From the IMG/VR virus record IMGVR_UViG_2698536649_000010: a DNA stretch of 9,075 nucleotides. One strand, written 5' to 3'. How positions within the stretch are numbered: the stretch's first letter is position 1; each line of letters opens with the position of its first letter. The position numbers were made by a program, and so were the translations under genes. Positions 1-9,075 of the stretch are shown here, piece after piece. Source of the DNA: a virus (taxonomy: Duplodnaviria > Heunggongvirae > Uroviricota > Caudoviricetes). The notes below the pieces were generated by a model. The model saw only the letters and a program-made list of their open reading frames with translations. It did no database searches and had not been told where the DNA came from.

Positions 1-83
1 GAGAATCCACCCATAACACTGTTTTTAGCTTTAACTGTTCCGCGTGCGCTTAGCCGCATTCACTGCATCACAAAATTCACTTT

Positions 84-139
84 AAAAAGGGCGGACATCA
101 GTTCATGGGCAAACAGATGCCGCCAAACGTCACCAGAAA
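84..139 (-). ncRNA. dicF: DicF-like small RNA (cell-division inhibitor sRNA of Qin-type prophages)
   Basis: Minus-strand read (revcomp of + 84..139) is UUUCUGGUGACGUUUGGCGG...CCGCCCUUUUU. The 5' 20 nt and the 3' CCGCCCUUUUUAAAGUGAAUUUUGUGAUG context match E. coli K-12 DicF as I recall it; GC hairpin plus U5 run forms an intrinsic terminator. Same strand and downstream position relative to dicA as in K-12. The central ~25 nt differ from K-12. Confidence 0.65.
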
Positions 140-472
140 ATTGATAACAGAGGGCGTTGCAGCGGGGTTGTCACTTAAGCGTATGGTCAACCTGACAACC
201 CGGTGTCCTCAACGGGGAAGGAATAACCCCGCCATACTTACCGCTGCGCCATTTCGCGGAGTGCCACAACCGGAAGCGCACGGTCGACGAAAATTTAACG
301 ACAGGCTATCTATGAACCAGCAACCTCGCCGTGCGCTTTCGCGTTATGCTCTGACTTTTCAGAGAAATATCCTTTCAGTAAACTGTCAGTGCCGGATGTT
401 CACCCGTGTCCGGCGCACGCACTCCACTTCACCCGTGGAGAACTCCTTAATTACCAACCCTCAGGAGGGTGA

Positions 473-706
473 ATGTTAAAATCAACTCTTATTGCTAAAT
501 GCCTTTATCAAAATCGCATGGTAAGCAGCATTTCAATAGGCGAGTCTGCAGTTAAAAGTATTTTCGAAGAGTACTTTCCCGGGCATGATTTTAATAAATG
601 GAATACCAAATTACCGCCAGCAGTTTCAACGCGTATTCTGAAAGCAACCGAAAGAGCAAGTACAATTCGCGTTAACTATTTCATTAAAGATTTGTGGGAT
701 CTTTGA
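473..706 (+). CDS. hypothetical 77-aa protein, convergent to the dicB-type operon
   Basis: ATG at 473 preceded by a near-perfect SD (AGGAGG at 462..467); AT-rich coding sequence; protein-like composition. 3' end overlaps the 3' end of the minus-strand 135-aa gene by 23 nt. No homolog recognised. Confidence 0.3.
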   Translation: MLKSTLIAKCLYQNRMVSSISIGESAVKSIFEEYFPGHDFNKWNTKLPPAVSTRILKATERASTIRVNYFIKDLWDL

Positions 707-1091
707 TATCCACAGAGCCTAAAGTATGTGCATATGGATGTGCTATTATGCGCCCTCGCAGATTTGCATCATTTTCTAAATTCACTGAACGAAACAGGGC
801 ATCAACAAGGCTCTGTACAATGCAAAGGCAATCGAAGACTGTCGCCGTTTCTGTTTTGATTGATGAAAGAACATGGCCATTCACGCAAACAGAAATTACC
901 CGTTTATTAACATCGCTTTCCTGCTTTTGATTATCAGAACCATATAGCCCAGAAAAAGCATTGCGCACATTACGAACCATATTATCGATGGTTTCTTTTT
1001 CTGCGGTACTAAGGTCAAGAGTAGCCAGTTGTGAACGAACTATATTCGATGCCATTTCCTGTAATGGCGTTGGTAAATCTTTAAATTCCAT
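684..1091 (-). CDS. hypothetical 135-aa protein (operon cargo, unknown function)
   Basis: ATG at 1091 with GAGG SD about 7 nt upstream on the minus strand; lies 22 nt downstream of the preceding operon gene. No homolog recognised. Confidence 0.6.
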   Translation of the reverse strand: MEFKDLPTPLQEMASNIVRSQLATLDLSTAEKETIDNMVRNVRNAFSGLYGSDNQKQESDVNKRVISVCVNGHVLSSIKTETATVFDCLCIVQSLVDALFRSVNLENDANLRGRIIAHPYAHTLGSVDIKDPTNL

Positions 1092-1113
1092 TATTAGCCT
1101 CGTTGGTTAGCTA

Positions 1114-1332
1114 TTAACGTGGGTATGTAATCATTCTGGCAATGCTTAATGCCGCTGCTTTTTCCAGATTGGTGATATCCTGCTCCAGAGCGGACAGATT
1201 TTCAGCCTGCTTAGCCCTGGCTTCATTGGCCCATTTCAGGTCCTGCACCGCCTTAATTTTCTGGTGCATCCACTCATAAAGTTCATCATCGGTATAGTCT
1301 GGCGCGATGATGACGGGGTCTCGTTTCTGCAT
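1114..1332 (-). CDS. small prophage protein, 72 aa (YdfC-like by size and operon position)
   Basis: ATG at 1332 with strong SD (AAGGAG) 6 nt upstream on the minus strand. The 72-aa length and the position between dicA and dicF match ydfC of the K-12 dicB operon; sequence identity not verified from memory. Confidence 0.6.
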   Translation of the reverse strand: MQKRDPVIIAPDYTDDELYEWMHQKIKAVQDLKWANEARAKQAENLSALEQDITNLEKAAALSIARMITYPR

Positions 1333-1404
1333 GTCGGCTCCTTGTGGTTAGCGTTGCCTGCTTTTTAACCACGTCAGGCGAGGTGGTATCCTCTGAGGGG
1401 TCTG

Positions 1405-1761
1405 TTACTCGAGAGGAAATTGGTTATGAATACAATCAAGTTTTCTTGCCCAGAATGTGGTGGCTAAGTCTTTGACACATCCTTTAAGCCGCAGGGCTCT
1501 GACAGTTTCGCGGGAGCCATCTGCAAAAATTGTGGTCACCTTGTAACTGAAGATGAGTCCTCGCAGTTCGATGACGAAATCGTTGACAATATCTTCGGTG
1601 CACTCACCAGAGACTTTCTGAAGTAAAGGCGCATACCGCTTAGTTACCGCTCTGATAACTCTTACCTGTCCGGCAATGGCGCTGATATCAATATAAAGCG
1701 CCATCGCTGTTTCTTTGCTGATCCCTGGACGCCTTCCATTCTGATGTTTGACTTCGCCCAC
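1405..1761 (-). CDS. hypothetical 118-aa protein, first gene of the leftward dicB-type operon
   Basis: GTG start at 1761 with GAGGA SD upstream on the minus strand; first ORF downstream of the putative operon promoter. Does not correspond to the short ydfA/ydfB of K-12; an internal ATG (MALYIDIS...) is an alternative start. Confidence 0.5.
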   Translation of the reverse strand: MGEVKHQNGRRPGISKETAMALYIDISAIAGQVRVIRAVTKRYAPLLQKVSGECTEDIVNDFVIELRGLIFSYKVTTIFADGSRETVRALRLKGCVKDLATTFWARKLDCIHNQFPLE

Positions 1762-1840
1762 TGAGAAATCCTCTGCTTCCCCTTAACGCCGGGTAGCGGA
1801 ACTGTTTGCTGAGAACACCGTGCGGTGTCTTGATGAGTAG

Positions 1841-1870
1841 AATTTAGAATAGCCTAAGAGTTATGGTCAA
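1841..1870 (-). promoter_or_regulatory. candidate dicB-operon promoter with embedded DicA-type operator
   Basis: On the minus strand: -35 TTGACC (+1865..1870), 18-bp spacer, -10 TAAATT (+1841..1846). The 14-bp palindrome TTAGAATAGCCTAA (+1844..1857) overlaps the -10 and has the same TTAG-N6-CTAA form as the three sites in the dicA/dicC intergenic region. Confidence 0.4.
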
Positions 1871-1967
1871 GCTTTTGTGTAGAAAAACCTAAGCTTCTTG
1901 ATGTAAAAAACACAAGTATTTGAAAGTTTGTGCTTTTTATTACAGAGAGTTGCGAAAAAAAGGGGGG

Positions 1968-2375
1968 TTATTTATTTGCGCTTCTTTTGCGAGCTTTGAG
2001 TAGTTCTTCAAAAAGTTTGTTGAAATTCTCAACTCGAGCACGCATCTCTGACAACAGAGCCTTTTGCTCTGACTCAGGCAGTGCGTCGAACAGTTGAAGC
2101 AACTCTTTTTGATCTTCTGTCAGATTGACTGGCTGATTATCTGGGATCGGTTCGCCTGGTTGCTTATCTTCATCTCCAAAAAGAAGCCAAGTCGGCGAGC
2201 ACTGAAGCGCCTGGCTCAGTGCGAATAATCTCTTCCCCGCTGGCTGTGTTTCATCTCTTTCCCATTGAGAAATTGTTACGTGAGCCACTTTGACCAGCTT
2301 ACCTAATGCGGCCTGAGACAGTTTTAATTTTTTTCGCCTGTATAAGAGGCGAGCACCGAAGGTTTCGTTTTTCAT
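1968..2375 (-). CDS. dicA: DicA-type repressor (XRE-family HTH, cI/C2-like prophage repressor)
   Basis: 135-aa product closely matches recalled E. coli DicA along its length (LFALSQALQCSPTWLLFGDEDKQP, ARVENFNKLFEELLKAR). Divergently arranged with a Cro-like gene. Confidence 0.9.
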   Translation of the reverse strand: MKNETFGARLLYRRKKLKLSQAALGKLVKVAHVTISQWERDETQPAGKRLFALSQALQCSPTWLLFGDEDKQPGEPIPDNQPVNLTEDQKELLQLFDALPESEQKALLSEMRARVENFNKLFEELLKARKRSANK

Positions 2376-2451
2376 ATTAGGTAATTCTAATTTTTCTTGA
2401 CTTAGGTTTCTCTACGATCTAGTTTCCTTAGGAAAATCTAAGGGGTTCGAT
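2376..2451. promoter_or_regulatory. dicA/dicC divergent promoter region with three TTAG-N6-CTAA operator-like palindromes
   Basis: Sites at 2377..2390 (TTAGGTAATTCTAA), 2402..2415 (TTAGGTTTCTCTAC) and 2428..2441 (TTAGGAAAATCTAA), centres 25 to 26 bp apart. Rightward -35 TTGACT at 2397..2402 and SD AAGGGG before the dicC ATG. Leftward -10 TAGAAT (minus strand, +2384..2389) sits 8 nt from the dicA ATG with no SD, suggesting a leaderless PRM-like transcript. Confidence 0.5.
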
Positions 2452-2679
2452 ATGTTGAAAATTGATGCTATAGCGTTTTTTGGCAGCAAAACAAAGCTTG
2501 CCAATGTCGCAGGAGTTAGGCTGGCAAGCGTTGCTGCATGGGGGGAACTGGTTCCTGAAGGTCGCGCGATGCGCCTGCAAGAGGCATCCGGCGGGGAACT
2601 TCAGTACGACCCCAAAGTTTATGACGAATATCGTAAGGCAAAGCGGGCGGGGCGGTTGAACAATGAAAATCACCACTGA
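2452..2679 (+). CDS. dicC: DicC-type Cro-like regulator
   Basis: 75-aa product matches recalled DicC (GSKTKLA, LVPEGRAMRLQEASGGELQYDPKVY, RAGRLNNENHH); divergent from dicA. Confidence 0.85.
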   Translation: MLKIDAIAFFGSKTKLANVAGVRLASVAAWGELVPEGRAMRLQEASGGELQYDPKVYDEYRKAKRAGRLNNENHH

Positions 2680-3214
2680 ACAGGTTTGTGAGGCTCTGGA
2701 TACCTGGGTATGCCGACCAGGAATGACACAGGAGCAGGCGACGATATTAATCACGGAAGCATTCTGGGCTCTGAAAGAACGCCCGAACATCGATGTTCAA
2801 CGCGTCACGTTTAATGATGGCGAGGTTGATCAACGGGCGCTGGGCGTTAACCGGGTGAAGATATTCGAACGCTGGAAAGCTATCGACACCAGAGATAAGC
2901 GTGACAAATTCACGGCGCTGATTCCGGCAATTATGGAGGCTATCCGGATCAGCGATTTCAGATTGTATTGTGAAATTACTGACGGAAAAAGCATTACGTA
3001 CATGATCGCCGGGTTAAACAAAGAATATGGCGATGTGGTGGAGTCCGGGCTGCTTTTTGCGGATCCAGTTGTTGTGGAACGTGAGACTGACGAGCTTATA
3101 GAAAAAGCTATTGCTTTCAAGCACGCGTATCGTCAGCAATACCAATATTACTTTGCAGATAAACAAATGTCTGCCAGGGGGTCGTATGAGTATCGATGCA
3201 CTACGATGGGCTAA
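2663..3214 (+). CDS. YdaT-like (CII-position) prophage regulatory protein
   Basis: ATG at 2663 overlaps the dicC stop; 183-aa product resembles recalled Rac YdaT in the central region (ERWKAIDTRDKRDKFTALIPAIMEAI versus WLKGETKTQREKIQKLIPAILAIL). Sits directly after the Cro-like gene. Confidence 0.55.
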   Translation: MKITTEQVCEALDTWVCRPGMTQEQATILITEAFWALKERPNIDVQRVTFNDGEVDQRALGVNRVKIFERWKAIDTRDKRDKFTALIPAIMEAIRISDFRLYCEITDGKSITYMIAGLNKEYGDVVESGLLFADPVVVERETDELIEKAIAFKHAYRQQYQYYFADKQMSARGSYEYRCTTMG

Positions 3215-3767
3215 AAAGGTGAAAACCGGCAGTTCATCCAGTAAGTCAGTATTGACCTGGCTTGCTGATATGTGCGGTGCCGATTTGTGTGCATACCCGT
3301 CTGTATCTGCACTGGCAGAAGTAACGGAACTGAACAAAAAGACTGTGCAGGACAGCTTACGACACCTGATGGAGATTGGGTTAATTGTTGATACCGGTGA
3401 GAGAAAAGGCAGAACAAAGCAAATTGTGGTGTACCGACTTATCGGTGTAGAAGAAAGTGTTGCCGAGCCTGAATACACCCAAAAACGGGAGTCTTTAAAG
3501 GTGGGTACAATTGGTGCTGTTAATAAAAACAGTACCGAAAATGGTTATGTTTCAGCACAAAACAGACCCAAAAACAGAACTCTTAGCTGCATGGAAAATA
3601 ACCAAAGACACCCAAATTTTCCATCAAAGACACCCAAAAACGGATCACGGAACCCAAAGGAACCCAAAGATCTAAACCCCACACATAACGCACGCGAGAG
3701 TGCTCCGACCAGTGAGCAGGAAGTTTTGTCGTTACAGGCAGCCCCCCTGTATTCCTGTATGGCCTGA
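3186..3767 (+). CDS. replication initiator, N-terminal winged-helix part (lambda O-like role); probably truncated by a frameshift
   Basis: ATG at 3186 with GGGGG SD. N-terminal HTH-like region, then a low-complexity linker encoded across iteron-like repeats. Frame ends at TGA 3765..3767 shortly after a C6 homopolymer (3742..3747); the following frame carries the DnaT-like continuation. Confidence 0.6.
   Translation: MSIDALRWAKKVKTGSSSSKSVLTWLADMCGADLCAYPSVSALAEVTELNKKTVQDSLRHLMEIGLIVDTGERKGRTKQIVVYRLIGVEESVAEPEYTQKRESLKVGTIGAVNKNSTENGYVSAQNRPKNRTLSCMENNQRHPNFPSKTPKNGSRNPKEPKDLNPTHNARESAPTSEQEVLSLQAAPLYSCMA
3475..3670 (+). repeat. iteron-like direct repeats (candidate replication origin) inside the initiator gene
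   Basis: Six copies of an ACCCAAA-core motif with core at 3477, 3566, 3609, 3631, 3652, 3662. Spacings of 43, 22, 21 and 10 bp approximate multiples of a helical turn. Position inside the linker-coding part of the initiator gene parallels ori-lambda inside O. Confidence 0.45.
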
Positions 3768-3790
3768 GCGAACCCATCGGAAAATTCCCG

Positions 3791-4225
3791 ATGAGCGATA
3801 GCTGGTATCCGTCACGGGATTTTCGACGACGGGCTGCGTTGTGGGGGATGGCTTTGCCGGAGACAGAATTTACACCTGCTGAACTTGCCGCCTTCCGGGA
3901 CTACTGGGCAGCGGAGGGGAAAGTGTTTACGCAGATTCAGTGGGAGCAGAAATTCGCCCGTCACGTAAATCACGTCAGGGCGCAGGTTAAACCAGTCAGC
4001 AAAGGGGTAAACCATGCAGCAGCACCAGGTGGCACCGCATCACGGGCAGTTCAGGAAATTCGGGCAGCACGTGAGCAGTGGGAACGTGAAAACGGATTTA
4101 TCAGCGACGGAAACGGCCTGGAAGCTGTGGGAACTCATGGGGGTGGTTTATTCGAACCGCTGGATCCAGAAGAACGGGGCCGCACCTTCGAAGCTCTGGA
4201 TTGCACAGATTGGCGCGATGACTGA
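3791..4225 (+). CDS. DnaT C-terminal-domain-like (primosomal protein I-like) ORF; probably the frameshifted C-terminal half of the initiator
   Basis: Product YPSRDFRRRAALWGMALPETEFTPAELAAFRDYWAAEGKVFTQIQWEQKFAR aligns with recalled E. coli DnaT ([55 protein letters not shown]). The similarity continues upstream of ATG 3791 in the same frame (EPIGKFPM versus VPMGKFAM), where no start codon exists. 3' end in this frame (4225) overlaps the P-like gene by 212 nt, so the true stop is uncertain. Confidence 0.5.
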   Translation: MSDSWYPSRDFRRRAALWGMALPETEFTPAELAAFRDYWAAEGKVFTQIQWEQKFARHVNHVRAQVKPVSKGVNHAAAPGGTASRAVQEIRAAREQWERENGFISDGNGLEAVGTHGGGLFEPLDPEERGRTFEALDCTDWRDD

Positions 4226-4679
4226 GCAGCAAATCCGGCAGGTCTGCCGCCAGTGCATGGACCGCTGCCGGGCGGGTGAAACATGGCCTCCGGACCTGGC
4301 TGAGTTTGTGGCACTGATTTCGAAAAGCGGAGCCAATCCATTCGGTCTGACGGTGGATGCTGTGATGGAGGAGTACCGCCGCTGGCGCAATGAGTCCTGG
4401 CGATACGACGGAAGTGATAAGTACCCGTGGTCTCAGCCTGTGCTGTATCACATTTGCCTCGAGATGCGTTCAAAGGGGATTGAGCGCCAGATGACCGAAG
4501 GGGAATTAAAACGGCTTGCAGAACGGCAACTGACGAAATGGGCAAAGCATGTTAGTAACGGCCTGAGCGTTCCGCCAGTCCGGCGACAACTGGCGGCCCC
4601 CAAACGCCCGTCGGGGCCAACGCCAATTGAGTTGCTGAAACAGGAATATGAACGCCGGAAAGCGGCCGGTTTTGTCTGA
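4014..4679 (+). CDS. lambda P-like replication protein (DnaB helicase loader)
   Basis: ATG at 4014 with AAGGGG SD 7 nt upstream; 221 aa. C-terminal half aligns with recalled lambda P (YDGSDKYPWSQPVLYHICLEMRSKGIERQMTEGELKRLAERQL versus YPDAESYPWKSNAHYWLVTNLYQNMRANALTDAELRRKAADEL). Confidence 0.75.
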   Translation: MQQHQVAPHHGQFRKFGQHVSSGNVKTDLSATETAWKLWELMGVVYSNRWIQKNGAAPSKLWIAQIGAMTEQQIRQVCRQCMDRCRAGETWPPDLAEFVALISKSGANPFGLTVDAVMEEYRRWRNESWRYDGSDKYPWSQPVLYHICLEMRSKGIERQMTEGELKRLAERQLTKWAKHVSNGLSVPPVRRQLAAPKRPSGPTPIELLKQEYERRKAAGFV

Positions 4680-4713
4680 GTTGAGAAGTAATTTTTACCG
4701 GGAGGAAAATTTA

Positions 4714-5448
4714 ATGGAAACCGTTTTTGACGCACTGAAAGCGATGGGAAAAGCCACGTCGGTATAGCTGGCTGCGCGACTTGATATCAGTCGTGAAGAA
4801 GTACTGAACGAGCTGTGGGAACTGAAAAAGGCTGGCTTCGTTGATAAAAGCGTATACACCTGGCGTGTGGCTGATAACAACGTTCAGCAGGAACAGCCAG
4901 CGCCAGAAGAAACCACCACGGCAACAGAAGCGAAAATCTCAGAGTGCGATTTAACCGCGACGATTGAACAACGCGGACCACAAACGGCGGATGAACTGGC
5001 TACGCTGTTCGGTACAACATCCCGCAAAGTTGCTTCAACGCTGGCAATGGCAATCAGCAAAGGTCGTCTGATTCGCGTAAACCAGAACGGTAAAATTCGT
5101 TACTGCATACCAGGTGATAATTTACCAGCAGAGCCGAAAGTTGAATCGGTAGCGGAAACCGATGGTAAAGCCTTTCCTCAGCCAGCCGGTGTTGCGTTAC
5201 CGGTACAGAAAGATGCAACACAGGAAGATATTAAAACAGAAACTGTGGCGGACATTGTGCAGTCGCTGCCATCGTTTACTGCAACGCGAGAAGATGATTT
5301 GATTTTGCCATCGCTGCATATGGCAAATCGCGAACTGCGTAGGGCGAAGAATCATGTCCAGAAGTGGGAGCGAGTCTGCGCCGCGCTGCGGGAGCTGAAC
5401 AAGCACCGGGATATGGTTGCCGGGATTTGTCGGAAGTCCGGGCAATGA
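4714..5448 (+). pseudogene. double winged-helix protein gene interrupted by an in-frame amber codon
   Basis: ATG at 4714 with GGAGG SD 8 nt upstream. Codon 18 is TAG (4765..4767) and the same frame continues open to 5448. The N-terminal repeat ([40 protein letters not shown]) and a second repeat ([38 protein letters not shown]) both look like winged-helix units. First possible restart downstream is GTG 4867. Confidence 0.55.
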
Positions 5449-5483
5449 GCGGATGGTGCAGGCCTGAAATCATGATACTAACA

Positions 5484-6056
5484 ATGAAGGTAAAATGCAT
5501 CGGCAGTCTGATTGGTCGTAGTGAGGCGGCGGTCAGGATGAAAGCCCAGGTTAAGGGAATAAGCCTGATTCTGCGGGGTGATTTTCACCAGTCAACAAAA
5601 TATCCGTAGCGCGATAACGGTCAAAAATTATGGCGCTGACACTTTTGTGCCACTGGAGATGACTGTACCTAAGTTCAGGGGAGAAGAACACGTCCGGTGG
5701 GATGGTCGGGCCAGATTTAAAGGGCAGGTCATGGCTCCAGCCTGTACGCTGGCAATGGAGGCTGCCTGGCGGGAAATTGATATGGGAACCACGCCACTCA
5801 GGGATTTACTGCCGGTCCAGAGAATAAATTCCTGTTACGGTTACACCACTGTGATCTTGCAAGTGCAGGAAAGTAGGTCTACACGGTAACGCGAGTGCGT
5901 GTAACTTTTGATGTCATTCCCGTAGAAACACCGGACAAATTTTCGCTGACAGGTCATGCAGAAGGTATAAATCTGCAGATTATGGACAATTACGGATATC
6001 CGGCAAGAGCCGGAAAAAGCATGCCGCCTCTAATTCTCAGTGGAAGATGGACTTGA
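5484..6056 (+). pseudogene. decayed fimbrial major-subunit-like gene remnant (chaperone-usher type)
   Basis: Three successive frames carry fimbrial-like segments: a signal-like MKVKCIGSLIG (from 5484), then GRARFKGQVMAPACTL...INSC (5578..5889; compare FimA GGTVHFKGEVVNAACAV...LNDC), then GINLQIMDNYG (5895..6056; compare FimA GVQILDRTG). At least two frame changes are needed, and the usual C-terminal strand is missing where the AT-rich block begins. Confidence 0.35.
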
Positions 6057-6307
6057 TTATACTCATTGCATTGTCAGAAATAGTTATCCATTAAAGGCTG
6101 GCTATTCCAAACAGGATGTTGATTACAAAAATGTAATCAACATGTAAGGTTTATACTCTTCAATATGCGTATAATTTTCCTTATTTTGTTGACTTTAAAT
6201 AACAAGCTATGCACGAGGTAAAGTCGGATAAGTTTATCTGGATGTAATATATATTATTTGTAGTGTTTATAACTTTATTTCATGATAACCAATAAAAGGA
6301 GTTTTTT
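6057..6307 (+). promoter_or_regulatory. AT-rich upstream region of the binding-protein moron (promoter not resolved)
   Basis: Strongly AT-rich compared with flanking phage genes. Contains a 10-bp inverted repeat GTTGATTACA-AAAA-TGTAATCAAC (6118..6141), a TATAAT hexamer at 6170..6175, TTGACT at 6189..6194, and a strong SD AAGGAG at 6296..6301 before ATG 6308. Confidence 0.35.
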
Positions 6308-7066
6308 ATGAGGAACATAATGGCAGGTTTTTTAATATTCCTGTCTTCTGCTGCTTATGCTGATATCAATCTGTATGGTCCTGGTGGCCCGCATACAGCC
6401 TTGCTTGATGCAGCCAAACTTTATGCCGAAAAAACAGGTATTATAGTGAACGTTCATTACGGCCCACAGAACAAATGGAATGAAGATGCCAAAAAAAATG
6501 CAGATATCTTGTTTGGCGCATCAGAACAATCTGCTCTGGCTATCATTCGGGACCATAAAGACAGCTTCAGTGAAAAAGATATTCAGCCTCTTTATCTGCG
6601 AAAAAGTATTTTACTGGTAAAGAAAGGTAATCCTAAAAATATCCGGAGTATTGACGACCTGACCAGACCTGGGATTGGCGTAATTGTTAATGATGGTGGT
6701 GGTACCAGTAATACATCAGGCACTGGCGTCTGGGAAGATATTGCCGGACGTAAAGGGAATATAGAAACTGTCGCCGCAATCCGAAAAAATATTATTTTAT
6801 ATGCGCCCAATAGCGGAACTGCACGTAAGGCTCTTGAGAATCAGCCTGGAGCAGATGTCTGGATAACCTGGGCTGACTGGGCAGCCAGTAATCCAGAAAT
6901 TGGTGATGTCGTGGAAATAGCGCCAGACTACGTGATATGGCGTGATATGAACATTACAGTACGTCAGGATGCAAATGATGAAACCCGTCGATTTGCAGAA
7001 TGGCTACAAACCGATGAAGCGGCGCCTGCATTCAAAAAATATGGCTGGACCAGGAAAGGCACTTGA
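6308..7066 (+). CDS. secreted periplasmic substrate-binding protein, ModA-like fold; orphan (no transporter genes adjacent)
   Basis: 252-aa product with N-terminal signal peptide (MRNIMAGFLIFLSSAAYA then DINLYG). Resembles recalled E. coli ModA at several points (ADILFGASEQSA versus ADLFISADQKW; C-terminal RFAEWLQTDEAAPAFKKYGW versus AFYDYLKGPQAAEIFKRYGF). AT-rich codon usage. Confidence 0.8.
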   Translation: MRNIMAGFLIFLSSAAYADINLYGPGGPHTALLDAAKLYAEKTGIIVNVHYGPQNKWNEDAKKNADILFGASEQSALAIIRDHKDSFSEKDIQPLYLRKSILLVKKGNPKNIRSIDDLTRPGIGVIVNDGGGTSNTSGTGVWEDIAGRKGNIETVAAIRKNIILYAPNSGTARKALENQPGADVWITWADWAASNPEIGDVVEIAPDYVIWRDMNITVRQDANDETRRFAEWLQTDEAAPAFKKYGWTRKGT

Positions 7067-7067
7067 C

Positions 7068-7098
7068 ATCCTCGTCCTTCAGGACGTGGATTCTTTTT
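7068..7098 (+). terminator. intrinsic terminator of the binding-protein gene
   Basis: Begins 2 nt after the TGA stop: stem ATCCTCGTCC / GGACGTGGAT (9 of 10 pairs), loop TTCA, followed by TCTTTTTCC. Confidence 0.6.
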
Positions 7099-7220
7099 CC
7101 GGATGCCGCGCCAGCGGCATGTAGGGGCAGCTCACAAAACGGAAAAAATTGTACGCTAAGCCTCGCCAGGTGAACTGAATTCATTCCGATATGGGAATTC
7201 CCATATCGGGCGAAAACGGT

Positions 7221-7249
7221 TTGCTGTAACGGCAGAGTTAAGTAGGATT
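7221..7249 (+). promoter_or_regulatory. candidate promoter of the hok-type mRNA
   Basis: -35 TTGCTG (7221..7226), 17-bp spacer, -10 TAGGAT (7244..7249); predicted start near 7256, giving a 5' end GGUGCUUGAGGCUAUCUGCCUC that resembles the 5' end of plasmid R1 hok mRNA as I recall it. Confidence 0.3.
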
Positions 7250-7302
7250 GCTGCGGGTGCTTGAGGCTATCTGCCTCGGGCATGAACACCAACGGCAGAT
7301 AG

Positions 7303-7353
7303 ATAAAAGCCCCACCCGACTATAAATCGAAGTGAGGCCCCTATATGCTCGTC
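7303..7353 (-). ncRNA. candidate Sok-like antisense RNA
   Basis: Minus-strand hairpin (7309..7339, stem with two G-U pairs) followed by a U-run (7308..7303). Possible promoter on the minus strand: -35 TTGACC (+7383..7388), 17-bp spacer, weak -10 CAATCT (+7360..7365). It is antisense to the hok leader around the mok start, where Sok acts in known hok/sok loci. Confidence 0.3.
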
Positions 7354-7401
7354 ACATATAGATTGCCTCTTACGGACCGAAAGGTCAAGGAGAAGCAGGC
7401 T

Positions 7402-7458
7402 ATGAAGCAGCAAAAGGCGATGTTAAAAGGCGGGGGAGAAATCCCTCGCCACCTCTGA
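7402..7458 (+). pseudogene. hok: truncated hok toxin ORF (18 codons; HokD-like N-terminus, transmembrane segment absent)
   Basis: Encodes MKQQKAMLKGGGEIPRHL then stop. The first 8 residues match recalled HokD/RelF (MKQQKAMLIALIVICLTV...); the hydrophobic helix and C-terminal domain are missing in all three frames before the terminator, implying an internal deletion of roughly 100 to 130 bp. Confidence 0.55.
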
Positions 7459-7490
7459 TGTGTCAGGCATCCTCAACGCACCCGCACTTA

Positions 7491-7516
7491 ACCCGCTTCG
7501 GCGGGTTTTTGTTTTT
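7491..7516 (+). terminator. intrinsic terminator of the hok-type mRNA
   Basis: Stem ACCCGC / GCGGGT with loop TTCG, followed by TTTTTGTTTTT. Confidence 0.7.
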
Positions 7517-7641
7517 ATTTTCAACGCGTTTGAAGTTCCGGACGGCGCCGGAATAGAATCAAAAATACTTAAGTAGCGCGCAGGGAGAAGAGGGATGGAC
7601 CCCGAACAGGGGAGTGCTATTTATCTGGAAGGATTCTGTTG

Positions 7642-7899
7642 ATGAGAATCGAAGAATTACGTGAAATTTTTAGTGAAGATGGCCTCTATACTGTGCGCGT
7701 TGAGAAGGGCGCTATTGTCAGCCACTGCCGTATTAAATGTTTACAGTCTCAACAAAGGAAGAGTGGAGCTGCGTTAATTCATTTTGTGGATGGGCTTGTG
7801 ACGGATGGTTTTATTTTGCGTGCAAATGAATTTGTCACATCGTTGCCGTCTCTGAAAGAAGCTGGGATTAAGGCTGGTTTTTCTGCTTTTGAAGATTAG
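7642..7899 (+). CDS. hypothetical 85-aa protein
   Basis: ATG at 7642 (the ORF track begins one codon earlier at TTG 7639) with GGAAGGA SD upstream; possible promoter TTGAAG-18-TAGAAT at 7530..7559. No homolog recognised; it occupies roughly the position of rem in K-12 Qin. Confidence 0.5.
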   Translation: MRIEELREIFSEDGLYTVRVEKGAIVSHCRIKCLQSQQRKSGAALIHFVDGLVTDGFILRANEFVTSLPSLKEAGIKAGFSAFED

Positions 7900-7968
7900 T
7901 GAATTCATCTACAATTCAGCGCAGGGCTGAACCCCTGTTGAGTAACACTGTGCCACCGGAGAAAGCCG

Positions 7969-8247
7969 ATGGCGCAAAATTCCAGACTACACAATTCTGA
8001 TAATTCAGCCGTCTTTGCCAGCAGGCACGGGCGGCGTTCTCATGCATTCAAATCTGACTGGTTCCGGCACGCCCCATGCACTGAAGAACAGGCCGAATGG
8101 CTGATTCAGAACTACCGCAGACGTGGGTATGAGTTTAGGAAAGCCCTCAGCCTCGATTATCGTCACTGGATAATCTACGTCAGGCTGCCGTACTCCGAGC
8201 GCCCACCGCGTCCGTCCCGCACATTCCAGCAACGCATCTGGAGGTAA
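7969..8247 (+). CDS. hypothetical 92-aa basic protein
   Basis: ATG at 7969 with GGAG SD 7 nt upstream; its stop TAA (8245..8247) abuts the GTG start of the next gene, suggesting translational coupling. No homolog recognised. Confidence 0.5.
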   Translation: MAQNSRLHNSDNSAVFASRHGRRSHAFKSDWFRHAPCTEEQAEWLIQNYRRRGYEFRKALSLDYRHWIIYVRLPYSERPPRPSRTFQQRIWR

Positions 8248-8248
8248 C

Positions 8249-9075
8249 GTGCGGGTATTACTTCGACCTGTTCCGGTACCGGAACTTGGGTTGGTGGTCC
8301 TTAAACCAGGCCGTGAATCCATGCAGGTATTCCATAACCCTCGAGTGCTTGTGGAGCCGGAGCCGAAAAGCATGCGCGGTCTGCCGTCCGGCATCGTCCC
8401 TGCCGTTCGCCAGCCGCTGGCGGAGGATAAATCATTACTGCCGTTTTTCAGCAATGAGCGTGTGATTCGTGCTGTTGGTGGCGCTGGTGCACTGTCTGAC
8501 TGGCTGTTGCGTCATGTCAAATCCTGCCAGTGGCCTCATGGTGACTATCATCACAGTGAAACCGTTATTCACCGTTATGGTACCGGCGCAATGGTGTTGT
8601 GCTGGCACTGCGACAACCAGCTGCGTGACCAGACATCCGAATCACTCGAGCAACTTGCTCATCAAAACCTGTCAGCATGGATGATTGACGTCATCGGTCA
8701 CGCAATAAGCGGTACGCAGGAGCGTGAATTATCTCTGGCTGAATTATCCTGGTGGGCGGTCCGCAATCAGGTGGCGGACGCGCTACCGGAAGCGGTATTA
8801 CGTCGTTCGCTGGGGTTGCGTGCGGAAAAAATCCGCTCAATGTACCGTGAAAGCGACATCGTACCGGGAGAGCAGACCGCCACCATCATACTGAAGCAGC
8901 GCACAAAAAATCTTGCGCCGCTGCCTCACGCCCACCAGCAAAACCCACCACAGGAAAAGACGGTGGTCAGCATTGCCGTTGATCCGGAGTCTCCGGAATC
9001 CTTCATGAAACGACCTAAACGTCGCCGCTGGGTAAATGAGAAATACACACGCTGGGTAAAGACACAGCCGTGTGC
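8249..9075 (+). CDS. DUF968 / YdfU-like nin-region protein, 3'-partial (runs off the window)
   Basis: GTG at 8249 with GGAGG SD (8240..8244); the frame is open to the end of the window (275 codons), which is why it is absent from the complete-ORF track. Cys/His-rich motif HVKSCQWPHGDYHH...LCWHCDN. Family assignment is from memory of Qin YdfU and is tentative. Confidence 0.6.
   Translation, partial: MRVLLRPVPVPELGLVVLKPGRESMQVFHNPRVLVEPEPKSMRGLPSGIVPAVRQPLAEDKSLLPFFSNERVIRAVGGAGALSDWLLRHVKSCQWPHGDYHHSETVIHRYGTGAMVLCWHCDNQLRDQTSESLEQLAHQNLSAWMIDVIGHAISGTQERELSLAELSWWAVRNQVADALPEAVLRRSLGLRAEKIRSMYRESDIVPGEQTATIILKQRTKNLAPLPHAHQQNPPQEKTVVSIAVDPESPESFMKRPKRRRWVNEKYTRWVKTQPC

Follow-up and report, generated by a model that had tools for sequence, protein, structure and literature searches.

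The window, by which we mean the whole 9,075-nt stretch analysed (Caudoviricetes virus record IMGVR_UViG_2698536649_000010), carries close to its left edge a dicF allele on the minus strand, with DicF nt 1 at window position 139 and the end of the U-tract at position 84. DicF nucleotides were numbered such that nt n corresponds to window position 140 − n; the allele is referred to as class B and the K-12 type as class A. The reverse complement of positions 84–139 reads TTTCTGGTGACGTTTGGCGGCATCTGTTTGCCCATGAACTGATGTCCGCCCTTTTT. Coordinates of the parts of the locus, of neighbouring genes and of the related elements in EDL933 are collected in Table 1.

Table 1 Features of the class-B dicF locus in the window and of DicF-type elements in EDL933
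Feature	Position	Strand	Basis or remark
Class-B dicF allele	84–139	(−)	56 nt including U-tract; Rfam match, K-12 alignment, dicB synteny
Single-stranded 5′ tail, nt 1–15, UUUCUGGUGACGUUU	125–139	(−)	Unpaired in MFE and centroid structures; seed common with K-12 DicF
Hairpin, nt 16–50	90–124	(−)	GGCGG CAUC U GUUU [GCCCAU] GAAC U GAUG U CCGCC
U-tract (T5), 3′ of hairpin	84–88	(−)	Sequence and fold; same as K-12
dicF leader (3′ UTR of upstream gene)	140–459	(−)	Homologous to K-12 ydfC–dicF spacer (blastn)
dicF–dicB spacer, first 83 nt	1–83	(−)	Two class-B-specific bases common to Rac-type element
ydfC	1114–1332	(−)	PGAP in identical genomes; 95% identical to K-12 ydfC; upstream gene of dicBF-type operon
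DicA-like HTH repressor gene	1968–2375	(−)	Pfam HTH_3 4e-14; head of immunity region
Cro/DicC-like gene	2452–2679	(+)	P22_Cro 3e-13; divergent from DicA-like gene
Class-A copies, EDL933	CP008957 1,253,115; 1,894,339; 2,345,130		
Class B, EDL933	CP008957 1,847,321		
Rac-type DicF-like element, EDL933	L417 18460–18515 = CP008957 2,168,459–2,168,514	(+)	'DicF_3' of older annotation

Many O157:H7 and O121 chromosomes matched positions 1–720 of the window at 100% identity. In identical genomes (O157:H7 PV15-279) a 62-aa dicB on the same strand starts 87 nt past window position 1, just where the earlier note, made from the sequence alone, had predicted it; after it come a DUF1482 (ydfD-like) gene, an exonuclease gene, xis and int beside ompW. 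dicB was found downstream in 25/25 class-B loci with enough downstream sequence. The allele has ydfC-type genes on its upstream side and dicB on its downstream side, with a DicA/DicC-like switch in the same region; dicA and dicC are annotated in phage PPompW_132418. Judged by gene order and homology, the class-B locus occupies the dicF slot of a dicBF-type early-left operon; the lambdoid prophage concerned is integrated at ompW, is of the CP-933O/OI-57 type and belongs to O157:H7-like E. coli.

Several other features of the window were recorded. The paa gene (AcfC-family adhesin, 6308–7066, plus strand) is a marker of the OI-57/CP-933O-type ompW prophage. A DnaT-like replication gene (approximately 3187–4226, plus strand) is split into two ORFs here; it has an annotated frameshift in F3113 and an IS1203 insertion in PV15-279, while EDL933 has it intact. 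hokD (7402–7560), beside the sok antitoxin RNA, has lost 137 nt compared with O157:H7 F3113 and EDL933 and is thereby destroyed, its first 8 codons being all that is left. Relative to K-12 Qin, a 634-nt insertion at 460–1093 separates ydfC from the dicF leader; it contains a 135-aa ORF (684–1091, minus strand, phrog_1363) and, overlapping it, a 77-aa ORF with a strong AGGAGGG Shine–Dalgarno (SD) sequence (473–706, plus strand, phrog_10348), both of no known function. Sub-threshold matches to STnc100 (RF02076; 34–35 bits vs. 47) were located in the spacers between the DicF-type elements and dicB or kilR (window 1–83; L002 2447–2587; L417 18517–18703), and this sequence similarity suggests a conserved leader common to the dicB/kilR division-inhibitor genes.

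The earlier note had read positions 84–139 as a DicF homolog, which alignment to K-12, dicB synteny and a covariance-model match upheld, the element being on the minus strand. A permissive local search of window positions 1–400 with the Rfam DicF model RF00039 gave a full-model match at 138–89 (−) with E = 2.1e-08 and 43.5 bits, compared with 76.7 bits for the K-12 dicF allele in an equivalent search. The match is significant by its E-value, but stays below the curated gathering score of 48 bits, so that the covariance model supports the assignment as a borderline case, and the allele is for this reason missing from default Rfam scans: at the gathering threshold, the scan of the window did not report DicF and returned as its sole match the sok RNA at 7255–7404 (plus strand, RF01794, 103.9 bits), and DicF was likewise not reported in the class-B region of EDL933.

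Aligned by blastn, window positions 459–1 correspond to positions 2063–2523 of the K-12 locus L002. DicF nt 1–20, the GGCGG/CCGCC clamp (CCGCCC) and the T5 tract are the same in class B and K-12 Qin, as are the approximately 125 nt directly upstream of nt 1, and the 83-nt 3′ flank shows 5 differences, with flanks overall 97–100% identical. Differing columns concentrate in the hairpin interior (15/29 in DicF nt 21–45 vs. 9/303 outside; Fisher p = 1.9e-12). The view of the earlier note, that the 5′ 20 nt, the terminator and the 3′ flank are retained while the central ~25 nt diverge, was thus borne out. Its assignment of the 5′ 20 nt to ftsZ pairing was not supported, since the published partner of the 5′ end is xylR, and ftsZ pairs with the 3′ region (PMC5069750).

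Both alleles fold on a common plan, in which an unpaired 15-nt tail precedes a GGCGG/CCGCC-closed hairpin and a U-tract, with −17.3 kcal/mol for class B (z = −2.8, hairpin followed by U5) and −15.9 kcal/mol for K-12. Folding of both variants, as the earlier note had proposed, also revealed inner helices that differ in register; the hairpin interior of class B has 2 nt fewer. Class B lacks the K-12 loop UUACUCCGU, which contains the anti-SD motif CUCC, and has GCCCAU in its place, which makes up the entire 6-nt MFE loop; the Rfam DicF consensus retains UUUACUCcGU, including the anti-SD CUCC. A covariation test across both classes gave 0 compensatory pairs, the common pairs being those of the 5-bp clamp only, and covariation therefore provides no argument for structure conservation. 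A simple terminator scan did not flag the class-B hairpin because of its interior mismatch. By analogy to K-12 DicF biogenesis (PMC9438474), hairpin and U-tract would constitute an intrinsic-terminator or Hfq-type 3′ module, and the surroundings of the 5′ end made by RNase E would lie in the leader, a processing role taken from the literature. The U-U mismatch and the altered hairpin might either raise or lower termination efficiency, stability or Hfq binding. On the opposite strand, the loop sequence (GTTCATGGGCAAA) creates an ATG, which opens a 124-aa plus-strand ORF (window 105–479); this ORF had no Pfam or PHROG match, is unannotated in identical genomes and is probably spurious.

The exact class-B allele was detected in 289 of 5,426 complete E. 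coli genomes, always on the chromosome and nearly always as a single copy; the class-B genomes among the matches listed were O157:H7 and O121. It is unchanged in 287 of the 289 genomes and in E. albertii, in whose type-strain assembly it is the only allele that matched a class-neutral pattern. K-12-type alleles were found in 3,968 genomes at up to 7 places each. Class B was absent from 50,697 phage records and was not found in print in the literature searched. Class-A-like dicF loci are carried by 44 sequenced phage genomes (e.g. OV696610.1 Tritos and LC567822.1 PPompW_132418), in one of which DicF is annotated; a 2016 report had found no dicF in phage databases.

EHEC O157:H7 has been described as carrying dicF in four copies (Melson and Kendall 2019, as cited in PMC7873438), and the designations DicF_1–4 in EDL933 stem from a 2014 Rfam annotation used by Neuhaus et al. 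2017 (PMC5331693). According to order, strand, length and the spacing to sok and STnc100, these four Rfam entries correspond to the three class-A copies and the Rac-type element, and the EDL933 class-B locus fits none of the four published DicF coordinates or spacings. An identification of class B with 'DicF_2', based on the dicF–sok spacing, was rejected after the fetched loci revealed DicF_2 to be the neighbouring class-A copy. Likewise, the missing PGAP ncRNA feature was rejected as specific to the variant, as class-A copies are also unannotated by PGAP. In EDL933, the leader at the class-B locus lacks 86 nt at a point 119 nt upstream of nt 1 (L416 ~12,340; CP008957 ~1,847,440), a deletion absent from the window, F3113 and PV15-279.

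The origin of the class-B hairpin was traced by comparison with further prophage elements. Since 15-mer scans of IMG/VR gave mostly chance matches, these were filtered before use. The IMG/VR alleles fell into two discrete hairpin classes, class A with three tail variants and class B with two, and no intermediates between them were present among 20 alleles. A third DicF-like element of 56 nt, which scored 39.1 bits in a permissive Rfam scan and is thus also below threshold, is located between sieB and kilR in a Rac-like prophage of EDL933. In a three-way alignment, leader and tail of class B equal those of class A and bear no relation to the Rac-type element, whereas class B is identical to the latter at nt 21 and throughout the 13-nt 3′ arm CTGATGTCCGCCC; the 5′ arms of these two differ at one base (the U-U mismatch). 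Two further class-B-specific bases of the 3′ flank match the Rac-type element, and beyond them class B again equals class A.

A scan with the 3′ arm and flank retrieved 34 distinct elements with the arms GGCGGCATC(A/G/T)G...CTGATGTCCGCCC and the flank TTTTTAAAGTGAATTTTGTGATG, which combine many different 5′ tails and loops with these constant arms. We define them here as a wider family of lambdoid early-left terminator/sRNA elements, which includes the Rac-type 'DicF_3'; the downstream ORF is dicB for classes A, B and D and kilR for class C. Given that 34 elements share the arms, it is the class-B hairpin that represents the family-typical scaffold, whereas the K-12 hairpin, bearing the anti-SD loop, is the specialised form. 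A class-A carrier with the same ompW integration site, phage PPompW_132418 (LC567822.1), shares approximately 2.2 kb of identical sequence with the window, with 0 differences at ~400–1800 and only two up to ~2600. Differences from the class-B region start ~90–125 nt upstream of nt 1, continue across the hairpin as far as ~+131 and are dense within dicB, a pattern indicating recombination between related prophages and not gradual drift. On these alignments, class B is a recombination mosaic, in which a Qin-type leader and tail are joined to a family-typical hairpin.

For K-12 DicF, the 5′ end has been reported to pair with xylR and the 3′ region with ftsZ and pykA (Balasubramanian et al. 2016, PMC5069750); DicF9, a mutant of the 3′ region with an intact 5′ end, has lost ftsZ repression (PMC5069750). 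manX is paired by the 3′ end, with a footprint of G150–C167 in a transcript with a 115-nt UTR (Azam and Vanderpool 2018, PMC5861419), which converts to +35..+52. The 5′ end of the RNA is generated by RNase E and the 3′ end by the terminator or RNase III, and the RNA is Hfq-dependent and inhibits division on overexpression (PMC10448788, PMC9438474, PMC5069750).

Target interactions were predicted by a loop-limited, accessibility-aware calculation benchmarked on the published manX footprint, which replaced plain RNAduplex-style prediction, as the latter allowed huge internal loops and was uninformative. For class A, the calculation placed the ftsZ site at −28..−4 across the SD sequence (DicF nt 27–52), the pykA site at −18..+3 (nt 24–42) and the manX site at +35..+52 (nt 36–53), the last being exactly the published footprint. 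None of these hairpin-dependent sites in ftsZ, pykA and manX was found for class B by the same calculation. Pairing of xylR +10..+19 with DicF nt 6–15 was predicted as a perfect 10-bp duplex of −12.5 kcal/mol, identical for both alleles. The energy model heavily penalises seeds embedded in hairpins, with the validated class-A sites totalling just −7.6 to −11.3 kcal/mol, and a missing predicted site therefore does not prove missing regulation.

Hybrid-only energies of the hairpin regions, with accessibility ignored, were compared to dinucleotide-shuffled targets (n = 40 per target). The observed class-A value was reached by 0/40 shuffles for ftsZ, 1/40 for pykA and 0/40 for manX, and the class-B value by 16/40, 6/40 and 4/40, respectively, of which manX and pykA lie near the tail of the null distribution. 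The ftsZ initiation region and leader used were 100% identical in O157:H7. For the EHEC target pchA (Sakai Sp4 sequence), the SD sequence was predicted to pair onto +24..+31, which agrees with the anti-SD model in the literature (PMC7769764). Complementarity to this anti-SD region was seen for the class-A hairpin region only (−25.1 kcal/mol, 4/60 shuffles); for the class-B hairpin region, 54/60 shuffles reached the observed value, and the common 5′ tail was at chance.

From these calculations, class B probably lacks above-chance pairing with ftsZ, pykA or manX, and K-12-style silencing of ftsZ is probably lost, whereas 5′-tail targets such as xylR should be retained by analogy to K-12. The earlier note had left the choice between an allele with the same targets and one of altered structure. 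As the hairpin segment replaced in class B is the one that pairs with ftsZ, pykA and manX, the first option is unlikely and the second, on the predicted pairings, the better one.

We favour, with moderate confidence, the reading that class B encodes a functional DicF-type sRNA that retains the 5′ seed and has lost the division-inhibiting second seed, a reading built on pairing predictions and the K-12 analogy. By this analogy, RNase E would release the class-B RNA from the transcript of the operon by cutting at the 5′ junction, which is the same as in K-12; the hairpin with its U-tract would form the 3′ end, and the RNA would work together with Hfq. With its 5′ tail intact, the RNA would keep xylR-type targets, and replacement of the hairpin body and the anti-SD loop would cost it the pairings with ftsZ, pykA and manX, and with them the repression of these genes. 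Such an RNA would amount to a naturally occurring separation-of-function DicF, with no block of cell division by way of ftsZ.

Among the alternatives, the element might serve only as a terminator or attenuator of the early-left operon ahead of dicB, with the released RNA having no role in trans. Arms and 3′ flank recur ahead of dicB or kilR in numerous elements whose 5′ tails are unrelated, which fits such a conserved cis-acting terminator/leader function, and an RNA-seq table from LB culture has no entry for the class-B allele. We nevertheless consider this alternative unlikely: the DicF leader and tail, including the xylR-pairing residues, are conserved base for base over ~125 nt upstream despite the neighbouring recombination, the same architecture yields a stable Hfq-dependent sRNA in K-12 (PMC5069750, PMC9438474), and the roles of terminator and sRNA can coexist.

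It is rather improbable that class B has been neofunctionalised, such that the new loop and stem (GUUUGCCCAUGAAC) provide a second seed for other targets, e.g. mRNAs with GUUCAUGGGC around the start codon. The hairpin body is the segment that serves K-12 DicF as its second seed, the class-B loop is unique among the 34 related elements, and the allele is nearly invariant in E. coli and E. albertii, but this near-identity may simply reflect recent clonal spread of the O157:H7 and O121 lineages, and the MFE loop offers just 6 nt. A new loop-borne specificity would be compatible with the separation-of-function reading.

That class B is simply an equivalent DicF allele, whose hairpin changed by neutral drift or compensation and which continues to repress ftsZ along with the remaining DicF targets, is very doubtful: the operon position, 5′ tail and overall fold are those of K-12 and the tail is weakly complementary to ftsZ +16..+25 (−4.7 kcal/mol), but DicF9 lost ftsZ repression with just such an intact tail, the class-B hairpin is complementary to the ftsZ translation initiation region at no more than chance level and lacks the CUCC loop, and the two hairpins have the clamp alone in common, with no compensatory pairs.

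DicF is a textbook prophage sRNA through which prophage induction is coupled to division and metabolism of the host and, in EHEC, to virulence; its toxicity has been attributed in part to ftsZ repression. Extending the separation-of-function reading to the genomes in which class B occurs, it is possible, although we lean against it, that EHEC O157:H7, O121 and E. albertii possess an overlooked additional dicF gene of this type, with the xylR-type seed kept and the ftsZ/pykA/manX seed lost, as one product of a combinatorial prophage system. If so, interchangeable 5′ seeds and loops would have been recombined onto a common terminator scaffold ahead of division-inhibitor genes in lambdoid prophages, annotation pipelines would miss class B since it scores below the Rfam threshold, and, provided that class B was not removed in the published EHEC quadruple dicF mutant, residual 5′-seed DicF activity would be expected there.

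An allele with the 5′ seed and a replaced second seed would represent a ready-made natural tool for separating the functions of DicF. The dicF copy number of EHEC would have to be recounted, as copies with different target sets would not be redundant. As the allele shows, annotation at the Rfam threshold undercounts dicF loci in reference pathogens. The wider family, in which constant arms occur with variable tails and loops, offers a concrete case of modular sRNA evolution through phage recombination.

Compared with known systems, class B is an unannotated variant of a well-known sRNA and not a new kind of element. It possesses the 5′ seed UUUCUGGUGACGUUU and the 3′ stem-loop with U-tract of DicF and lacks the ACUCC loop complementary to the ftsZ ribosome binding site. 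With K-12 Qin DicF (RF00039) it shares the operon slot ydfC ... dicF–dicB–ydfD-like, but it differs in the hairpin interior, the anti-SD loop and the pairing with ftsZ, pykA and manX, which is predicted to be lost. The multiple dicF copies of EHEC O157:H7 occur in the same group of organisms and at the same type of lambdoid-prophage locus, but the four listed comprise three class-A copies and one Rac-type element. The Rac-type element, in turn, has the 3′ arm CTGATGTCCGCCC, a near-identical 5′ arm GGCGGCATC(A/T)G and the flank TTTTTAAAGTGAATTTTGTGATG in common with class B and likewise lies upstream of a division-inhibitor gene, in its case kilR instead of dicB, whereas its leader and 5′ tail are unrelated (no DicF seed) and its loop is longer and U-rich. 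With respect to the wider family, class B has both its arms with the 3′ flank and its position directly upstream of a dicB/kilR-type gene.

Follow-up and report, generated by a model that had tools for sequence, protein, structure and literature searches.

Results

A two-gene cassette between ydfC and dicF

The stretch of DNA analysed here, called the window throughout, has a length of 9,075 nucleotides, and its leftward early operon carries two convergent genes between ydfC and the small-RNA gene dicF. The features of this region are as follows.

89..138, minus strand: probable variant copy of the small-RNA gene dicF, which follows the cassette in the leftward transcript
385..459, plus strand: promoter-like element of degenerate appearance, whose opposite strand is the start of the dicF leader
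460..1093, no strand assigned: two-gene cassette of 634 bp, between the ydfC stop and the dicF 5' leader
463..468, plus strand: AGGAGG ribosome-binding site of the 77-aa gene, which is also the fixed right-hand boundary of alternative cassettes
473..706, plus strand: 77-aa gene for a small, soluble, all-helical protein (WP_000920491.1, phrog_10348)
684..706, no strand assigned: tail-to-tail overlap of 23 nt, encoding IKDPTNL-stop (tail of the 135-aa protein) opposite ...FIKDLWDL-stop (end of the 77-aa protein)
684..1091, minus strand: 135-aa gene for a two-domain protein (WP_000394552.1, phrog_1363)
708..908, minus strand: "partner" domain (aa 62-128), delimited by alignment and profile search
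927..1091, minus strand: N-terminal domain (aa 1-55, MEFKDLP...), found in E. coli prophage proteins with differing C-terminal domains
1114..1332, minus strand: ydfC, the upstream neighbour of the cassette in the leftward operon, from the RefSeq annotation of an identical region, about 97% identical to K-12 ydfC

Both ORFs that the initial annotation had described were found, each with an ATG start, and the AGGAGG motif it had pointed out lies 4 nt ahead of the ATG of the 77-aa gene. Its remark that K-12 has only ydfC ahead of dicF can be made sharper: pairwise alignment with K-12 Qin (NC_000913.3), which lacks the cassette, leaves one clean gap of 634 bp at window 460-1093, and this single extra block consists of exactly the two genes and the AGGAGG site, while ydfC and the dicF leader on its two sides align with K-12 Qin at about 97% identity. 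The AT-richness claimed for the block is borne out as well, with a GC content of 39.1% in the cassette against 53.3% in the left flank (139-459) and 48.4% in ydfC. We show that the two genes are genuine and protein-coding, that together they make up a discrete cassette (460-1093) which is exchanged horizontally, and that the operon around it, leftward and early (pL/dicBp-type), belongs to a lambdoid prophage of Shiga-toxin E. coli with ompW as its integration site. A count over 5426 complete E. coli genomes finds the cassette in 645-658 of them (about 12%), mainly STEC.

The downstream neighbour at 89-138 is a full-length match to the DicF family of Rfam (RF00039) and scores 43.5 bits (E = 7.9e-8), just short of the family's gathering score of 48; aligned with K-12 dicF, it agrees fully or almost fully over the 5' 22 nt and the terminator and departs from it in the central stem. 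The dicB gene lies outside the window, past its left end. A 124-aa ORF at 105-479 on the plus strand was treated as spurious, since it has no family match and covers dicF and its leader.

Conservation and fold of the 77-aa protein

In 14 diverse copies, the frame of the 77-aa gene contains no stop codon and shows a pN/pS of 0.32, and the remaining five frames contain 3-9 stops; third codon positions are variable in 70 of the 77 codons, as compared with 33 of the 77 for second positions. The stop-free frame, the low pN/pS and the third-position pattern rule out a chance or shadow ORF. The protein is kept at full length in about ten other enterobacterial genera at 55-72% identity, and nearly all of the 157 clusters of the family have a length of 74-78 aa. 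Within E. coli, the codon changes of the gene are 6 synonymous and 10 non-synonymous, a count that indicates only mild constraint there.

The predicted model of the 77-aa protein consists of five helices with a pLDDT of 97, and a Foldseek search against BFVD returned a single match, an uncharacterised member of the same family. Some distant members of the family have no partner domain beside them and some stand in unrelated co-directional operons; direct look-ups of such relatives led in one case to a plasmid-like context and in several others to short contigs on which the partner is absent, and a scan of viral contigs for further contexts of these relatives found none. Because distant members exist without a partner, the 77-aa protein may be able to function alone.

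The initial annotation had proposed the 135-aa gene as unrecognised, undescribed cargo and had named profile searches and structure prediction of both proteins as a check. The outcome agrees with it, for neither protein matches a characterised family. Pfam, NCBIfam and PADLOC gave zero matches for the 77-aa protein, the 135-aa protein, the stand-alone partner and the alternative alleles; PDB sequence-profile searches were empty for both proteins; 71 diverse members of the 77-aa family had no consistent match in Pfam; and none of the alleles showed a recognisable toxin domain or a domain linked to secretion. Membership was found in PHROGs, namely in phrog_10348 for the 77-aa protein (E = 1e-47), phrog_1363 for the 135-aa protein (4.8e-47) and phrog_23433 for the partner domain (2e-14), which are labelled there as of "unknown function", and all sources name both proteins "hypothetical". 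No mention of the protein accessions was found in the literature, and the dicBF papers describe neither the cassette nor antisense transcription of the region.

Two domains in the 135-aa protein

The AlphaFold2 model of the 135-aa protein, with a pLDDT of 65.8, comprises a helical hairpin, a disordered linker, and a beta-hairpin with two helices. Such a poorly modelled partner with disordered ends is as would be expected for a binder that folds on its target. The N-terminal domain is the only part common to the homologues of 124, 126, 133, 201, 208 and 212 aa, with the proviso that the 201-aa variants also keep the partner domain, joined to a C-terminal extension, the homology ending exactly where the 23-nt overlap lies, at ..GSVD.

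The partner domain, with the motif VNG..T.TAVAADY..AL...SLE.EAN.SGKTI.H, occurs in other genera as a stand-alone protein of 75-80 aa, which is convergent to the 77-aa gene (L002-L008) and often encoded by the first gene after pL. Its pN/pS is 0.51, so that the substitution patterns point to purifying selection on both the 77-aa gene and the partner domain.

The two genes are inherited as a unit

That the two genes may form a module had been suggested in the initial annotation, with co-occurrence in other prophages as a means to check it. Both domains are present in 93 of the fetched loci, and among the lambdoid ones no intact 77/78-aa gene lacks a partner-domain gene that converges on it and overlaps it. 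Related pairs are present in prophages of Klebsiella, Serratia, Citrobacter, Proteus and other genera, and the adjacency and orientation of the pair hold down to about 35% protein identity, across differing flanking genes and in many genera. The overlap in intact pairs is 23 nt, or 26 nt with a 78-aa small protein, the exception being a divergent Citrobacter pair with 51 nt. In addition, the distance matrices of the two proteins correlate with r = 0.87 over all pairs and r = 0.62 outside E. coli, and none of 2000 permutations gave a value as high; the mean identity is 69% for the 77-aa protein and 52% for the partner. What appears against K-12 as one cassette is co-inherited across genera with its overlap of 23-26 nt, and the module proposal is upheld to this extent. 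We show that the partner domain (aa 62-128) and the 77-aa protein together are the functional core, and that lambdoid prophages in many genera of enterobacteria have inherited the two as one unit. The co-inheritance of overlapping genes can, however, stem from physical linkage alone.

Within the overlap, the tail of the 135-aa protein is predicted to be disordered and the end of the 77-aa protein is conserved; the leftward gene takes its stop codon from the strand complementary to ATT AAA, the conserved codons of I71-K72 in the 77-aa gene. Both subtypes of the partner are found with both kinds of 3' end, which means that the partner domain is separable from the 77-aa gene. Loss of the 77-aa gene with retention of the 135-aa gene, which the initial annotation would have taken as evidence against its proposal, is seen only at the margin: the 201-aa variant lacks the 77-aa gene and bears a different, 63-aa convergent gene in its place, and in rare alleles (L090, L092, L012) the 77-aa gene is frameshifted and the leftward gene intact. 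A complementarity of charge between the two proteins was considered, with values of +3.6 and -4.2 in the window, but was rejected as the pattern is not conserved across the families.

A polymorphic slot at the position of sieB

The slot of the cassette in E. coli combines a shared N-terminal domain with variable C-terminal domains and with unrelated convergent small genes of 63, 69, 73 and 77 aa. Proteins that join the N-terminal domain to different C-terminal domains have 124, 126, 133, 135, 201 and 208 aa, and four of the five alleles examined possess a different, intact convergent small gene (63, 69, 73 or 77 aa). In the fifth allele, that of the 133-aa protein, the small ORF is apparently frameshifted and partially matches a 92-aa family. 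The ribosome-binding site CTCAGGAGGGTGAA(A)ATG is identical ahead of the unrelated 63-aa and 73-aa genes of other alleles.

In the Rac prophage of K-12 the order of genes is racR<-ydaG<-ydaF<- ->sieB <-kilS<-kilR, with a tail-to-tail overlap of 4 nt between sieB and ydaF and with homology of kilS to the 3' end of dicF. The order in the window is 135aa<- ->77aa <-dicF (<-dicB), that is, a rightward gene lies in a leftward early operon just as sieB does in Rac. The cassette locus is shown to occupy the slot that in K-12 Rac belongs to sieB.

Facing promoter-like elements and predicted antisense transcription

Upstream of the 77-aa gene in other genera stands a promoter-like element, TGnTAtcTT, of which exactly TG, TA and the final T are invariant in 20 copies and which is followed by the ATG after 30-33 nt; the same element stands also ahead of two other, unrelated rightward genes within leftward operons. 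In the window, the corresponding stretch at 385..459 retains by alignment the GCCGG/CCGGC inverted repeat and TTCACC, with AGAACT instead of TAtcTT as its -10. It has an RNA fold z of -2.7 and is common to K-12 despite the absence of the cassette there. A search of the plus strand at 100-472 found neither TGnTAnnnT nor a consensus site, and the promoter of the 77-aa gene in the E. coli copy looks degenerate. Because of this degenerate -10, expression of the 77-aa protein from the E. coli copy may be weak or driven from elsewhere.

On the other strand, the partner gene lies directly 3' of a strong pL-like promoter adjoining a cI-type repressor gene in L006 (TTGACC-18-TATTAT) and L115. The facing promoters have an overlap of about 520 bp with no terminator between them, and any leftward transcript that reaches dicF crosses the entire 77-aa gene in antisense. 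A DicF-like small RNA beside the Klebsiella module L006, suggested by reading the sequence by eye, was rejected, as only a terminator-like hairpin is there; Rfam did not find DicF in seven loci outside E. coli.

Discussion

A possible lysogen-side protein and its early antagonist

A host-takeover or exclusion role of the cassette can be proposed, and gains support from the fact that its slot holds sieB in K-12 Rac. The P22 sieB gene is expressed from the prophage and aborts related phages, and P22 itself is spared by means of the Esc protein and the antisense RNA sas (PMC10883804, PMC12197685, PMC7067206); more generally, a position antisense to lytic genes is typical of accessory (moron) loci (PMC7067206). 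Since the cassette recurs in enterobacterial temperate phages and occupies the slot of sieB, it is a good candidate for phage-versus-phage competition.

As the most likely mechanism, though only tentatively, we consider a small lysogen-side protein that is produced from the strand opposing pL and has its cognate antagonist in an early-lytic product. The 77-aa protein would be the product of the lysogen side. Outside E. coli its own conserved extended -10 promoter would fire against pL, and owing to this promoter the protein could be made while pL is repressed; it might work against other phages as an accessory factor or one of the exclusion type. Its cognate antagonist would be the leftward protein, which would be made right after induction or infection and would bind the 77-aa protein through the partner domain, to which the exchangeable N-terminal domain, a helical hairpin here and a ClpX-type zinc finger elsewhere, may add oligomerisation or delivery. 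At the same time, since the genes are convergent with no terminator between them, transcription from pL would run antisense over the whole 77-aa gene and could shut it down. In this manner the resident phage would escape its own factor and a phage with a non-cognate allele would not.

A wider proposal, conceivable yet somewhat doubtful, is that the early-left operons of lambdoid phages harbour a polymorphic class of convergent pairs that had not been recognised before, the cassette being one of its alleles. Each pair would join a small protein of the lysogen side to a cognate antagonist of the early lytic phase, and the pairs would decide which related phages grow in a lysogen, so that exclusion would go with an escape specific to the allele; the class would have new folds and a portable extended -10 module and would be distributed over Enterobacterales including most O157:H7. 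If the two genes do work as an exclusion/escape pair, they would form a new, compact factor governing which of the lambdoid phages, Stx phages among them, can pass from strain to strain, and the idea of sieB/Esc/sas would be extended to a general polymorphic locus. Whatever its function, the locus offers two uncharacterised protein families, one of them with a very confident fold and no solved relative, a conserved promoter module for genes set against the early-left operon, and an obligatory antisense passage for all transcripts that make DicF and DicB in these prophages.

Other readings of the locus

The polarity of the pair could be the reverse, although we regard this as unlikely. The variable C-terminal domain of the leftward early protein would then be a pL-made host-takeover effector or toxin and the small protein its cognate antidote, which would be made while pL is silent and would counter leaky expression or the same effector from an incoming related phage, so that the locus would be akin to polymorphic toxin-immunity loci or to toxin-antitoxin pairs coupled to lysis. 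The combination of a conserved N-terminal domain with C-terminal domains and adjacent small genes that vary is indeed the hallmark of polymorphic effector/immunity loci, yet a toxin domain is recognised in no allele. The opposite orientations, which entail opposite expression programmes, would suit an antidote, and the operon already holds the toxic genes dicF and dicB (PMC5069750); but it is the 77-aa protein that is better conserved (69% against 52%) and better folded, and its distant members without a partner domain would be unusual for an antidote. Moreover, the alleles L090, L092 and L012, with 77-aa gene frameshifted and leftward gene intact, are the wrong way round for a leftward toxin.

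To a similarly low probability we assign the reading of the two genes as independent neighbours, in which the 77-aa gene would be a self-contained moron at the 3' end of an early gene, the proteins would not interact, and the overlap would result only from the leftward ORF reading to the first stop in the antisense of the conserved FIKDLW codons. The adjacency and orientation kept to about 35% identity amid otherwise mosaic phage genomes argue against it, as does the retention of the partner gene whether it stands alone or is joined to at least three different N-terminal domains. Recombination cannot separate overlapping genes, and several details of the locus fit independence: the leftward protein ends, within the overlap, in a short and variable tail that is predicted to be disordered, its stop is fixed by the conserved ATT AAA codons of the 77-aa gene, the partner domain also occurs with a different 3' module, and distant 77-aa members are found in unrelated co-directional operons.

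Very unlikely, in our judgement, is a role mainly at the level of RNA, in which rightward transcription would chiefly hold back the leftward operon, dicF and dicB included, by antisense action or transcriptional interference, the protein being secondary. Strong purifying selection on the protein, its fixed length of 77 aa and its very confident fold speak against such a role, and so does the retention of the ORF and a strong ribosome-binding site in about 650 genomes in spite of the degenerate look of the promoter in the window; on its side are the terminator-free overlap of about 520 bp between facing promoters, the antisense passage of all dicF-reaching leftward transcripts over the 77-aa gene, and the precedents of sas/sieB and OOP/cII (PMC12197685, PMC7067206). 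The position of the 77-aa ORF on the strand opposite the leftward operon, the AT-rich DNA and the lack of an evident promoter in the window might suggest that it does not code for protein and is either a shadow of that operon or an artefact of annotation. This is virtually inconceivable, being already refuted by the conservation of the protein at full length in about ten genera, the pN/pS of 0.32 and the 157 clusters.

Comparison with known systems

Several known systems share part of the features of the cassette. One that corresponds in position is the sieB locus of lambda, P22 and Rac; a phage evades the SieB that it encodes by means of a protein antagonist and an antisense RNA (PMC10883804, PMC12197685). 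SieB has no sequence or family relationship to the cassette proteins in Pfam, NCBIfam or PADLOC, the only PHROG match of the 77-aa protein being phrog_10348; SieB has about 160-190 aa (162 aa in Rac), whereas the small protein of the cassette has 77 aa and is soluble and all-helical; and the antagonist of SieB is an internal translation product of the same gene, whereas the putative antagonist here is encoded by a separate convergent gene.

The CdiA-CT/CdiI and Rhs-CT/RhsI loci, like the cassette, have a conserved N-terminal region and interchangeable C-terminal domains, each with its own small adjacent gene, and in such polymorphic effector/immunity loci the conserved flanks permit the exchange of cassettes, as in the E. 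coli slot. In contrast to them, the proteins of the cassette type are tiny (124-212 aa), cytoplasmic, encoded in a phage early operon and free of secretion or toxin domains, and the small gene is convergent, while the immunity gene of polymorphic loci lies downstream in the same orientation. For the PHROG clusters phrog_10348 and phrog_1363/phrog_23433 the cassette proteins are direct members, but the clusters are silent on the pairing, the overlap and the polymorphic locus.

Type I toxin-antitoxin systems (par/fst, txpA/ratA) consist of a hydrophobic peptide and a non-coding antisense RNA, unlike the cassette, which encodes conserved, soluble-looking proteins on both strands (GRAVY -0.13 and -0.17). 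Type II toxin-antitoxin systems such as paaA2-parE are likewise prophage-borne cargo and, like the cassette, comprise two small co-inherited proteins of which one is well folded and one partly disordered; they form, however, a co-directional autoregulated operon, whereas the cassette genes are convergent with a 23-nt 3' overlap conserved across genera, and neither cassette protein matches any toxin or antitoxin family. As a separate observation, paaA2-parE adjoins the repressor in the sister prophages L095 and L103.

A discrete two-gene cassette in the early-left operon

The window corresponds to the early part of a lambdoid prophage whose host is a Shiga-toxin-producing E. coli. Chromosomes of O157:H7, O145, O26 and O103 show 100% identity to window 400-1150, and in the sister strain PV15-279 the prophage adjoins an integrase gene and an ompW fragment; the deposited phage records having the gene are the 'PPompW' prophages and Escherichia phage Evi. 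The features of the leftward operon, in its reading order, are listed below.

Features of the leftward operon and the embedded gene
1968-2375, leftward operon: dicA-like repressor gene
Between the dicA-like repressor gene and ydfC, leftward operon: 99-aa ORF
1114-1332, leftward operon, followed by the 135-aa gene: ydfC
684-1091, minus strand: 135-aa gene (WP_000394552.1)
473-706, plus strand: 77-aa gene (WP_000920491.1)
89-138, minus strand: dicF (Rfam 43.5 bits; gathering score 48)
Past dicF, outside the window: dicB

Both ORFs proposed in the initial annotation were confirmed, with an overlap of 23 nt, and so were the strong ribosome-binding site (AGGAGG at 463-468, the ATG 4 nt further on) and the AT-richness of the block, since 460-1093 has 39.1% GC versus 53.3% and 48.4% in the flanks. 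Alignment with the K-12 prophage Qin bears out the statement that K-12 has only ydfC before dicF: the window contains a single clean extra block, 460-1093, holding exactly the two genes and the AGGAGG site, and the bordering ydfC and dicF leader are ~97% identical to those of Qin. The cassette is a discrete one, with two genuine genes, and is carried by 645-658 of 5426 complete E. coli genomes. The dicF copy itself agrees with K-12 dicF in its 5' 22 nt and terminator and has a different central stem-loop.

RefSeq annotates both products as hypothetical proteins, as does every other source. That neither had been recognised on first reading proved well founded, with zero matches in Pfam, NCBIfam and PADLOC to the two proteins or any tested relative, and a literature search gave no paper citing either accession. 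The module is real and widespread, is built from uncharacterised protein families and is untouched in the literature searched.

The two proteins

The 77-aa ORF was considered as a shadow ORF, which was rejected on its full-length homologues, its stop-free frame and a pN/pS of 0.32. The homologues, with 55-72% identity, are found in Klebsiella, Raoultella, Serratia, Yersinia, Dickeya, Xenorhabdus, Morganella and Salmonella, with further full-length ones in Proteus and Photorhabdus, and by profile search the family comprises 157 clusters (cut at 50% identity), few of them outside 74-78 aa. Among 14 diverse copies, which also gave the pN/pS value, the frame has zero stops and each of the other five frames 3-9, and variable positions number 70 of 77 at the third codon position against 33 of 77 at the second. 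Within E. coli, 6 codon changes are synonymous and 10 non-synonymous, a sign of no more than mild constraint there. A distant member (45% identity) lies on metagenome contigs with Rep3 and Tn3 genes (L109-L111), in a co-directional small-gene operon directly before an FRG-domain protein; this context looks plasmid-like, and the partner domain described below is absent from it.

The 135-aa protein belongs to phrog_1363. Its structure model, of lower confidence (pLDDT 65.8), starts with a helical hairpin at the N-terminus (residues 8-50); a disordered linker (49-62) leads from it to a C-terminal domain in which a beta-hairpin is combined with two helices and the tail is disordered. According to profile search, Klebsiella, Serratia, Dickeya, Hafnia, Citrobacter, Enterobacter and Leclercia have this C-terminal part, the partner domain, as a stand-alone protein (75-80 aa), and elsewhere it is joined to other N-terminal domains such as a ClpX-type zinc finger. 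Its pN/pS of 0.51 reflects purifying selection, weaker than that on the 77-aa gene.

Inheritance of the pair across genera

The suggestion that the genes might form a two-gene module gains support from the recurrence of the same convergent overlapping pair in prophages of other genera. In Serratia and Klebsiella the 77-aa gene likewise lies opposite to the leftward early operon. A gene of 77-79 aa, whose product is homologous to residues 62-135 of the 135-aa protein, runs into its 3' end, and here too the tails share exactly 23 nt. Each intact lambdoid-type 77/78-aa gene fetched faces a convergent partner-domain gene with which it shares 23 or 26 nt, the zinc-finger fusion gene included, and a Citrobacter pair diverged to ~35% identity overlaps by 51 nt. 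The overlap is constant because the stop TAA of the leftward ORF lies opposite the codons ATT AAA of the nearly invariant I71-K72 of the 77-aa gene. Both domains occur together in 93 loci; the pairwise-identity matrices of the two proteins correlate with r = 0.87 overall and 0.62 outside E. coli, a level reached in 0 of 2000 permutations.

The initial annotation had held against its own proposal any loss or disruption of the 77-aa gene beside a conserved leftward gene. Rare alleles of this kind exist: in loci L090 and L092 and in one of Photorhabdus (L012) the 77-aa gene is frameshifted and the leftward gene intact. Locus L015 shows the reverse decay, with the N-terminal domain of the leftward gene frameshifted and the 77-aa gene intact. 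Across genera, the pair is passed on together as one unit.

Alternative cassettes at the position of sieB in Rac

The first ~55 residues of the 135-aa protein (MEFKDLP...) recur in proteins of 124, 126, 133, 201, 208 and 212 aa from E. coli and Salmonella prophages, with unrelated C-terminal domains. All such genes examined occupy the same slot before dicF/dicB, and each has a convergent small ORF touching or overlapping its 3' end. The alternative intact small genes, of 63, 69 and 73 aa, have no relation to each other or to the 77-aa protein, and at least two of them start directly after the same CTCAGGAGGGTGAA(A)ATG; the small ORF of the 133-aa allele is apparently frameshifted, its match being to just a portion of a 92-aa family. 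In the 201-aa variant, colinearity with the 135-aa protein extends as far as ..GSVD (residue 128), and there follow a 73-residue extension and a convergent 63-aa gene overlapping by 23 nt. By this comparison the locus is polymorphic in E. coli: its flanks are conserved, and between them a C-terminal domain and its small gene form one interchangeable unit.

The alternative cassettes filling the slot of 460-1093 in these prophages (L094-L107) encode proteins of 124-212 aa, all of unknown function in PHROGs, next to a small ORF that is either intact (63, 69, 73 or 77 aa) or apparently frameshifted (64-92 aa), and some C-terminal sub-modules are shuffled among alleles (matches to phrog_2982 and phrog_15476).

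The K-12 prophage Rac has in this slot the order racR<-ydaG<-ydaF<- ->sieB <-kilS<-kilR, where sieB converges on ydaF with a 4-nt overlap and kilS shows homology to the 3' end of dicF, so that the cassette is positionally equivalent to sieB.

Opposing promoters

In a Klebsiella prophage (L006) the partner gene directly follows a leftward promoter that is strong (TTGACC-18-TATTAT), has operator-like inverted repeats on either side and is located just past the terminator of a cI-type repressor gene, and in L115 a promoter-like site precedes the zinc-finger fusion gene. The partner gene therefore comes first among the early-left genes of those phages, and its place early in the leftward operon is established.

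Upstream of the 77-aa gene, an element of ~45 nt is common to all 13 non-E. coli loci. Alignment of 20 copies leaves as invariant columns the TG, the TA and the final T of TGnTAtcTT, at 30-33 nt from the ATG, which is the pattern of a predicted extended -10 promoter. Because the element is also found before two further rightward genes, unrelated ones that likewise lie inside leftward operons, it is a portable promoter module firing against pL, and outside E. coli the small gene has a conserved opposing promoter. In two Citrobacter prophages (L097/L098, ~4930-5373) a second rightward gene within the leftward operon, of 139-147 aa and unknown function (phrog_5286), has the same promoter-like element upstream as the 77-aa family gene.

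In the non-E. coli phages the two promoters oppose each other over ~520 bp with no terminator between them. From this layout we infer mutually exclusive expression, with the small gene on under pL repression and the partner once pL fires.

The counterpart of the element in the window (385-459) is degenerate, with AGAACT as its -10; it retains the inverted repeat with compensatory changes (GCCGG/CCGGC) and the TTCACC, which is also duplicated. The dicF leader starts with this stretch, which K-12 has as well, although it lacks the cassette. Neither a consensus nor an extended -10 site was found upstream of the window's 77-aa gene, and a promoter for this copy is doubtful; the ORF and its strong ribosome-binding site are retained in ~650 genomes despite the degenerate promoter. 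The repeat, GCCTG-N14-16-CAGGC, surrounds the -35 region of the element (window 385-445, alignment A7), and both arms change together, to GCCGG/CCGGC, in the window and in a Serratia locus (L002); it could be an operator for a dimeric regulator or an RNA hairpin.

Possible function

We rate the cassette as prophage accessory cargo in the early-left operon, with a function assigned wholly by inference. A position antisense to lytic genes is typical of accessory loci (PMC7067206). SieB, expressed from the prophage, aborts related superinfecting phages and spares its own phage type (PMC10883804), and P22 escapes it by the sas antisense RNA and the Esc protein (PMC12197685, PMC7067206). Our leading reading, a tentative one, is that the 77-aa protein would be an accessory factor on the lysogen side, probably of the exclusion type, that the leftward protein may act through its partner domain as an immediate-early cognate antagonist, and that convergent transcription would add an RNA-level switch.

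The reverse polarity, an early leftward effector with the small protein as lysogen-side antidote, seems unlikely: the small protein is the better conserved and better folded of the two and is found partnerless in distant contexts, and decayed alleles lacking a working small gene keep the leftward gene. We give as little weight to unrelated neighbours kept together by the overlap alone, a reading in line with the 201-aa variants, which pair the partner domain with a different 3' module. That the cassette acts mainly by antisense or interference on dicF/dicB expression is quite improbable.

Under the exclusion-type reading, the cassette would at most work like sieB/Esc/sas, and it resembles polymorphic effector/immunity loci in architecture. 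It lies outside both families, since its sequence, size, orientation and domain content do not agree with membership, and it differs from type I and type II toxin-antitoxin systems in gene organisation and family.

Other features of the window

At 1352-1392 (+) the promoter-like element occurs in an intact copy, in a region inside and just left of the annotated leftward ORF 1405-1704/1761, with an exact match to CAGGCGAGGTGGTATCCT at 1375-1392 (+; 0.04 expected by chance). The ATG following at 1425 (+) opens a 13-codon ORF, MNTIKFSCPECGG* (region 1352-1466). In five other E. coli prophages (L021, L023, L028, L035, L051) the same ORF has 66 aa with a four-cysteine zinc ribbon and GAA at the codon that is TAA in the window, which thus carries a putative nonsense-mutated rightward zinc-ribbon gene, antisense within the annotated 99-aa 'hypothetical' gene.

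Rfam strongly matches 7255-7404 (+) to the antitoxin RNA sok (103.9 bits); this corresponds to the type I toxin-antitoxin locus hokD in the annotation of the identical prophage. PV15-279 has an IS1203 insertion in the replication region, and the ~1.3 kb offset between its coordinates and those of the window suggests that the window lacks it. A 252-aa ORF at 6308-7066 (+), with a signal-peptide-like N-terminus and very AT-rich DNA nearby (27-35% GC at 6100-6300), appears from its identical length (759 nt) to be the sister strain's gene for the AcfC-family adhesin Paa, and looks like separate accessory cargo of the rightward region.

Follow-up and report, generated by a model that had tools for sequence, protein, structure and literature searches.

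A candidate nested antisense gene pair in the ydfA/ydfB slot of a Qin-type dicB operon

In the prophage Qin of Escherichia coli K-12, the DicA-controlled leader of the dicB operon is followed by ydfA and ydfB, two short genes in the operon direction that precede ydfC. The corresponding slot of the Sakai prophage Sp12 (repressor, cassette, ydfC, dicB) is occupied by ECs_2282, the type member of the family NF047912, whose relatives carry the name "ECs_2282 family putative zinc-binding protein" in the sources; a literature search found no description of a second gene overlapping a member of this family. Long ORFs antisense to annotated genes have been described in E. coli O157:H7 (laoB, ano, asa and pop); these mostly young ORFs are backed by RNA-seq and ribosome profiling. 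Functional long antisense overlaps are rare, and the prior for any proposed nested antisense pair is therefore low. A further point of comparison is sieB, an autonomous moron embedded in the lambdoid early region.

The locus considered here lies in a window of 9,075 nucleotides, the whole stretch of viral DNA that was analysed (IMG/VR record IMGVR_UViG_2698536649_000010), and it resembles each of these systems in part. Like ydfA and ydfB, its minus-strand ORF follows the DicA-controlled leader and precedes ydfC, but it has no similarity to either; unlike that gene pair, the window cassette combines one operon-direction ORF with a nested antisense gene that has a promoter-like element of its own. 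The nested plus-strand frame shares the profile, the CxxC...CxxCGH pattern and the slot of the ECs_2282 family, from which the window copy differs in being broken by a TAA at codon 14. The O157:H7 cases pose the same question, namely whether a long antisense ORF is a gene or a shadow ORF; in contrast to them, the window pair is known from sequence alone, is kept across five enterobacterial genera and has its longer partner in the operon direction. The zinc-ribbon cassette also has the layout of sieB-like morons (a small gene by the immunity region that runs against the operon direction, carries a promoter-like element of its own and has a hairpin past its stop), although the two have no sequence relation.

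Replacement of ydfA and ydfB by a cassette

The window is part of a lambdoid prophage beside ompW, which annotated relatives identify as the counterpart of Sakai Sp9 and of the "PPompW" phages. In these relatives dicB, a DUF1482 gene, an exonuclease gene, xis and int adjoin the window on the left, dicB being its immediate left neighbour in the relative L001. The left side also carries a 135-aa PHROG 1363 gene, and to the right of the immunity region follow a YdaT-like gene and replication genes. The order DicA, DicC, ydfC, dicF, dicB is that of a Qin-type dicB operon; within it, the DicF-like RNA at ~89-138 scores 43.5 bits, under the gathering score of 48.

Alignment of the window with K-12 Qin shows a conserved leader of ~60 nt (1835-1777), with identity ending at the ribosome-binding site that serves the first gene and returning at that of ydfC; the minus-strand ORF thus fills exactly the slot of ydfA plus ydfB. 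An earlier note had proposed from the letters that a promoter-proximal gene replaces these two K-12 genes, and the alignment bears this out, the cassette sitting precisely between the conserved leader and ydfC. The same note had named as its refutation a fused or mis-started ydfA/ydfB-type gene; this was tested with a negative outcome, as neither YdfA (DUF1391) nor YdfB gives a BLASTP alignment with the 118-codon ORF at E <= 100, and there is no Pfam match either.

A promoter scan places a sigma-70-like early-left promoter (TTGACC-18-TAAATT) at 1870-1841. Two operator-like sequences at this promoter recur in the dicA/dicC intergenic region (2377-2415), the stretch 1841-1857 pairing with 2377-2393 and 1879-1893 with 2401-2415. 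These repeats fit an arrangement in which the early-left promoter would be under the same repressor as the dicA/dicC region. That the ORF is the first one after this promoter holds. What does not hold is the treatment of the locus as simply a new promoter-proximal gene: the best-supported gene of the cassette is a zinc ribbon on the opposite strand, which had been overlooked. The features of the locus are collected in Table 1.

Table 1. Features of the cassette and its surroundings, in window coordinates.
Feature	Position	Strand	Details
ydfC	1114-1332	-	next operon gene; downstream edge of the swapped cassette
Promoter-like element for the zinc-ribbon gene	1365-1392	+	TTAACC-16-TATCCT
118-codon ORF	1405-1761	-	GTG 1761 to TAA 1405; early-left operon direction
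99-aa core form	1405-1704	-	ATG 1704; RefSeq WP_001240336.1; ECs_5719 in Sakai prophage Sp9
Ribosome-binding motif GAGAGGAAA	1411-1419	+	for zinc-ribbon ATG 1426
Zinc-ribbon gene, ECs_2282 family	1426-1626	+	66 codons; from six-frame translation; pseudogene in the window
In-frame TAA, zinc-ribbon codon 14	1465-1467	+	GAA in intact E. coli copies
Minus-strand codons 21-45	1627-1701	-	75 nt; sole part of the core outside the zinc-ribbon overlap
Hairpin ATGGCGCT / AGCGCCAT	1676-1704	+	~50 nt past the zinc-ribbon stop; contains minus-strand ATG 1704
Ribosome-binding motif AGAGGA	1769-1774	-	7 nt 5' of GTG 1761; kept in relatives
Leader common to the K-12 dicB operon	1777-1835	-	includes hairpin ACACCGCACGGTGT at 1828-1815
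Early-left promoter region	1841-1897	-	-35 at 1870-1865, -10 at 1846-1841
DicA-type repressor gene	1968-2375	-	NF007257, 241.6 bits
DicC-type gene	2452-2679	+	DicC model match, 167.6 bits

The zinc-ribbon gene on the plus strand

The plus-strand frame translates in the window as MNTIKFSCPECGG*VFDTSFKPQGSDSFAGAICKNCGHLVTEDESSQFDDEIVDNIFGALTRDFLK and overlaps ~200 of the 357 nt of the minus-strand ORF. With its stop masked it scores 55.7 bits against NF047912, for which the curated cut-off is 37 bits and against which intact relatives score 59.3 and 51.2; it also matches phrog_4852, a separate phage family, with an E of 2.5e-9. The window frame and every homologue seen have the cysteines C8, C11, C33 and C36, arranged as CxxC...CxxCG(H), and the start, the stop and a length of 62-66 aa are conserved in all relatives, copies with a premature stop aside.

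The window copy is a pseudogene because of the TAA at codon 14. No intact zinc-ribbon frame of ~66 codons is found in the window, the stop strips the first zinc knuckle from any product, and no downstream in-frame ATG or GTG sparing both knuckles was seen when the window frame was inspected by eye. The base change behind it, GAA to TAA, reads as Phe to Leu in the minus-strand frame. Haplotypes with the nonsense allele account for 27 of 138 copies and the frame is intact in all other groups, annotated intact copies being found in L022, L024 and Sakai Sp12.

The gene has the marks of a putative self-contained transcription unit, namely a promoter-like element, a ribosome-binding site and a hairpin past its stop. 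The spacer of the promoter-like element holds an inverted repeat (ACCAC at 1368-1372, GTGGT at 1383-1387). A hexamer pair of the type TTAACC/TTCACC-16-TATCCT was scored in five of ten sequences (the window, L013, L017, L145 and L147); a TATC-type -10 together with a CCAC..GTGG repeat is visible in L019, L021 and L148, and L004 and L007 share TATCCT alone. The flanks beyond the element are unrelated among the compared lineages. The element scores 8/12, under the threshold of the promoter scan; the sole plus-strand match of that scan was rejected, as it falls within the zinc-ribbon start. In a Klebsiella relative AGGAGG stands 6 nt ahead of the zinc-ribbon ATG. The hairpin keeps its 7-bp stem in 11 of 12 lineages, and one of its pairs, G-U in seven lineages, forms only in RNA of the zinc-ribbon sense; the hairpin, whose loop has 13 nt, went unflagged in a simple terminator scan.

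In the overlap the codon boundaries of the two frames coincide, and first positions in one frame face third positions in the other. Synonymous divergence in minus-strand codons 64-108 is three to five times below that of the N-terminal part, which is accounted for by the zinc-ribbon ORF revealed on the opposite strand by six-frame translation. The 6 differences between L022 and L024 all leave the zinc-ribbon protein unchanged and all alter the minus-strand protein. Among 33 haplotypes of the E. coli clade the polymorphisms count 28 synonymous to 24 nonsynonymous in the zinc-ribbon frame, where 24% synonymous would be expected (P = 5e-6). An OLGenie-style dNN/dNS of 0.46 was not counted as evidence: second codon positions are over-represented among NN sites, and the ratio is confounded by codon position.

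Given that the minus-strand ORF is the longer frame, runs in the operon direction, has a ribosome-binding site and is the frame chosen by gene callers in many metagenome assemblies, one could suppose that it is the sole real gene and the zinc-ribbon frame its shadow. We regard this as highly improbable and close to refuted. The four cysteines (CxxC...CxxCG), the start and the stop are conserved in every homologue seen, there is a strong excess of zinc-ribbon-synonymous changes, the profile matches to NF047912 and phrog_4852 are independent, and the frame is preceded by a promoter-like element and a ribosome-binding site of its own. A further point comes from the first zinc knuckle of L019: the minus-strand protein changes from Trp to Leu and from Ala to Thr, but the cysteines are retained (CPEC to CQKC), the Ala-to-Thr change being a synonymous change of a Cys codon in the zinc-ribbon frame. 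From the selection data, the changes in L019 and the fact that the best-conserved minus-strand motifs (VTT..ADGS and FWAR) are exact complements of the two zinc knuckles, it follows that the zinc-ribbon gene is real and drives the conservation within the overlap.

Status of the minus-strand frame

The ORF described in the earlier note is present at 1405-1761, but 118 aa is a questionable length. A 99-aa form is given by both RefSeq and PHROG 21318, and some phage records have 118 aa. The N-terminal extension of 19 codons evolves neutrally (9 synonymous to 23 nonsynonymous changes), and the haplotype group represented by O157:H7 Xuzhou21 (L023, 10 copies) retains the 99-aa frame alone. In L011 the GTG at 1761 is replaced by ATG. 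Across relatives the protein is 93-131 aa long and its frame spans the zinc-ribbon gene entirely.

The claim that this protein cannot be placed stands, no family of known function having been matched. Scans of the 118-aa ORF with Pfam, NCBIfam and PADLOC gave no usable match. PHROG 21318 aligns with it at an E of 8.6e-67 (residues 20-118 on profile positions 1-99 of 99), but this family is the same minus-strand ORF gathered from phage records and adds no functional or independent evidence. Deep protein searches return ~45 homologue clusters, all from Enterobacteriaceae (prophages); among 1.84 billion representatives only 7 have E < 1e-10, and a profile search of the genome contigs leads to a single locus. 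AlphaFold2 predicts the 99-aa core with a pLDDT of 87.2 from an alignment of 27 sequences, as a fold of three helices, the second and third separated by a beta-hairpin; the 118-aa form, with 15 sequences, gives a poor model (pLDDT 59). No fold relatives of the core model were found, and sequence searches of the PDB with profiles of both families (minus-strand ORF and zinc ribbon) had no match. The homology search and structure prediction suggested at the outset have thus yielded a family of its own and a confidently predicted fold, but no functional relatives. The minus-strand protein is basic (pI ~9) and the zinc-ribbon protein acidic (pI ~4.2); neither sequence, judged by eye, has a signal peptide or a transmembrane segment.

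The position of the ORF brings to mind an N-like antiterminator or another early regulator of the CII or CIII kind. In most contexts the minus-strand ORF comes first past the repressor on the early-left side, the place that N takes in lambda; it stands in the cII position after cro in Klebsiella, and it encodes a small basic product. Such a role is nevertheless very unlikely. The regulator families in Pfam, NCBIfam and PHROGs give no match, there is no arginine-rich N-terminal motif and the model is a compact fold instead of disorder, and a helix-turn-helix is likewise absent, the winged-helix matches of Foldseek having TM-scores of only 0.2-0.3. Moreover, because the ORF occupies both N-like and cII-like slots, neither role fits it specifically.

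Is the minus-strand ORF a gene at all? The earlier note had taken it as one. That there is a real open frame is confirmed; its status as a gene is insecure, the conservation of the frame mostly mirroring the ECs_2282-family gene. A shadow-ORF reading takes this to its conclusion: the zinc-ribbon gene alone would be real, and the 118- or 99-codon frame would be its non-functional mirror, in an antisense phase that pairs codon position 2 with position 2 and is prone to remain open. The window would then have no functional minus-strand product at 1405-1761, and the cassette would be a decaying moron. This reading is quite possible, if somewhat short of an even chance, and much of the overlap data speaks for it. 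Pairwise omega within the E. coli clade is 0.00-0.12 for the zinc-ribbon frame and 0.8-1.8 for its mirror; the mirror-frame polymorphism counts are neutral throughout (13 synonymous to 39 nonsynonymous in the overlap among the 33 haplotypes, 27% synonymous expected); the motifs conserved in the mirror frame are complements of the zinc knuckles; and the hairpin of the zinc-ribbon strand accounts for some of the conservation outside the overlap.

A different picture emerges from the part of the core that lies outside the overlap. Over minus-strand codons 21-45, diversity at codon positions 1, 2 and 3 among 13 lineages is 0.36, 0.34 and 0.56 (permutation P = 0.0002-0.0004), and the periodicity is also seen, with P = 0.013-0.017, in the five lineages to which the zinc-ribbon gene had led. 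Against the shadow-ORF reading, it persists (P = 0.0004) in codons 30-45, a stretch free of overlap and hairpin alike. The pN/pS of the non-overlapped part is 0.55 in the ORF frame versus 0.91 and 1.09 in the other two, the plus-strand frames hold stops across this stretch, and in L146 the hairpin is destroyed and the minus-strand peptide retained. Within E. coli, the non-overlapped part shows no significant constraint (12:22, P = 0.19).

The layout of the frame likewise argues against a mere mirror. Ribosome-binding motifs recur 5-10 nt ahead of an in-frame ATG or GTG in ~10 of 11 lineages with unrelated upstream DNA, and the ORF has the direction of the early operon in all contexts seen: after DicA-type repressors, in some cases with a toxin-antitoxin pair in between, after cI-type S24 repressors, and even after a move to the cro side, as in Klebsiella. 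In L146 and L148 it begins 12 nt past the preceding gene. Indels, of 3 nt in L019 and 12 nt in L021, are in frame only, and the confident predicted fold points the same way.

Further signals come from the openness of the frame, which is kept in 50 of 50 haplotypes. On a parsimony tree none of 134 zinc-ribbon-synonymous changes creates a minus-strand stop, where 6.7 would be expected (P = 0.001), and double-synonymous changes are in excess (13 versus 7.3 expected, P = 0.03). Among lineages found without recourse to the ORF, however, stop avoidance is not significant (2 observed versus 4.0 expected, P = 0.23), a point in favour of the shadow-ORF reading; we have down-weighted this test, since it reaches significance only with the inclusion of lineages that the ORF itself had brought in. 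Coding-like signals are observed for the minus-strand frame, and the periodicity outside the overlap is the only one of them free of ascertainment or codon-position confounds. Taken together they suggest that the ORF may be translated and functional.

A proposed nested pair and the two annotations of its DNA

We propose, with a probability of about 0.5, that both frames are genuine and form a nested antisense pair whose zinc-ribbon member is dead in the window. The slot between the DicA-controlled leader and ydfC would be a compact cassette read on both strands. Its plus strand would carry a self-contained gene, with a promoter-like element, a ribosome-binding site, a 66-aa acidic zinc ribbon with four cysteines and a hairpin; its minus strand would encode a basic protein in the early-operon direction, in a frame spanning the zinc-ribbon gene. 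It is an even bet that the operon-direction member is expressed from the DicA-controlled early transcript and the zinc-ribbon member from its own promoter. Because the minus-strand ORF has the early-operon direction, its protein would be made only from the early transcript after the repressor is lifted, and the complementarity of the two genes should make their expression mutually exclusive. In the proposed mechanism, the zinc-ribbon gene would be on for as long as the early promoter is repressed; on derepression the minus-strand protein would be made, and convergent transcription and double-stranded RNA would silence the zinc-ribbon gene. Such exclusivity by convergent transcription is suggested by the geometry of the cassette. 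That both proteins are functional and that the cassette is a conserved nested antisense pair working as a strand switch is a bolder proposal, which we consider rather unlikely.

As for function, the earlier note suggested a candidate early lytic or host-modulating role for the minus-strand ORF from its position alone. One might guess, again from position alone, that both proteins are small (cytoplasmic) protein-binding accessory factors in phage-host or phage-phage conflict.

Of 5,426 complete E. coli genomes, at least 936 carry the segment, 520 of these 936 with a best copy that has 99% identity or more to the window; the pair is kept in prophages of Escherichia, Klebsiella, Citrobacter, Enterobacter and Serratia. 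Searches of the literature on locus tags and accessions found no paper on either gene. Two mutually exclusive annotations circulate for the same DNA. Where the zinc-ribbon allele is intact (L022, L024 and Sakai Sp12), RefSeq annotates the zinc-ribbon gene alone and leaves the minus strand blank, which favours the shadow-ORF reading; where the allele is nonsense, RefSeq annotates the 99-aa minus-strand ORF, and such calls are limited to the broken copies. The nonsense codon inactivates the zinc-ribbon gene and so leaves the minus-strand ORF as the only intact frame in the window, which is why gene callers report it. In the shadow-ORF reading, the mirror frame would be annotated merely since the nonsense mutation hid the true gene from the callers; under the nested-pair reading, the EHEC allele of the Sp9 type would be a natural knockout of the zinc-ribbon partner with the other partner intact.

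Comparisons of dicB-operon content across prophages mislead unless both strands are weighed. If the minus-strand frame is a shadow ORF, the locus is a clean cautionary case of a mirror frame replacing a pseudogenised small gene in annotation. If both frames are functional, the pair would count among the long antisense overlaps of bacteria or phages with the better evolutionary support, spanning several enterobacterial genera and adjoining the lysis-lysogeny switch, and natural knockouts of a single partner are already present in EHEC.

Alleles of the proposed antisense pair and other overlapping gene calls

In the O157:H7 Xuzhou21-type allele (Sakai Sp9 ECs_5719; related locus L023), 370 nt are matched to the window, versus 371, and only the 99-aa frame of the minus-strand ORF is retained. 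Both observations are consistent with a 1-nt deletion within the 19-codon extension that distinguishes the 118-codon form. The nonsense codon of the zinc-ribbon gene on the opposite strand is present also in this allele, and a different premature stop in that gene (TED*SS) occurs in one other haplotype.

At 4082-4739 of the related locus L007, immediately upstream of the cassette (which in the window fills the slot between the DicA-controlled leader and ydfC), two further gene calls overlap in antisense, one of 110 aa (plus strand) and one of 163 aa (minus strand, phrog_3983); a copy of the same promoter-like element as that of the zinc-ribbon gene, with the CCAC..GTGG inverted repeat, adjoins this second pair. 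In the window, the 135-aa PHROG 1363 gene (684-1091, minus strand) is overlapped at its 3' end by a 77-aa ORF (473-706, plus strand), which RefSeq annotates as a hypothetical protein.

The dicB-operon end and accessory genes

The dicB gene lies immediately left of the window edge. A DicF-like small RNA was detected by an E-value scan in L001, the closest O157:H7 relative among the matches listed; it is absent from the gathering-threshold scan of the window because its score falls under the Rfam gathering score, which is 48. Elsewhere in the prophage, the sok RNA occupies the site at which relatives have an annotated hok/gef-type "phage maintenance protein" gene. The replication-gene region of L001 carries an IS1203 insertion (8690-9902), whereas the window is without IS1203 at the corresponding site (about 3950).

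Features of the window and insertions in related loci
Feature	Location	Strand	Remarks
DicF-like small RNA	window about 89-138	-	43.5 bits; position mapped from L001 4790-4839
Perfect leader hairpin ACACCGCACGGTGT	window 1815-1828	-	leader common to K-12 dicB operon
Fimbrial-protein pseudogene	window about 5614-6147	+	just upstream of Paa/AdfO; frameshift and internal stop (RefSeq, relative)
Paa/AdfO adhesin gene	window 6308-7066	+	prophage-borne
sok antitoxin RNA	window 7255-7404	+	RF01794, 103.9 bits
Toxin-antitoxin insertion	L013 3057-3721		
Toxin-antitoxin insertion	L015 2031-2509		
Toxin-antitoxin insertion	L024 2128-2607		
Toxin-antitoxin insertion	L026 6052-6523		

Leader, early promoter and toxin-antitoxin insertions

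The leader hairpin is located directly downstream of the predicted transcription start; past this hairpin, the leader's 3' half is conserved regardless of which first gene comes next. Several relatives carry toxin-antitoxin pairs (HigB/HigA-like, PaaA2/ParE) between the repressor gene on one side and the early promoter and cassette on the other; in these relatives the cassette keeps its attachment to the promoter and leader and is separated from the repressor gene.

Follow-up and report, generated by a model that had tools for sequence, protein, structure and literature searches.

TTAG-N6-CTAA palindromes as probable operators of a P22-type DicA/DicC immunity switch in an O157-type lambdoid prophage

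Five palindromes built on TTAG-N6-CTAA lie on the two sides of the dicA-type gene in the window, i.e., the whole stretch of 9,075 bases analysed here, and we think, with a probability of roughly 85%, that they serve as operators in a P22-type immunity switch of the prophage. Most likely, these operators are common to the short DicA-type repressor and to the Cro-type protein DicC. The window represents the immunity region of a lambdoid prophage that is inserted at ompW in E. coli O157/O55/O145. Motif, layout and leaderless transcript are all known from earlier descriptions of the Qin prophage of K-12; there is nothing new in them, and the current understanding is therefore unchanged.

The repressor gene is on the minus strand (1968-2375) and encodes 135 aa with an N-terminal HTH_3 domain (Pfam, 4e-14). 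Its product shares 63% identity with K-12 Qin DicA over 131 residues, and its N-terminal domain (residues 2-69) matches the P22 C2 structures 1adr and 2r1j at ~1e-21. The Pfam search returned only HTH families for this protein, with no Peptidase_S24 match, and the RecA-dependent S24 self-cleavage domain of P22/lambda-type repressors is absent from its 135 aa. Past the stop codon there is a terminator-like hairpin on the same strand (AAAAAGCACAA...UUGUGUUUUUU, 1904-1939; inverted repeat, -11.2 kcal/mol, z = -3.6), which the terminator scan did not flag because it contains too few G-C pairs. The dicC-type gene is transcribed divergently on the plus strand (2452-2679) and encodes a 75-aa protein of the P22 Cro family (Pfam P22_Cro, 3e-13), 83% identical to K-12 DicC.

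Exact matches to TTAG-N6-CTAA occur three times in the 9,075 bases (at 1844, 2377 and 2428), where 0.07 would be expected by chance, and none of 200 dinucleotide-preserving shuffles attained this number. Allowing one mismatch adds two sites, at 1879 and 2402, and all five are then found within the two non-coding regions flanking the dicA-like gene, which cover ~280 bases; by our own calculation, the chance of such a placement is (282/9075)^5, or ~3e-8. Moreover, 259 exact matches were counted in 30.7 kb of equivalent regulatory regions from 96 related loci, a redundant and phylogenetically related set, versus one in 437 kb elsewhere. A similar density in unrelated sequence, which an earlier note on this DNA had named as an observation that would speak against its proposal, is thus not found, and the recurrence of the palindromes is confirmed.

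Three of the sites are located between dicA and dicC. R1 (TTAGGTAATTCTAA, 2377-2390) is the dicA-proximal one, in the position of K-12 Oa and of a lambda-style OR3, and R3 (TTAGGAAAATCTAA, 2428-2441) is the dicC-proximal one, in the position of K-12 Oc and of a lambda-style OR1; both are exact matches. R2 (TTAGGTTTCTCTAC, 2402-2415) is in the middle, in the position of K-12 Om. Of the three copies that the earlier note had counted here, R1 and R3 stand as such, but R2 is not a perfect copy because only 7/8 of its core bases match. The spacing of 25 to 26 bp given in that note agrees with our recalculation, with centres at 2383.5, 2408.5 and 2434.5 that are 25 and 26 bp apart. R3 is the only site with both half-sites in the strong form CTTAGR, and it can be extended to an 18-bp palindrome, CCTTAGGAAAATCTAAGG.

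The predicted dicC promoter (plus strand, 2397-2425) is formed by a -35 element TTGACT (2397-2402), a 17-nt spacer and a -10 element TAGTTT (2420-2425), with a predicted start near 2432. R2 overlaps the final base of this -35 element and most of the spacer, and R3 begins 2 nt downstream of the -10 element and spans the predicted start. On the minus strand, the predicted dicA -10 hexamer TAGAAT (2384-2389), whose register is kept in relatives, is found 7 nt upstream of position 2377 and 9 nt upstream of the dicA ATG; the predicted start is the A at 2377, leaving a 2-nt leader. Neither a Shine-Dalgarno sequence nor a good -35 element was found in the dicA upstream sequence. R1 covers the -10 hexamer (2389 to 2384, as read from the sequence) together with the predicted dicA start, in line with the operator that had been claimed to overlap this element. 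The predicted starts of the two genes are ~55 bp apart, and their promoter hexamers interleave. Both promoters were positioned via homology with K-12 and P22-type sequences, as a consensus promoter scan listed neither of them, their -10 or -35 elements being below its threshold; the dicC promoter was missed because its -10 element matches the consensus at only 3/6 positions. The -35 element TTGACT is kept in nearly all relatives and in P22-type immC. In K-12, the start of the dicA transcript has been mapped 3 nt upstream of the ATG (PMC4681348 Table S3), and TAGCAT, the equivalent of TAGAAT, is placed 7 nt before this mapped start. The window hexamer is a better -10 element in the same register, so that by analogy with K-12, and with the predicted 2-nt leader and the missing Shine-Dalgarno sequence, the leaderless repressor transcript that had been suggested earlier is probable.

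The predicted leftward promoter (minus strand, 1841-1870), found by the consensus scan, has a -35 element TTGACC (1870 to 1865), an 18-nt spacer and a -10 element TAAATT (1846 to 1841), and its start is predicted near 1834. L1 (TTAGAATAGCCTAA; minus strand cTTAGGCTATTCTAAatt), an exact match at 1844-1857, sits in the spacer and shares 3 bases with the -10 element, the overlap that had been described for a single site at this putative dicB-operon promoter. A second, distal site was overlooked in that description: L2 (GTAGAAAAACCTAA; minus strand cTTAGGTTTTTCTAC), at 1879-1892 just upstream of the -35 element, matches 7/8 core bases and has its centre 35 bp from that of L1. Alignment by eye indicates that the promoter is homologous to K-12 dicBp (TTGACC-17-TAATCT), including the conserved leader, and that L1 is homologous to the dicBp site TTAGTCATGGCTAA. 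Further downstream there is a DicF-like small RNA (minus strand, 89-138; Rfam RF00039, E = 1e-7), whose score of 43.5 bits is below the gathering score of 48, and in a 99.9% identical O157 record the annotation places dicB immediately outside the window start. The leftward promoter thus leads, as in a Qin-type DicA/DicC switch, into an operon with the DicF-like RNA and dicB. The proposal that the motif is present at both DicA-controlled promoters is well founded in this respect: the leftward one is the dicBp homologue, with the same -35 element, an operator in the spacer/-10 region, the same leader and the DicF-like RNA downstream. The conserved leader was also tried as a nut-/put-like RNA, for which Rfam gave no match and RNAalifold on seven diverse leaders gave only a 4-pair helix.

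Experimental work on K-12 indicates what these sites may do. The dicA-dicC-dicB control region of Qin, with the operators Oc, Om and Oa and those at dicBp, was described by Bejar et al. 1988, as reported in PMC10448788, and by Yun et al. 2012 (PMC3441716). The DicA operator Oc is TTGTTAGTCATAACTAACAA and contains TTAG-N6-CTAA (PMC3441716); it is found at 1869-1882 of the K-12 locus in our set (L001). Changing its CTAA to CTCA abolished DicA binding and DicA-dependent repression in an in vivo assay, whereas neither Om nor Oa, each taken alone, was bound by DicA in vivo (data not shown in PMC3441716). Since Oa has a perfect core, the 8-base core would be necessary but not sufficient. The K-12 dicC start was mapped by 5'RACE, and its promoter is TTGACT-17-TATCTT (PMC3441716); DicA represses dicC and is required for dicA transcription. 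ChIP-seq of K-12 DicC gave the motif TT(A/C/T)G...C(G/A/T)AA, and from the peaks dicA would have DicC sites to either side (PMC11430063), so that, by analogy, TTAG-N6-CTAA may be regarded as a DicC (Cro-type) motif as much as a DicA motif. Reg-Seq is uninformative on Oa because the RNA polymerase site for dicA was not found in the mutagenised region, and the gSELEX, O157 DicC and genetic-interaction (PMC9283627) studies contain no DicA operator sequence.

Conservation was followed in the 86 related loci whose repressors carry the recognition helix HV[TS][IV]SQWE. The eight core bases hardly vary among them, in contrast to the freely variable flanks and central six bases. At the L1-type site, 8/8 core columns are invariant over 33 unique variants, with central columns agreeing at only 58-61%; at the R3-type site, core columns are 96-100% conserved over 23 unique variants and central columns 39-61%; at the R1-type site, TTAG is 100% and CTAA 90-100% conserved over 10 unique variants. 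The R2-type site keeps the half next to the -35 element (CTAAG-TCAA), and its other half is degenerate or lost, wholly so in loci L003, L004, L007 and L008. The L2-type site is found 35-36 bp from L1 and keeps an imperfect half-site that reads CTAC among window-type loci and CAAA or CATA among K-12-type ones.

These patterns bear on a narrower reading, which we consider possible though doubtful: that only R3 and L1 are true DicA operators, and that R1, R2 and L2 are DicC-preferred sites or remnants of promoter overlap. As K-12 Om and Oa are not bound by DicA singly in vivo (PMC3441716), R1, R2 and L2 may likewise not be DicA sites when taken one by one. No lineage has a perfect R2-type or L2-type site, and in some the far half of R2 has disappeared; R1 overlaps the dicA -10 element, the half of R2 that is conserved adjoins the dicC -35 element, and the overlapping -10 hexamers, rather than protein binding, could account for part of the conservation seen at R1 and L1. 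However, the CTAA half of R1 is outside all promoter hexamers and is nonetheless 90-100% conserved. L2 keeps even its defect (CTAC or CAAA), at a constant distance of 35-36 bp from L1, and the spacings of 25-26 and 35-36 bp differ by one helical turn, which suits weak sites filled cooperatively, as is the case for weak sites among lambda and P22 operators. Besides, single-site assays are blind to cooperative binding. We favour five operators shared by DicA and DicC.

A comparison of recognition helices points in the same direction. Repressors with the helix SxxSISLWE have TTGAG or TTAAG half-sites at the equivalent positions, and those with xSVxxFKWE have AACTT-type half-sites; judged from these sequences, the half-site changes along with the recognition helix. 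The candidate DicA operator consensus put forward in the earlier note gains credit from this co-variation, from the core present in K-12 Oc and from its near invariance in the 86 loci. It is very improbable, in our opinion, that the palindromes serve mainly as sites of another factor, e.g., YjdC or an H-NS/Cnu complex, instead of DicA and DicC. YjdC does occupy the dic locus and alters dic gene expression (PMC9283627; PMC11430063), the Cnu-H-NS complex antagonises DicA at K-12 Oc (PMC3441716), and the regions are A/T-rich. A host factor cannot explain, however, the co-variation of the half-site with the DicA helix, nor the repression at K-12 Oc that needs dicA and is lost by a one-base core change (PMC3441716), and the DicC ChIP-seq motif fits the core (PMC11430063); we reject this reading. 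We give practically no weight to recurrence as a chance outcome of A/T-rich promoter sequence: eight specified bases would produce ~80 chance copies per 5.5-Mb genome (own calculation) and the -10 hexamers TAGAAT and TAAATT supply parts of two half-sites, but the 0/200 shuffles, the enrichment of 259 versus 1 in related loci and a core that stays invariant while the spacer varies rule it out, and R3 and L2 are free of promoter-hexamer overlap.

The five shared operators suggest how the switch would work. We infer by analogy the binding by the window's own DicA and DicC, the order of affinity and the cooperativity. In the lysogen, DicA dimers would bind R3 (2428-2441) best and would next fill the imperfect R2 (2402-2415), probably cooperatively. 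Occupancy of both would cover the dicC start, spacer and -35 element, so that dicC, the ydaT-like gene and the replication genes would no longer be transcribed rightward. DicA at L1, over the spacer and -10 element, together with the imperfect L2, would block the leftward operon comprising ydfC, the DicF-like RNA and dicB, the latter outside the window. The repressor itself would be made from a weak promoter, with TAGAAT as -10 element and no good -35 element, as a nearly leaderless mRNA. Since the dicA and dicC hexamers interleave, we propose that dicA is turned on by silencing of the dicC promoter and/or by direct contact with DicA. R1, over the dicA -10 element and start, may be the point where DicC, and perhaps excess DicA, shuts dicA off.

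DicA-type repressors that are 62-66% identical to each other keep the TTAG/CTAA core, and their operators diverge at the flanks and centres only. As the core is shared and O157-type genomes contain up to four regions resembling the window, cross-talk might occur between the switches of co-resident prophages, the DicA or DicC of one partly occupying the operators of another. We think that this is rather unlikely, but it would couple the expression of several dicF/dicB operons if true. The loci of E. ruysiae and E. albertii have mixed operator sets, in which some sites carry K-12-like flanks and others are window-like; this would fit exchange between the window and K-12 types. Furthermore, the rule that links the TTAG/CTAA core with the helix HV(T/S)(I/V)SQWE can be used for annotating the operators of other DicA-type prophages.

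Among known systems, K-12 Qin shares with the window the order and orientation of the genes, a short repressor without cleavage domain, TTAG-N6-CTAA at the dicC-proximal, dicA-proximal and dicBp-proximal sites, and degenerate middle and distal sites. The spacings are 25+25 bp in Qin versus 25+26 bp in the window, and the leftward pair is 35 bp apart; the -35 elements TTGACT and TTGACC are common to both, as is the leader downstream of dicBp, and the dicA -10 element overlaps an operator likewise, with a near-leaderless mRNA that in the window is predicted. The differences are in the operator flanks and centres, cCTTAGG-wwww-yCTAAGg in the window versus TTGTTAG-yCATrr-CTAACAA in K-12. The full 20-bp Oc with its TTG...CAA flanks is missing at the window sites, where the flanks are CC...GG, A...A, etc. 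and the centres are A/T-rich, which points to a different specificity variant and is no argument against the same mechanism. The two prophages are probably different immunity types. In addition, the leftward spacer is of 18 nt in the window versus 17 in K-12, the first leftward-operon genes are a 99-118 aa ORF versus ydfA and ydfB, and the window prophage retains replication genes, unlike Qin.

The OR/OL regions of lambda and 434 have divergent repressor and cro genes separated by three graded operators, another set of operators at the leftward promoter and a leaderless repressor mRNA made from a weak, repressor-dependent promoter; the 434 site is of 14 bp, in which 4 outer bases are conserved and the 6 central ones vary. 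The window shares the divergent genes, the three graded operators, the leftward set and the 14-bp site. However, far less distance separates its dicA and dicC promoters, whose hexamers interleave, and sequence similarity to 434 Cro is weak (3e-4). In K-12, Oc, reported as the site that activates dicA, would be centred ~57 bp upstream of the dicA start, whereas lambda OR2 is next to the -35 element. The lambda/434-style switch of the earlier note holds for the layout, with three palindromes between repressor and cro plus leftward operators (R2 and L2 being imperfect), but the closest model is P22 immC. P22 C2 differs in having a C-terminal cleavage domain and RecA-mediated inactivation; DicA-type repressors lack this domain and are freed by an antirepressor, Rem in the case of Qin (PMC10448788). 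In phage Emek, whose C2 N-terminal domain is identical, a P22-type immC contains three palindromes, ATTAAAGAACACTTAAAT, ACTAAAGGAATCTTTAGT and ATTTAAGATGACTTAACT, in the same register as in the window and with centres 23 and 25 bp apart. Its TTGACT -35 element adjoins the middle site, its last palindrome stops directly before the repressor ATG, and its Cro proteins are in the same Pfam family as the window DicC; the P22 half-site TTAAG differs from the TTAGG or TTAGT of the window and K-12 by one base at one position.

The TTAG-N6-CTAA core, with its eight fixed bases, occurs exactly at 1844, 2377 and 2428 within the 9075 bases of the window, three matches where 0.07 would be expected; in 200 shuffles that number was never reached. 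When one mismatch is allowed, two further sites are found, at 1879 (GTAG...CTAA) and 2402 (TTAG...CTAC), and there are no others with up to one mismatch anywhere in the 9075 bases. An independent search for repeats also picked these elements out, as direct and inverted copies resembling one another. Three of them, R1 (2377–2390), R2 (2402–2415) and R3 (2428–2441), lie between the dicA-like and dicC-like genes, and two, L1 (1844–1857) and L2 (1879–1892), at the leftward, dicB-operon type promoter. The earlier note had counted three intergenic copies and one at the leftward promoter. Two of the former (2377, 2428) are perfect, but the third (2402) matches only seven of the eight core bases; L1 is present, but a second site at 1879, 35 bp from the first, had been overlooked. 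The spacings of 25 and 26 bp hold, the centres being at 2383.5, 2408.5 and 2434.5.

The leftward promoter, as read from the sequence, consists of TTGACC (1870 to 1865, minus strand), an 18-nt spacer and TAAATT (1846 to 1841). L1 occupies this spacer and runs three bases into the −10, in agreement with the overlap claimed for the putative dicB-operon promoter, and L2 is immediately upstream of the −35. The predicted dicC promoter (plus strand) is formed by TTGACT at 2397–2402, a 17-nt spacer and TAGTTT at 2420–2425; R2 overlaps its −35 and spacer, and R3 starts 2 nt past the −10 and spans the predicted start near 2432. R1 contains the predicted dicA −10, TAGAAT (2389 to 2384, minus strand), as had been noticed before. 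This hexamer is 7 nt ahead of an A (2377) that precedes the dicA ATG (2375) by two bases, and the sequence upstream of dicA has neither a Shine-Dalgarno sequence nor a good −35. A dicA −35 would have to lie at 2407–2412, within the spacer of the dicC promoter, whose own −35 falls within the dicA spacer, so that the two predicted promoters overlap (2384–2425). Their predicted starts are about 55 bp apart. Due to this interleaving, RNA polymerase binding should be mutually exclusive, which offers an indirect explanation for the reported DicA dependence of dicA transcription. Just past the dicA stop codon there is a hairpin (1904–1939, minus strand; −11.2 kcal/mol, z = −3.6) flanked by an A-tract and a U-tract, overlooked by the terminator scan because of its few G-C pairs; it looks like a terminator, potentially active in both directions, that could insulate dicA from the leftward promoter region.

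The Qin region of E. coli K-12 has the exact core at three places: Oc (TTAGTCATAACTAA), adjoining dicC; Oa (TTAGCATTAGCTAA), ending 2 nt ahead of the dicA ATG; and a site (TTAGTCATGGCTAA) in the spacer and −10 of the dicB-operon promoter dicBp, TTGACC-17-TAATCT. Its middle site, Om, is degenerate and 25 bp from both Oc and Oa; the distal dicBp site, 35 bp upstream, is also degenerate. The leader past dicBp (...CACCGCACGGTGTTCTCAGCAAACAGTTCCGCTACC...) is near-identical in the window. These matching sites, spacings and leader indicate that both regions are homologous site by site. Yun et al. (2012, PMC3441716) defined Oc as a 20-bp inverted repeat, TTGTTAGTCATAACTAACAA, in which the spontaneous mutations permitting cloning of the region clustered. 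Oc-mediated repression requires dicA and is lost on change to TTGTTAGTCATAACTCACAA (CTAA to CTCA), whereas Om and Oa, each assayed alone, showed no DicA binding (stated there as data not shown). In the same work DicA was required for dicA transcription and repressed dicC, whose start was mapped by 5'RACE. The K-12 dicA mRNA is among five E. coli mRNAs classed as leaderless, starting 3 nt before the ATG (PMC4681348, Table S3), 7 nt past a TAGCAT hexamer in the same register as TAGAAT in the window, and dicA is also listed among known leaderless genes (PMC8794815). By analogy, a near-leaderless repressor transcript, as proposed earlier, is predicted for the window. As for DicC, ChIP-seq in a 2024 preprint placed its strongest signal at the dicA/dicC promoter, inferred two sites on either side of dicA and yielded a palindromic motif whose two halves are TT(A/C/T)G and C(G/A/T)AA (PMC11430063); in O157:H7, dicA expression falls under DicC overexpression (PMC6915034).

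For comparison, 19 genome loci (Escherichia, Citrobacter, Buttiauxella, Superficieibacter, Symbiopectobacterium, Rahnella and some metagenome bins) and 80 viral contigs encoding DicA relatives, 50–100% identical to that of the window, were gathered. The motif recurs in these loci: their two regulatory regions, together 30.7 kb, contain 259 exact cores, versus 1 in 437 kb elsewhere, the loci being related and redundant. Column conservation was evaluated in 86 loci whose DicA carries the helix HV(T/S)(I/V)SQWE. At the L1-type site the eight core columns are invariant and each central column agrees in 58–61% (33 unique versions); at R3 the core is 96–100% conserved and the centre 39–61% (23 versions); at R1 TTAG is invariant and CTAA 90–100% conserved (10 versions). 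R2-type and L2-type sites are imperfect in all lineages with lineage-specific defects: the window type has GTAG...CTAA and TTAG...CTAC, the K-12 type TTAA...CATA and TTAG...CAAA. The R1–R2 spacing is 25 bp in 84 of 86 loci, R2–R3 25–26 bp in 81 of 86, and L1–L2 35–36 bp in nearly all, with one at 34. Between L1 and L2 (1858–1878) the window is one base shorter than relatives such as L002 and L022 (ACAAAAGC versus ACAAAAAGC), hence its 35 bp instead of the 36 found in most relatives of the window type. On both sides of dicA, L003 (E. ruysiae) and L004 (E. albertii) combine operator styles, with K-12-like flanks at some sites (TTGTTAGA...TCTAACA) and a match to the window type at the dicA-proximal and leftward-promoter-proximal ones (TTAGAATTACCTAA, TTAGGTTATTCTAA), a pattern that points to recombination among immunity variants.

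More distant repressors differ in the helix, and their loci in the palindromes at the equivalent positions: TTGAG or TTAAG types accompany SYASISLWE and SHATISLWE, ATTGAG-TTTT-CTCAAT accompanies SGSSISLWE, and AACTT types occur alongside SHVTIFKWE and SSVSVFKWE. This co-variation is the pattern expected of repressor operators, and it counts against a host factor as the binder as well as against a chance origin of the repeats. Present within Oc, kept across the 86 loci and varying with the recognition helix, the core stands as the candidate DicA operator consensus that the earlier note put forward.

By our reading of the window, a strong half-site is CTTAGR. R3 has two (CCTTAGGA, CCTTAGAT), L1, L2 and R2 combine one with a weaker half (TTTAGA, TGTAGA and CGTAGA), and both halves of R1 are without the C (ATTAGG, ATTAGA). 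Half-site quality thus predicts the affinity order R3 > L1 ~ R2 ~ L2 > R1, which would be the order required if the repressor silences dicC first and its own promoter only at high concentration. DicA on R3 and R2, and on L1 and L2, would keep RNA polymerase from the dicC promoter and the leftward one, and dicA would then be transcribed from its own weak promoter, either through a polymerase contact made by DicA at R3 (centred about 57 bp ahead of the predicted dicA start) or because DNA is freed once the overlapping dicC promoter is silenced. R1 may serve for dicA shut-off by DicC, perhaps by excess DicA. The sites, their geometry, conservation, co-variation with the helix and homology come from this analysis; K-12 experiments supply DicA action at Oc, its repression of dicC and dicB, its requirement for dicA expression, DicC binding to both regions and the near-leaderless dicA mRNA. 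Given the negative single-site result for Om and Oa, the main uncertainty is any DicA binding at R1, R2 and L2.

Across the 1051 bases around the palindromes, identity is 99.9% with prophages of E. coli O157:H7, O55:H7, O145:H28 and O103 chromosomes, and 99.8% with GenBank phage entries under the name PPompW; the latter are ompW-integrated prophages, some of which adjoin Stx2a phages. In the annotated O157 record, the leftward genes are the repressor, a hypothetical, ydfC, a hypothetical, dicB, a DUF1482 gene, exonuclease, xis, int and an ompW fragment; rightward there are a Cro/CI-family gene, a YdaT-family gene and DnaT-like and P-like replication genes. The repressor gene of the window (1968–2375, minus; 135 aa, Pfam HTH_3 only) is 63% identical to DicA of K-12 Qin, and the divergent one (2452–2679, plus; 75 aa, Pfam P22_Cro) 83% to DicC. 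A DicF-like small RNA (89–138, minus; 43.5 bits, E = 1e-7) escapes the default Rfam scan, its score being just under the gathering score of 48. The sok antitoxin RNA of a hok/sok-type toxin-antitoxin locus is at 7255–7404 (plus; RF01794, 103.9 bits), where the near-identical O157 record has hokD annotated. At 6308–7066 (plus), where that record annotates the AcfC-family adhesin Paa, there is a 252-aa ORF, a virulence-associated cargo gene within the prophage. The leader transcribed from the leftward promoter (1765–1834, minus; CATCAAGACACCGCACGGTGTTCTCAGCAAACAGTTCCGCTACCCGGCGTTAAGGGG) has the same position in L001 (K-12 Qin), L007, L079, L080, L014 and others, and is more conserved across DicA lineages than the surrounding operators and genes. 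By eye, its first hairpin, ACACC-GCAC-GGTGT, apparently keeps its pairing through two-sided changes, and the distant loci L015, L017 and L019 have a boxB-like CCGGAAAGACGG in its place. It may act in antitermination, as a nut- or put-like element; no Rfam match was obtained for it, and RNAalifold returned only a 4-pair helix.

For K-12 Qin, the literature already describes the motif, its arrangement at both promoters, the leaderless transcript and the analogy with lambda and P22; Ragunathan et al. (2023, PMC10448788) summarised that locus as lambda-like, with three operator sequences each at dicCp and dicBp, and showed that the antirepressor Rem, not RecA, releases DicA. The window adds a second member with the same core, probably heteroimmune, and the comparative survey a simple helix-to-half-site rule. 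Cross-talk between co-resident DicA-type switches through the common core may occur but is rather unlikely.

A lambda/434-style switch had been proposed. The switch layout stands, but P22 is the closer model: the DicA N-terminal domain aligns with that of P22 C2 (PDB 1adr, 2r1j, 3jxb) at about 1e-21, and matches 434 Cro weakly (3e-4). In the P22-type immC of phage Emek, whose C2 N-terminal domain is identical, the cro-c2 intergenic order is ATTAAAGAACACTTAAAT, ACTAAAGGAATCTTTAGT, TCAAG, ATTTAAGATGACTTAACT, ATG, with three palindromes whose centres are 23 and 25 bp apart (25 and 26 in the window), a TTGACT −35 beside the middle one, as in the window, and the last palindrome running up to the repressor ATG. 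When the centres are aligned, the half-sites are TTAAG in P22, TTAGG in the window and TTAGT/C in K-12. Compared with P22 C2, the window repressor is truncated and, by analogy with K-12, probably antirepressor-controlled. From the shared layout and the half-site comparison, we conclude that the window is a P22-type immunity region with half-site specificity shifted by one base; the original K-12 authors reportedly also likened their locus to P22 over lambda or 434.

Follow-up and report, generated by a model that had tools for sequence, protein, structure and literature searches.

Probable stepwise mutational decay in the early region of an ompW-integrated EHEC prophage carrying paa

The 9,075-nucleotide stretch of viral DNA analysed here (the window) is most probably the early region of an ompW-integrated lambdoid EHEC prophage of the OI-57/CP-933O type (“PPompW”) that bears paa/adfO and hok/ckf, and its lesions are best explained by ordinary stepwise mutational decay of a cryptic prophage rather than by one coordinated event; we place the probability of this joint reading at about 0.8. 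Such decay is of a kind already known and represents ordinary damage in a well-known cryptic EHEC prophage. An earlier note had grouped four lesions across the early region, in a replication initiator, a winged-helix gene, a pilin and hok. All four are present in the window where that note placed them, but they are nested events of differing age and spread and not one episode in one genome. The order of events is read from the spread of each lesion among strains: pilin damage occurs in every copy examined, an amber codon is O157:H7-wide, a shortened cytosine run (C6) in the initiator is rare, and the hok deletion is unique or artefactual. Features lie on the plus strand unless stated otherwise.

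O157:H7 chromosomes match the whole window at 99.8–99.9% identity. In near-identical relatives, the prophage adjoins ompW, with int and xis; ompW lies outside the window itself. OI-57/CP-933O has been described as carrying adfO (z2053) and ckf (z2054) with ompW as its insertion site (PMC8565820, PMC9144400); of this marker pair, paa is present and uninterrupted in the window, and ckf (hok) is internally deleted. The amber allele described below suggests an O157:H7 origin for the window's strain. Outside the window, the copy in the EDL933-derived O157:H7 strain WS4202 has a portal gene with a frameshift and an internal stop, a truncated tail protein L and a frameshifted J. Propagation genes are therefore no longer kept by selection, and the view of a defective prophage under relaxed selection is well supported by such breaks and by other initiator lesions in related strains.

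The oldest lesion appears to be a PapH/PixH-type minor pilin pseudogene (5641–6147) with frameshifts near 5805 and 6043, a TAG at ~5874 and a divergent C-terminus. It matches intact 195-aa fimbrial proteins with 78% identity over 88% coverage (E = 1e-72; 1.1e-72 unrounded). A tblastn search with an intact 195-aa PapH-like pilin recovers residues 24–182 in three pieces (frame +1 at 5641–5808, frame +3 at 5799–6044 including the TAG, and frame +1 at 6043–6102); residues 1–23 are missing from the alignment, the remnant has no signal peptide, and the stitched remnant has no direct match to Pfam PF00419. Intact homologues sit between papA-like and papC-like genes, and the ORF list and Pfam search reveal no usher or chaperone gene in the window. 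The pilin is not an early phage gene but an orphaned piece of a fimbrial operon of the pap/pix type, lying beside paa. PGAP annotates it alike in O157, O145, O26 and O55:H7 copies (‘fimbrial protein; frameshifted; internal stop’), which points to an old scar common to every copy examined; the fragment would have been dead before the prophage spread among these serotypes.

The second step would be a G-to-T change in the DUF1627/YdaW-family gene (4714–5448; Pfam PF07789, 308.9 bits), which has two wHTH-like modules, assigned from sub-threshold matches (HTH_20 at 25.9 bits against a cut-off of 27, TrmB and MarR), and a C-terminal domain. Codon 18 of its 244 codons is an amber TAG (4765–4767) where O145, O26 and O55:H7 have GAG. 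At the protein level, nothing else distinguishes the gene from the intact O145 copy, and the amber deprives the window of a full-length ORF that includes the N-terminal wHTH-like module. Exact copies of the 61-mer carrying TAG occur in 292 complete genomes; a spread sample of 40 rows included 13 exact ones, every one an O157-type strain. The GAG allele is exact in 311 genomes (0/20 sampled rows labelled O157:H7), and the protein of O55:H7 DEC5B is intact at 244 aa. These distributions suggest that the amber is an O157:H7-wide allele that would have arisen within the O157:H7 line once it had separated from O55:H7. Instead of a pseudogene, PGAP calls a 226-aa CDS that starts right after the TAG, and so hides a lineage-specific nonsense mutation that separates O157:H7 from O55:H7. 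Starting at GTG 4867 would yield a 193-aa product that keeps the second wHTH-like module and the DUF1627 domain. A tract at 4667–4722 (unstranded), which overlaps the start of this gene, has 12 differences from other ompW prophages and agrees with a paralogous prophage found in O157 genomes; it appears to be a gene-conversion tract. The DUF1627 stop codon is overlapped by a 54-aa ORF (5445–5609; hypothetical protein WP_001505071.1 in relatives) for which a Pfam search gave no match. P and DUF1627 both have an intact paralogue in another prophage of the same kind of genome, and that prophage also encodes an identical hokD protein; these functions are therefore redundant.

The third lesion splits an O-like replication initiator. 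Its N-terminal fragment (3186–3767 in the ORF list; 193 aa) ends at a premature TGA (3765–3767) produced by a frameshift and aligns to residues 1–187 of the intact 346-aa protein. Its putative N-terminal HTH has weak matches (HTH_36 at 22 bits, cut-off 25; RP-C at 17.6 bits), and PF13730 is carried by homologues at 52–57% identity. Iteron-like direct repeats with a CACCCAAA core lie inside the gene (3472–3668, unstranded; families D1 and D2, three copies each) and form a putative origin by analogy with the lambda ori inside gene O. The frameshift site is a C6 homopolymer (3741–3746), which is C7 in aligned intact alleles and one C shorter than in F3113, PV15-279 and O145. Downstream, a DnaT-like C-terminal domain (3747–4225; Pfam PF17948 DnaT, 58.6 bits, cut-off 25) lies out of frame in the -1 register; the longest ATG-started ORF over it spans 3791–4225, and its stop TGA (4223–4225) overlaps the P start within ATGACTGA (4218–4225). 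Adding one C to the run in silico restores a single 346-aa ORF that is 1 aa off the intact O55:H7 and typical O157:H7 protein and 2 aa off that of O145. The same single-piece form is found in the 52–57% identical homologues of Klebsiella, Enterobacter and Salmonella, and distant homologues are all 339–352 aa long, whereas in the window the single reading frame is broken by the C6 run. A C7-to-C6 slip would thus part the N-domain, with its predicted origin-binding function and iterons, from the DnaT-like C-domain. It would presumably abolish origin firing because the C-domain adjoins the gene for the helicase loader P, its presumed partner.

The exact C6 61-mer is found in 5/823 complete genomes (none labelled O157, one labelled O111:H8), and 795/823 are 1–2 changes from the window 61-mer, with one extra base in every row among the matches listed. 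Five NCBI/ENA contigs from drafts or metagenomes also have the identical C6 allele, as do Logan contigs, of which one occurs in at least 20 read sets. Because it recurs identically in several draft assemblies and in these read sets, the frameshift is taken as real, and its distribution suggests a rare sublineage allele. Some C6 calls in complete genomes may be long-read homopolymer errors, since 97-3250, the sole C6 complete genome looked at further, also lacks a G at 5194. The initiator is broken otherwise elsewhere, by an IS1203 insertion in PV15-279 and by a deleted G at 3942 in F3113, and two further strains have an IS1203 insertion inside the region matched to the window. Most O157:H7 genomes sampled have both an intact initiator and an intact hok.

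The final step, seen in the window sequence only, would be a deletion that took out the toxic body of hok. The hok (ckf/hokD) remnant (7402–7458) retains codons 1–8 before a junction at 7426/7427 and lacks the transmembrane body of the toxin. In intact relatives, Hok is 51 aa long. Relative to every relative examined, the gap is 136 nt, covers codons 9–51, the stop codon and 8 nt more, and is accompanied by one adjacent substitution. The hok mRNA leader/sok region (7255–7404) is undamaged and matches Rfam RF01794 at 103.9 bits (gathering score 59; model 1–157 of 157). The junction was not found in 5,426 complete E. coli genomes, IMG/VR, GTDB representative genomes, JGI metagenomes or a gene index. 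The deletion may be private to this strain or an assembly artefact.

Artefact was raised in the earlier note as a possible refutation, and a wider version of it, in which some lesions are sequencing or assembly errors (above all hok, as a mis-join of two short-read contigs in a multi-copy repeat, and possibly C6), is the strongest rival, although the odds lean against it. Apart from the missing junction, an intact hok is present in draft contigs (e.g., L003) whose sequence on either side of the gap is 100% identical to that of the window. Assemblies also break nearby: contig L005 stops 31 nt beyond the point where the deletion begins, and L006 stops just upstream of it. Near-identical hok copies occur several times per O157 genome, in up to nine places, and a 136-nt loss plus a substitution is a messy event. 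Run lengths of cytosine are likewise error-prone in long-read assemblies, as the missing G in 97-3250 and that in F3113 illustrate. However, five independent contigs from drafts or metagenomes share C6, as do Logan contigs, the amber recurs in 292 complete genomes, and the pilin lesions recur in every copy examined, so artefact explains at most the hok deletion; as a refutation it fails for the amber and C6, which are present in many independent assemblies.

The immunity switch, dicF and a binding-protein moron had been described as intact, which holds for the ORFs and less well for dicF. The DicA-type repressor (1968–2375, minus strand; 135 aa) is uninterrupted, matches NCBIfam NF007257 DicA over its full length at 241.6 bits, has no peptidase domain, and is identical in DNA to relatives annotated WP_000787428.1. 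Also uninterrupted are a Cro-type regulator (2452–2679 in the ORF list; Cro/CI family WP_000912298.1 in relatives, PF14549 on identical contigs), a YdaT-family protein (2663–3214; Pfam PF06254, 24.8 bits, cut-off 21), and a lambda-P-type helicase loader (4218–4679; Pfam PF06992, 59.6 bits; ‘replication protein P’ WP_000139485.1 in relatives). The same is true of paa/adfO (6308–7066), an AcfC-family adhesin with a periplasmic-binding-protein fold (Pfam SBP_bac_11, 118.3 bits) whose DNA is identical to copies annotated WP_001449026.1; it is flanked by a terminator-like hairpin (7073–7086) and an AT-rich stretch upstream. The DicF-like sRNA copy (89–138, minus strand) aligns over its full length (Rfam RF00039, 43.5 bits, E = 3.2e-8, model 1–52 of 52) with a conserved 5′ seed region, but it has diverged in the terminator stem and falls below the gathering score of 48; at that threshold, Rfam gives no DicF match over the window.

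Selective retention of these genes, which had been proposed from their intactness, cannot be inferred because ompW-prophage copies across serotypes differ by only ~0.14%. The window differs from the O145 copy at ~12 sites in 8.6 kb with the conversion patch excluded; from this comparison, ~1.9 changes would be expected in the 1,395 nt of repressor, cro and paa combined, and none is observed (P ~0.14). The best explanation is that these short genes have merely not been hit yet at very low divergence.

It is unlikely that the lesions reflect adaptive domestication, in which disabling the initiator and hok was favoured and left a paa/effector-bearing element locked in and unable to kill the cell. 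Related strains show at least three kinds of initiator lesion (C6 slip, IS1203 insertion, deleted G), C6 extends to complete genomes not labelled O157, including one O111:H8, and the cargo and immunity genes are untouched, all of which accord with this idea. Yet both targets are intact in most O157:H7 genomes sampled, C6 is absent from 795/823 genomes, some of the indels may be assembly errors, and the copies have diverged too little for selection to be tested at all. IS1203 (IS629) insertions are, moreover, common throughout O157 genomes. Prophages with a repressor that lacks a peptidase domain, as here, are not SOS-inducible (PMC2669165), so replication would pose little danger. Less likely again is that the C7 tract is a repeated, independent hot spot in an O157-type sublineage and in non-O157-labelled genomes that, together with IS1203, indicates parallel selected immobilisation of a paa prophage or a reversible on/off replication switch. 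Least likely of all is phase variation of prophage replication by reversible slippage, or continued function of the split initiator or truncated DUF1627 protein: the tract does lie at the boundary between a specific N-domain with iterons and a shared DnaT-like module, the ORF from ATG 3791 begins exactly where the DnaT domain does, the 193-aa fragment and this separately started ORF could in principle act as a two-piece initiator, and C6 occurs in more than one background, but 7 nt is a short run for a contingency locus, the allele is rare with only lengths of 6 and 7 seen, all distant homologues are single 339–352-aa proteins, and no good ribosome-binding site can be read before 3791.

The biological importance of stepwise decay in this prophage is limited, but it provides a clear, dated example in an element that carries a virulence gene. 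Because adfO and ckf are cited as marker genes for OI-57 (PMC8565820, PMC9144400), the ckf deletion, if real, would cause the strain to type as ckf-negative. The C6 allele and the 4667–4722 patch could mark a sublineage that has no representative among complete RefSeq genomes.

Several known systems resemble the window. OI-57/CP-933O itself (EDL933, and ‘PPompW’ prophages of O145:H28) shares 99.6–99.9% DNA identity and the gene order dicB-dicF-ydfC-repressor-cro-ydaT-O-P-DUF1627-pilin pseudogene-paa-hok-DUF968-rusA. The window differs in having the C6 initiator frameshift, the 56-bp conversion patch and the hok/ckf deletion, all three of which are absent from the EDL933-derived WS4202 copy. 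The chromosomal hok/sok loci of E. coli K-12 likewise have a destroyed toxin ORF and a preserved leader/sok region; Pedersen and Gerdes reportedly found in 1999 that IS elements, point mutations and rearrangements had disabled them, whereas the window hok has an internal 136-nt deletion that is known from one sequence and is possibly an artefact. The defective prophage pool of O157 Sakai (Asadulghani et al. 2009) similarly comprises lambdoid prophages damaged here and there by frameshifts, IS insertions and deletions, with peptidase-less repressors that are not SOS-inducible and with recombination between resident prophages (PMC2669165). All Sakai lambdoid prophages except Sp3 were scored as having apparently functional O and P genes (PMC2669165), whereas the initiator is broken in the window. 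The Rac prophage ydaU-ydaV-ydaW region is also similar: Rac-type phages are 85–91% identical in DNA to the window in the initiator's DnaT-like C-domain and in the DUF1627 gene, the latter annotated ydaW in those phages. The K-12 ydaW itself is listed as a pseudogene. Compared with Rac, the predicted N-terminal origin-binding domain of the window initiator is different, and its helicase loader is of the lambda-P type rather than the DnaC-like YdaV.

Damage to this ompW-integrated lambdoid prophage appears, from its distribution among relatives, to have accumulated in nested steps: the pilin remnant occurs in all copies examined, the amber codon in O157:H7, the C6 frameshift in a sublineage, and the hok deletion in this sequence only. 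All four lesions described in the earlier note are present as it stated, but their nested spread across serotypes does not support treating them as one contemporaneous set.

A megablast search of 5,426 complete E. coli genomes matches the whole 9,075-base window to O157:H7 chromosomes at 99.8–99.9% identity. In F3113 and in WS4202, an EDL933 derivative, ompW adjoins the matching early region, in which int, xis, an exonuclease gene, dicB, ydfC, a DicA-type repressor gene, cro and ydaT are followed by the initiator gene (annotated as ‘DnaT-like ssDNA-binding’), replication protein P, the DUF1627 protein and a 54-aa ORF, and then by the fimbrial pseudogene, paa, hokD, DUF968 and rusA, with lysis and structural genes beyond. 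The element is known in the literature as OI-57 or prophage CP-933O, an ompW insertion with adfO (= paa, z2053) and the hok-family killer gene ckf (z2054) as cargo (PMC8565820; PMC9144400). Eleven ‘PPompW’ prophage records in the phage collection share the same 4.4 kb at 99.6–99.7% identity. Judged by the lambda-type loader and peptidase-less repressor, Sp9 would fit better than Sp10 as the Sakai counterpart; of two papers checked for the Sp number of the ompW prophage, the 2009 Sakai paper does not mention ompW in its text and the second mentions neither ompW nor an Sp designation.

The three pilin fragments have no Pfam or NCBIfam match and a stitched version has no Pfam match, and their identity was obtained only through a large protein search, in which the stitched translation matches intact 195-aa fimbrial proteins (E = 1e-72, 78% identity), some of them named PapH, PixH or ‘PAP fimbrial minor pilin’. 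The intact homologues are flanked by major-pilin and usher genes in papB-A-H-C-D-J-type operons. By tblastn, residues 24–182 fall into three segments, separated by two frame changes and containing one TAG; no signal peptide remains, and other sequence stands in place of the final 13 residues. Because the same pseudogene is annotated in the O157, O145, O26 and O55:H7 copies, it is an old, isolated remnant of fimbrial-operon sequence beside paa and not a recently lost phage function.

The amber codon is younger. In the gene at 4714–5448, winged-helix-like sequence scoring just below Pfam thresholds leads into a DUF1627 domain (308.9 bits). The TAG of this gene at 4765–4767 (codon 18), which is GAG in the O145 copy, is the sole protein difference from that copy. 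A 61-mer carrying TAG is exact in 292 complete genomes, and in a spread sample of 40 all 13 exact TAG rows are O157-type strains. With GAG instead, the 61-mer has exact matches in 311 genomes, with an O157:H7 label on none of 20 sampled rows, and O55:H7 strain DEC5B has an intact 244-aa DUF1627 protein. With TAG in O157-type strains and the DEC5B protein intact, the origin of the nonsense mutation falls on the O157:H7 branch, where it has become fixed. The lesion is hidden because PGAP starts an ordinary 226-aa CDS (WP_077744273.1, not flagged as a pseudogene) at the codon right after TAG, as at 24768–25448 in the F3113 locus and at 5169–5849 in O157:H7 locus L019.

The initiator lesion is more restricted still. 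A TGA closes a 193-aa ORF at 3186–3767, and the DnaT domain (PF17948, 58.6 bits) sits in a different frame, in an ORF at 3791–4225. When aligned with F3113, PV15-279 and an O145 strain, the run at 3741–3746 is one C short; restoring that C yields a 346-aa protein that is one residue off the intact O55:H7 and typical O157:H7 protein and two off that of O145. Homologues from Klebsiella, Enterobacter and Salmonella (52–57% identical) are single proteins of 339–352 aa with the same two domains, so the split is a lesion and not an alternative architecture. At least five copies of an iteron-like repeat (core CACCCAAA) at 3472–3668, within the gene and just upstream of the C tract, are likely to be the prophage origin, and the initiator stop codon overlaps the start of the lambda-P-type loader gene (PF06992). 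Repeats and overlap fit a lambda-O-like role. Since C6 cuts the origin-binding half off from the DnaT-like half, its expected consequence would be loss of autonomous replication.

A sequencing error in the homopolymer is one alternative. A 61-base probe with the run at its centre finds the C6 allele exactly in only five of 823 complete genomes, none of which carries an O157 label; 795 have one or two changes relative to the probe, each listed row having one extra base. The allele is nevertheless no random error: 14 contigs, among them NCBI drafts, a single ENA metagenome contig and several from Logan, encode the exact 193-aa product, and one of the Logan contigs turns up in at least 20 read sets. 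Across the overlap, identity to the window is 100% for three draft contigs (L003, GCA_002460865.1; L005, GCA_000234215.2; L006, GCA_025331255.1) and for four of the five Logan contigs, the Logan runs including SRR6052727; in L003 and L005 it extends over more than 7 kb. The initiator is whole in typical O157:H7 strains WS4202, Z1826 and 6535WT. Other O157:H7 strains carry independent lesions of the same gene: an IS1203 insertion breaks it in PV15-279 (4189–5401 of locus L014), and F3113 has lost a G at window position 3942 (23943 of locus L001), which may be an assembly error. IS1203 insertions also lie inside the matched region in 28RC1 and F3398.

O157:H7 genomes also contain a paralogous lambdoid prophage in which P (97% identical) and the DUF1627 gene are intact and the hokD protein is identical. 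Its DnaT module is 88% identical, and complementation of the initiator in trans is ruled out because its initiator N-terminal domain is unrelated and cannot supply origin recognition. Positions 4667–4722, covering the end of P, the intergenic sequence and the first DUF1627 codons, differ at 12 sites from all other ompW prophages; the paralogue matches this 56-bp patch with a single mismatch over 81 bases, which suggests a short gene-conversion event between resident prophages. The exact patch was found at the ompW-prophage locus in none of the complete RefSeq genomes.

Relative to all relatives examined, 136 nt are absent after 7426 (hok codons 9–51, the stop and 8 nt) and one base neighbouring the junction also differs; nothing is missing from the hok leader/sok region (RF01794, 103.9 bits). 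No place in 5,426 complete E. coli genomes covers at least 80% of the junction probe, the exact junction was not found in IMG/VR, GTDB representatives or JGI metagenomes, and the gene index lacks an exact copy of the remnant protein. L003 has an intact hok although it is identical to the window on either side, and two further identical contigs stop at or near hok, a multi-copy repeat in these genomes. The deletion is therefore either private to this sequence or a mis-join, an artefact being a real though lesser possibility. Between paa and the hok leader, a near-perfect palindrome (CCGATATGGGAATTCCCATATCGG, 7176–7210) is centred on GAATTC.

An in-frame TAA at codon 14 of a zinc-ribbon ORF (CPECGG ... 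CKNCGH; 1426–1626, plus strand) was considered as a fifth lesion and rejected. All 14 phage-record matches score 98.5%, fitting a mismatch only at the stop, which suggests that they share it, and PGAP annotates a hypothetical gene on the minus strand opposite; the ORF is probably no gene, or an old relic.

That the repressor, cro, dicF and paa are still intact was taken in the earlier note as a hint of functions from which the host benefits, which cannot be derived from these data. Excluding the conversion patch, about 12 differences separate the window from the O145 copy over 8.6 kb, so that about 1.9 changes are expected in repressor, cro and paa (1,395 nt); observing none has a probability of about 0.14. 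Given that 9 kb took three disruptive hits recently, the chance that all of them spare this 16% of the target is about 0.6. The dicF copy (89–138, minus strand) aligns over its full length and keeps a conserved 5′ seed, but it is diverged, scoring 43.5 bits against an Rfam gathering score of 48, and departs from its O145 and O26 counterparts in a block at 95–119 in the terminator stem.

Prophage decay itself is borne out beyond the early region. In the WS4202 prophage (4438–17522 of locus L023), the portal gene is frameshifted into two pieces with an internal stop, tail protein L is truncated and J is frameshifted; by annotation, int, xis and the genes for lysis, terminase and capsid are intact. 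This is a cryptic prophage of a familiar kind, shedding its propagation functions. Its decay accords with the ‘defective prophage pool’ of O157 Sakai (PMC2669165), and known prophage biology covers everything observed here.

Follow-up and report, generated by a model that had tools for sequence, protein, structure and literature searches.

A repeat array inside a prophage initiator gene as the probable iterons of a lambda-style replication origin

By analogy with ori-lambda, we consider it likely, and hold this with considerable confidence, that the ACCCAAA repeats located within the initiator gene of this prophage serve as the iterons of a lambda-style replication origin. The window, i.e. the whole stretch of 9075 nt that was analyzed, represents a lambdoid early region encoding, in this order, a cI-like repressor, a Cro-like protein, a YdaT-like protein, an initiator composed of a winged helix-turn-helix (wHTH) and a DnaT domain, and a lambda-P-like helicase loader (Table 1). 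The features of such an origin that are present comprise an array of at least three direct repeats between the N-terminal and the C-terminal domain of the initiator, and a P-like loader gene directly downstream. A first-pass annotation of the same DNA had proposed iterons inside the initiator gene, arranged as ori-lambda is inside O, and this proposal is supported by the gene context, the arrays in 17 of 17 relatives, the frame use of the copies, a reverse test starting from the motif, and the position of mosaic junctions. The arrangement as such is an ordinary lambdoid one, found here in a less-studied initiator family, and leaves the current understanding of phage replication unchanged.

Table 1 Features of the early region and of the repeat array, given as positions of the window.
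Feature	Sequence	Position	Strand	Remarks
cI/DicA-like repressor		1968-2375	-	
P22-Cro-like gene		2452-2679		
YdaT-like gene		2663-3214		
Initiator gene, 5' fragment		3186-3767	+	193 aa; winged-helix N-domain and repeat-bearing linker; ends at a premature stop
Winged-helix (HTH_36-type) N-domain, coding region		~3186-3440	+	Conserved wing DTGERKGRTKQIVVY
Putative iteron A	ACCCAAAAACGGG	3477-3489	+	Full site; T-Q-K-R, frame 0; 3478-3489 reads CCCAAAAACGGG
Degenerate putative iteron	CCGAAAATGG	3535-3544	+	Orthologous to CCC/CCG-AAAACGG sites of the relatives (alignments)
Putative iteron D	ACCCAAAAACAGA	3566-3578	+	P-K-N, frame 2; right arm degenerate here; 3567-3577 reads CCCAAAAACAG
Putative iteron E	ACCCAAATTTTCC	3610-3622	+	H-P-N-F, frame 1; palindrome-like variant; 3611-3622 reads CCCAAATTTTCC
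Putative iteron F	ACCCAAAAACGGA	3632-3644	+	T-P-K-N-G, frame 2; best conserved; 3633-3643 reads CCCAAAAACGG
Copies 5 and 6	ACCCAAAGGAACCCAAA	3652-3668	+	Two overlapping half-sites without right arm; frames 1 and 2
Mosaic junction	AAAGATCTAAA	3666-3675		Between the module of N-domain and iterons and the C-terminal module
C6 run (C7 in intact alleles)		3742-3747	+	1-bp deletion; alignment to LC567822
DnaT-like C-terminal initiator part, here an ORF of its own		3791-4225	+	Pfam DnaT PF17948, E=5e-16
Lambda-P-like helicase loader		4218-4679	+	Pfam Phage_lambda_P PF06992, E=1e-16; phrog_109 'P-like helicase loader', E=1e-61

The window contains six exact copies of ACCCAAA (at 3477, 3566, 3610, 3632, 3652 and 3662), all of them on the plus strand and within a 192-nt stretch (3477-3668), with no copy elsewhere. 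None of 200 dinucleotide shuffles of the whole window contained six or more copies (shuffle mean 1.5). As the region is rich in A and C, shuffling was also confined to 3470-3675 and 3441-3700, and none of 5000 such local shuffles yielded any 7-mer six times without overlap (maximum 5); overlapping k-mer counting, which gave 2-3% and is inflated by poly-A runs, was replaced by non-overlapping counting. The six copies which the first-pass annotation had placed at 3475-3670 were hence recovered at exact positions and above chance, and their location in the linker-coding stretch of the initiator gene, between the winged-helix N-domain and the DnaT-like domain, was borne out as well. The helical phasing that it had also claimed found little support. 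The spacings of the copies (89, 44, 22, 20 and 10) are irregular and fail to follow integral turns, copy 1 is half a helical turn out, and a Rayleigh test at 10.5 bp returned p~0.1 for all six copies and p~0.02 for the last five, values that are uncorrected for the choice of period. Spacings in the relatives differ again (15-18, 22-26 and 32-36 nt), from which we concluded that the helical phase of the array is not conserved.

The repeat unit exceeds the heptamer, with AATACACCCAAAAACGGGAGTCTT and CAAAGACACCCAAA each found three times in a repeat search of the window. From the aligned sequences, the putative functional unit spans about 11-13 bp with the consensus CCC(A/G)AAAACGG(G) and has a weak dyad symmetry (CCC...GGG, sometimes CCCAAATTTGGG). 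The site is thus designed as a C-run, an A-rich centre and a G-run, which occasionally form a true palindrome (CCCAAATTTGGG in AP22, GTCCCAAATTTGGGAC in Bcep176). Full or near-full sites are found at 3478-3489, 3567-3577, 3611-3622 and 3633-3643, and four of the six ACCCAAA copies (3477, 3566, 3610 and 3632) lie at sites conserved in the relatives. Sites A and F are the only ones that do not vary among 80 E. coli alleles: site A shows no polymorphism and is surrounded by a 26-nt block identical to that of Edwardsiella phage EPP-1, an identity that does not extend to the flanking N-domain coding DNA, and site F sits within a 37-nt block (3626-3662) free of polymorphisms. Most E. coli alleles carry a G at 3576, which completes site D to the full CCCAAAAACGG, and some carry a T>C exchange at 3542 that restores CCGAAAACGG in the degenerate site at 3535-3544. 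This latter site (CCGAAAATGG) is conserved by position and had been missed in the earlier list; the six copies listed there are real. At the position of copies 5 and 6, the relatives carry GGAATCTACC or AACC(T/A)TAAAG (also AACCTAAAG), which identifies these two copies as lineage-specific; they possibly arose by a local 10-nt duplication. The ACCCAAA core chosen previously as the repeat unit therefore exists in six copies, but the unit is longer and the last two copies are lineage-specific half-sites.

Relatives of the window were collected by tblastn with the N-domain, which led to proteins of 37-71% identity in EPP-1, Bcep176 (Burkholderia), AP22 (Acinetobacter), Vibrio phage Her and phiV10 (E. 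coli), while a genome scan added loci from Scandinavium, Enterobacter, Kluyvera, Plesiomonas, Edwardsiella, Desulfovibrionaceae, Methylophilaceae and Zoogloeaceae. A comparison with related prophages had been suggested along with the original annotation, and in all 17 homology-selected loci a direct-repeat array with the same or a similar motif was located at the same place, directly 3' of the wHTH-coding part; in 13 of these 17 relatives the copies occupy at least two frames. The sequence CCCAAAAACGG at 3633-3643 is identical at 11 of 11 positions in nine aligned Enterobacterales sequences. A reverse test, in which IMG/VR was queried with CCCAAAAACGG-N5-35-CCCAAAAACGG, returned at least 120 contigs, and in 111 of 120 contigs among the matches listed the N-domain HMM matched on the same strand and ended 0-166 nt upstream of the array. 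These contigs comprise at least 31 N-domain clusters below 70% identity, with every copy of the arrays located within the ORF. In distant relatives without the DTGERKG wing, the same place is occupied by other palindromic repeats, again in several frames (CCCCGAAC-GTG-GTTCGGGG, GTGCCAAAAGTGGCAC and GTCCAGAATCTGGAC), which supports the view that the repeats are sequence-specific sites covarying with the DNA-binding domain. Within the 80 E. coli alleles, polymorphic positions were found at 10 of 78 iteron and 23 of 123 spacer positions, a difference that is not significant (p=0.33).

As an explanation at the level of the protein, the repeats could encode a flexible low-complexity linker of the P-K/E-N-G type, with the similarity of the DNA being a by-product of coding bias. 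Many copies indeed encode xP(K/E)NGx, and Asn, Lys and Pro abound in the linker. The six copies of the window, however, use all three reading frames (TQKR, RPKN, HPNF, TPKN, NPKE and EPKD), and copies in two or more frames were found in 24 of 31 N-domain clusters among the matches listed. Many spacings (10, 17, 20, 22, 23, 25 and 26) cannot be divided by three, and orthologous sites are retained as DNA while being read in different frames, as exemplified by site 3633-3643, which encodes T-P-K-N-G in the window and D-P-Q-K-R in EPP-1. Synonymous positions are fixed as well, even in the phage of the A+T-rich Acinetobacter: in 12 ORFs, Pro within [PT][KE]NG copies is encoded by CCC in 26 of 26 cases compared to 33 of 189 elsewhere (p=2e-17), and Asn by AAC in 35 of 36 compared to 117 of 194 (p=2e-6). 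These 12 ORFs were picked by homology only; a larger set, ascertained on the motif, is biased. Multi-frame use, fixed codons, invariance across genera, the reverse test and the covariation of the repeats together led us to reject the coding-bias explanation; for the conserved sites, the peptide-repeat reading is largely refuted by frame use and fixed synonymous positions, and we regard it as very unlikely overall. The first-pass annotation had named a low-complexity coding bias lacking conserved position or phase as the finding that would speak against iterons; position proved to be conserved, phase did not. A neutral origin by recent slippage or duplication in a decaying prophage gene whose linker is A-rich and unconstrained was weighed in the same way. 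It would agree with the resemblance of copies 5 and 6 to a lineage-specific local duplication, with the frameshifts carried by the prophage and with the number of segregating sites per nucleotide, which is 0.164 in the array region compared to 0.081 in the N-domain. Motif and position are, however, common to phages of several orders whose N-domains share as little as ~35-50% identity, sites A and F do not differ between genera, and the array resides in intact genes of the functional phages EPP-1, AP22, phiV10 and Bcep176. Neutral slippage is thereby refuted for the four conserved sites and still plausible for copies 5 and 6; as an account of the repeats as a whole we give it hardly any weight. 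The comparisons instead indicate that selection acts on the repeats as DNA and not as peptide.

A constraint on DNA proves a function of the DNA, but not which one, and the repeats could be binding sites for the initiator or another protein that serve regulation rather than origin firing, e.g. autorepression, a transcriptional roadblock in the operon, handcuffing or copy control, or the exclusion of related phages. The same sites serve both replication and regulation in iteron plasmids, and in the window no AT-rich unwinding element adjoins the array. Against a purely regulatory role stand the position of the array, which is equivalent to that of ori-lambda and of the putative origins of P22 and L, its association with the gene of a loader, which suggests use as an origin, and the absence of the motif from the remainder of the window, which leaves no other candidate array in the operon. 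We thus judge regulation without origin firing to be improbable, though less so than the two preceding explanations, and continue with the array as the likely origin.

In regard to duplex opening, the observation that no obvious AT-rich element follows the repeats held true: GC content after 3620 amounts to 0.47-0.55 in the window, compared to 0.23 in the 40 nt that follow iteron 4 of lambda. A conserved AT-rich element in homologs, which was looked for as well, did not emerge beyond a mild mean GC dip past the last site (0.41 vs 0.49 locally). Within the gene, duplex stability is instead lowest inside the array, in a segment (3493-3630, GC 0.33-0.35) that belongs to the top 5-9% of least stable windows of the 9-kb window. 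A search for DnaA boxes returned none, as did one for promoter-like or terminator-like sites within the array.

Transposed to the proposed origin, several initiator N-terminal winged-helix domains would bind the array and form a nucleoprotein complex resembling the lambda O-some, the DnaT-like C-terminal domain would recruit the P-like loader carrying host DnaB, and unwinding may start in or beside the array, with the least stable segment lying inside it. From lambda O and P we infer by analogy that the initiator binds the array, that the array is active as an origin, that the loader is recruited, and where the DNA unwinds. As translation has to pass through the sites as well, these are placed in a linker free of constraint, where each is read in the frame it happens to occupy; a motif occurring in several frames illustrates clearly how a DNA signal can be overprinted on coding sequence. 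A literature search of incomplete coverage returned no paper on the CCCAAAAACGG motif or on the origin of HTH_36/DnaT-type initiators, and no experiments on this HTH_36-type initiator family were found in the literature searched.

The array is inherited together with the N-domain. Homology to ydaU of Rac-SA53 and to an Actinobacillus phage starts at 3666-3670, just past the last repeat; both share the DnaT-like C-domain and the P-like gene with the window, while the N-domain of the Rac-SA53 initiator is DUF1376. Conversely, EPP-1 has the N-domain and the array in common with the window and continues from about the same point with a C-domain of the Phg_2220_C type. As junctions with two other initiator architectures lie right after the last repeat, N-domain and repeats behave as one exchangeable unit. 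The sequence comparison thus points to N-domain and iterons being co-inherited as a specificity module that ends at about 3666-3675, as in lambdoid O genes.

For lambda, the location of the origin within the initiator gene is textbook knowledge. The window shares with ori-lambda a direct-repeat array inside the initiator ORF, right after the DNA-binding N-domain and before the loader-contacting C-domain, the P-like loader gene that comes next, and the inheritance of N-domain and iterons as a module. The annotated lambda iterons ATCCCTCAAAACGAGGGA and ATCCCTCAAATTGGGGGA (also TCCCTCAAAACGAGGGA) share the C-run, the A-rich centre and the G-run with CCCAAAAACGGG of the window, and the origins of lambda and of the Stx phages 933W and P27, the latter two with six iterons, as well as the arrays of many relatives contain four to six sites at a spacing of ~20-24 bp. 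In contrast, sites in the window measure 11-13 bp with 3-bp arms, compared to 18-19 bp with 6-bp arms in lambda; the C-domain is DnaT-like, an AT-rich tract past the array is lacking, and the spacing is irregular. The N-domain is probably of the Pfam HTH_36 type, whereas lambda O belongs to Phage_rep_O: PF04492 (Phage_rep_O) matched neither the window protein nor any of five relatives, with lambda O itself scoring 6e-36, and an hhalign comparison of the N-domain with the N-terminal half of lambda O, in which the expected HTH and wing segments were aligned, gave a non-significant probability of 3%. Homology of the N-domain to lambda O proper is therefore not demonstrable by sequence comparison, and the only link consists of the PHROG 'O-like' families.

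Other systems resemble the window in part. Distantly related O/gp18 proteins have their own iterons inside their own genes, with four repeats of ~20 bp each in lambda and P22 (PMC8022706), and six imprecise 11-bp repeats TGTCCAACGGA form an origin predicted from sequence in gene 18 of phage L (PMC8022706). In Stx phages, replication requires the six iterons present there (PMC7466680). The putative gene 18 origins of P22 and phage L are similar to the one proposed here in having repeats of ~11 bp in about six copies within a distantly O-like initiator gene, likewise predicted from sequence; they differ in repeat sequence and initiator family, and their partner is the DnaB-type helicase gp12 rather than a P-like loader. 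Iteron plasmids such as pPS10, F, P1, R6K and pSC101 encode a winged-helix Rep and carry iterons outside the rep gene, beside an AT-rich duplex-unwinding element and DnaA boxes. They share with the window a winged-helix initiator and direct repeats that are all in one orientation, whereas the sites of the window are located inside the ORF, without DnaA boxes and without an AT-rich tract. The replisome organiser G38P of Bacillus phage SPP1, a Gram-positive system with the loader G39P, combines a winged-helix N-domain with binding repeats (oriL) within its own gene, and these repeats differ from those of the window.

The 193-aa N-terminal product of the window matched phrog_1032 'replication initiation protein' (E=2e-38) and several 'replication initiation O-like' families (E 1e-8 to 1e-12) in PHROG. 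Pfam HTH_36 (PF13730) scored below threshold for the window protein (22 bits vs a cut-off of 25) and above threshold for the relatives (30-47 bits, E 1e-7 to 1e-12), and precomputed PF13730 assignments are recorded for homologs at 52-79% identity. An AlphaFold (AF2) model of residues 1-100 adopts an H-H-b-H-H-beta-hairpin topology with a mean pLDDT of only 69, owing to a shallow alignment: the search for homologous proteins found 31, mostly truncated close relatives. When compared with PDB folds, the top matches of the model were all wHTH DNA-binding proteins (E~2e-3, TM~0.5), while no significant match was obtained when PDB sequences were searched with the profile of the N-domain (best match: the wHTH regulator 2d1h, E=0.06). 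Weak similarity of the window initiator to RP-C (Pfam) and weak DnaD-like matches of this HTH_36-type family (PHROG, Pfam) were also recorded. Fold and HTH_36 scores of the relatives hence make the earlier label of a winged-helix initiator reasonable, although not strongly proven for the exact sequence of the window, and the gene behind it is frameshifted here.

The frameshift and the premature stop result from the 1-bp deletion in the C7 run. In PPompW prophages, which are 99.4% identical to the window, the intact allele is a single gene of 346 aa, and this length is encoded by 69 of 80 IMG/VR copies, while one of the 80 has the same 193-aa truncation. These copies stem from a scan of viral contigs with a three-sequence N-domain alignment, which recovered near-identical E. 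coli copies only and is informative on polymorphism, not on diversity. The closest genome match, E. coli 97-3250, is the sole one of the same length (615/615) among the matches listed, and its gene is designated 'frameshifted' in RefSeq. The DnaT-like ORF downstream of the deletion matched NCBIfam DnaT with E=1e-26, below the equivalog cut-off, and the loader gene, listed with an ORF start at 4014, has its RefSeq start equivalent at 4218 and the RefSeq name 'replication protein P'. As the deletion parts the DNA-binding half from the DnaT-like half, the gene's own product probably cannot fire the origin, which would leave the origin in the window orphaned and marks this copy as replication-defective. 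The adjacent DUF1627 and fimbrial-like genes are frameshifted in RefSeq too, which points to a decaying prophage.

The CCCAAAAACGG motif appears to span at least 31 HTH_36-type initiator clusters (<70% identity) in phages of Enterobacterales, Vibrio, Acinetobacter and others, while each O type of the classical lambdoid phages has its own iteron. For this large initiator family, an array of the CCCAAAAACGG type right after the wHTH could be used as an annotation rule for the origin. It is conceivable, although in our estimation rather unlikely, that many divergent initiators have one short iteron in common, so that prophage cross-talk becomes possible and truncated DNA-binding fragments act as origin blockers. 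If the same site were really recognized, the initiator of one prophage could activate or block the origin of an unrelated prophage in the same host, and the frameshifted copy of the window would express only its DNA-binding half (193 aa, lacking the DnaT part that would recruit the loader), which could be a dominant-negative origin blocker, i.e. a superinfection exclusion at the level of replication. Such origins would then fire without a classical AT-rich element, perhaps by means of an ssDNA-binding DnaT-like domain that traps the opened DNA.

The region was found in 907 of 5426 complete E. coli genomes, including O157, O111 and O26 STEC, and the prophage type to which a probable origin can now be assigned is hence carried by ~17% of them. 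Some of the O157, O111 and O26 STEC carriers host Stx2a phages integrated into this prophage type.

Analysis of the lambda-O-like initiator gene (3186-4225) revealed that a C7 run at 3742-3747 is short by 1 bp, which breaks the gene into two open reading frames. The 193-aa product of the split gene would retain the DNA-binding half alone. The deletion is rare, being present in only 1 of 80 IMG/VR copies, and in the closest genome match, E. coli 97-3250, an initiator gene of equal length is labelled 'frameshifted' in RefSeq. Many database homologs of the winged-helix N-terminal domain are short (~100-170 aa; proteins P0005-P0010) and terminate within or just past the iteron array, which in some of them is translated in alternative frames. 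The array, rich in A-runs, may be prone to frameshifting or to sequencing and assembly errors.

Two GATC (Dam) sites are located at the array's distal end, the second of them at the mosaic junction that separates the N-domain and iteron module from the C-terminal module. Comparison of the nine aligned Enterobacterales sequences at this junction revealed an invariant AAAGAT (9/9), while the full AAAGATCTAAAC is common to five of them.

Distant relatives of the initiator from Desulfovibrionaceae, Methylophilaceae and Zoogloeaceae carry, at the equivalent position within the gene, palindromic repeats quite unlike those of the window, and several reading frames are used by each of these repeats. 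The Desulfovibrionaceae repeats and those of Burkholderia phage Bcep176 have a spacing pattern in common, consisting of 17-nt steps followed by three steps of 22 nt (17,17,17,22,22,22 versus 17,17,22,22,22). The motif CAGAACC(AG/TA)TCA occurs directly 3' of the last iteron in each of three phages, phiV10, Vibrio phage Her and Acinetobacter AP22; in phiV10, AACCAGTCAT(A/T)T is present as three tandem 12-mers. The post-iteron motif may represent a second origin element, for example an unwinding or loader site; it has no counterpart in the window.

Coordinates of features in the window and in related sequences
Feature	Sequence	Coordinates	Strand	Remarks
Palindromic repeats	L016 (Desulfovibrionaceae)	1773-1900		CCCCGAACGTGGTTCGGGG
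Palindromic repeats	L018 (Methylophilaceae)	~1700-1800		GTCCAGAATCTGGAC
Palindromic repeats	L019 (Zoogloeaceae)	1788-1870		GTGCCAAAAGTGGCAC
Post-iteron motif region	L007 (phiV10)	2305-2350		
Post-iteron motif region	L006 (Vibrio phage Her)	2465-2485		
Post-iteron motif region	L005 (Acinetobacter AP22)	2360-2385		
GATC site 1	window	3643-3646		overlaps right end of iteron F
GATC site 2	window	3669-3672		within AAAGATCTAAA, mosaic junction
Initiator ORFs after split	window	3186-3767; 3791-4225		
P-like loader, mechanical ORF	window	4014-4679		start 4014; ~210 nt shared with initiator 3' end
P-like loader, RefSeq start	window	4218		ATG; initiator stop codon at 4223-4225
DUF1627 gene	window	4713-5446		RefSeq, 97-3250 locus
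Fimbrial-like gene	window	~5612-6145		RefSeq, 97-3250 locus
AT-rich stretch	window	6127-6290		
Paa/AcfC-family adhesin gene	window	6308-7066		SBP_bac_11 fold
sok antitoxin RNA	window	7255-7404	+	Rfam, 104 bits, E=2e-23
hokD toxin gene	window	~7400-7555		just downstream of sok; RefSeq hokD equivalent

Since the RefSeq start of the P-like loader lies 3 nt before the initiator stop codon, the two genes overlap by 8 nt, a pattern typical of translational coupling. On the 3' side of the replication genes, the DUF1627 and fimbrial-like genes are annotated in the matching RefSeq locus of 97-3250 as frameshifted or containing an internal stop, which is consistent with a decaying prophage. The Paa/AcfC-family adhesin gene is preceded by the AT-richest DNA of the window (GC 0.13-0.23) and looks like cargo gained separately inside the prophage. 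Together, sok and hokD form a hok/sok type I toxin-antitoxin locus that the prophage carries.

Follow-up and report, generated by a model that had tools for sequence, protein, structure and literature searches.

The 9,075-nt stretch of DNA analysed here (the window) carries a phage replication-initiator gene whose winged-helix and DnaT-like halves lie in two different reading frames. The evidence supports the view that these are parts of a single initiator gene, interrupted by the loss of one nucleotide from a C homopolymer. The best explanation of the split, held with a probability of roughly 0.87, is a real inactivating lesion: a run of seven cytosines (C7) has been shortened to six (C6) in an initiator gene of the PPompW prophage type, which is now a pseudogene. 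A preliminary description of this DNA had placed three explanations side by side, namely a real lesion in a defective prophage, a homopolymer sequencing error and ribosomal slippage, and the first of these is the one that the analysis supports. The proposal underlying all three, of a winged-helix N-domain and a DnaT-like C-domain disconnected by the loss of one C, agreed with every test.

The CCCCCC run, the site of the deletion, occupies positions 3742-3747 of the window on the plus strand. C7 is taken as the ancestral state from the exact-flank counts in complete genomes given below, and the intact tract encodes Ala-Pro-Pro as GCC CCC CCT. The 5′ frame begins at ATG 3186, which is preceded, 4 nt upstream, by the Shine-Dalgarno sequence AGGGGG, and ends ...SLQAAPLYSCMA at TGA 3765-3767, a premature stop codon on the plus strand that is made by the frameshift. 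The 5′ fragment of the pseudogene (3186-3767, plus strand) thus encodes 193 aa, consisting of residues 1-187 of the initiator and an out-of-frame tail of six residues (LYSCMA) before the stop. The second frame, bounded by TGA 3713-3715, stays open between 3716 and TGA 4223-4225, with the reading ...GSPPVFLYGLSEPIGKFPMSDSWYPSRDF...; its earliest ATG, GTG or TTG codon is ATG 3791, only 23 nt past the premature stop. The 3′ fragment ORF that starts at this codon (3791-4225, plus strand) encodes 144 aa from M203, comprising a nearly entire DnaT-like domain and the conserved C-terminal tail. The positions given in the preliminary description for the C6 run, the stop at 3767, the frame open from 3716 and ATG 3791 were all reproduced.

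Addition of one C to the run gives an uninterrupted ORF of 346 aa, which reads ...LQAAPPVFLYGLSEPIGKFPMSDSW.... The frame is broken at codon 188, and the winged-helix and DnaT domains share one frame only with this C added. That an inserted C would join the two frames into one had been predicted, and the prediction is borne out by comparison with a natural protein: the repaired ORF and the intact RefSeq protein WP_000020556.1 are one residue apart. Since K108T is the only difference between the two, the repair goes beyond chance. E2865 has C7 and a single 1041-nt CDS encoding WP_000020556.1; within the gene, the window differs from E2865 only in the missing C and in C for A at position 3508, the substitution that gives K108T. 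WP_000020556.1 is annotated as a "DnaT-like ssDNA-binding domain-containing protein" and also appears as BCI48944.1 ("phage replication protein", PPompW_14040). It is the product of the same gene in the same prophage context; that gene has C7 and is intact, whereas the window copy has C6 and is a pseudogene that carries K108T once repaired.

The repaired protein consists of an N-terminal winged helix, a disordered linker and a DnaT-like C-terminal domain with a conserved tail. In an AlphaFold (AF2) model of the N-terminal fragment, based on a 32-sequence alignment, residues 1-90 (3186-3455, plus strand) have pLDDT values above 90 and form four helices followed by a β-hairpin. Residues 93-187 are disordered in the model, giving a linker of ~100 residues. 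The top Foldseek matches in the PDB are winged-helix proteins throughout, including the N-domains of plasmid Rep proteins, with weak E-values of 1e-3 to 1e-2. The Pfam HTH_36 profile gives 20.9-22 bits on the repaired protein, under its 25-bit cut-off; the same family (PF13730) is precomputed on most homologues, and PHROG families named "replication initiation O-like" match residues 1-176. The winged-helix N-domain suggested earlier is therefore in keeping with a confident model of residues 1-90 and with the structural matches to that model, and these residues are predicted to form an HTH_36-type DNA-binding domain. PHROG 1032, "replication initiation protein", crosses the junction and covers residues 1-298 (E 3e-90).

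On the C-terminal side, the DnaT DNA-binding domain (PF17948) matches residues 201-267 with 61 bits against a cut-off of 25 (E 9e-17). By HMMER, residues 82-157 of DnaT in the PDB align with residues 194-270 of the repaired protein (E 3.9e-18), which are encoded in the shifted frame by 3764-3994 on the plus strand, and the match of the domain to 6aep reaches E 1.7e-19. Because the alignment spans residues 194-270, the supported homology begins 6 residues past the frameshift. The alignment with E. coli DnaT offered in the preliminary description holds for these residues, but the QAAP match across the junction lies outside the HMMER alignment and is not sustained. The homologous domain of E. coli DnaT (PDB 4ou6, 6aep, 2ru8 and 9zbt; E 1e-18 to 1e-19 over ~75 residues) is a three-helix bundle, and this C-terminal bundle of DnaT binds ssDNA (PMC4132743). 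Only residues 82-157 of DnaT are matched, and the N-terminal domain of DnaT is missing from the window initiator. Similarly, the DnaT equivalog model NF002770 (NCBIfam) is covered only from profile positions 82 to 166 of 179, with 93.5 bits against a cut-off of 201. Judged by these sequence comparisons, the initiator is a phage protein with a DnaT domain and not a DnaT orthologue.

A search with the N-terminal half returned 119 clusters. In E. coli, Shigella, Salmonella and Klebsiella, full-length relatives of 313-328 aa, 55-99% identical, combine PF13730 and PF17948 in a single polypeptide. Among phage initiators, such single-ORF fusions are common and annotated (PHROG 1032). It had been considered in the preliminary description that single-ORF winged-helix-DnaT fusions might be found in related phages or, conversely, that the two halves might always be separate genes; fusions are present in Salmonella, Klebsiella and Shigella, and no homologue was found in which each domain has a gene and a start codon to itself. 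In Salmonella P0048, the gene order (repressor, Cro, YdaT, HTH_36 + DnaT, P) is that of the window. Since similarity flanks the junction within a single ORF, the two ORFs of the window are halves of one gene. The window breaks the one-frame feature of this family, and the gene is accordingly classed, by its sequence, as a probable pseudogene of the HTH_36 + DnaT initiator family, a presumably non-functional member.

Two groups of relatives show how the halves combine with other partners. YdaU of Rac-SA53 (ALP46875.1, named "primosomal protein I") passes the same junction in one frame, as LQAAEPDYLEGLSEPIGKFPM, at a site that has no C run. Its N-terminal half is unrelated, and its C-terminal half together with the P gene is 92.7% identical to the window DNA; the only conclusion from Rac-SA53 is that one DNA block carries the DnaT-like half and P together. 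The Edwardsiella relatives keep the N-domain and have Phg_2220_C in place of the DnaT-like C-domain, with a P-family gene next to them. The idea that the type of C-domain predicts the family of the helicase loader fails for this reason, because the Phg_2220_C homologues of Edwardsiella also precede a P-family gene.

The length of the tract in nature was determined with a 91-93-nt query centred on the C run, requiring exact flanks, in 5426 complete E. coli genomes. The earlier suggestion to count cytosines against intact homologues gave a clear answer: C7 is the norm, with 512 complete genomes against 5 with C6, and C8 occurs in 1. The C6 genomes are 97-3250 (CP027599 and CP074773, separate assemblies), 10_253, 2014C-3050 and one O111:H8 strain. 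In NCBI, ENA and Logan, 14 contigs, all of them with C6, encode precisely the truncated 193-aa product of the window, and one of these contigs occurs in at least 20 samples (sequencing runs). Three of the 14, NJVH01000059, AGTG01000252 and QOZI01000153, match the window with 100% identity for more than 7 kb; the best whole-window match among the listed complete RefSeq E. coli genomes is O157:H7 PV15-279, at 99.9%. The C8 product, ...QAAPPCIPVWPERTHRKIPDER, is found on 30 contigs. On 46 contigs, the exact 144-aa product is annotated with a gene of its own, under the names "primosomal protein I" or "hypothetical", and these calls are all frameshifted copies or contig-end truncations of the same initiator gene.

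Two backgrounds of C6 can be distinguished. The 97-3250 haplotype is identical to E2865 apart from C6 and two SNPs, and the window haplotype has 3508C; C6 is thus heritable and occurs in two haplotypes or more. The window haplotype, with C6, is also present on a metagenome scaffold as far as 4074, past which a divergent block takes in the end of the gene and P. The existence of both C6 and C8 indicates that the tract mutates in both directions, as slipped-strand mispairing predicts. The broken allele as such is already known, since RefSeq (PGAP) marks the C6 copy of 97-3250 and the C8 copy of JNE132847 as "frameshifted"; the identical allele is flagged there, and the gene itself is that of WP_000020556.1.

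Indels in homopolymers are a well-known fault of 454, Ion Torrent, PacBio and ONT sequencing. It is very improbable that the C6 of the window is such an error of sequencing or assembly, in a genome that truly has C7 and an intact gene. A 1-nt loss elsewhere in the same gene (GGG to GG at 3940-3942 in F3113), seen once in 1133 genomes, may be just such an error. The C6 of the window, however, recurs in many independent assemblies: 14 independent contigs, some of them Logan assemblies from many SRA runs, share the same C6 in the same haplotype, the three NCBI assemblies that match the window over more than 7 kb include it, and 97-3250 shows C6 in each of its two separate assemblies. That 512 genomes with identical flanks were assembled as C7 argues against any systematic miscalling at the site. 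The sequencing-error alternative of the preliminary description is accordingly given little weight.

C runs are known to be prone to slippage. In principle, programmed -1 frameshifting by the ribosome, or slippage during transcription, on the tract could restore a functional amount of the full-length protein, and a -1 slip of tRNA-Pro from CCC (3744-3746) to CCC (3743-3745) restores the frame exactly. The out-of-frame state is rare, though, at ~1% (5 genomes versus 512), the more distant homologues are all in frame, and the junction of Rac-SA53 lacks the run on which slippage would take place. The existence of the C8 allele, which needs the opposite shift, argues for random mutation of tract length and against a conserved recoding signal. 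No signal of a downstream structure was detected in the 91 nt at 3750-3840, for which the minimum free energy is no better than that of shuffled sequences (z = -0.52). Recoding at a functional level, the slippage alternative of the preliminary description, thus finds no support in the conservation counts or in the folding result, and it is considered extremely improbable. A trace of full-length protein may still arise if the ribosome or RNA polymerase occasionally slips by -1 on the tract.

The window is the early region (immunity and replication) of a paa-carrying lambdoid E. coli prophage of the PPompW type. By megablast, a 1.2-kb region was found in 1253 of the 5426 complete E. coli genomes, mostly with at least 95% identity, and the same block is present in phage-collection records named "Enterobacteria phage PPompW". 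In annotated homologous loci, the genes upstream run in the order dicB, ydfC, DicA-like repressor, Cro-like, YdaT-family and initiator, and those past the initiator in the order P, a DUF1627 gene, a decayed fimbrial gene, paa, hokD and rem. The annotation of these loci places the DicA-like repressor gene at 1968-2375 on the minus strand. The rightward early operon on the plus strand includes a Cro-like gene (2452-2679) and a YdaT-family gene (2663-3214) that overlaps the start of the initiator, both assigned from the homologous loci and Pfam families. The gene for replication protein P, of the lambda P family, lies at 4218-4679 on the plus strand (PF06992, 61 bits against a cut-off of 26); its start at ATG 4218 was set by homology with RefSeq WP_000139485.1 in the homologous loci. 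This ATG overlaps the final 8 nt of the initiator frame, and the overlap suggests translational coupling. The initiator therefore sits in the early operon where HTH_36 + DnaT initiators sit elsewhere, flanked by the Cro/YdaT genes on one side and the helicase-loader gene on the other. The paa adhesin gene is at 6308-7066. PPompW prophages are integrated at ompW, show many gene inactivations and were apparently defective in all the cases examined (Nakamura et al., PMC8112680); prophages of this type also carry type III effector genes and a phage attachment site (PMC8112680).

Six direct repeats of ACCCAAA, which resemble iterons, lie at 3477-3668 on the plus strand, inside the DNA that encodes the linker. 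All six occurrences of this heptamer in the 9-kb window fall within this interval and on one strand, and none of 200 shuffled sequences reached six. The DNA of the cluster is A-rich and low in GC, and the linker that it encodes is the one disordered in the model. The narrower pattern RACCCAAA has three matches and is not significant. In phage lambda, ori-lambda lies inside gene O, between the DNA coding for the two domains of O. By analogy with this arrangement, the six-repeat cluster is a candidate origin, and the clustering of the ACCCAAA repeats suggests that the winged helix may be what binds them.

The resemblance to lambda extends to gene order and domain layout. As in lambda O/P, the initiator gene is directly upstream of, and overlaps, a gene of the lambda P family (PF06992), and like O the initiator has an N-terminal DNA-binding domain, a flexible linker and a C-terminal domain. 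In lambda the origin stands within the coding sequence of the initiator, and the repeats of the window do the same. Unlike lambda O, the window initiator has an N-domain of the HTH_36 type and a C-domain that is DnaT-like; no match of Pfam Phage_rep_O to it was obtained at E-values up to 0.01, and only the PHROG "O-like" families match its N-terminal half. Literature searches on DnaT-like initiators and on ydaU/ydaV turned up no paper on the function of this type of initiator, and the paper on defective prophages of O157 makes no mention of this initiator gene. The role of a DnaT-type ssDNA-binding domain in lambdoid initiators, which concerns the intact family and not the frameshift, appears to be uncharacterised in the searchable literature.

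If the analogy with lambda O/P is followed, the winged helix of the intact protein would bind the iteron-like repeats inside its own gene, and the C-terminal half would deliver a P-DnaB complex or hold the unwound strand through its DnaT-type bundle, the lambda-P-type helicase loader being supplied by the next, overlapping gene. In the window one C has been lost from C7, with replication slippage as the most likely cause. A ribosome that starts at ATG 3186 stops six codons past the break, at the premature TGA, and this early stop detaches the DNA-binding half (193 aa) from the recruiting, DnaT-like half. Ribosomes would halt 450 nt ahead of the start of P, with a probable polar effect on that gene. 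The expected outcome is a loss of function in which the prophage origin is no longer fired by its own initiator. Some separate expression of the 3′ fragment is possible.

The split might also be tolerated or even exploited, with the fragments acting separately or with the winged-helix fragment alone serving as an origin-binding repressor of related incoming phages. Whole domains are kept in both fragments, re-initiation is conceivable over the short distance between the stop and ATG 3791, and the C6 allele has lasted into a recombinant background, that of the metagenome scaffold, and into many isolates. This account is nevertheless judged very unlikely. No natural homologue with separately started domains was found, ATG 3791 has no clear Shine-Dalgarno sequence and is inside a predicted stem, and a search of 3100-4300 found no promoter or terminator that would drive the 3′ fragment. 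The persistence of the allele is equally expected of a neutral lesion in a prophage that is already defective (PMC8112680).

The C6, C7 and C8 alleles that occur in nature constitute a tract-length polymorphism able to switch the frame on and off. Seven nucleotides is short for a contingency tract. Together with the low frequency of the off alleles (~1% of genomes), this shortness points to ordinary slippage mutation rather than phase variation. It is also conceivable, and considered unlikely, that the C7 tract is a soft spot for repeated and selectively favoured loss of the initiator in PPompW-type prophages, a form of domestication and not neutral decay. If so, loss of the initiator would avert lethal in-situ replication after derepression, or the freed winged-helix fragment would cover the iterons of incoming phages. 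Repeated loss would have produced C6 on at least two haplotypes as well as the C8 alleles; neither domestication nor a role of its own for the winged-helix fragment has positive support from the present evidence.

With an inactivating lesion as the preferred explanation, 3186-3767 and 3791-4225 should be annotated as one frameshifted phage replication-initiator pseudogene, and the names "hypothetical protein" and "primosomal protein I", which some records use for these ORFs, should be dropped. The finding has little import beyond correct annotation. The lesion is one more defect in a type of prophage that has already been described as uniformly defective (PMC8112680), and the prophage is of note chiefly as the carrier of paa.

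Other lesions are known in the same gene. In PV15-279, IS1203 is inserted at GGG 3940-3942 with a target duplication of GGG, and two further O157 genomes list IS1203 under their match to the region. The 1-nt loss of F3113 is at this same GGG; the GG form was considered as the usual state of O157:H7 and rejected on account of its single occurrence. Most genomes by far have an intact gene, and the lesions are cases of sporadic decay in a resident defective prophage, with no general pattern.

The cytosine tract at 3742-3747 in the replication-initiator gene varies in length in both directions. Besides the six-cytosine allele of the window and the seven-cytosine allele that encodes one intact protein of 346 residues, a C8 allele exists, whose product ends in QAAPPCIPVWPERTHRKIPDER followed by a stop codon. 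This product was found in 30 contigs, and one complete genome, JNE132847 (L017), carries a C8 copy that is annotated as frameshifted. The substitution K108T in the disordered linker (position 3508) was observed solely in combination with C6. When one cytosine is added back to C6, the resulting T108-bearing sequence of 346 residues is not among the roughly 15 billion proteins of the collection searched.

A scaffold from an ENA metagenome (L007) carries the haplotype of the window, including C6, up to position 4074, and the block that follows, matching 4075-4661 and spanning the end of the initiator gene and the P gene, is about 8% divergent. L007 may be a mosaic recombinant to which the frameshift was passed on; the alternative is that the scaffold is chimeric. 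In the intergenic region between P and the DUF1627 gene, substitutions and single-base indels, eight in all, are tightly clustered at 4667-4722, and they set the haplotype of the window apart from all four complete genomes compared; this cluster looks like a small recombination patch.

The initiator gene is also hit by an insertion sequence. In strain PV15-279 (L016, 3945-5262), a copy of IS1203/IS629 interrupts the gene at the GGG triplet that corresponds to 3940-3942 of the window, and the target duplication flanking the element is GGG. F3113 (L003) has GG in place of GGG at exactly this triplet, a change present in 1 of 1133 genomes, which could be the scar of an imprecise IS629 excision or else a sequencing error.

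Relatives in Edwardsiella (L018, 3001-4676) have the winged-helix N-terminal domain in common with the initiator of the window. However, their C-terminal domain is Phg_2220_C, whereas that of the window is DnaT-like. A lambda-P-family gene still follows these Phg_2220_C-type initiators, and therefore swapping of initiator domains occurs without a switch of the loader family.

The DUF1627 gene (4714-5448) is interrupted in the window by TAG at 4765-4767, codon 18 of the ORF starting at ATG 4714, whereas base 4765 is G in two annotated RefSeq loci (L001 and L002), where the gene is frameshifted through loss of the G at window position 5194. A fimbrial-protein pseudogene (approximately 5614-6147), identified from the annotation of homologous RefSeq loci, is labelled "frameshifted; internal stop" in all of those examined. 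It is a further case of a decayed gene and adjoins the intact adhesin gene paa (6308-7066).

Further downstream (region 7402-7460), the window lacks 137 bp at the junction 7426/7427, which are present in every contig otherwise identical to it (L005, L006, and others). Either the source DNA truly carries this deletion, or the data set was edited here. Codons 9-51 of a gene for a Hok toxin of the hokD type are thereby missing, and the ORF left in the window reads MKQQKAMLKGGGEIPRHL before its stop codon.

Follow-up and report, generated by a model that had tools for sequence, protein, structure and literature searches.

A young in-frame amber codon in the ydaW-family (DUF1627) gene of the Escherichia coli O157:H7 PPompW prophage, probably an ordinary lineage-specific nonsense mutation

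The DNA analyzed here, referred to below as the window, is a stretch of 9,075 nucleotides from IMG/VR virus record IMGVR_UViG_2698536649_000010. It is 99.8 to 99.9% identical to a region of the E. coli O157:H7 chromosome, and it also matches phage records of PPompW, a lambdoid, Rac-like prophage at ompW that has been described previously (bioRxiv 10.1101/2020.11.04.367953). Judged by these sequence matches, the window is the early region of that prophage, integrated at ompW in E. coli O157:H7. The gene order, taken from RefSeq annotation of strains F3113 and PV15-279, begins with dicB, ydfC, a helix-turn-helix (HTH) repressor on the minus strand, and a Cro/CI regulator. It continues with YdaT, an O-like replication gene with a DnaT domain, replication protein P, a DUF1627 gene, and an ORF of 54 amino acids, and it ends with a frameshifted fimbrial pseudogene, paa, hok/sok, and a DUF968 gene. 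The features that concern us are as follows.

3111-3767 and 3791-4225: two ORFs, fragments of the O-like replication gene in the window (ORF list)
4218-4679, plus strand: replication protein P gene (Pfam Phage_lambda_P; annotation)
4700-4716, plus strand: intact translation start, with a GGGAGG Shine-Dalgarno sequence at 4700-4705 and ATG at 4714-4716 (sequence reading)
4714-5448, plus strand: ydaW-family (DUF1627) gene, 244 codons plus TGA, interrupted at codon 18
4714-4764, plus strand: 17-codon N-terminal remnant, METVFDALKAMGKATSV (translation)
4765-4767, plus strand: amber TAG at codon 18, read as a former GAG (Glu) altered by G to T at 4765 (translation, orthologue alignment)
4768-5448, plus strand: 226-codon remainder, a RefSeq/PGAP coding sequence from a CTG start (WP_077744273.1; annotation)
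4867-5448, plus strand: 193-codon ORF from GTG, the first canonical in-frame start past the TAG (ORF list)
5445-5609, plus strand: 54-amino-acid ORF, WP_001505071.1, PHROG 30109 (sequence, annotation)

The P gene lies immediately upstream, which places the ydaW-family gene in the early replication-module operon. The ATG at 4714 aligns with the start of intact orthologues. The sequence at 4756-4773 reads ACG TCG GTA TAG CTG GCT, and both the sequence and its translation confirm the in-frame amber codon that a preliminary description of this DNA had reported. That description had the frame continuing intact for 227 more codons. Translation of 4714-5451 bears out the open frame and corrects the number, as the TAG is followed by 226 sense codons before the TGA at 5446-5448 and the figure of 227 counts the terminal stop. 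The computed chance of an open stretch of 226 codons is about 2e-5, as (61/64)^226, and homologues align as one continuous gene across the TAG. When termination at the amber codon is normal, METVFDALKAMGKATSV is the sole product. The ORF of 54 amino acids begins with an ATG that overlaps the TGA of ydaW (ATGA, 5445-5448), and its own stop is a TAG followed by C. It is probably translationally coupled to ydaW and hence affected by the upstream amber codon; because of the overlap, its translation is probably reduced.

For the family profiles, the query was either the protein with codon 18 set back to Glu or the 99%-identical protein of an intact allele (P0001). Residues 84 to 236 match Pfam PF07789 (DUF1627) with an E value of 8e-93 and 308.7 bits against a cutoff of 28.1. 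Residues 4 to 46 give weak matches to HTH_20, TrmB, and ArsR-type models, all below curated cutoffs, and the PHROG 630 profile aligns end to end, over residues 1 to 242 (E value of 2.5e-121). The product of 4714-5448 is 91% identical to YdaW of the K-12 Rac prophage over residues 1 to 151. By these comparisons, the gene is assigned as an orthologue of Rac ydaW and a member of the DUF1627/PF07789 family, PHROG 630. It adjoins the prophage replication genes on their 3' side, following P in O157, O55, O145, and O111 and following a ydaV/DnaC-like gene in Rac, Rac-SA53, phage 683R6, and strain ML35. The full-length frame from METVFDALK is interrupted here by the TAG, making this copy a disrupted member of the family. 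The K-12 Rac gene (b1361) is alike in having Glu at position 18 and in following replication genes (ydaU-ydaV in Rac, the O-like gene and P here), and it is also damaged within a cryptic prophage. However, the K-12 protein is truncated at its C terminus to 186 amino acids, with similarity ending after residue 151, and keeps its N terminus, whereas in the O157 copy a point mutation interrupts the frame at codon 18 and the remainder is kept. YdaW has been predicted to be a transcription factor of the MarR type (PMC9308461), and an overexpression screen picked it up as a blocker of RcaT, the toxin of retron-Sen2 (bioRxiv 10.1101/2020.06.22.160242).

The family comprises 2724 clusters at 90% identity, and the 120 closest were examined. 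The M1 start was present in 113 of these, and the few clusters without it look like partial sequences or calls on the mutant allele. Codons 1 to 51 show pN/pS values of 0.00 to 0.33 among orthologues, indicating purifying selection. In the comparison of O55 with K-12, this segment has 11 synonymous and 2 nonsynonymous differences (pN/pS of 0.05). Because of the purifying selection, the M1 starts, and the full-length PHROG profile, we read the N-terminal segment upstream of the GTG at 4867 as coding. Conservation, pN/pS, and the full-length PHROG 630 profile rule out a true start at this GTG with a noncoding segment before it. The preliminary description had raised the possibility of orthologues that start at the GTG and lack the upstream repeat; none was seen, and the orthologues include that repeat.

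An AlphaFold2 model of the intact allele P0001 was built from an alignment of 40 sequences. The mean pLDDT of the whole chain is 65 and the pTM 0.28, with pLDDT values of 80 to 85 in the domain blocks. The following elements are predicted by the model.

Winged helix 1: helix 4-11, strand 13-15, helix 16-23, helix 27-40, strand 49-51
Disordered linker: residues 54-72
Winged helix 2: helix 77-87, helix 92-99, helix 103-115, hairpin 120-131
Disordered stretch: residues 136-195
Long C-terminal helix: residues 190-243

Codon 18 falls in the first helix of the predicted HTH (residues 16 to 23), within a T/S-x-E-L-A motif. The amber codon had been placed in the recognition helix, and the model moves it to helix 2, the recognition helix being at residues 27 to 40. 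In the same model, METVFDALKAMGKATSV would cover winged helix 1 from its first helix through the short strand and two residues into helix 2. Two helix-strand-helix-helix-wing modules are predicted, and a Foldseek search of the PDB returned winged-helix proteins only (MarR, ArsR, FeoC, Z-alpha, and tandem ScpB), as weak matches with E values of 3e-3 or worse. At the level of prediction, this agrees with the earlier reading of the gene as a double winged helix, which is a reasonable one. The MarR, ArsR/SmtB, FeoC, and ScpB families share the predicted fold with YdaW residues 1 to 52 and 77 to 131. The modeled match to FeoC (4awx_B) has an rmsd of 1.1 over 58 columns and a TM-score of 0.83 normalized to the target, and that to the tandem winged helix of ScpB covers 158 columns. 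The C-terminal DUF1627 helix of YdaW is without counterpart in these four families, and DNA binding by YdaW is a prediction.

Codon 18 is GAG, and the gene is intact, in the same prophage of O55:H7 strains TB182A and DEC5B, O145:H28 strain RM12761, and O111:H8 strain 8B, as well as in a related prophage copy in strain RM9088. O55:H7 is the lineage from which O157:H7 descends. The codon is GAA in the more distant Rac-SA53, phage 683R6, and strain ML35. Besides K-12 YdaW, Glu at position 18 was found in the intact 232-amino-acid paralogue of another O157:H7 prophage and in all 117 of the 120 closest clusters that cover the position. Since intact relatives all have GAG or GAA, the comparison identifies the mutation as GAG to TAG, a G-to-T transversion from Glu, and not a C-to-T change from Gln. 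The CAG origin that had been proposed is ruled out, with GAG in the closest relatives and GAA farther away, and the orthologue alignment suggested along with it likewise gives Glu and not Gln. The amber codon thus occupies a position that is GAG or GAA in the closest relatives, within a region under purifying selection. The sense codon in homologues and the full-length frame bear out the view of a genuine nonsense mutation in a real gene.

The intact 244-amino-acid allele, WP_000450692.1, occurs in O55:H7 and O145:H28 (TB182A, DEC5B, and RM12761). It shares with the O157 copy the prophage, the synteny, and the length of 244 codons; unlike the O157 allele, it has GAG at codon 18 and is uninterrupted. 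In a 3-kb comparison that sets aside changes private to the window, DEC5B differs from the O157 allele by the amber single-nucleotide polymorphism (SNP) and one synonymous change. Because DEC5B is nearly identical over these 3 kb, the mutation appears to be young, dating to after the split from the O55:H7 strains examined and common to the O157:H7 genomes sampled. The atypical O157:H7 strain PV15-279 also carries the TAG. The event had been called recent in the preliminary description, and this stands in the evolutionary sense; a mutation private to one strain or a base-call problem does not, as the 59-mer containing the TAG is present in 292 complete genomes.

A contig from one read-set assembly (Logan ERR14980420; L011, positions 1696-2418) carries an in-frame 12-bp deletion of codons 17 to 20 (V-E/stop-L-A), equivalent to window positions 4762-4773, which gives an open gene of 240 amino acids (P0003). 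The deletion may have removed the amber codon and so restored the frame, or it may be unrelated to the amber codon and have arisen in a GAG allele; of the flanking SNPs, those at 4437 and 5460 are O157-like and the one at 3181 is O55-like.

The exact 59-mer (4737-4795) was found in 292 of 5426 complete E. coli genomes and in 7 IMG/VR contigs. All 19 of the genome matches listed, an even sample down the ranking, have an O157:H7 or O157 label or no serotype label, and the TAG is shared by strains PV15-279 and F3113. With GAG in place of TAG, the 59-mer has exact matches in 311 genomes, which belong to many other serotypes, and among the genomes listed the TAG was seen only in the O157-type allele. 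Three IMG/VR contigs (L014, L015, and L016) have the TAG allele and are identical to the window from 4723 to about 7349, with mosaic flanks. L014 has about 30 substitutions in the replication genes, and L015 and L016 show only 90 to 94% identity downstream of hok. Because these contigs are identical around the TAG and mosaic in their flanks, the amber-bearing segment appears to have been carried through prophage recombination events.

Gene callers hide the pseudogene by starting the coding sequence at CTG 4768 (PGAP) or GTG 4867 (other pipelines). The 226-amino-acid product from the CTG is called on at least 1000 public contigs and the 193-amino-acid product from the GTG on 999, with A0A9Q7ED04_ECO57 as UniRef representative; the intact 244-amino-acid protein is on record from about 1000 or more contigs. 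Both shortened products are named "DUF1627 domain-containing protein" or "DNA-binding protein." A search of the literature found general mentions of DUF1627/YdaW and of PPompW and none of this mutation. Events of this kind are ordinary, and the sequence has been publicly available for a long time.

Two features are private to the window. Between 4667 and 4722, covering the 3' end of P, the spacer with the Shine-Dalgarno sequence, and the first three codons of ydaW, there are 12 clustered differences from every O157:H7, O55:H7, and IMG/VR copy of the prophage. Over this patch the window has the same sequence as the P/DUF1627 junction of a paralogous prophage that O157:H7 genomes also carry (L010, strain 4276, at about 2.056 Mb), which appears to reflect either gene conversion over a short tract, from one prophage to the other, or a chimeric assembly. 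Each of the 12 changes is either silent or noncoding, and the spacing between the Shine-Dalgarno sequence and the ATG shifts by 1 nucleotide. Farther downstream, the sok antisense RNA is intact at 7255-7404 (Rfam RF01794, 103.9 bits). The hokD toxin ORF that follows it lacks 137 bp at about 7427 (window 7255-7430), and only ATGAAGCAGCAAAAGGCGATGTTAA is kept before downstream sequence. Full hokD is present in all other copies examined (O157:H7, O55:H7, and 6 IMG/VR contigs), and the gap reflects either loss of the toxin gene in this copy alone or editing of the source record. Neither the patch nor the hokD gap was found in any complete genome or in any of the 7 IMG/VR contigs that carry the TAG.

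Other genes of the prophage are broken as well. The O-like replication gene, with a DnaT-like single-stranded DNA-binding domain (window 3186-4225), is in two parts in the window because a C is absent at about 3741. The frame of the F3113 copy is shifted at another point, where a G is absent at about 3942, and the PV15-279 copy has an IS1203 insertion; the gene is intact in O55:H7 and O145:H28. As read from these sequences, the replication initiator was inactivated independently in the window, F3113, and PV15-279. The region between ydaW and paa, at about 5614-6147, contains a fimbrial-protein pseudogene with a frameshift and internal stops. Since O55:H7, O145:H28, O111:H8, and RM9088 also have it in inactive form, its lesion is older than the ydaW amber codon. 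An intact ydaW paralogue is found elsewhere in the same O157:H7 genomes.

These observations are very probably explained by an ordinary lineage-specific nonsense mutation that left a young pseudogene in the decaying PPompW prophage of O157:H7, with no adaptive explanation needed. An alternative that we regard as improbable is that the amber codon remodels the gene instead of killing it, through a restart at CTG 4768 or GTG 4867 that makes a functional truncated protein. Such a product would keep winged helix 2 and the C-terminal helix and lose part or all of winged helix 1. The GTG, at codon 52, comes right after the wing of the first domain (strand 49-51) and at the edge of the linker (54-72), and in the model a restart there would delete exactly one domain, fairly cleanly. 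RefSeq and UniProt already model products of this sort, and E. coli is known to reinitiate translation past early nonsense codons, as in lacI and in rIIB of phage T4. However, we saw no Shine-Dalgarno-like sequence before the CTG or the GTG on reading the sequence, and CTG initiates translation very poorly. No family member naturally begins at either codon, as shown by the prevalence of M1 starts, and the frame that stays open past the TAG says little when the mutation is so young. A consensus scan of 4400-5700 found no plus-strand promoter within the gene; its sole plus-strand site, a weak one at 4681-4710, lies upstream of the normal ATG, and an internal promoter for a truncated transcript was rejected on this ground. 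An adaptive version of the restart, in which the allele spread with O157:H7 nonneutrally as a one-domain YdaW isoform with altered action made from GTG 4867, is less probable still. If it were true, the isoform would keep the C-terminal oligomerization helix and might, for example, act as a dominant negative on the intact paralogue in the other O157:H7 prophage (L010), or it might change prophage induction, antidefense activity, or expression of the downstream paa adhesin region.

Production of the full-length protein despite the amber codon, at a low and conditional level through near-cognate decoding of UAG-C or a suppressor tRNA, is very unlikely. The Shine-Dalgarno sequence and ATG are intact, and the base after the TAG is C; UAG followed by C is said to have been described by Poole, Brown, and Tate in 1995 as a relatively weak termination context. 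Some readthrough is thus possible, but basal readthrough is typically well under a few percent. The preliminary description had suggested that the gene might be expressed only in an amber-suppressor host and had proposed a check for supE and supF. Alleles of supE (glnV with a CUA anticodon) and supF (tyrT with a CUA anticodon) were built from the MG1655 genes and searched as exact matches in the 5426 complete genomes. The supF allele was found in none of these genomes. The supE allele was found in 155, fewer than the 292 with the TAG, and the 40 listed included no O157 strain and were mostly K-12 laboratory strains, such as C600, DH5alpha, DH1, and J53. No tRNA gene was found in the window. 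Suppression would also extend the neighboring ORF at 5445-5609, which normally stops at TAG-C. These results run against a suppressor host, as far as supE, supF, and tRNA genes of the window are concerned. None of the other clusters among the 120 closest has a stop at codon 18, and no Rfam element was found at the TAG or in the gene, the only one in the window being sok; because the stop is not conserved in homologues and no such element is present at the site, programmed readthrough or recoding is not supported. Hardly credible at all is an artifact, either a misread base at the TAG or a noncoding segment ahead of GTG 4867. The private oddities of the window (single-base indels at 1872 and 3741, the 56-bp patch, and the 137-bp hokD gap) might point to a lower-quality or edited source. 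However, 292 complete genomes, each assembled independently, and 7 IMG/VR contigs have the identical TAG, which rules out a sequencing error at this codon, and the upstream segment is conserved, under purifying selection, and within the family profile.

In the nonsense-mutation reading that we favor, a single G-to-T change in the O157:H7 lineage, once it had separated from the O55:H7 strains examined, would have turned codon 18 (GAG, for a Glu that is invariant in the first HTH helix) into TAG. In a nonsuppressing host, ribosomes starting at ATG 4714 would terminate at 4765 and release a 17-residue peptide, the remaining 680 nucleotides would go untranslated, and the full-length protein would essentially not be made. 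The ORF of 54 amino acids would probably lose its translational coupling, a polar effect. Neutral fixation by hitchhiking with the O157:H7 clone would suffice to explain the spread of the allele. Selection against the loss was presumably weak because the operon is a repressed early one, the O-like and fimbrial genes are already broken, and an intact paralogue exists elsewhere. The remaining 226 codons are without further lesion, and there are about 1 to 2 differences from O55:H7 in 3 kb; the absence of further lesions is uninformative because the time elapsed is too short.

Amber mutants of lambdoid phages made in the laboratory (lambda Oam29, Pam80, and Sam7, with supE or supF hosts) likewise have an in-frame UAG in an early or accessory gene, and for them as for the O157 allele a full-length product would need an amber suppressor. 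However, the lambda mutations were selected as conditional lethals in essential genes and kept in suppressor strains. The O157 allele is natural, is widespread in the O157:H7 genomes examined, belongs to a host lineage without supE or supF, and lies in a nonessential accessory gene of a defective prophage.

RefSeq and UniProt entries that present the broken gene as an ordinary protein of 226 or 193 amino acids inflate the N-terminal diversity of the family. As a simple marker, the G-to-T SNP at codon 18 tells the sampled O157:H7 genomes apart from the two of O55:H7 that were examined. The biological weight of the mutation is small, as it adds one inactivating lesion to those of an already degrading prophage, in a pathogen that has been sequenced many times over. 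Tests of YdaW function, such as the blocking of retron toxins, call for the O55:H7 or O145:H28 allele and not that of O157:H7.

Follow-up and report, generated by a model that had tools for sequence, protein, structure and literature searches.

Results

A foreign insert in the early region of a lambdoid prophage

The stretch of DNA analyzed here (9,075 nt; hereafter the window) comes from a lambdoid (Rac/Qin-like) prophage of EHEC and related E. coli, of which it covers the immunity, replication and early region. The host prophage is of the paa/adfO-carrying lambdoid type of EHEC (OI-57/CP-933O, PPompW type). The window recurs at 99.8–100% identity in hundreds of complete genomes, among them O157:H7 (including EDL933), O26, O111, O103 and O145, and ‘PPompW’ prophages in the phage collection match it as well. 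At the identical locus in RefSeq, the genes run in the order dicA-like repressor, cro-like, YdaT-like, DnaT-like and P-like replication genes, DUF1627 (YdaW-like), a 54-aa ‘hypothetical protein’, a ‘fimbrial protein’ pseudogene, paa (‘AcfC family adhesin Paa’), hokD, DUF968, RusA and Q. In some O157:H7 genomes, the DnaT-like replication gene of the same prophage carries IS1203 (L001 3377–4589 in E. coli O157:H7 PV15-279, corresponding to about window position 3944), unlike the window, where this gene is uninterrupted.

The part of the window considered below contains the following features:

4867–5448, + strand: phage early gene (DUF1627, YdaW-like), after which no backbone gene is intact until the insert begins (Pfam DUF1627, E=5e-93; RefSeq annotation DUF1627)
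5484–5609, + strand: what remains of a phage HTH DNA-binding protein gene (84 aa when intact), namely its first 41 codons followed by TAG; backbone homology ends at 5616
5617–5641, no strand assigned: junction filler of 25 nt and uncertain origin, which matches neither the phage backbone nor the pilin gene significantly
5642–6106, + strand: papH/pixH-like pilin pseudogene fragment, equivalent to nt 71–550 of a 588-nt gene (blastn, DNA alignment, lesion mapping, protein matches)
6104–7123, + strand: paa cassette (plasmid matches; blastn 6104–7126 against L004 and L005, 6114–7126 against L003)
6104–6307: AT-rich upstream region of the paa cassette (33% GC), containing the palindrome 6117–6144
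6308–7066, + strand: paa CDS, AcfC-family/SBP_bac_11 adhesin Paa/AdfO (Pfam SBP_bac_11, E=5.5e-34)
7124–7170, + strand: Tn3-family transposon stub, a 37-nt terminal inverted repeat GGGGCAGCTCAC...GTACGCTAAG (7124–7160) plus 10 nt of interior (alignment to L094)
7171–7426, + strand: resumed phage backbone (matches to prophages L095 and L009), including the palindrome 7186–7209 and the sok region

Positions 5617–7170 form a foreign insert of 1.55 kb that consists of the 25-nt filler, the pilin fragment, the paa cassette and the Tn3-family inverted repeat (IR) stub. Compared with the paa-less prophage L009, the backbone is collinear on both sides, over 5007–5616 (L009 4501–5137 by blastn) and 7213–7426, and L009 has 1.8 kb of other genes between these two blocks. 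The insert is a discrete block, as lambdoid morons are: it is missing from related phages and lies between backbone genes. It stands in place of about 1.8 kb of small genes of the early/nin region and has truncated a phage HTH gene at codon 41. The stub that is left shares 85% amino acid identity with residues 1–41 of the intact gene in L009 (5005–5259); the HTH occupies residues 44–77 of that protein and is thus absent from the stub. A preliminary description of this locus, made from the sequence alone, had placed the left limit of a fimbrial gene remnant at 5484, which is the first position of this phage gene stub. ORF 5445–5609, a ‘hypothetical protein’ in public records (WP_001505071.1), is an artifact: it is the truncated HTH gene stub read from an upstream ATG.

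Direct homologues identify the fragment as part of a pilin gene

The frame-repaired translation of the fragment matches 148 fimbrial proteins. The best matches (E=3e-71) are 195-aa proteins at 77–78% identity, several of which carry the source names PixH or PapH. Among solved structures its sole match is the P-pilus minor pilin PapH (2j2z_B, from PDB 2J2Z, PapD-PapH), with E=2.9e-51 over residues 3–160 of 173. On the DNA level, window positions 5642–6106 align by blastn to nt 71–550 of intact 588-nt genes (L006 and L011) with 84.8–86.0% identity over 480 columns. The preliminary description had recommended tblastn across the region; run with an intact relative as the query, this search returned three collinear pilin segments (aa 24–79, 80–161 and 163–182). 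The motifs that had suggested a pilin in the first place, namely a Cys pair, FKG and QIxD, are all present (RARFKGQV, the cysteines in PACTL and RLHHCDL, and NLQIMD). Both disulphide Cys codons are kept, but a 10-nt deletion separates them and puts them in different frames.

Generic profiles are nearly blind to the fragment. Pfam PF00419 does not match the repaired pilin translation, the NCBIfam pilin models (LpfA/LpfE/FimG/FimI) match it weakly (E about 1e-3 to 1e-2), and even an intact relative barely clears PF00419, with 28.9 bits against a cut-off of 25.6. Because these models barely see the fragment, the evidence for a pilin comes from direct homologues and not from profile models. The preliminary description had looked to profile searches for a verdict on its pilin reading; in these, Pfam is silent and NCBIfam weak, but the direct homologues are far above chance. 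A chance pattern of short motifs would fit the silence of PF00419 and the marginal NCBIfam values, yet the odds of such a coincidence are negligible in view of the direct homologues at E=3e-71, PapH at E=3e-51 over 155 residues and 86% DNA identity over 480 columns. We rejected chance resemblance on these direct homologue, structure and DNA-level matches.

The fragment resembles PapH/PixH, the terminator of P-like pili

On these matches, the fragment reads as part of a PapH/PixH-type minor pilin, that is the terminator/anchor subunit of P-like/Pix-type chaperone-usher pili, and is predicted to be non-functional. PapH ends the growth of the P pilus and anchors the fibre, for which it needs the PapD chaperone, the PapC usher and the PapA rod; termination has been tied to the absence of a P5 pocket (PMC3960871). 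The intact relatives of the fragment are flanked by the major pilin gene and the usher gene in papB-pilin-pixH-usher-chaperone-PapJ-pilin-adhesin operons, whose order in full is papB-like regulator, pilin, pixH-like, usher, chaperone, PapJ, minor pilin, adhesin and EAL protein. Intact operons of this Pix/Pap (pi-fimbrial) layout sit on islands with integrases and IS elements. When the prophage loci L001 and L010, which span the region, were searched by tblastn for pilin A, usher, chaperone, PapJ and minor pilin, none of these was found, and the pixH fragment was the sole match.

The fragment is truncated at both ends and frameshifted twice

We mapped lesions and truncations base by base on a DNA alignment with intact genes. 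Pilin homology starts at 5642, possibly at about 5636, and the first 70 nt of the gene, with the start codon and signal peptide, are absent. MAFFT puts the filler (5617–5641) opposite pixH codons about 15–23 at low identity; this short stretch may be the degenerate end of the signal-peptide coding region. Compared with intact genes, 10 nt are deleted after 5809, codon 105 has changed from CAG to a TAG stop (5874–5876), and 5 nt are deleted after 6042. Past the 5-nt deletion, the first frame resumes for 18 codons (EDGLDYTHCIVRNSYPLKAG), to about 6103–6106. Homology ends after ...PLKAG, at about 6103, and the gene's final 12 codons (YYAALRFKLDYE), which encode the C-terminal strand, are absent along with the stop codon. 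In line with the preliminary description, the fragment thus lacks the C-terminal beta-strand (YYAALRFKxDYE) that completes the Ig-like fold; paa-cassette DNA common to plasmids stands in its place.

Together, the 10-nt and 5-nt deletions remove 15 nt, so that the sequence occupies just two frames (coordinate mod 3 = 1, then 0, then 1), and not three as had been described. The right limit had likewise been set too early: 6056 is the stop of the middle frame, the pilin sequence continues to about 6104, and the binding-protein block, thought to begin at about 6057, begins at 6104. Public annotation overshoots in the other direction. PGAP gives a pseudogene ‘fimbrial protein; frameshifted; internal stop’ at window positions 5614–6147, and its right limit is the next downstream stop codon, which lies within unrelated paa-cassette DNA. 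ORF 5578–5889 (103 aa; BCI48947.1, annotated in LC567818) is an artifact, formed by the first pilin frame running out of frame.

The fragment has evolved without the constraint typical of its family

The pairwise dN/dS between the fragment and the closest intact gene is 0.395, as compared with 0.07–0.17 for intact pairs (simple Nei-Gojobori counts over only 152 shared codons). In a three-point estimate with L092 as the outgroup, the fragment branch has a dN of about 0.087 and a dS of about 0.126, a ratio of about 0.69, whereas for the intact sister branch these values are about 0.0045 and 0.105, and dN/dS is about 0.04. The fragment carries 14 private substitutions at alignment columns with a conservation of 95% or more in 116 intact homologues; the intact proteins have a median of 1, and numbers like that of the fragment are found only in the most divergent members of the family. 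The purifying selection typical of the PapH/PixH family is therefore not seen in the fragment. Judged by its relaxed dN/dS and the 14 private changes, the fragment appears to be an old pseudogene that has spent most of its independent history without constraint.

Compared with the divergent variant L010, the fragment shows 98.9% identity and paa 98.8%, so that it changes at the same rate as its flanks. Since the split from the nearest intact relative a dS of about 0.1 has accumulated, a long survival for junk DNA in bacteria that could hint at a retained role.

The paa cassette abuts the pilin fragment and is shared with plasmids

paa is adfO (z2053) of O-island 57/CP-933O, which has been reported together with the hok-like ckf (z2054) as virulence-associated prophage cargo (PMC8565820). 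The paa cassette also occurs at 85–89% identity on IncF plasmids of E. coli and E. albertii, where it is not accompanied by the pilin fragment. The prophage and two unrelated plasmid contexts share a left edge of the cassette at 6104; in a third plasmid context, the edge is at 6114. The junction between pilin and cassette has the sequence CCATTAAAGGCTGGCTATTCCAAACAGGATG and contains a microhomology at 6101–6108 (GATTAC in pixH versus ATACC in the cassette; TATTCC in the window).

At the left edge of the cassette lies a perfect 12-bp inverted repeat, ATGTTGATTACA-aaaa-TGTAATCAACAT (6117–6144), whose core TTGATTACAAAAATGTAATCAA the plasmid copies retain; an operator and a recombination site are possible roles. 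Hairpins are found at the 3′ side of the cassette, with a terminator-like hairpin at 7073–7086 after paa. A promoter and terminator scan of 5400–7450 yielded 4 promoter-like matches against a shuffled expectation of 4.1, and no convincing promoter was called in 6104–6307. The plasmid paa-like cassettes lie within 1–2 kb of other virulence genes. On the E. albertii plasmid pEA22_1 the neighbor is a gene for an NleG-family T3SS effector (L005 6195–6842), and on the bovine E. coli plasmid pCFS3246-1 it is the heat-stable enterotoxin gene sta1, flanked by IS1 (L004 6060–6275).

A Tn3-family end closes the insert

Directly after the paa cassette stands a Tn3-family IR (7124–7160; GGGGCAGCTCACAAAACGGAAAAAATTGTACGCTAAG), and the remainder of the transposon is absent. 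The sequence across the paa/IR junction is GCGGCATGTAGGGGCAGCTCACAAAACGG. In plasmid copies of the paa cassette, the site corresponding to 7123/7124 is uninterrupted. The IR agrees at 35/38 positions, with a 1-nt gap, with the tnpA-end IR of an intact element on plasmid locus L094, a Tn3-family transposon with tnpA and resolvase that is bounded by inverted IRs. The sequence at 7124–7160 agrees with the pattern of Tn3-family ends, in which an IR of about 38 bp starts with GGGG, ends with ACGCTAAG and lies by the tnpA 3′ end. We sought a second, inverted Tn3-family IR within the window and found none; the best reverse-complement match was 21/38.

The junction between the stub and the phage lies within 7163–7172, at a microhomology (TCGCC.GG.GAACTG), and the backbone of L095 can be followed from about 7163–7172. 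Taken together, the junction microhomologies look like the signature of illegitimate recombination among plasmid/island DNA and not of in-place operon decay.

The resumed backbone has features of its own. It contains a perfect 24-nt palindrome (CCGATATGGGAATTCCCATATCGG, 7186–7209), which other prophages have within small ‘hypothetical protein’ genes that precede hokD, or just downstream of such genes. The sok antitoxin RNA is intact (Rfam RF01794, 7255–7404, 103.9 bits), though its hok target is deleted in the window: hokD (= ckf, z2054) is cut to its first 8 codons (7403–7427; deletion point about 7426/7427). Relative to all complete genomes compared, this deletion removes 137 nt, comprising codons 9–51 and a few bases beyond. 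For a junction-spanning probe, none of the best matches listed among complete E. coli genomes contained the deletion as one piece. According to published work, adfO and ckf are always found together (PMC8565820).

The pilin fragment is strictly linked to prophage-borne paa

A search of 5,426 complete E. coli genomes at an identity of at least 95% yielded 575 records with the pilin fragment and 576 with paa. The next-best pilin matches in E. coli (85–86%) are intact operon genes elsewhere in the chromosome, with nothing between. The fragment accompanies every prophage-borne copy of paa and is absent from the plasmid paa-like copies (36 records). We found no intact or longer pilin copy at the prophage locus in the 5,426 complete E. 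coli genomes or in 50,697 phage records. The related prophages to which the preliminary description had turned for an intact pilin moron thus yield none in the complete E. coli genomes, and even the one divergent variant examined, L010 from a chicken isolate, has both breakpoints, both deletions and the TAG just as in the window.

For a broader view, paa homologues were taken from 80 loci on one-genome-per-species contigs (E. albertii, Citrobacter, Edwardsiella, Providencia, Vibrio cholerae and others). We then screened for a donor by tblastn of six Pix-operon proteins against the closest 34 of these loci (L012–L045), together with the plasmid loci L003–L005 and the prophages L001 and L010. 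Outside the prophage, the 34 closest loci and L003–L005 showed no pilin by paa; Citrobacter gave the only other match, an unrelated chaperone at a distance of about 6 kb. A donor locus with the pixH-paa junction was not found outside the prophage. In the published work that we found on paa/adfO and OI-57, neither the pilin fragment nor the Tn3 IR stub flanking paa is mentioned.

Discussion

Origin of the pilin fragment

We consider it probable that the pilin fragment is non-functional passenger DNA that was imported with paa as part of a scrambled mosaic. On a plasmid or island, the paa cassette would have joined the 3′ part of a pixH-like gene by illegitimate recombination at the 6101–6108 microhomology. 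A Tn3-family element would have landed just downstream of paa, and a slice of this scrambled region would then have been captured by the phage, again via illegitimate recombination. In such a scenario, paa would be the only selected cargo, and the pilin fragment would be kept by linkage. With its start, signal peptide and C-terminal strand missing, two frameshifts, a TAG and no partner genes, it is predicted to make no pilin. The joint presence of a plasmid-type paa cassette and a Tn3-family IR stub in the same insert points to import as already-scrambled DNA. The homologies, lesions, breakpoints, linkage and relaxed constraint are shown by the sequence comparisons, whereas we infer the order of these events and the nature of the donor replicon; likewise, because no pixH-paa donor junction was found outside the prophage, we infer rather than observe that the two pieces came in together.

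The preliminary description had favored an older moron that decayed and was later truncated where the binding-protein block begins. Much of what it saw agrees with our results: a decayed pilin remnant does lie between the replication functions and the hok/nin/RusA/Q genes, which is a classical moron position, its branch shows long relaxed evolution, and the paa cassette abuts and truncates it at 6104. These same observations would fit a full pilin gene, or a whole Pix-like operon, that was once a moron here, lost its function in place and was cut by the paa block. Yet the fragment is also cut at its 5′ end, against the truncated phage gene, and there is no trace of pixA, usher or chaperone at the locus. 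No longer or intact copy exists among the 5,426 E. coli genomes and 50,697 phage records, and both breakpoints are common to all copies examined. Moreover, a lone PapH-type terminator is useless without usher, chaperone and rod (PMC3960871), and the Tn3-family IR stub and plasmid-type cassette in the insert suggest that it was assembled elsewhere. We therefore retain the decay and the cut by the paa block, and regard an intact pilin moron at this locus, decaying in place, as unlikely.

A role for the fragment after its inactivation has to be weighed as well. The strict linkage to paa in about 575 genomes, the survival of the fragment despite its old inactivation, a sigma-70-like promoter match at 6034–6063 and the annotation of ORF 5578–5889 in LC567818 might all be taken to mean that the fragment has a function for paa or for the phage, be it as a promoter or leader, as an RNA or as a short ORF (for example the 103-aa ORF 5578–5889). 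Against such exaptation, plasmid paa-like genes keep just 6104–6307 upstream and do without the fragment. Because this is all that they keep, the sequences that natively control paa probably lie inside the cassette. The promoter-like matches are as many as expected in shuffled sequence (4 versus 4.1), there is no Rfam match in the fragment, the 103-aa ORF is the first pilin frame extended into out-of-frame sequence and has no Pfam match, and substitutions relative to L010 have accumulated at the same rate as in neighboring DNA. Exaptation thus strikes us as very improbable. In a more specific form, the fragment would be kept as a transcribed leader or promoter-bearing spacer that either couples paa to phage early transcription or insulates it, and the mosaic would record the move of paa from a plasmid or island to a phage by transposon-associated illegitimate recombination; this combined proposal we rate as a long shot.

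Significance

That a frameshifted fimbrial pseudogene lies here is already known from RefSeq, which annotates it in hundreds of EHEC genomes. Our analysis adds the assignment to PapH/PixH, the exact lesions, the true limits (5642–6106) and the mosaic structure. The importance for biology at large is small, and the value mainly corrective, in that it concerns the subtype, the limits and the artifact ORFs 5445–5609 and 5578–5889. The description of the paa moron of OI-57-type prophages as a three-piece mosaic with plasmid and transposon hallmarks nevertheless gives a checkable trail for how paa reached the phage, and the junctions at 5616/5617, 6104, 7123/7124 and about 7170 are usable as typing markers of the prophage lineage.

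Comparison with known systems

Like PapH (2J2Z) and PixH, the fragment is collinear with residues 3–160 of mature PapH, shares 77–78% amino acid identity with 195-aa PixH-like proteins, and has a recognizable N-terminal extension motif (GEEHV.WDGR), FKG, both Cys codons and LQI.D. Unlike them, it is without start codon and signal peptide, carries two frameshifts and one nonsense codon, has paa-cassette DNA in place of its last 12 codons, and lies outside any pap/pix operon, with usher and chaperone not nearby. It is 100% identical to the RefSeq/PGAP pseudogene upstream of paa in EHEC (for example ECpv15279_RS30025 and the EDL933 locus); by contrast with that entry, which spans 5614–6147 and gives no subtype, we limit the homology to 5642–6106 and assign the subtype PapH/PixH.

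The adjoining cassette (6104–7126, including about 200 bp upstream and the palindrome 6117–6144) is like the paa-like (AcfC-family) cassette on IncF plasmids of porcine and bovine E. coli and of E. albertii. The plasmid cassettes differ from it to the left of 6104, where they have unrelated DNA, and to the right of about 7123, where they have a common plasmid sequence instead of the Tn3-family IR. As a whole, the locus in the window is the paa/adfO moron of OI-57/CP-933O/PPompW prophages, and it departs from the described OI-57 moron in that the hok/ckf gene is mostly deleted.

Follow-up and report, generated by a model that had tools for sequence, protein, structure and literature searches.

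Why should a prophage carry a gene for an exported binding protein with no transporter beside it, and what could such a protein do? The question is raised by a 9,075-nt stretch of viral DNA (hereafter the window), in which the initial annotation described positions 6057-7098 as a self-contained, AT-rich moron encoding an orphan ModA-like periplasmic binding protein. The interval contains an intact 252-aa ORF (6308-7066 including the stop codon, + strand). Its product is 100% identical over the full length to WP_001449026.1 (cluster P0001), annotated as 'AcfC family adhesin Paa', and the 1,042-nt interval 6057-7098 shows 100% nucleotide identity with the annotated paa of O157, O26, O103, O111 and O145 genomes. 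Judged by these matches, it is essentially certain that the gene at 6308-7066 is paa/adfO (z2053). The name paa stands for 'porcine attaching-and-effacing associated' gene, and paa/adfO is in current use as a virulence marker of EHEC, EPEC and porcine ETEC. The term orphan is apt in that a transporter partner is lacking, but the gene is not an uncharacterised one, being a named virulence-associated gene. Among complete E. coli genomes, the paa segment is present in 610 of 5,426, and 551 records match it with at least 99% identity; placements are chromosomal in 581 cases and on plasmids in 36. The gene, its prophage site, its relatives and its link to adherence are already published and annotated, and the copy in the window adds nothing new as a find.

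In GenBank phage entries, the prophage goes by the name PPompW and the gene is labelled 'Paa/adherence factor AdfO'; a review of the O-islands (PMC8565820) assigns adfO (z2053) to OI-57, where it always adjoins ckf, a hok-type killing factor gene. In the O157:H7 PV15-279 genome, the order from the left is a truncated ompW, integrase, excisionase, exonuclease, dicB, repressor/cro and the replication genes (including P), followed by a DUF1627 gene, a fimbrial pseudogene, paa, hokD, DUF968 and rusA. The position between replication genes and hok region that was read from the window matches this annotated order. We conclude that paa is carried, as cargo of the early right region, by a lambdoid prophage that has integrated at ompW in EHEC and related E. 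coli. Paa/AdfO of porcine EPEC and of EHEC O157:H7 (O-island 57, CP-933O or PPompW) agrees with the window in sequence, in prophage, in the site of integration at ompW and in gene order, with paa placed after the replication genes and before hokD (ckf). The window differs from the reference PPompW copies outside paa only: hokD has lost 136 bp at 7426/7427, and there are several indels of 1 nt. A replication gene of this prophage copy carries a frameshift. Orphan homologs in other prophages, a search that the initial annotation had proposed, were found in part: among 50,697 phage genomes, AcfC-family genes occurred in PPompW-type records only, protein search included, and solitary homologs were recovered from six bacterial lineages.

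The slot that paa occupies is variable. Homology between the window and paa-less Rac-like or lambdoid prophages ends at 5417-5418 (L004 and L005) or at 5616 (L006), and restarts at 7429, in the hok region. The same slot holds DUF977 genes, the iteA/iteS anti-phage pair or other genes in related prophages that lack paa, and this exchange of cargo at one position supports a moron-like reading of the insert. Its left edge is marked by a small ORF (5445-5609, +), which is what remains, at the 5′ end, of a phage gene for a 'DNA-binding protein'; L006 has this gene intact. To the right of the cassette, the hok/sok leader region (7255-7404, +; Rfam sok RF01794, 103.9 bits) belongs to the prophage backbone.

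Between these limits the insert is not uniform. A fimbrial-subunit pseudogene (5614-6147, +), disrupted by a frameshift and by internal stops, precedes paa. This fragment has ∼86% DNA identity to plasmid pixH-type subunit genes over 5642-6106 only, and both ends of the gene are missing; from its sequence we consider it a dead passenger that lies outside the paa unit. By comparison of records, the paa cassette measures ∼1.0 kb and spans 6114-7126 (AT-rich upstream region, gene and terminator), with its left edge at 6104-6114. Because the pixH match ends at 6106 while a separate plasmid homology to paa starts at 6104-6114, the insert is a composite, in which a decayed fragment of a plasmid fimbrial operon is joined to a self-contained ∼1.0-kb paa cassette. 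The unit had been drawn as 6057-7098; its first 50 nt (6057-6106) are the tail of the fimbrial pseudogene, and the plasmid-shared unit runs on to 7126.

The same cassette was found on IncF plasmids from pigs and other hosts, with 86-89% identity up to position 7126. The segment shared with the plasmids takes in the AT-rich leader, the Shine-Dalgarno sequence, the ORF and the downstream hairpins; since the leader is common to the plasmid alleles, it travels with paa. In two IncF plasmids paa is solitary, and one of these copies lies beside a STa enterotoxin gene, between IS1 copies. No fimbrial genes adjoin the plasmid paa cassettes, and the two 'plasmid' records that do contain the junction of pixH fragment and paa represent this same prophage segment. 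The idea that paa was left over from a host or plasmid operon that had been disrupted was accordingly rejected, because the pixH match extends only to 6106 and the plasmid cassettes start at 6104-6114 without fimbrial neighbours. The fimbrial remnant is separate DNA, joined to the cassette at ∼6104-6114.

The region upstream of the ORF (6107-6307, +) is non-coding, 201 nt long and common to the plasmid paa alleles. Its GC content is 26.9%, compared with 52-54% in the flanking phage genes; the paa ORF itself has 43.9% GC and a GC3 of 34.9%. Promoter and regulatory sites presumably lie inside 6107-6307. A scan of this region for sigma-70 consensus promoters found none, and overall there were fewer sites than in shuffled sequence; a promoter of its own would thus be plausible for paa, and expression in the lysogen is assumed. 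At the left edge of the cassette there is a perfect 12+12 palindrome (6116-6143, without strand; ATGTTGATTACA-AAAA-TGTAATCAACAT), a candidate operator whose core, ATTACAAAAATGTAAT, is conserved in both plasmid paa alleles. The palindrome was not found upstream of distant AcfC/PEB3/Paa homologs, and its conservation is among E. coli paa cassettes only. A family-wide operator is thus not supported. A perfect TATAAT hexamer (6170-6175, +), present in all three paa cassettes and located 48 nt downstream of the palindrome core, is by inference a candidate -10 element, although no -35 is recognisable with it.

The other signals read from the window were recovered as well. The Shine-Dalgarno sequence AAGGAG (6296-6301, +) is strong, lies 6 nt before the ATG and is kept in the plasmid alleles. 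An intrinsic-terminator-like hairpin (7068-7098, +; AUCC.CGUCC-UUCA-GGACG.GGAU and then UCUUUUU) starts 2 nt past the stop codon. Its stem-loop (7068-7091) has 9 pairs, 1 mismatch and a UUCA loop, with a predicted energy of -13.3 kcal/mol, and the U-tract extends to 7098. The tight terminator of the initial annotation is therefore present, at moderate strength: compared with shuffled sequence, the hairpin has a moderate advantage only (z = -1.8). One plasmid allele keeps it, and in the other a deletion has removed the left arm. A second GC-rich hairpin (7103-7120, +; ATGCCGC-GCCA-GCGGCAT) occurs in all three cassettes, and the plasmid homology stops just past it, at ∼7126. Taken as a self-contained moron, the unit has foreign composition, a terminator and a variable slot in its favour, but the promoter of its own was presumed, as no sigma-70 consensus was found. 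In foreign composition, own terminator and variable slot, as well as in a virulence-associated function that is dispensable to the phage itself, the paa unit resembles phage morons such as lambda bor and lom or the cargo of Stx phages. It departs from the classic ones in that its promoter is a presumed one, the insert is composite and the cassette is common to IncF plasmids.

The N-terminus of Paa, MRNIMAGFLIFLSSAAYA followed by DINLYG, shows a basic n-region, a hydrophobic core and an A-x-A site, as expected of the signal peptide that had been noticed from the sequence. The predicted signal peptide is encoded by 6308-6361 (+), with SPase I cleavage predicted before D19, and crystallised mature PEB3 chains align from Paa residue 19 on, in agreement with the predicted export. 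The predicted mature Paa has 234 aa, 25.8 kDa and a pI of ∼6.0. Neither a lipobox nor a Cys is present in the Paa sequence, and no beta-barrel or anchor domain was seen in the sequence and the predicted model. Paa matches Pfam SBP_bac_11 with an E-value of 5.5e-34 (118 bits, against a cut-off of 25), and its closest solved relatives in the PDB are Campylobacter jejuni PEB3 (1.2e-81) and Vibrio cholerae AcfC (3.5e-81), with residues 11-248 covered. An AlphaFold2 model built with 25 homologs gave a mean pLDDT of 90.8, low only over residues 1-20. When this predicted model was compared by Foldseek, AcfC (4jb7) was retrieved with a TM-score of 0.96 and an rmsd of 1.3 Å, and PEB3 (3fj7 and 2hxw) with a TM-score of 0.95. 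The next-nearest folds were ModA and sulfate-binding proteins, at TM-scores of 0.65-0.78 and 12-19% identity (12-18% for ModA).

The structure prediction thus placed Paa nearest to AcfC and PEB3, and only then to ModA and the sulfate-binding proteins with which a comparison had been proposed. The description as ModA-like holds for the general fold, but not for the family. The ModA profiles TIGR01256 and NF002920 scored 18.3 bits (cut-off 62.5) and 17.7 (cut-off 470) with Paa, and the sulfate/thiosulfate-binding profiles NF008022, TIGR00971 and NF008106 scored 22.6 (cut-off 288), 21.5 (cut-off 155.5) and 19 (cut-off 308), respectively. Membership among the ModA or the sulfate-binding proteins was rejected, as the curated HMMs stay far below their cut-offs and the likeness is at fold level only. 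Paa is a member of the AcfC/PEB3/Paa family, with a predicted class-II, two-lobed periplasmic-binding fold. ModA (molybdate) and Sbp and CysP (sulfate/thiosulfate) share this class of fold with Paa, and they bind their anions through backbone and hydroxyl groups. They differ from it in sequence (12-19% identity), in their conserved motifs and in that Paa has no modBC or cysUWA partner.

Conservation was analysed in 25 homologs with 51-87% identity. The invariant positions, in Paa numbering, are GPGGPH (24-29), GPQ (52-54), S72, Q74 and S75, GNP (107-109), the SNTSGTG-WED segment (134-144; S134-G140, W142, E143 and D144), NSG (168-170), W185, T187, W188, D190 and W191, R212, and N215. Loops that stay invariant across such divergent homologs indicate a conserved binding cleft. 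Paa T136 and S137 correspond in the alignment to PEB3 T138 and S139, where the PEB3 numbering was fixed by the K135E variant among the PDB sequences. Mutation of T138 and S139 in PEB3 reportedly abolished ligand binding. We take these two residues to be part of the ligand site, and the SNTSGTG loop of Paa would then presumably be a ligand-site loop.

PEB3 (PDB 2hxw, 3fj7, 3fjg and 3fir) resembles Paa in sequence (52% identity), in the position of the signal peptide, in the SNTSGTG loop and in being encoded by a solitary gene. It is an N-glycoprotein and chromosomally encoded in C. jejuni, whereas Paa is phage- or plasmid-borne; E. coli is not known to have the Campylobacter N-glycosylation system. 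The determined ligands of PEB3 are 3-phosphoglycerate, PEP, phosphate and citrate, and the literature on this protein likewise gives 3-phosphoglycerate and related phosphates. V. cholerae AcfC (4jb7) has 52% identity to Paa in the structural alignment and, like it, is a horizontally acquired colonisation factor; its gene lies in a virulence island. AcfC differs from Paa in the place of its gene, which follows the MCP-like acfB in VPI-1, an island under ToxT regulation, and in its documented role in mucin chemotaxis. The paa gene has no chemoreceptor neighbour, and its regulatory region is a different one.

A binding protein without a transporter might be an accident of one prophage or a property of the family. 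The initial annotation had found no permease or ATPase partner in the window, and this holds at greater distance: neither permease nor ATPase genes were detected in the 9,075-nt window or within 12 kb on either side of paa in the reference genome, where modB/modC and cysUWA were also absent within 12 kb. A cognate transporter adjacent to the gene was looked for in this prophage context and not found. In the eight other contexts sampled (two IncF plasmids and six other lineages), there was again no permease or ATPase, so that none of the nine contexts, the prophage included, encodes such a partner in cis. In Edwardsiella, Enterobacter, Francisella, Campylobacter, Vibrio and Aeromonas, the AcfC-family homolog is likewise a gene on its own. 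Where ABC operons do occur nearby in the sampled lineages, they already include a binding protein and lie 0.7-1.9 kb away from the homolog; in Enterobacter, such an operon lies on the same strand, ∼690 nt from the homolog. The Enterobacter homolog adjoins a gene for a hybrid sensor kinase with a periplasmic SBP_bac_3 domain, the Vibrio copy lies inside the TCP/ToxT/TagA island, and the Aeromonas copy in an island of the AlpA/H-NS type. Judged by the nine contexts sampled, a small set and not a census, the absence of a permease in cis characterises the family.

We propose that Paa would be exported by Sec and reside in the periplasm as a soluble, two-lobed protein, whose lobes would clamp a small anionic ligand, probably a phosphate-, sulfate- or carboxylate-bearing one. 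The ligand would be held by the Ser/Thr/Asn-rich invariant loops, namely GPGGPH, S72/Q74/S75, SNTSGTG and NSG, together with R212. By sensing or capturing a host-derived anionic compound in the periplasm, Paa may raise adherence and colonisation indirectly. It would do so with no dedicated permease and, it is assumed, with paa expressed from its own promoter in the lysogen. A sensing or non-transport role, which had been one of the options offered for the locus, is also what the literature on the AcfC/PEB3/Paa family discusses. We are highly confident in this explanation as a whole, in which the identity of paa is essentially certain, and the proposed mechanism, an anionic-ligand clamp with an indirect effect on adherence, is less so.

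Direct binding of host glycans would account equally well for the name 'adhesin' and for the adherence phenotypes. Paa could be a true adhesin, located at the surface or in the medium, that binds sulfated or other anionic host glycans (mucin, heparan sulfate) and tethers the cell before intimin-mediated attachment. Apart from the annotation 'AcfC family adhesin Paa', this is favoured by the mutants: in the O-island review, paa and adfO mutants are described as less adherent, the EHEC adfO mutant showing this on HeLa cells and secreting fewer proteins, and Paa is implicated in colonisation of the pig ileum (PMC8565820, citing Ho 2008 and Batisson 2003). In addition, AcfC binds sulfated glycosaminoglycans and mucin, the purified protein having bound heparin, chondroitin sulfate and mucin in ELISA (PMC5976639). 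However, AcfC and PEB3 were both localised to the periplasm, and AcfC had no effect on adhesion to Caco-2 or HT-29MTX cells (PMC5976639). The adhesin status of the Peb proteins, PEB3 included, has been questioned in a review, and the Paa sequence offers a type-I signal peptide only, with none of the lipobox, Cys, beta-barrel or anchor domain features. We consider direct adhesion possible though rather unlikely, and an indirect effect of Paa, which would then not be an outer-surface adhesin, to be most likely. A periplasmic co-receptor, whose ligand-bound form docks on a chemoreceptor or sensor kinase and thereby changes motility or virulence-gene expression, has a model in the maltose-binding protein, which docks on Tar. 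For AcfC, docking with the MCP-like AcfB is a published proposal: mucin chemotaxis and a correct localisation in the intestine both require AcfC, and acfC is co-transcribed with acfB (PMC5976639). The altered secretion of several proteins in the adfO mutant (PMC8565820) suggests a regulatory effect, and the sensor kinase gene beside the Enterobacter homolog points in the same direction. Nevertheless, paa has neither a chemoreceptor gene nor a kinase gene with it, be it in the prophage or on the plasmids, and we regard docking of this kind, too, as a possibility that falls well short of probable.

Sbp and CysP share the CysUWA permease, and Paa may similarly be an extra substrate-binding protein that feeds a host ABC permease shared with another binding protein, with sulfate, 3-phosphoglycerate or some other phosphorylated metabolite as conceivable ligands. 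The class-II fold, with ModA and sulfate-binding proteins as the nearest neighbours outside the family, and the invariant binding-site loops are consistent with this, as is the description of PEB3 as a component of a 3-phosphoglycerate transporter that supports growth. Yet no co-operonic permease or ATPase was present in the nine contexts, no candidate partner was found, and the Enterobacter ABC operon already has a binding protein of its own; the shared use of a permease seems improbable. A further alternative is that paa is a functionless hitch-hiker captured from plasmid DNA with the dead fimbrial fragment. It does lie directly beside the degraded pixH-like sequence, and the copy of the prophage in the window has the other lesions described above, in hokD and in a replication gene. 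Against this, the ORF is uninterrupted and its identity reaches at least 99% in 551 records, all family-invariant residues are kept in Paa, and the O-island review describes mutants with phenotypes (PMC8565820). This alternative was already disfavoured, and we give it hardly any credence.

Beyond the preferred explanation of Paa as a periplasmic binding protein with an indirect effect, the results can be read jointly in a more far-reaching manner: i) the ∼1.0-kb paa unit (6114-7126) would be a discrete and exchangeable unit, passed between PPompW and the IncF virulence plasmids and bounded on the left by the conserved 28-bp palindrome, which may be an operator, and ii) the AcfC/PEB3/Paa family would consist of permease-less periplasmic sensors of host-derived anionic metabolites, and not of adhesins or transport components. 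We put this joint reading forward as a speculative one, and doubt that it holds in full.

Three aspects of the locus are potentially useful. One is the anatomy of the unit, with the limits of the cassette, the dead pixH-like fragment that adjoins it, and the conserved palindrome and TATAAT; another is the occurrence of the same cassette on IncF plasmids, once beside a STa enterotoxin gene; and the last is that the family is solitary in every lineage sampled. Together, the anatomy of the cassette, its sharing with plasmids and the solitary state of the family give a sharper outline to the question of how colonisation is promoted by a binding protein that has no transporter.

The paa cassette (6114-7126), which carries the 252-aa reading frame of the AcfC/PEB3/Paa family protein (6308-7066, + strand), directly abuts the degraded remains (5614-6147) of an internal part of a fimbrial subunit gene of the pixH type (P-pilus family). 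This fragment shares ∼86% identity with genes of ETEC and other IncF plasmids, e.g., pEB2 of E. coli B7A, and its junction with the cassette suggests that the prophage captured plasmid DNA. Related prophages of the Rac-like group have different cargo after their DUF1627 gene (7250-10643 in L005, the prophage of E. coli O84:H7 Trh52, and 7240-9219 in L004), which includes the iteA/iteS anti-phage ATPase/S8 peptidase pair. We conclude that the position downstream of the DUF1627 gene is a cargo hotspot.

The left boundary of the cassette common to plasmids and prophage coincides exactly with a perfect 12+12 palindrome, ATGTTGATTACA-AAAA-TGTAATCAACAT (6116-6143), and a conserved TATAAT (6170-6175) lies 48 nt downstream of it. 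Both elements are kept in two diverged plasmid alleles, and neither was found upstream of the distant homologs. The palindrome is possibly an operator; to our knowledge, it fits none of the FNR, CRP, TyrR or LacI-type binding-site consensuses. A second perfect palindrome, of 24 bp (CCGATATGGGAATTCCCATATCGG, 7186-7209), is located between the cassette and the hok/sok locus.

Relative to the reference copies of PPompW, the lambdoid prophage integrated at ompW, the window carries 1-nt indels at 3742, 1873, 4690-4713 and 5906, and none inside the interval 6057-7098. The absence of a C at 3742 breaks the DnaT-like replication gene into two ORFs (3111-3767 and 3791-4225). These single-base differences reflect either prophage decay or sequencing/assembly errors. 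In the O157:H7 PV15-279 copy (L001) the replication gene is interrupted by IS1203, of the IS3 family (8577-9887 of that locus, equivalent to window position 3942-3944), an element that the window lacks; the 3-bp overlap at the insertion fits a target-site duplication. Compared with the reference prophage copies, 136 bp are also missing at the 7426/7427 junction (region 7402-7460). The missing stretch takes in the greater part of the reading frame for the hokD (ckf) toxin, so that the remaining product is MKQQKAMLKGGGEIPRHL followed by a stop; the sok/hok leader (7255-7404; Rfam RF01794) is intact. When 5,426 complete E. coli genomes were searched, all best matches across the junction were two-piece, spanning 237 bp, and the contiguous junction was absent from every one of them. 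The loss could be a genuine toxin-inactivating deletion, or an assembly/editing artefact.

A diverged paa allele (∼86% nucleotide identity), annotated solely as 'substrate-binding domain-containing protein', is present on an IncF plasmid of porcine E. coli BE311 (L003, 6216-6974), at a distance of ∼1.9 kb from sta1 (4078-4293), which encodes the heat-stable enterotoxin, and with flanking IS1 copies. On a Vibrio cholerae contig (L015), a second, AcfC-like gene (5001-5750; 53% identity to Paa) resides within a TCP/ToxT-type island and adjoins a gene for an M66 mucinase that resembles TagA/StcE. Gene neighbourhoods related to mucin recur in the AcfC/PEB3/Paa family.

Follow-up and report, generated by a model that had tools for sequence, protein, structure and literature searches.

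A prophage hokD-type hok/sok locus that retains its RNA control elements and lacks the toxin core: a probable recent null allele

The hok/sok (parB) locus of plasmid R1 is the founding type I toxin-antitoxin system. Loci of the hok type are frequently found to be inactivated in sequenced strains, the five loci of Escherichia coli K-12 being an example. Pedersen and Gerdes are said to have reported in 1999 that hokA, hokC and hokE of K-12 are disrupted by IS elements, and hokB by point mutations; the lesion described below differs from these, being an internal deletion of the coding sequence. An enrichment of hok genes in prophages has been documented (bioRxiv 10.1101/2025.08.07.668861). [quoted passage not shown] 2021, PMC8621323).

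The DNA considered here, referred to throughout as the window, is a stretch of 9,075 nucleotides, and the locus of interest occupies positions 7221–7516. This interval lies in the early region of an EHEC/O157-type lambdoid prophage, with paa as its upstream neighbour and a rem-like gene downstream. The original prediction, made from the sequence alone, had identified the interval as a hok/sok locus, and that assignment is borne out. Rfam family RF01794 ('sok') matches positions 7255–7404 on the + strand over the full length of the model (103.9 bits, against a gathering threshold of 59; E=2e–23), and is the sole Rfam family above threshold across the whole window. In addition, O157:H7 genomes carry the annotation 'hokD, type I toxin-antitoxin system toxin' at the orthologous position. 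The intact hokD-type locus of O157:H7 and other EHEC (NZ_AP018488.1, 2020479–2020634; Hok WP_032287685.1) occupies the same position, in the order paa, hok/sok, rem-like ORF, DUF968 and rusA.

By descent, the window locus belongs to the hok/sok family and, within it, to the prophage hokD lineage; it is a pseudogene and not a functional member. Systems of this kind are already known, and the locus represents no new class of element; the allele itself is a pseudogene with a single occurrence. The reading preferred here, to which a probability of about 0.65 is attached, is that the region is a hokD-type hok/mok/sok type I toxin-antitoxin locus in a paa-carrying lambdoid prophage of EHEC/O157-type E. 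coli, in which a single deletion has produced a very recent, private null allele. Like hokW-sokW, it is a prophage-borne hok/sok locus of the EHEC O157 type; compared by description, hokW-sokW differs in residing in another prophage, Sp5, and in having an intact toxin.

The match to RF01794 is on the hok-sense strand, and the final three positions of the model are the hok AUG, so that the model describes the hok leader. The real Sok RNA would be the complement of the matched segment. The Sok-encoding strand itself scored only 15.2 bits against RF01794, at a shifted position (7202–7313). Because it is the hok-sense strand that is matched, annotations transferred from the model would put the antitoxin label on the wrong strand.

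The elements of the locus were mapped from the element logic established for R1 hok (Le Rhun et al. 2022, PMC9841398) combined with RNA folds, and are listed in Table 1.

Table 1. Mapped and predicted features of the locus and its surroundings, in window coordinates
Feature	Position	Strand	Sequence, composition and basis
Upstream gene order			cI/cro-like repressors, ydaT, O (DnaT-like), P, DUF1627, fimbrial pseudogene, paa (6308–7066)
Putative hok mRNA promoter	7221–7248	+	–35 TTGCTG (7221–7226), 16-nt spacer, –10 TAGGAT (7243–7248); read from sequence
tac, 5′ end of hok mRNA	7255–7266	+	Rfam model start; folds
5′ hairpin	7267–7302	+	CTATCTGCC ... GGCAGATAG; arms 7267–7275 and 7294–7302; folds, inverted repeat, Rfam consensus helix
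Predicted Sok RNA	about 7353 to 7303	–	~50 nt: single-stranded 5′ tail, hairpin, U-run
ucb, anti-SD of mok	7307–7313	+	AAGCCCC; folds
mok SD and start	7334–7347	+	GAGG (7334–7337), ATG (7345–7347); sequence, in frame with hok
Putative Sok promoter	7360–7388	–	–35 TTGACC (reverse complement of 7383–7388); –10 CAATCT (reverse complement of 7360–7365)
dcb	7365–7369		GCCTC; overlapped by putative Sok promoter
hok SD and truncated hok′ ORF	7388–7458	+	SD AGGAG (7388–7392), ATG at 7402, TGA (7456–7458)
Deletion junction	7426–7428	no strand	alignments to O157 PV15-279, F3113 and six other alleles
k-mer proposed for deletion-allele screening			GATGTTAAAAGGCGGGGGAG
3′ stem-loop	7429–7450	+	GGCGGGGGA-GAAA-TCCCTCGCC; 9-bp helix in all folds
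fbi (fold-back inhibitory element)	7471–7483	+	pairs with tac in window and intact-reference folds
hok mRNA intrinsic terminator	7490–7516	+	terminator scan: 7-bp stem (7490–7507) with 5 G-C pairs, then T-run
Downstream gene order			rem-like ORF (7639–7899), DUF968, rusA

Several features of this arrangement are shared with R1 hok/sok: the end-pairing of tac with fbi, the masking of the mok SD by ucb, the SDmok/dcb stem, the in-frame coupling of mok and hok, and the protective 3′ stem-loop (PMC9841398). The putative Sok promoter would overlap dcb as in R1, and the predicted Sok RNA would likewise be antisense to the mok start. The window locus differs from that of R1 in being prophage-borne and not plasmid-borne, in having a shorter ucb-SD hairpin than most alleles, and in encoding no toxin. 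A blastn search for the hok/sok locus of plasmid R1 itself found it too divergent to align; the matches obtained were all of the hokD type.

It had been proposed that alignment with intact hok loci would map the lesion in the toxin gene, and this proved to be so, since one net 136-nt deletion explains the truncation. Against O157:H7 PV15-279, the locus is 100% identical apart from one gap, with 136 nt net missing between window positions 7426 and 7427, and the gap was likewise single in the alignments to eight alleles. The leader, Sok region, 3′ UTR and terminator are shared with the intact O157:H7 locus, and identity is 100% on both sides of the lesion. The one further difference is at position 7427, which is A in the window and C in the reference; this A matches neither flank of the intact allele. 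Six further alleles, which include a plasmid copy and K-12 hokD, all possess the full CDS, and none has an A at the position equivalent to 7427. To judge from these alignments, the event is best seen either as the loss of 137 nt with the gain of one A or as a 136-nt deletion accompanied by a substitution.

The deletion removed hok/mok codons 9–51, the stop codon and 5–6 nt of the 3′ UTR. Neither microhomology nor a direct repeat was found at the breakpoints, in the allele alignments or by repeat search. Slippage between two AGGCG motifs was considered as a route to the deletion and rejected, as the junction that it predicts differs from the one observed.

The toxin ORF had been described as cut to 18 codons with no transmembrane segment, and translation from the ATG at 7402 agrees, giving MKQQKAMLKGGGEIPRHL and then a stop codon. 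The first eight codons of this frame (hok′) are identical to those of intact HokD, and no further Hok codons are left; past the lesion, the frame reads through the 3′ UTR as far as its TGA. In the intact allele, by comparison, a 51-aa Hok is encoded, MKQQKAMLIALIVICLIVIVTALVTRKDLCEVRIRTGQTEVAVFTAYEPEE. The mok frame is shortened to 37 aa in the window (ORF 7345–7458), as against the 70-aa HOK_GEF ORF called in the reference genomes. The intact 70-aa frame scored 75.9 bits against Pfam HOK_GEF, and no match to that family was obtained with the 37-aa Mok′ or the 18-aa Hok′; the 37-aa Mok′ matched no Pfam family at all.

Toxins of the Hok/Gef type are about 50 aa long and have an N-terminal transmembrane helix; no such product is encoded at the window locus, and a search of the locus in any frame for an alternative Hok-like ORF found none. 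As translated, Hok′ and Mok′ are hydrophilic and have no membrane helix. Because that helix is gone, the window locus should be unable to kill, and post-segregational killing by it is predicted to be absent, the toxin having been deleted. Judged by its coding content, it would no longer work as a module for addiction, abortive infection or assistance of lysis. The recovery of an intact ORF of roughly 50 codons by correction of one indel had been raised as an outcome that would tell against a disarmed locus. One part of that outcome holds, in that a single event explains everything; the other does not, as 136 nt are missing and the lesion is not a frameshift, and the window itself lacks the sequence needed to rebuild an intact ORF.

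The lesion at 7426/7427 interrupts none of the mapped control elements. Those upstream of it are the putative hok promoter, tac, ucb, the SD and start codon of mok, the predicted Sok gene, dcb, and the SD and start codon of hok; those downstream are the 3′ stem-loop, fbi and terminator. As the hok start region lies on one side of the breakpoints and the 3′ stem-loop on the other, all of the cis-acting RNA elements survive. This agrees with the claim that the control architecture is complete, for which a 5′ hairpin, a mok start, a Sok-like hairpin with its U-run and a terminator had been cited, all of which were found. As far as sequence and folding show, the RNA regulatory architecture is indeed complete, with both promoters being weak matches. 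The mok reading frame has an SD of its own, with its ATG 7 nt past the GAGG, and overlaps hok. Among the alleles fetched, fbi is near-invariant, its sole variable position being the bulged base.

The Rfam model starts at 7255, 7 nt downstream of the putative hok promoter. The putative Sok promoter hexamers are found at the R1-equivalent position, in that the Sok promoter of R1 is located in dcb (PMC9841398); the –10 hexamer (CAATCT) is weak. A consensus promoter scan with a 9/12 threshold reported neither the hok nor the Sok promoter. As both fall below the threshold of the scan, they are assigned by position only.

The folding of the RNA was predicted for the window and for an intact reference. 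The complementarity that had been noted between the two ends of the locus (7252–7266 with 7471–7486) was recovered in two forms. It contains an exact 9-mer (7252–7260 with 7478–7486) and, with one bulge, provides a tac-fbi helix of 12 pairs (7255–7266 with 7471–7483), which closes both the MFE and the centroid folds of the 257-nt window RNA. The MFE of this RNA is –106.3 kcal/mol, as compared with a mean of –76.2 for shuffled sequences (z=–6.5), and none of 200 shuffles was as good. The intact reference RNA, of about 392–393 nt, was predicted to share both this 5′ domain and the closure by tac-fbi. In the full-length fold of the window RNA, positions 7309–7315 pair with the mok SD region.

When the 3′ end was trimmed in silico (7469–7511 removed), tac was predicted to switch its pairing to 7307–7313 (ucb), in the window RNA and the intact reference alike. 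A switch from tac-fbi to tac-ucb pairing has been described for R1 hok, in which the equivalent of the 3′ stem-loop is the protective hairpin that ends the processed mRNA (PMC9841398). For the processed reference RNA, the centroid fold contains the SDmok/dcb stem. Unlike the reference, the processed window RNA is predicted in its MFE fold to pair the mok SD with a new partner in the 3′ UTR, and the accessibility of the mok SD in the processed window RNA may thus differ from that in the reference.

On the opposite strand, a hairpin with a U-run is predicted from about 7344 to 7303 (–22.1 kcal/mol; z=–3.8). The predicted Sok RNA that contains it is complementary to the mok SD/start region, and its ends are placed from the position of the putative Sok promoter. 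The leader of the window and of O157 is a distinct variant: its ucb-to-mok-SD hairpin is about 21 nt shorter than in most other hokD-type alleles, and its Sok –10 hexamer, CAATCT, has one T fewer than the TAATCT of the other hokD-type alleles. This leader variant was found at full length in 607 complete genomes.

The intact counterpart of the window locus is common. An intact 51-codon hokD at the same locus, with 100% flank identity, was found in hundreds of E. coli genomes, and the exact locus in more than 550 complete genomes. Strain F3113 and the window have identical sequences over 4723–7426 and 7428–9075, that is, over 2.7 kb upstream and 1.6 kb downstream of the lesion. Intact hok was also present in all 16 of the distinct contexts listed for contigs that share the window Paa or P protein, and none of the contexts listed was an exact match to the window.

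The deletion junction, on the other hand, was found in the window alone among the collections searched. A 141-nt query spanning it matched 4,696 of 5,426 complete E. coli genomes by megablast, and in that set all of the best matches were in two pieces spanning 277 nt, as expected of the intact allele, which leaves 0 of 5,426 genomes with the junction. Megablast of the junction against phage and plasmid collections again gave split matches and did not find the deletion, and exact scans for both the AAAA and the AAA form gave 0 hits in the GTDB species representatives, IMG/VR and JGI metagenomes. An exact look-up of the 37-aa Mok′ returned no record, which is weak evidence, as so short an ORF may never be gene-called.

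With flanks identical to those of intact alleles and a junction that is present in no other genome, the data argue for a very recent, private null allele. Two outcomes had been envisaged for the locus, namely a recently disarmed addiction module and an element persisting as RNA only. The first fits, the flanks being 100% identical to those of intact alleles. The second finds no such support: as the junction is in none of the collections searched, there is no sign of retention or spread of an RNA-only form. 'Recently disarmed' is accordingly the favoured description, and the best reading of the surviving RNA architecture is that there has been too little time for its decay, not that it has been kept by selection.

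The deletion is known from one sequence record alone, and the base that matches neither flank and the lack of microhomology count against reading it as a real deletion. It might instead be an artefact of assembly, consensus or cloning, for example if a toxic segment had been lost from a clone or error-prone long reads had been mis-assembled, and the real strain would then have an intact hokD-type locus. In favour of an artefact, the junction was found nowhere else although more than 550 complete genomes share the exact locus. The extra A at 7427 also lengthens an A-run, and this is the same type of error as the homopolymer indels seen elsewhere in the window.

Those indels are private to the window with respect to all relatives. 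Single nucleotides are missing from a T-run at 1872 and from a C-run at 3741, and the latter loss splits the gene for a 346-aa DnaT-like replication protein (about 3185–4225) into ORFs 3111–3767 and 3791–4225. Over the 56 nt of 4667–4722, where the P gene ends and the next gene begins, the window has a further private cluster, made up of five transitions and three 1-nt homopolymer indels. Among the 5,426 complete E. coli genomes, this patch was matched at 97.4% at best, whereas its surroundings were 99.9–100% identical. The cluster reflects either poor sequencing quality in this patch or an unusual grouping of mutations. Together with the private indels it lowers the trust that can be placed in the window sequence, the hok deletion included, and is a further point in favour of an artefact.

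Other observations weigh the opposite way. The loss of 136 nt with no repeat to collapse would be an atypical read or assembly error, and the remainder of 4723–9075 is error-free in comparison with the references. Moreover, inactivation of hok and decay of this prophage, as seen in IS1203, frameshifts and a fimbrial pseudogene, are both common in nature. On balance an artefact is considered unlikely, though it is the rival explanation to be taken most seriously, and a genuine deletion is preferred.

As to the decay of the prophage, other strains have different frameshifts, or IS1203, in the same O/DnaT-like gene, and these distinct lesions across strains indicate that the replication module of the prophage has been decaying repeatedly. 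Just upstream of paa, 5614–6147 corresponds to a pseudogene described in O157 references as 'fimbrial protein, frameshifted; internal stop'; here the window is identical to F3113.

If the deletion is genuine, the toxin-less locus might be under selection as a working RNA-only module, either with Sok serving in trans as an antidote to related hok mRNAs or with hok′ as a decoy that soaks up Sok. Every mapped RNA element has been spared precisely, and the predicted switch survives. O157-type genomes contain several related hok leaders: up to three sites in one genome match this leader, and up to nine the hok region, so that targets in trans plausibly exist. In O157 Sakai, hokW-sokW provides a paralogous locus, also in a prophage, that is functional (PMC8621323). 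Against this, the allele occurs once, with zero divergence in its flanks, and there has been no time for selection to show; neither the junction nor a clean variant of it was present in any other genome searched. Nor is the sparing of the elements by chance very improbable, given a 136-nt deletion in a 392-nt transcript in which the elements are clustered at both ends.

Selection for an RNA-only function is therefore thought very unlikely. Its more specific versions, in which an orphan Sok would neutralize hok mRNAs from incoming prophages or plasmids (as a form of anti-addiction or immunity), or a hok′ decoy would tune Sok for paralogs such as hokW-sokW, are rated as highly improbable.

Under the preferred reading, that of a recent null allele, the course of events may be proposed as follows. 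One non-homologous deletion (136 nt net, or 137 nt if the A at 7427 is counted as an insertion) would have stripped out the toxin core. A hok′ mRNA of about 255 nt would still be transcribed and held closed through tac-fbi pairing, and its 3′ end would slowly be trimmed to the 7429–7450 hairpin. The trimmed mRNA would then refold to the tac-ucb form, by which the mok SD and the Sok target would be exposed. Sok RNA would still be produced from the opposite strand and would still pair with its target, while translation would yield only the 18-aa Hok′ and the 37-aa Mok′, with no killing of the cell. Production of both hok′ RNA and Sok thus probably continues, as does their interaction, but without consequence.

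The locus may also be compared with hokD (relF) of the Qin prophage in K-12, which is of the same hokD lineage. The shared parts of the CDS, the 3′ UTR, fbi and the terminator are nearly identical in the two, and rem lies downstream in K-12. Upstream, relB-relE directly precedes K-12 hokD, and homology to the window begins only about 14 nt before the hok ATG; K-12 hokD is therefore without the promoter, tac, ucb, mok start and sok. This confirms a contrast drawn in the original prediction between K-12 hokD, with a kept toxin ORF and a lost control region, and the reverse situation in the window. K-12 hokD keeps the 51-codon ORF, fbi and the terminator, whereas the window keeps the upstream control elements and has lost the ORF, so that the lesions are mirror images and the two loci are complementary halves of one ancestral locus. 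The pair provides a teaching case, in that the halves of such a locus can be lost independently.

In terms of annotation, the locus should be labelled as a hok pseudogene with an intact sok/leader, and should be neither overlooked nor called a toxin; it matters little otherwise. If the deletion is real, however, the strain represents a natural Sok-plus, Hok-minus control in an otherwise isogenic prophage, which could be used to test the role of prophage hok/sok during induction and the action of Sok in trans on paralogs.

Some minor features were observed in the sequences around the locus. A perfect 24-nt palindrome with no spacer, CCGATATGGGAA/TTCCCATATCGG, is located at 7186–7209, 12 nt upstream of the putative hok –35 hexamer, and is unchanged in the O157 references; it could bind a protein or form a hairpin that insulates hok from paa. 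A 12-nt inverted repeat with 92% complementarity connects 7117–7128, in the paa-hok spacer, with 7337–7348, at the mok SD-start, the two arms being 208 nt apart, and is probably due to chance.

The RNA known as isrK is an Hfq-binding sRNA of a Salmonella prophage island. A sub-threshold match to Rfam isrK was obtained with the hok 3′ UTR at 7430–7511 (24.9 bits, as against a gathering threshold of 50; E=0.003); it may be due to chance or may point to a relationship between isrK-like sRNAs and the 3′ ends of hok. Finally, the only sigma-70-like site reported within 7100–7650 is at 7530–7559 (TTGAAG, 18-nt spacer, TAGAAT), between the hok terminator, which it closely follows, and the rem-like ORF that begins at 7639.
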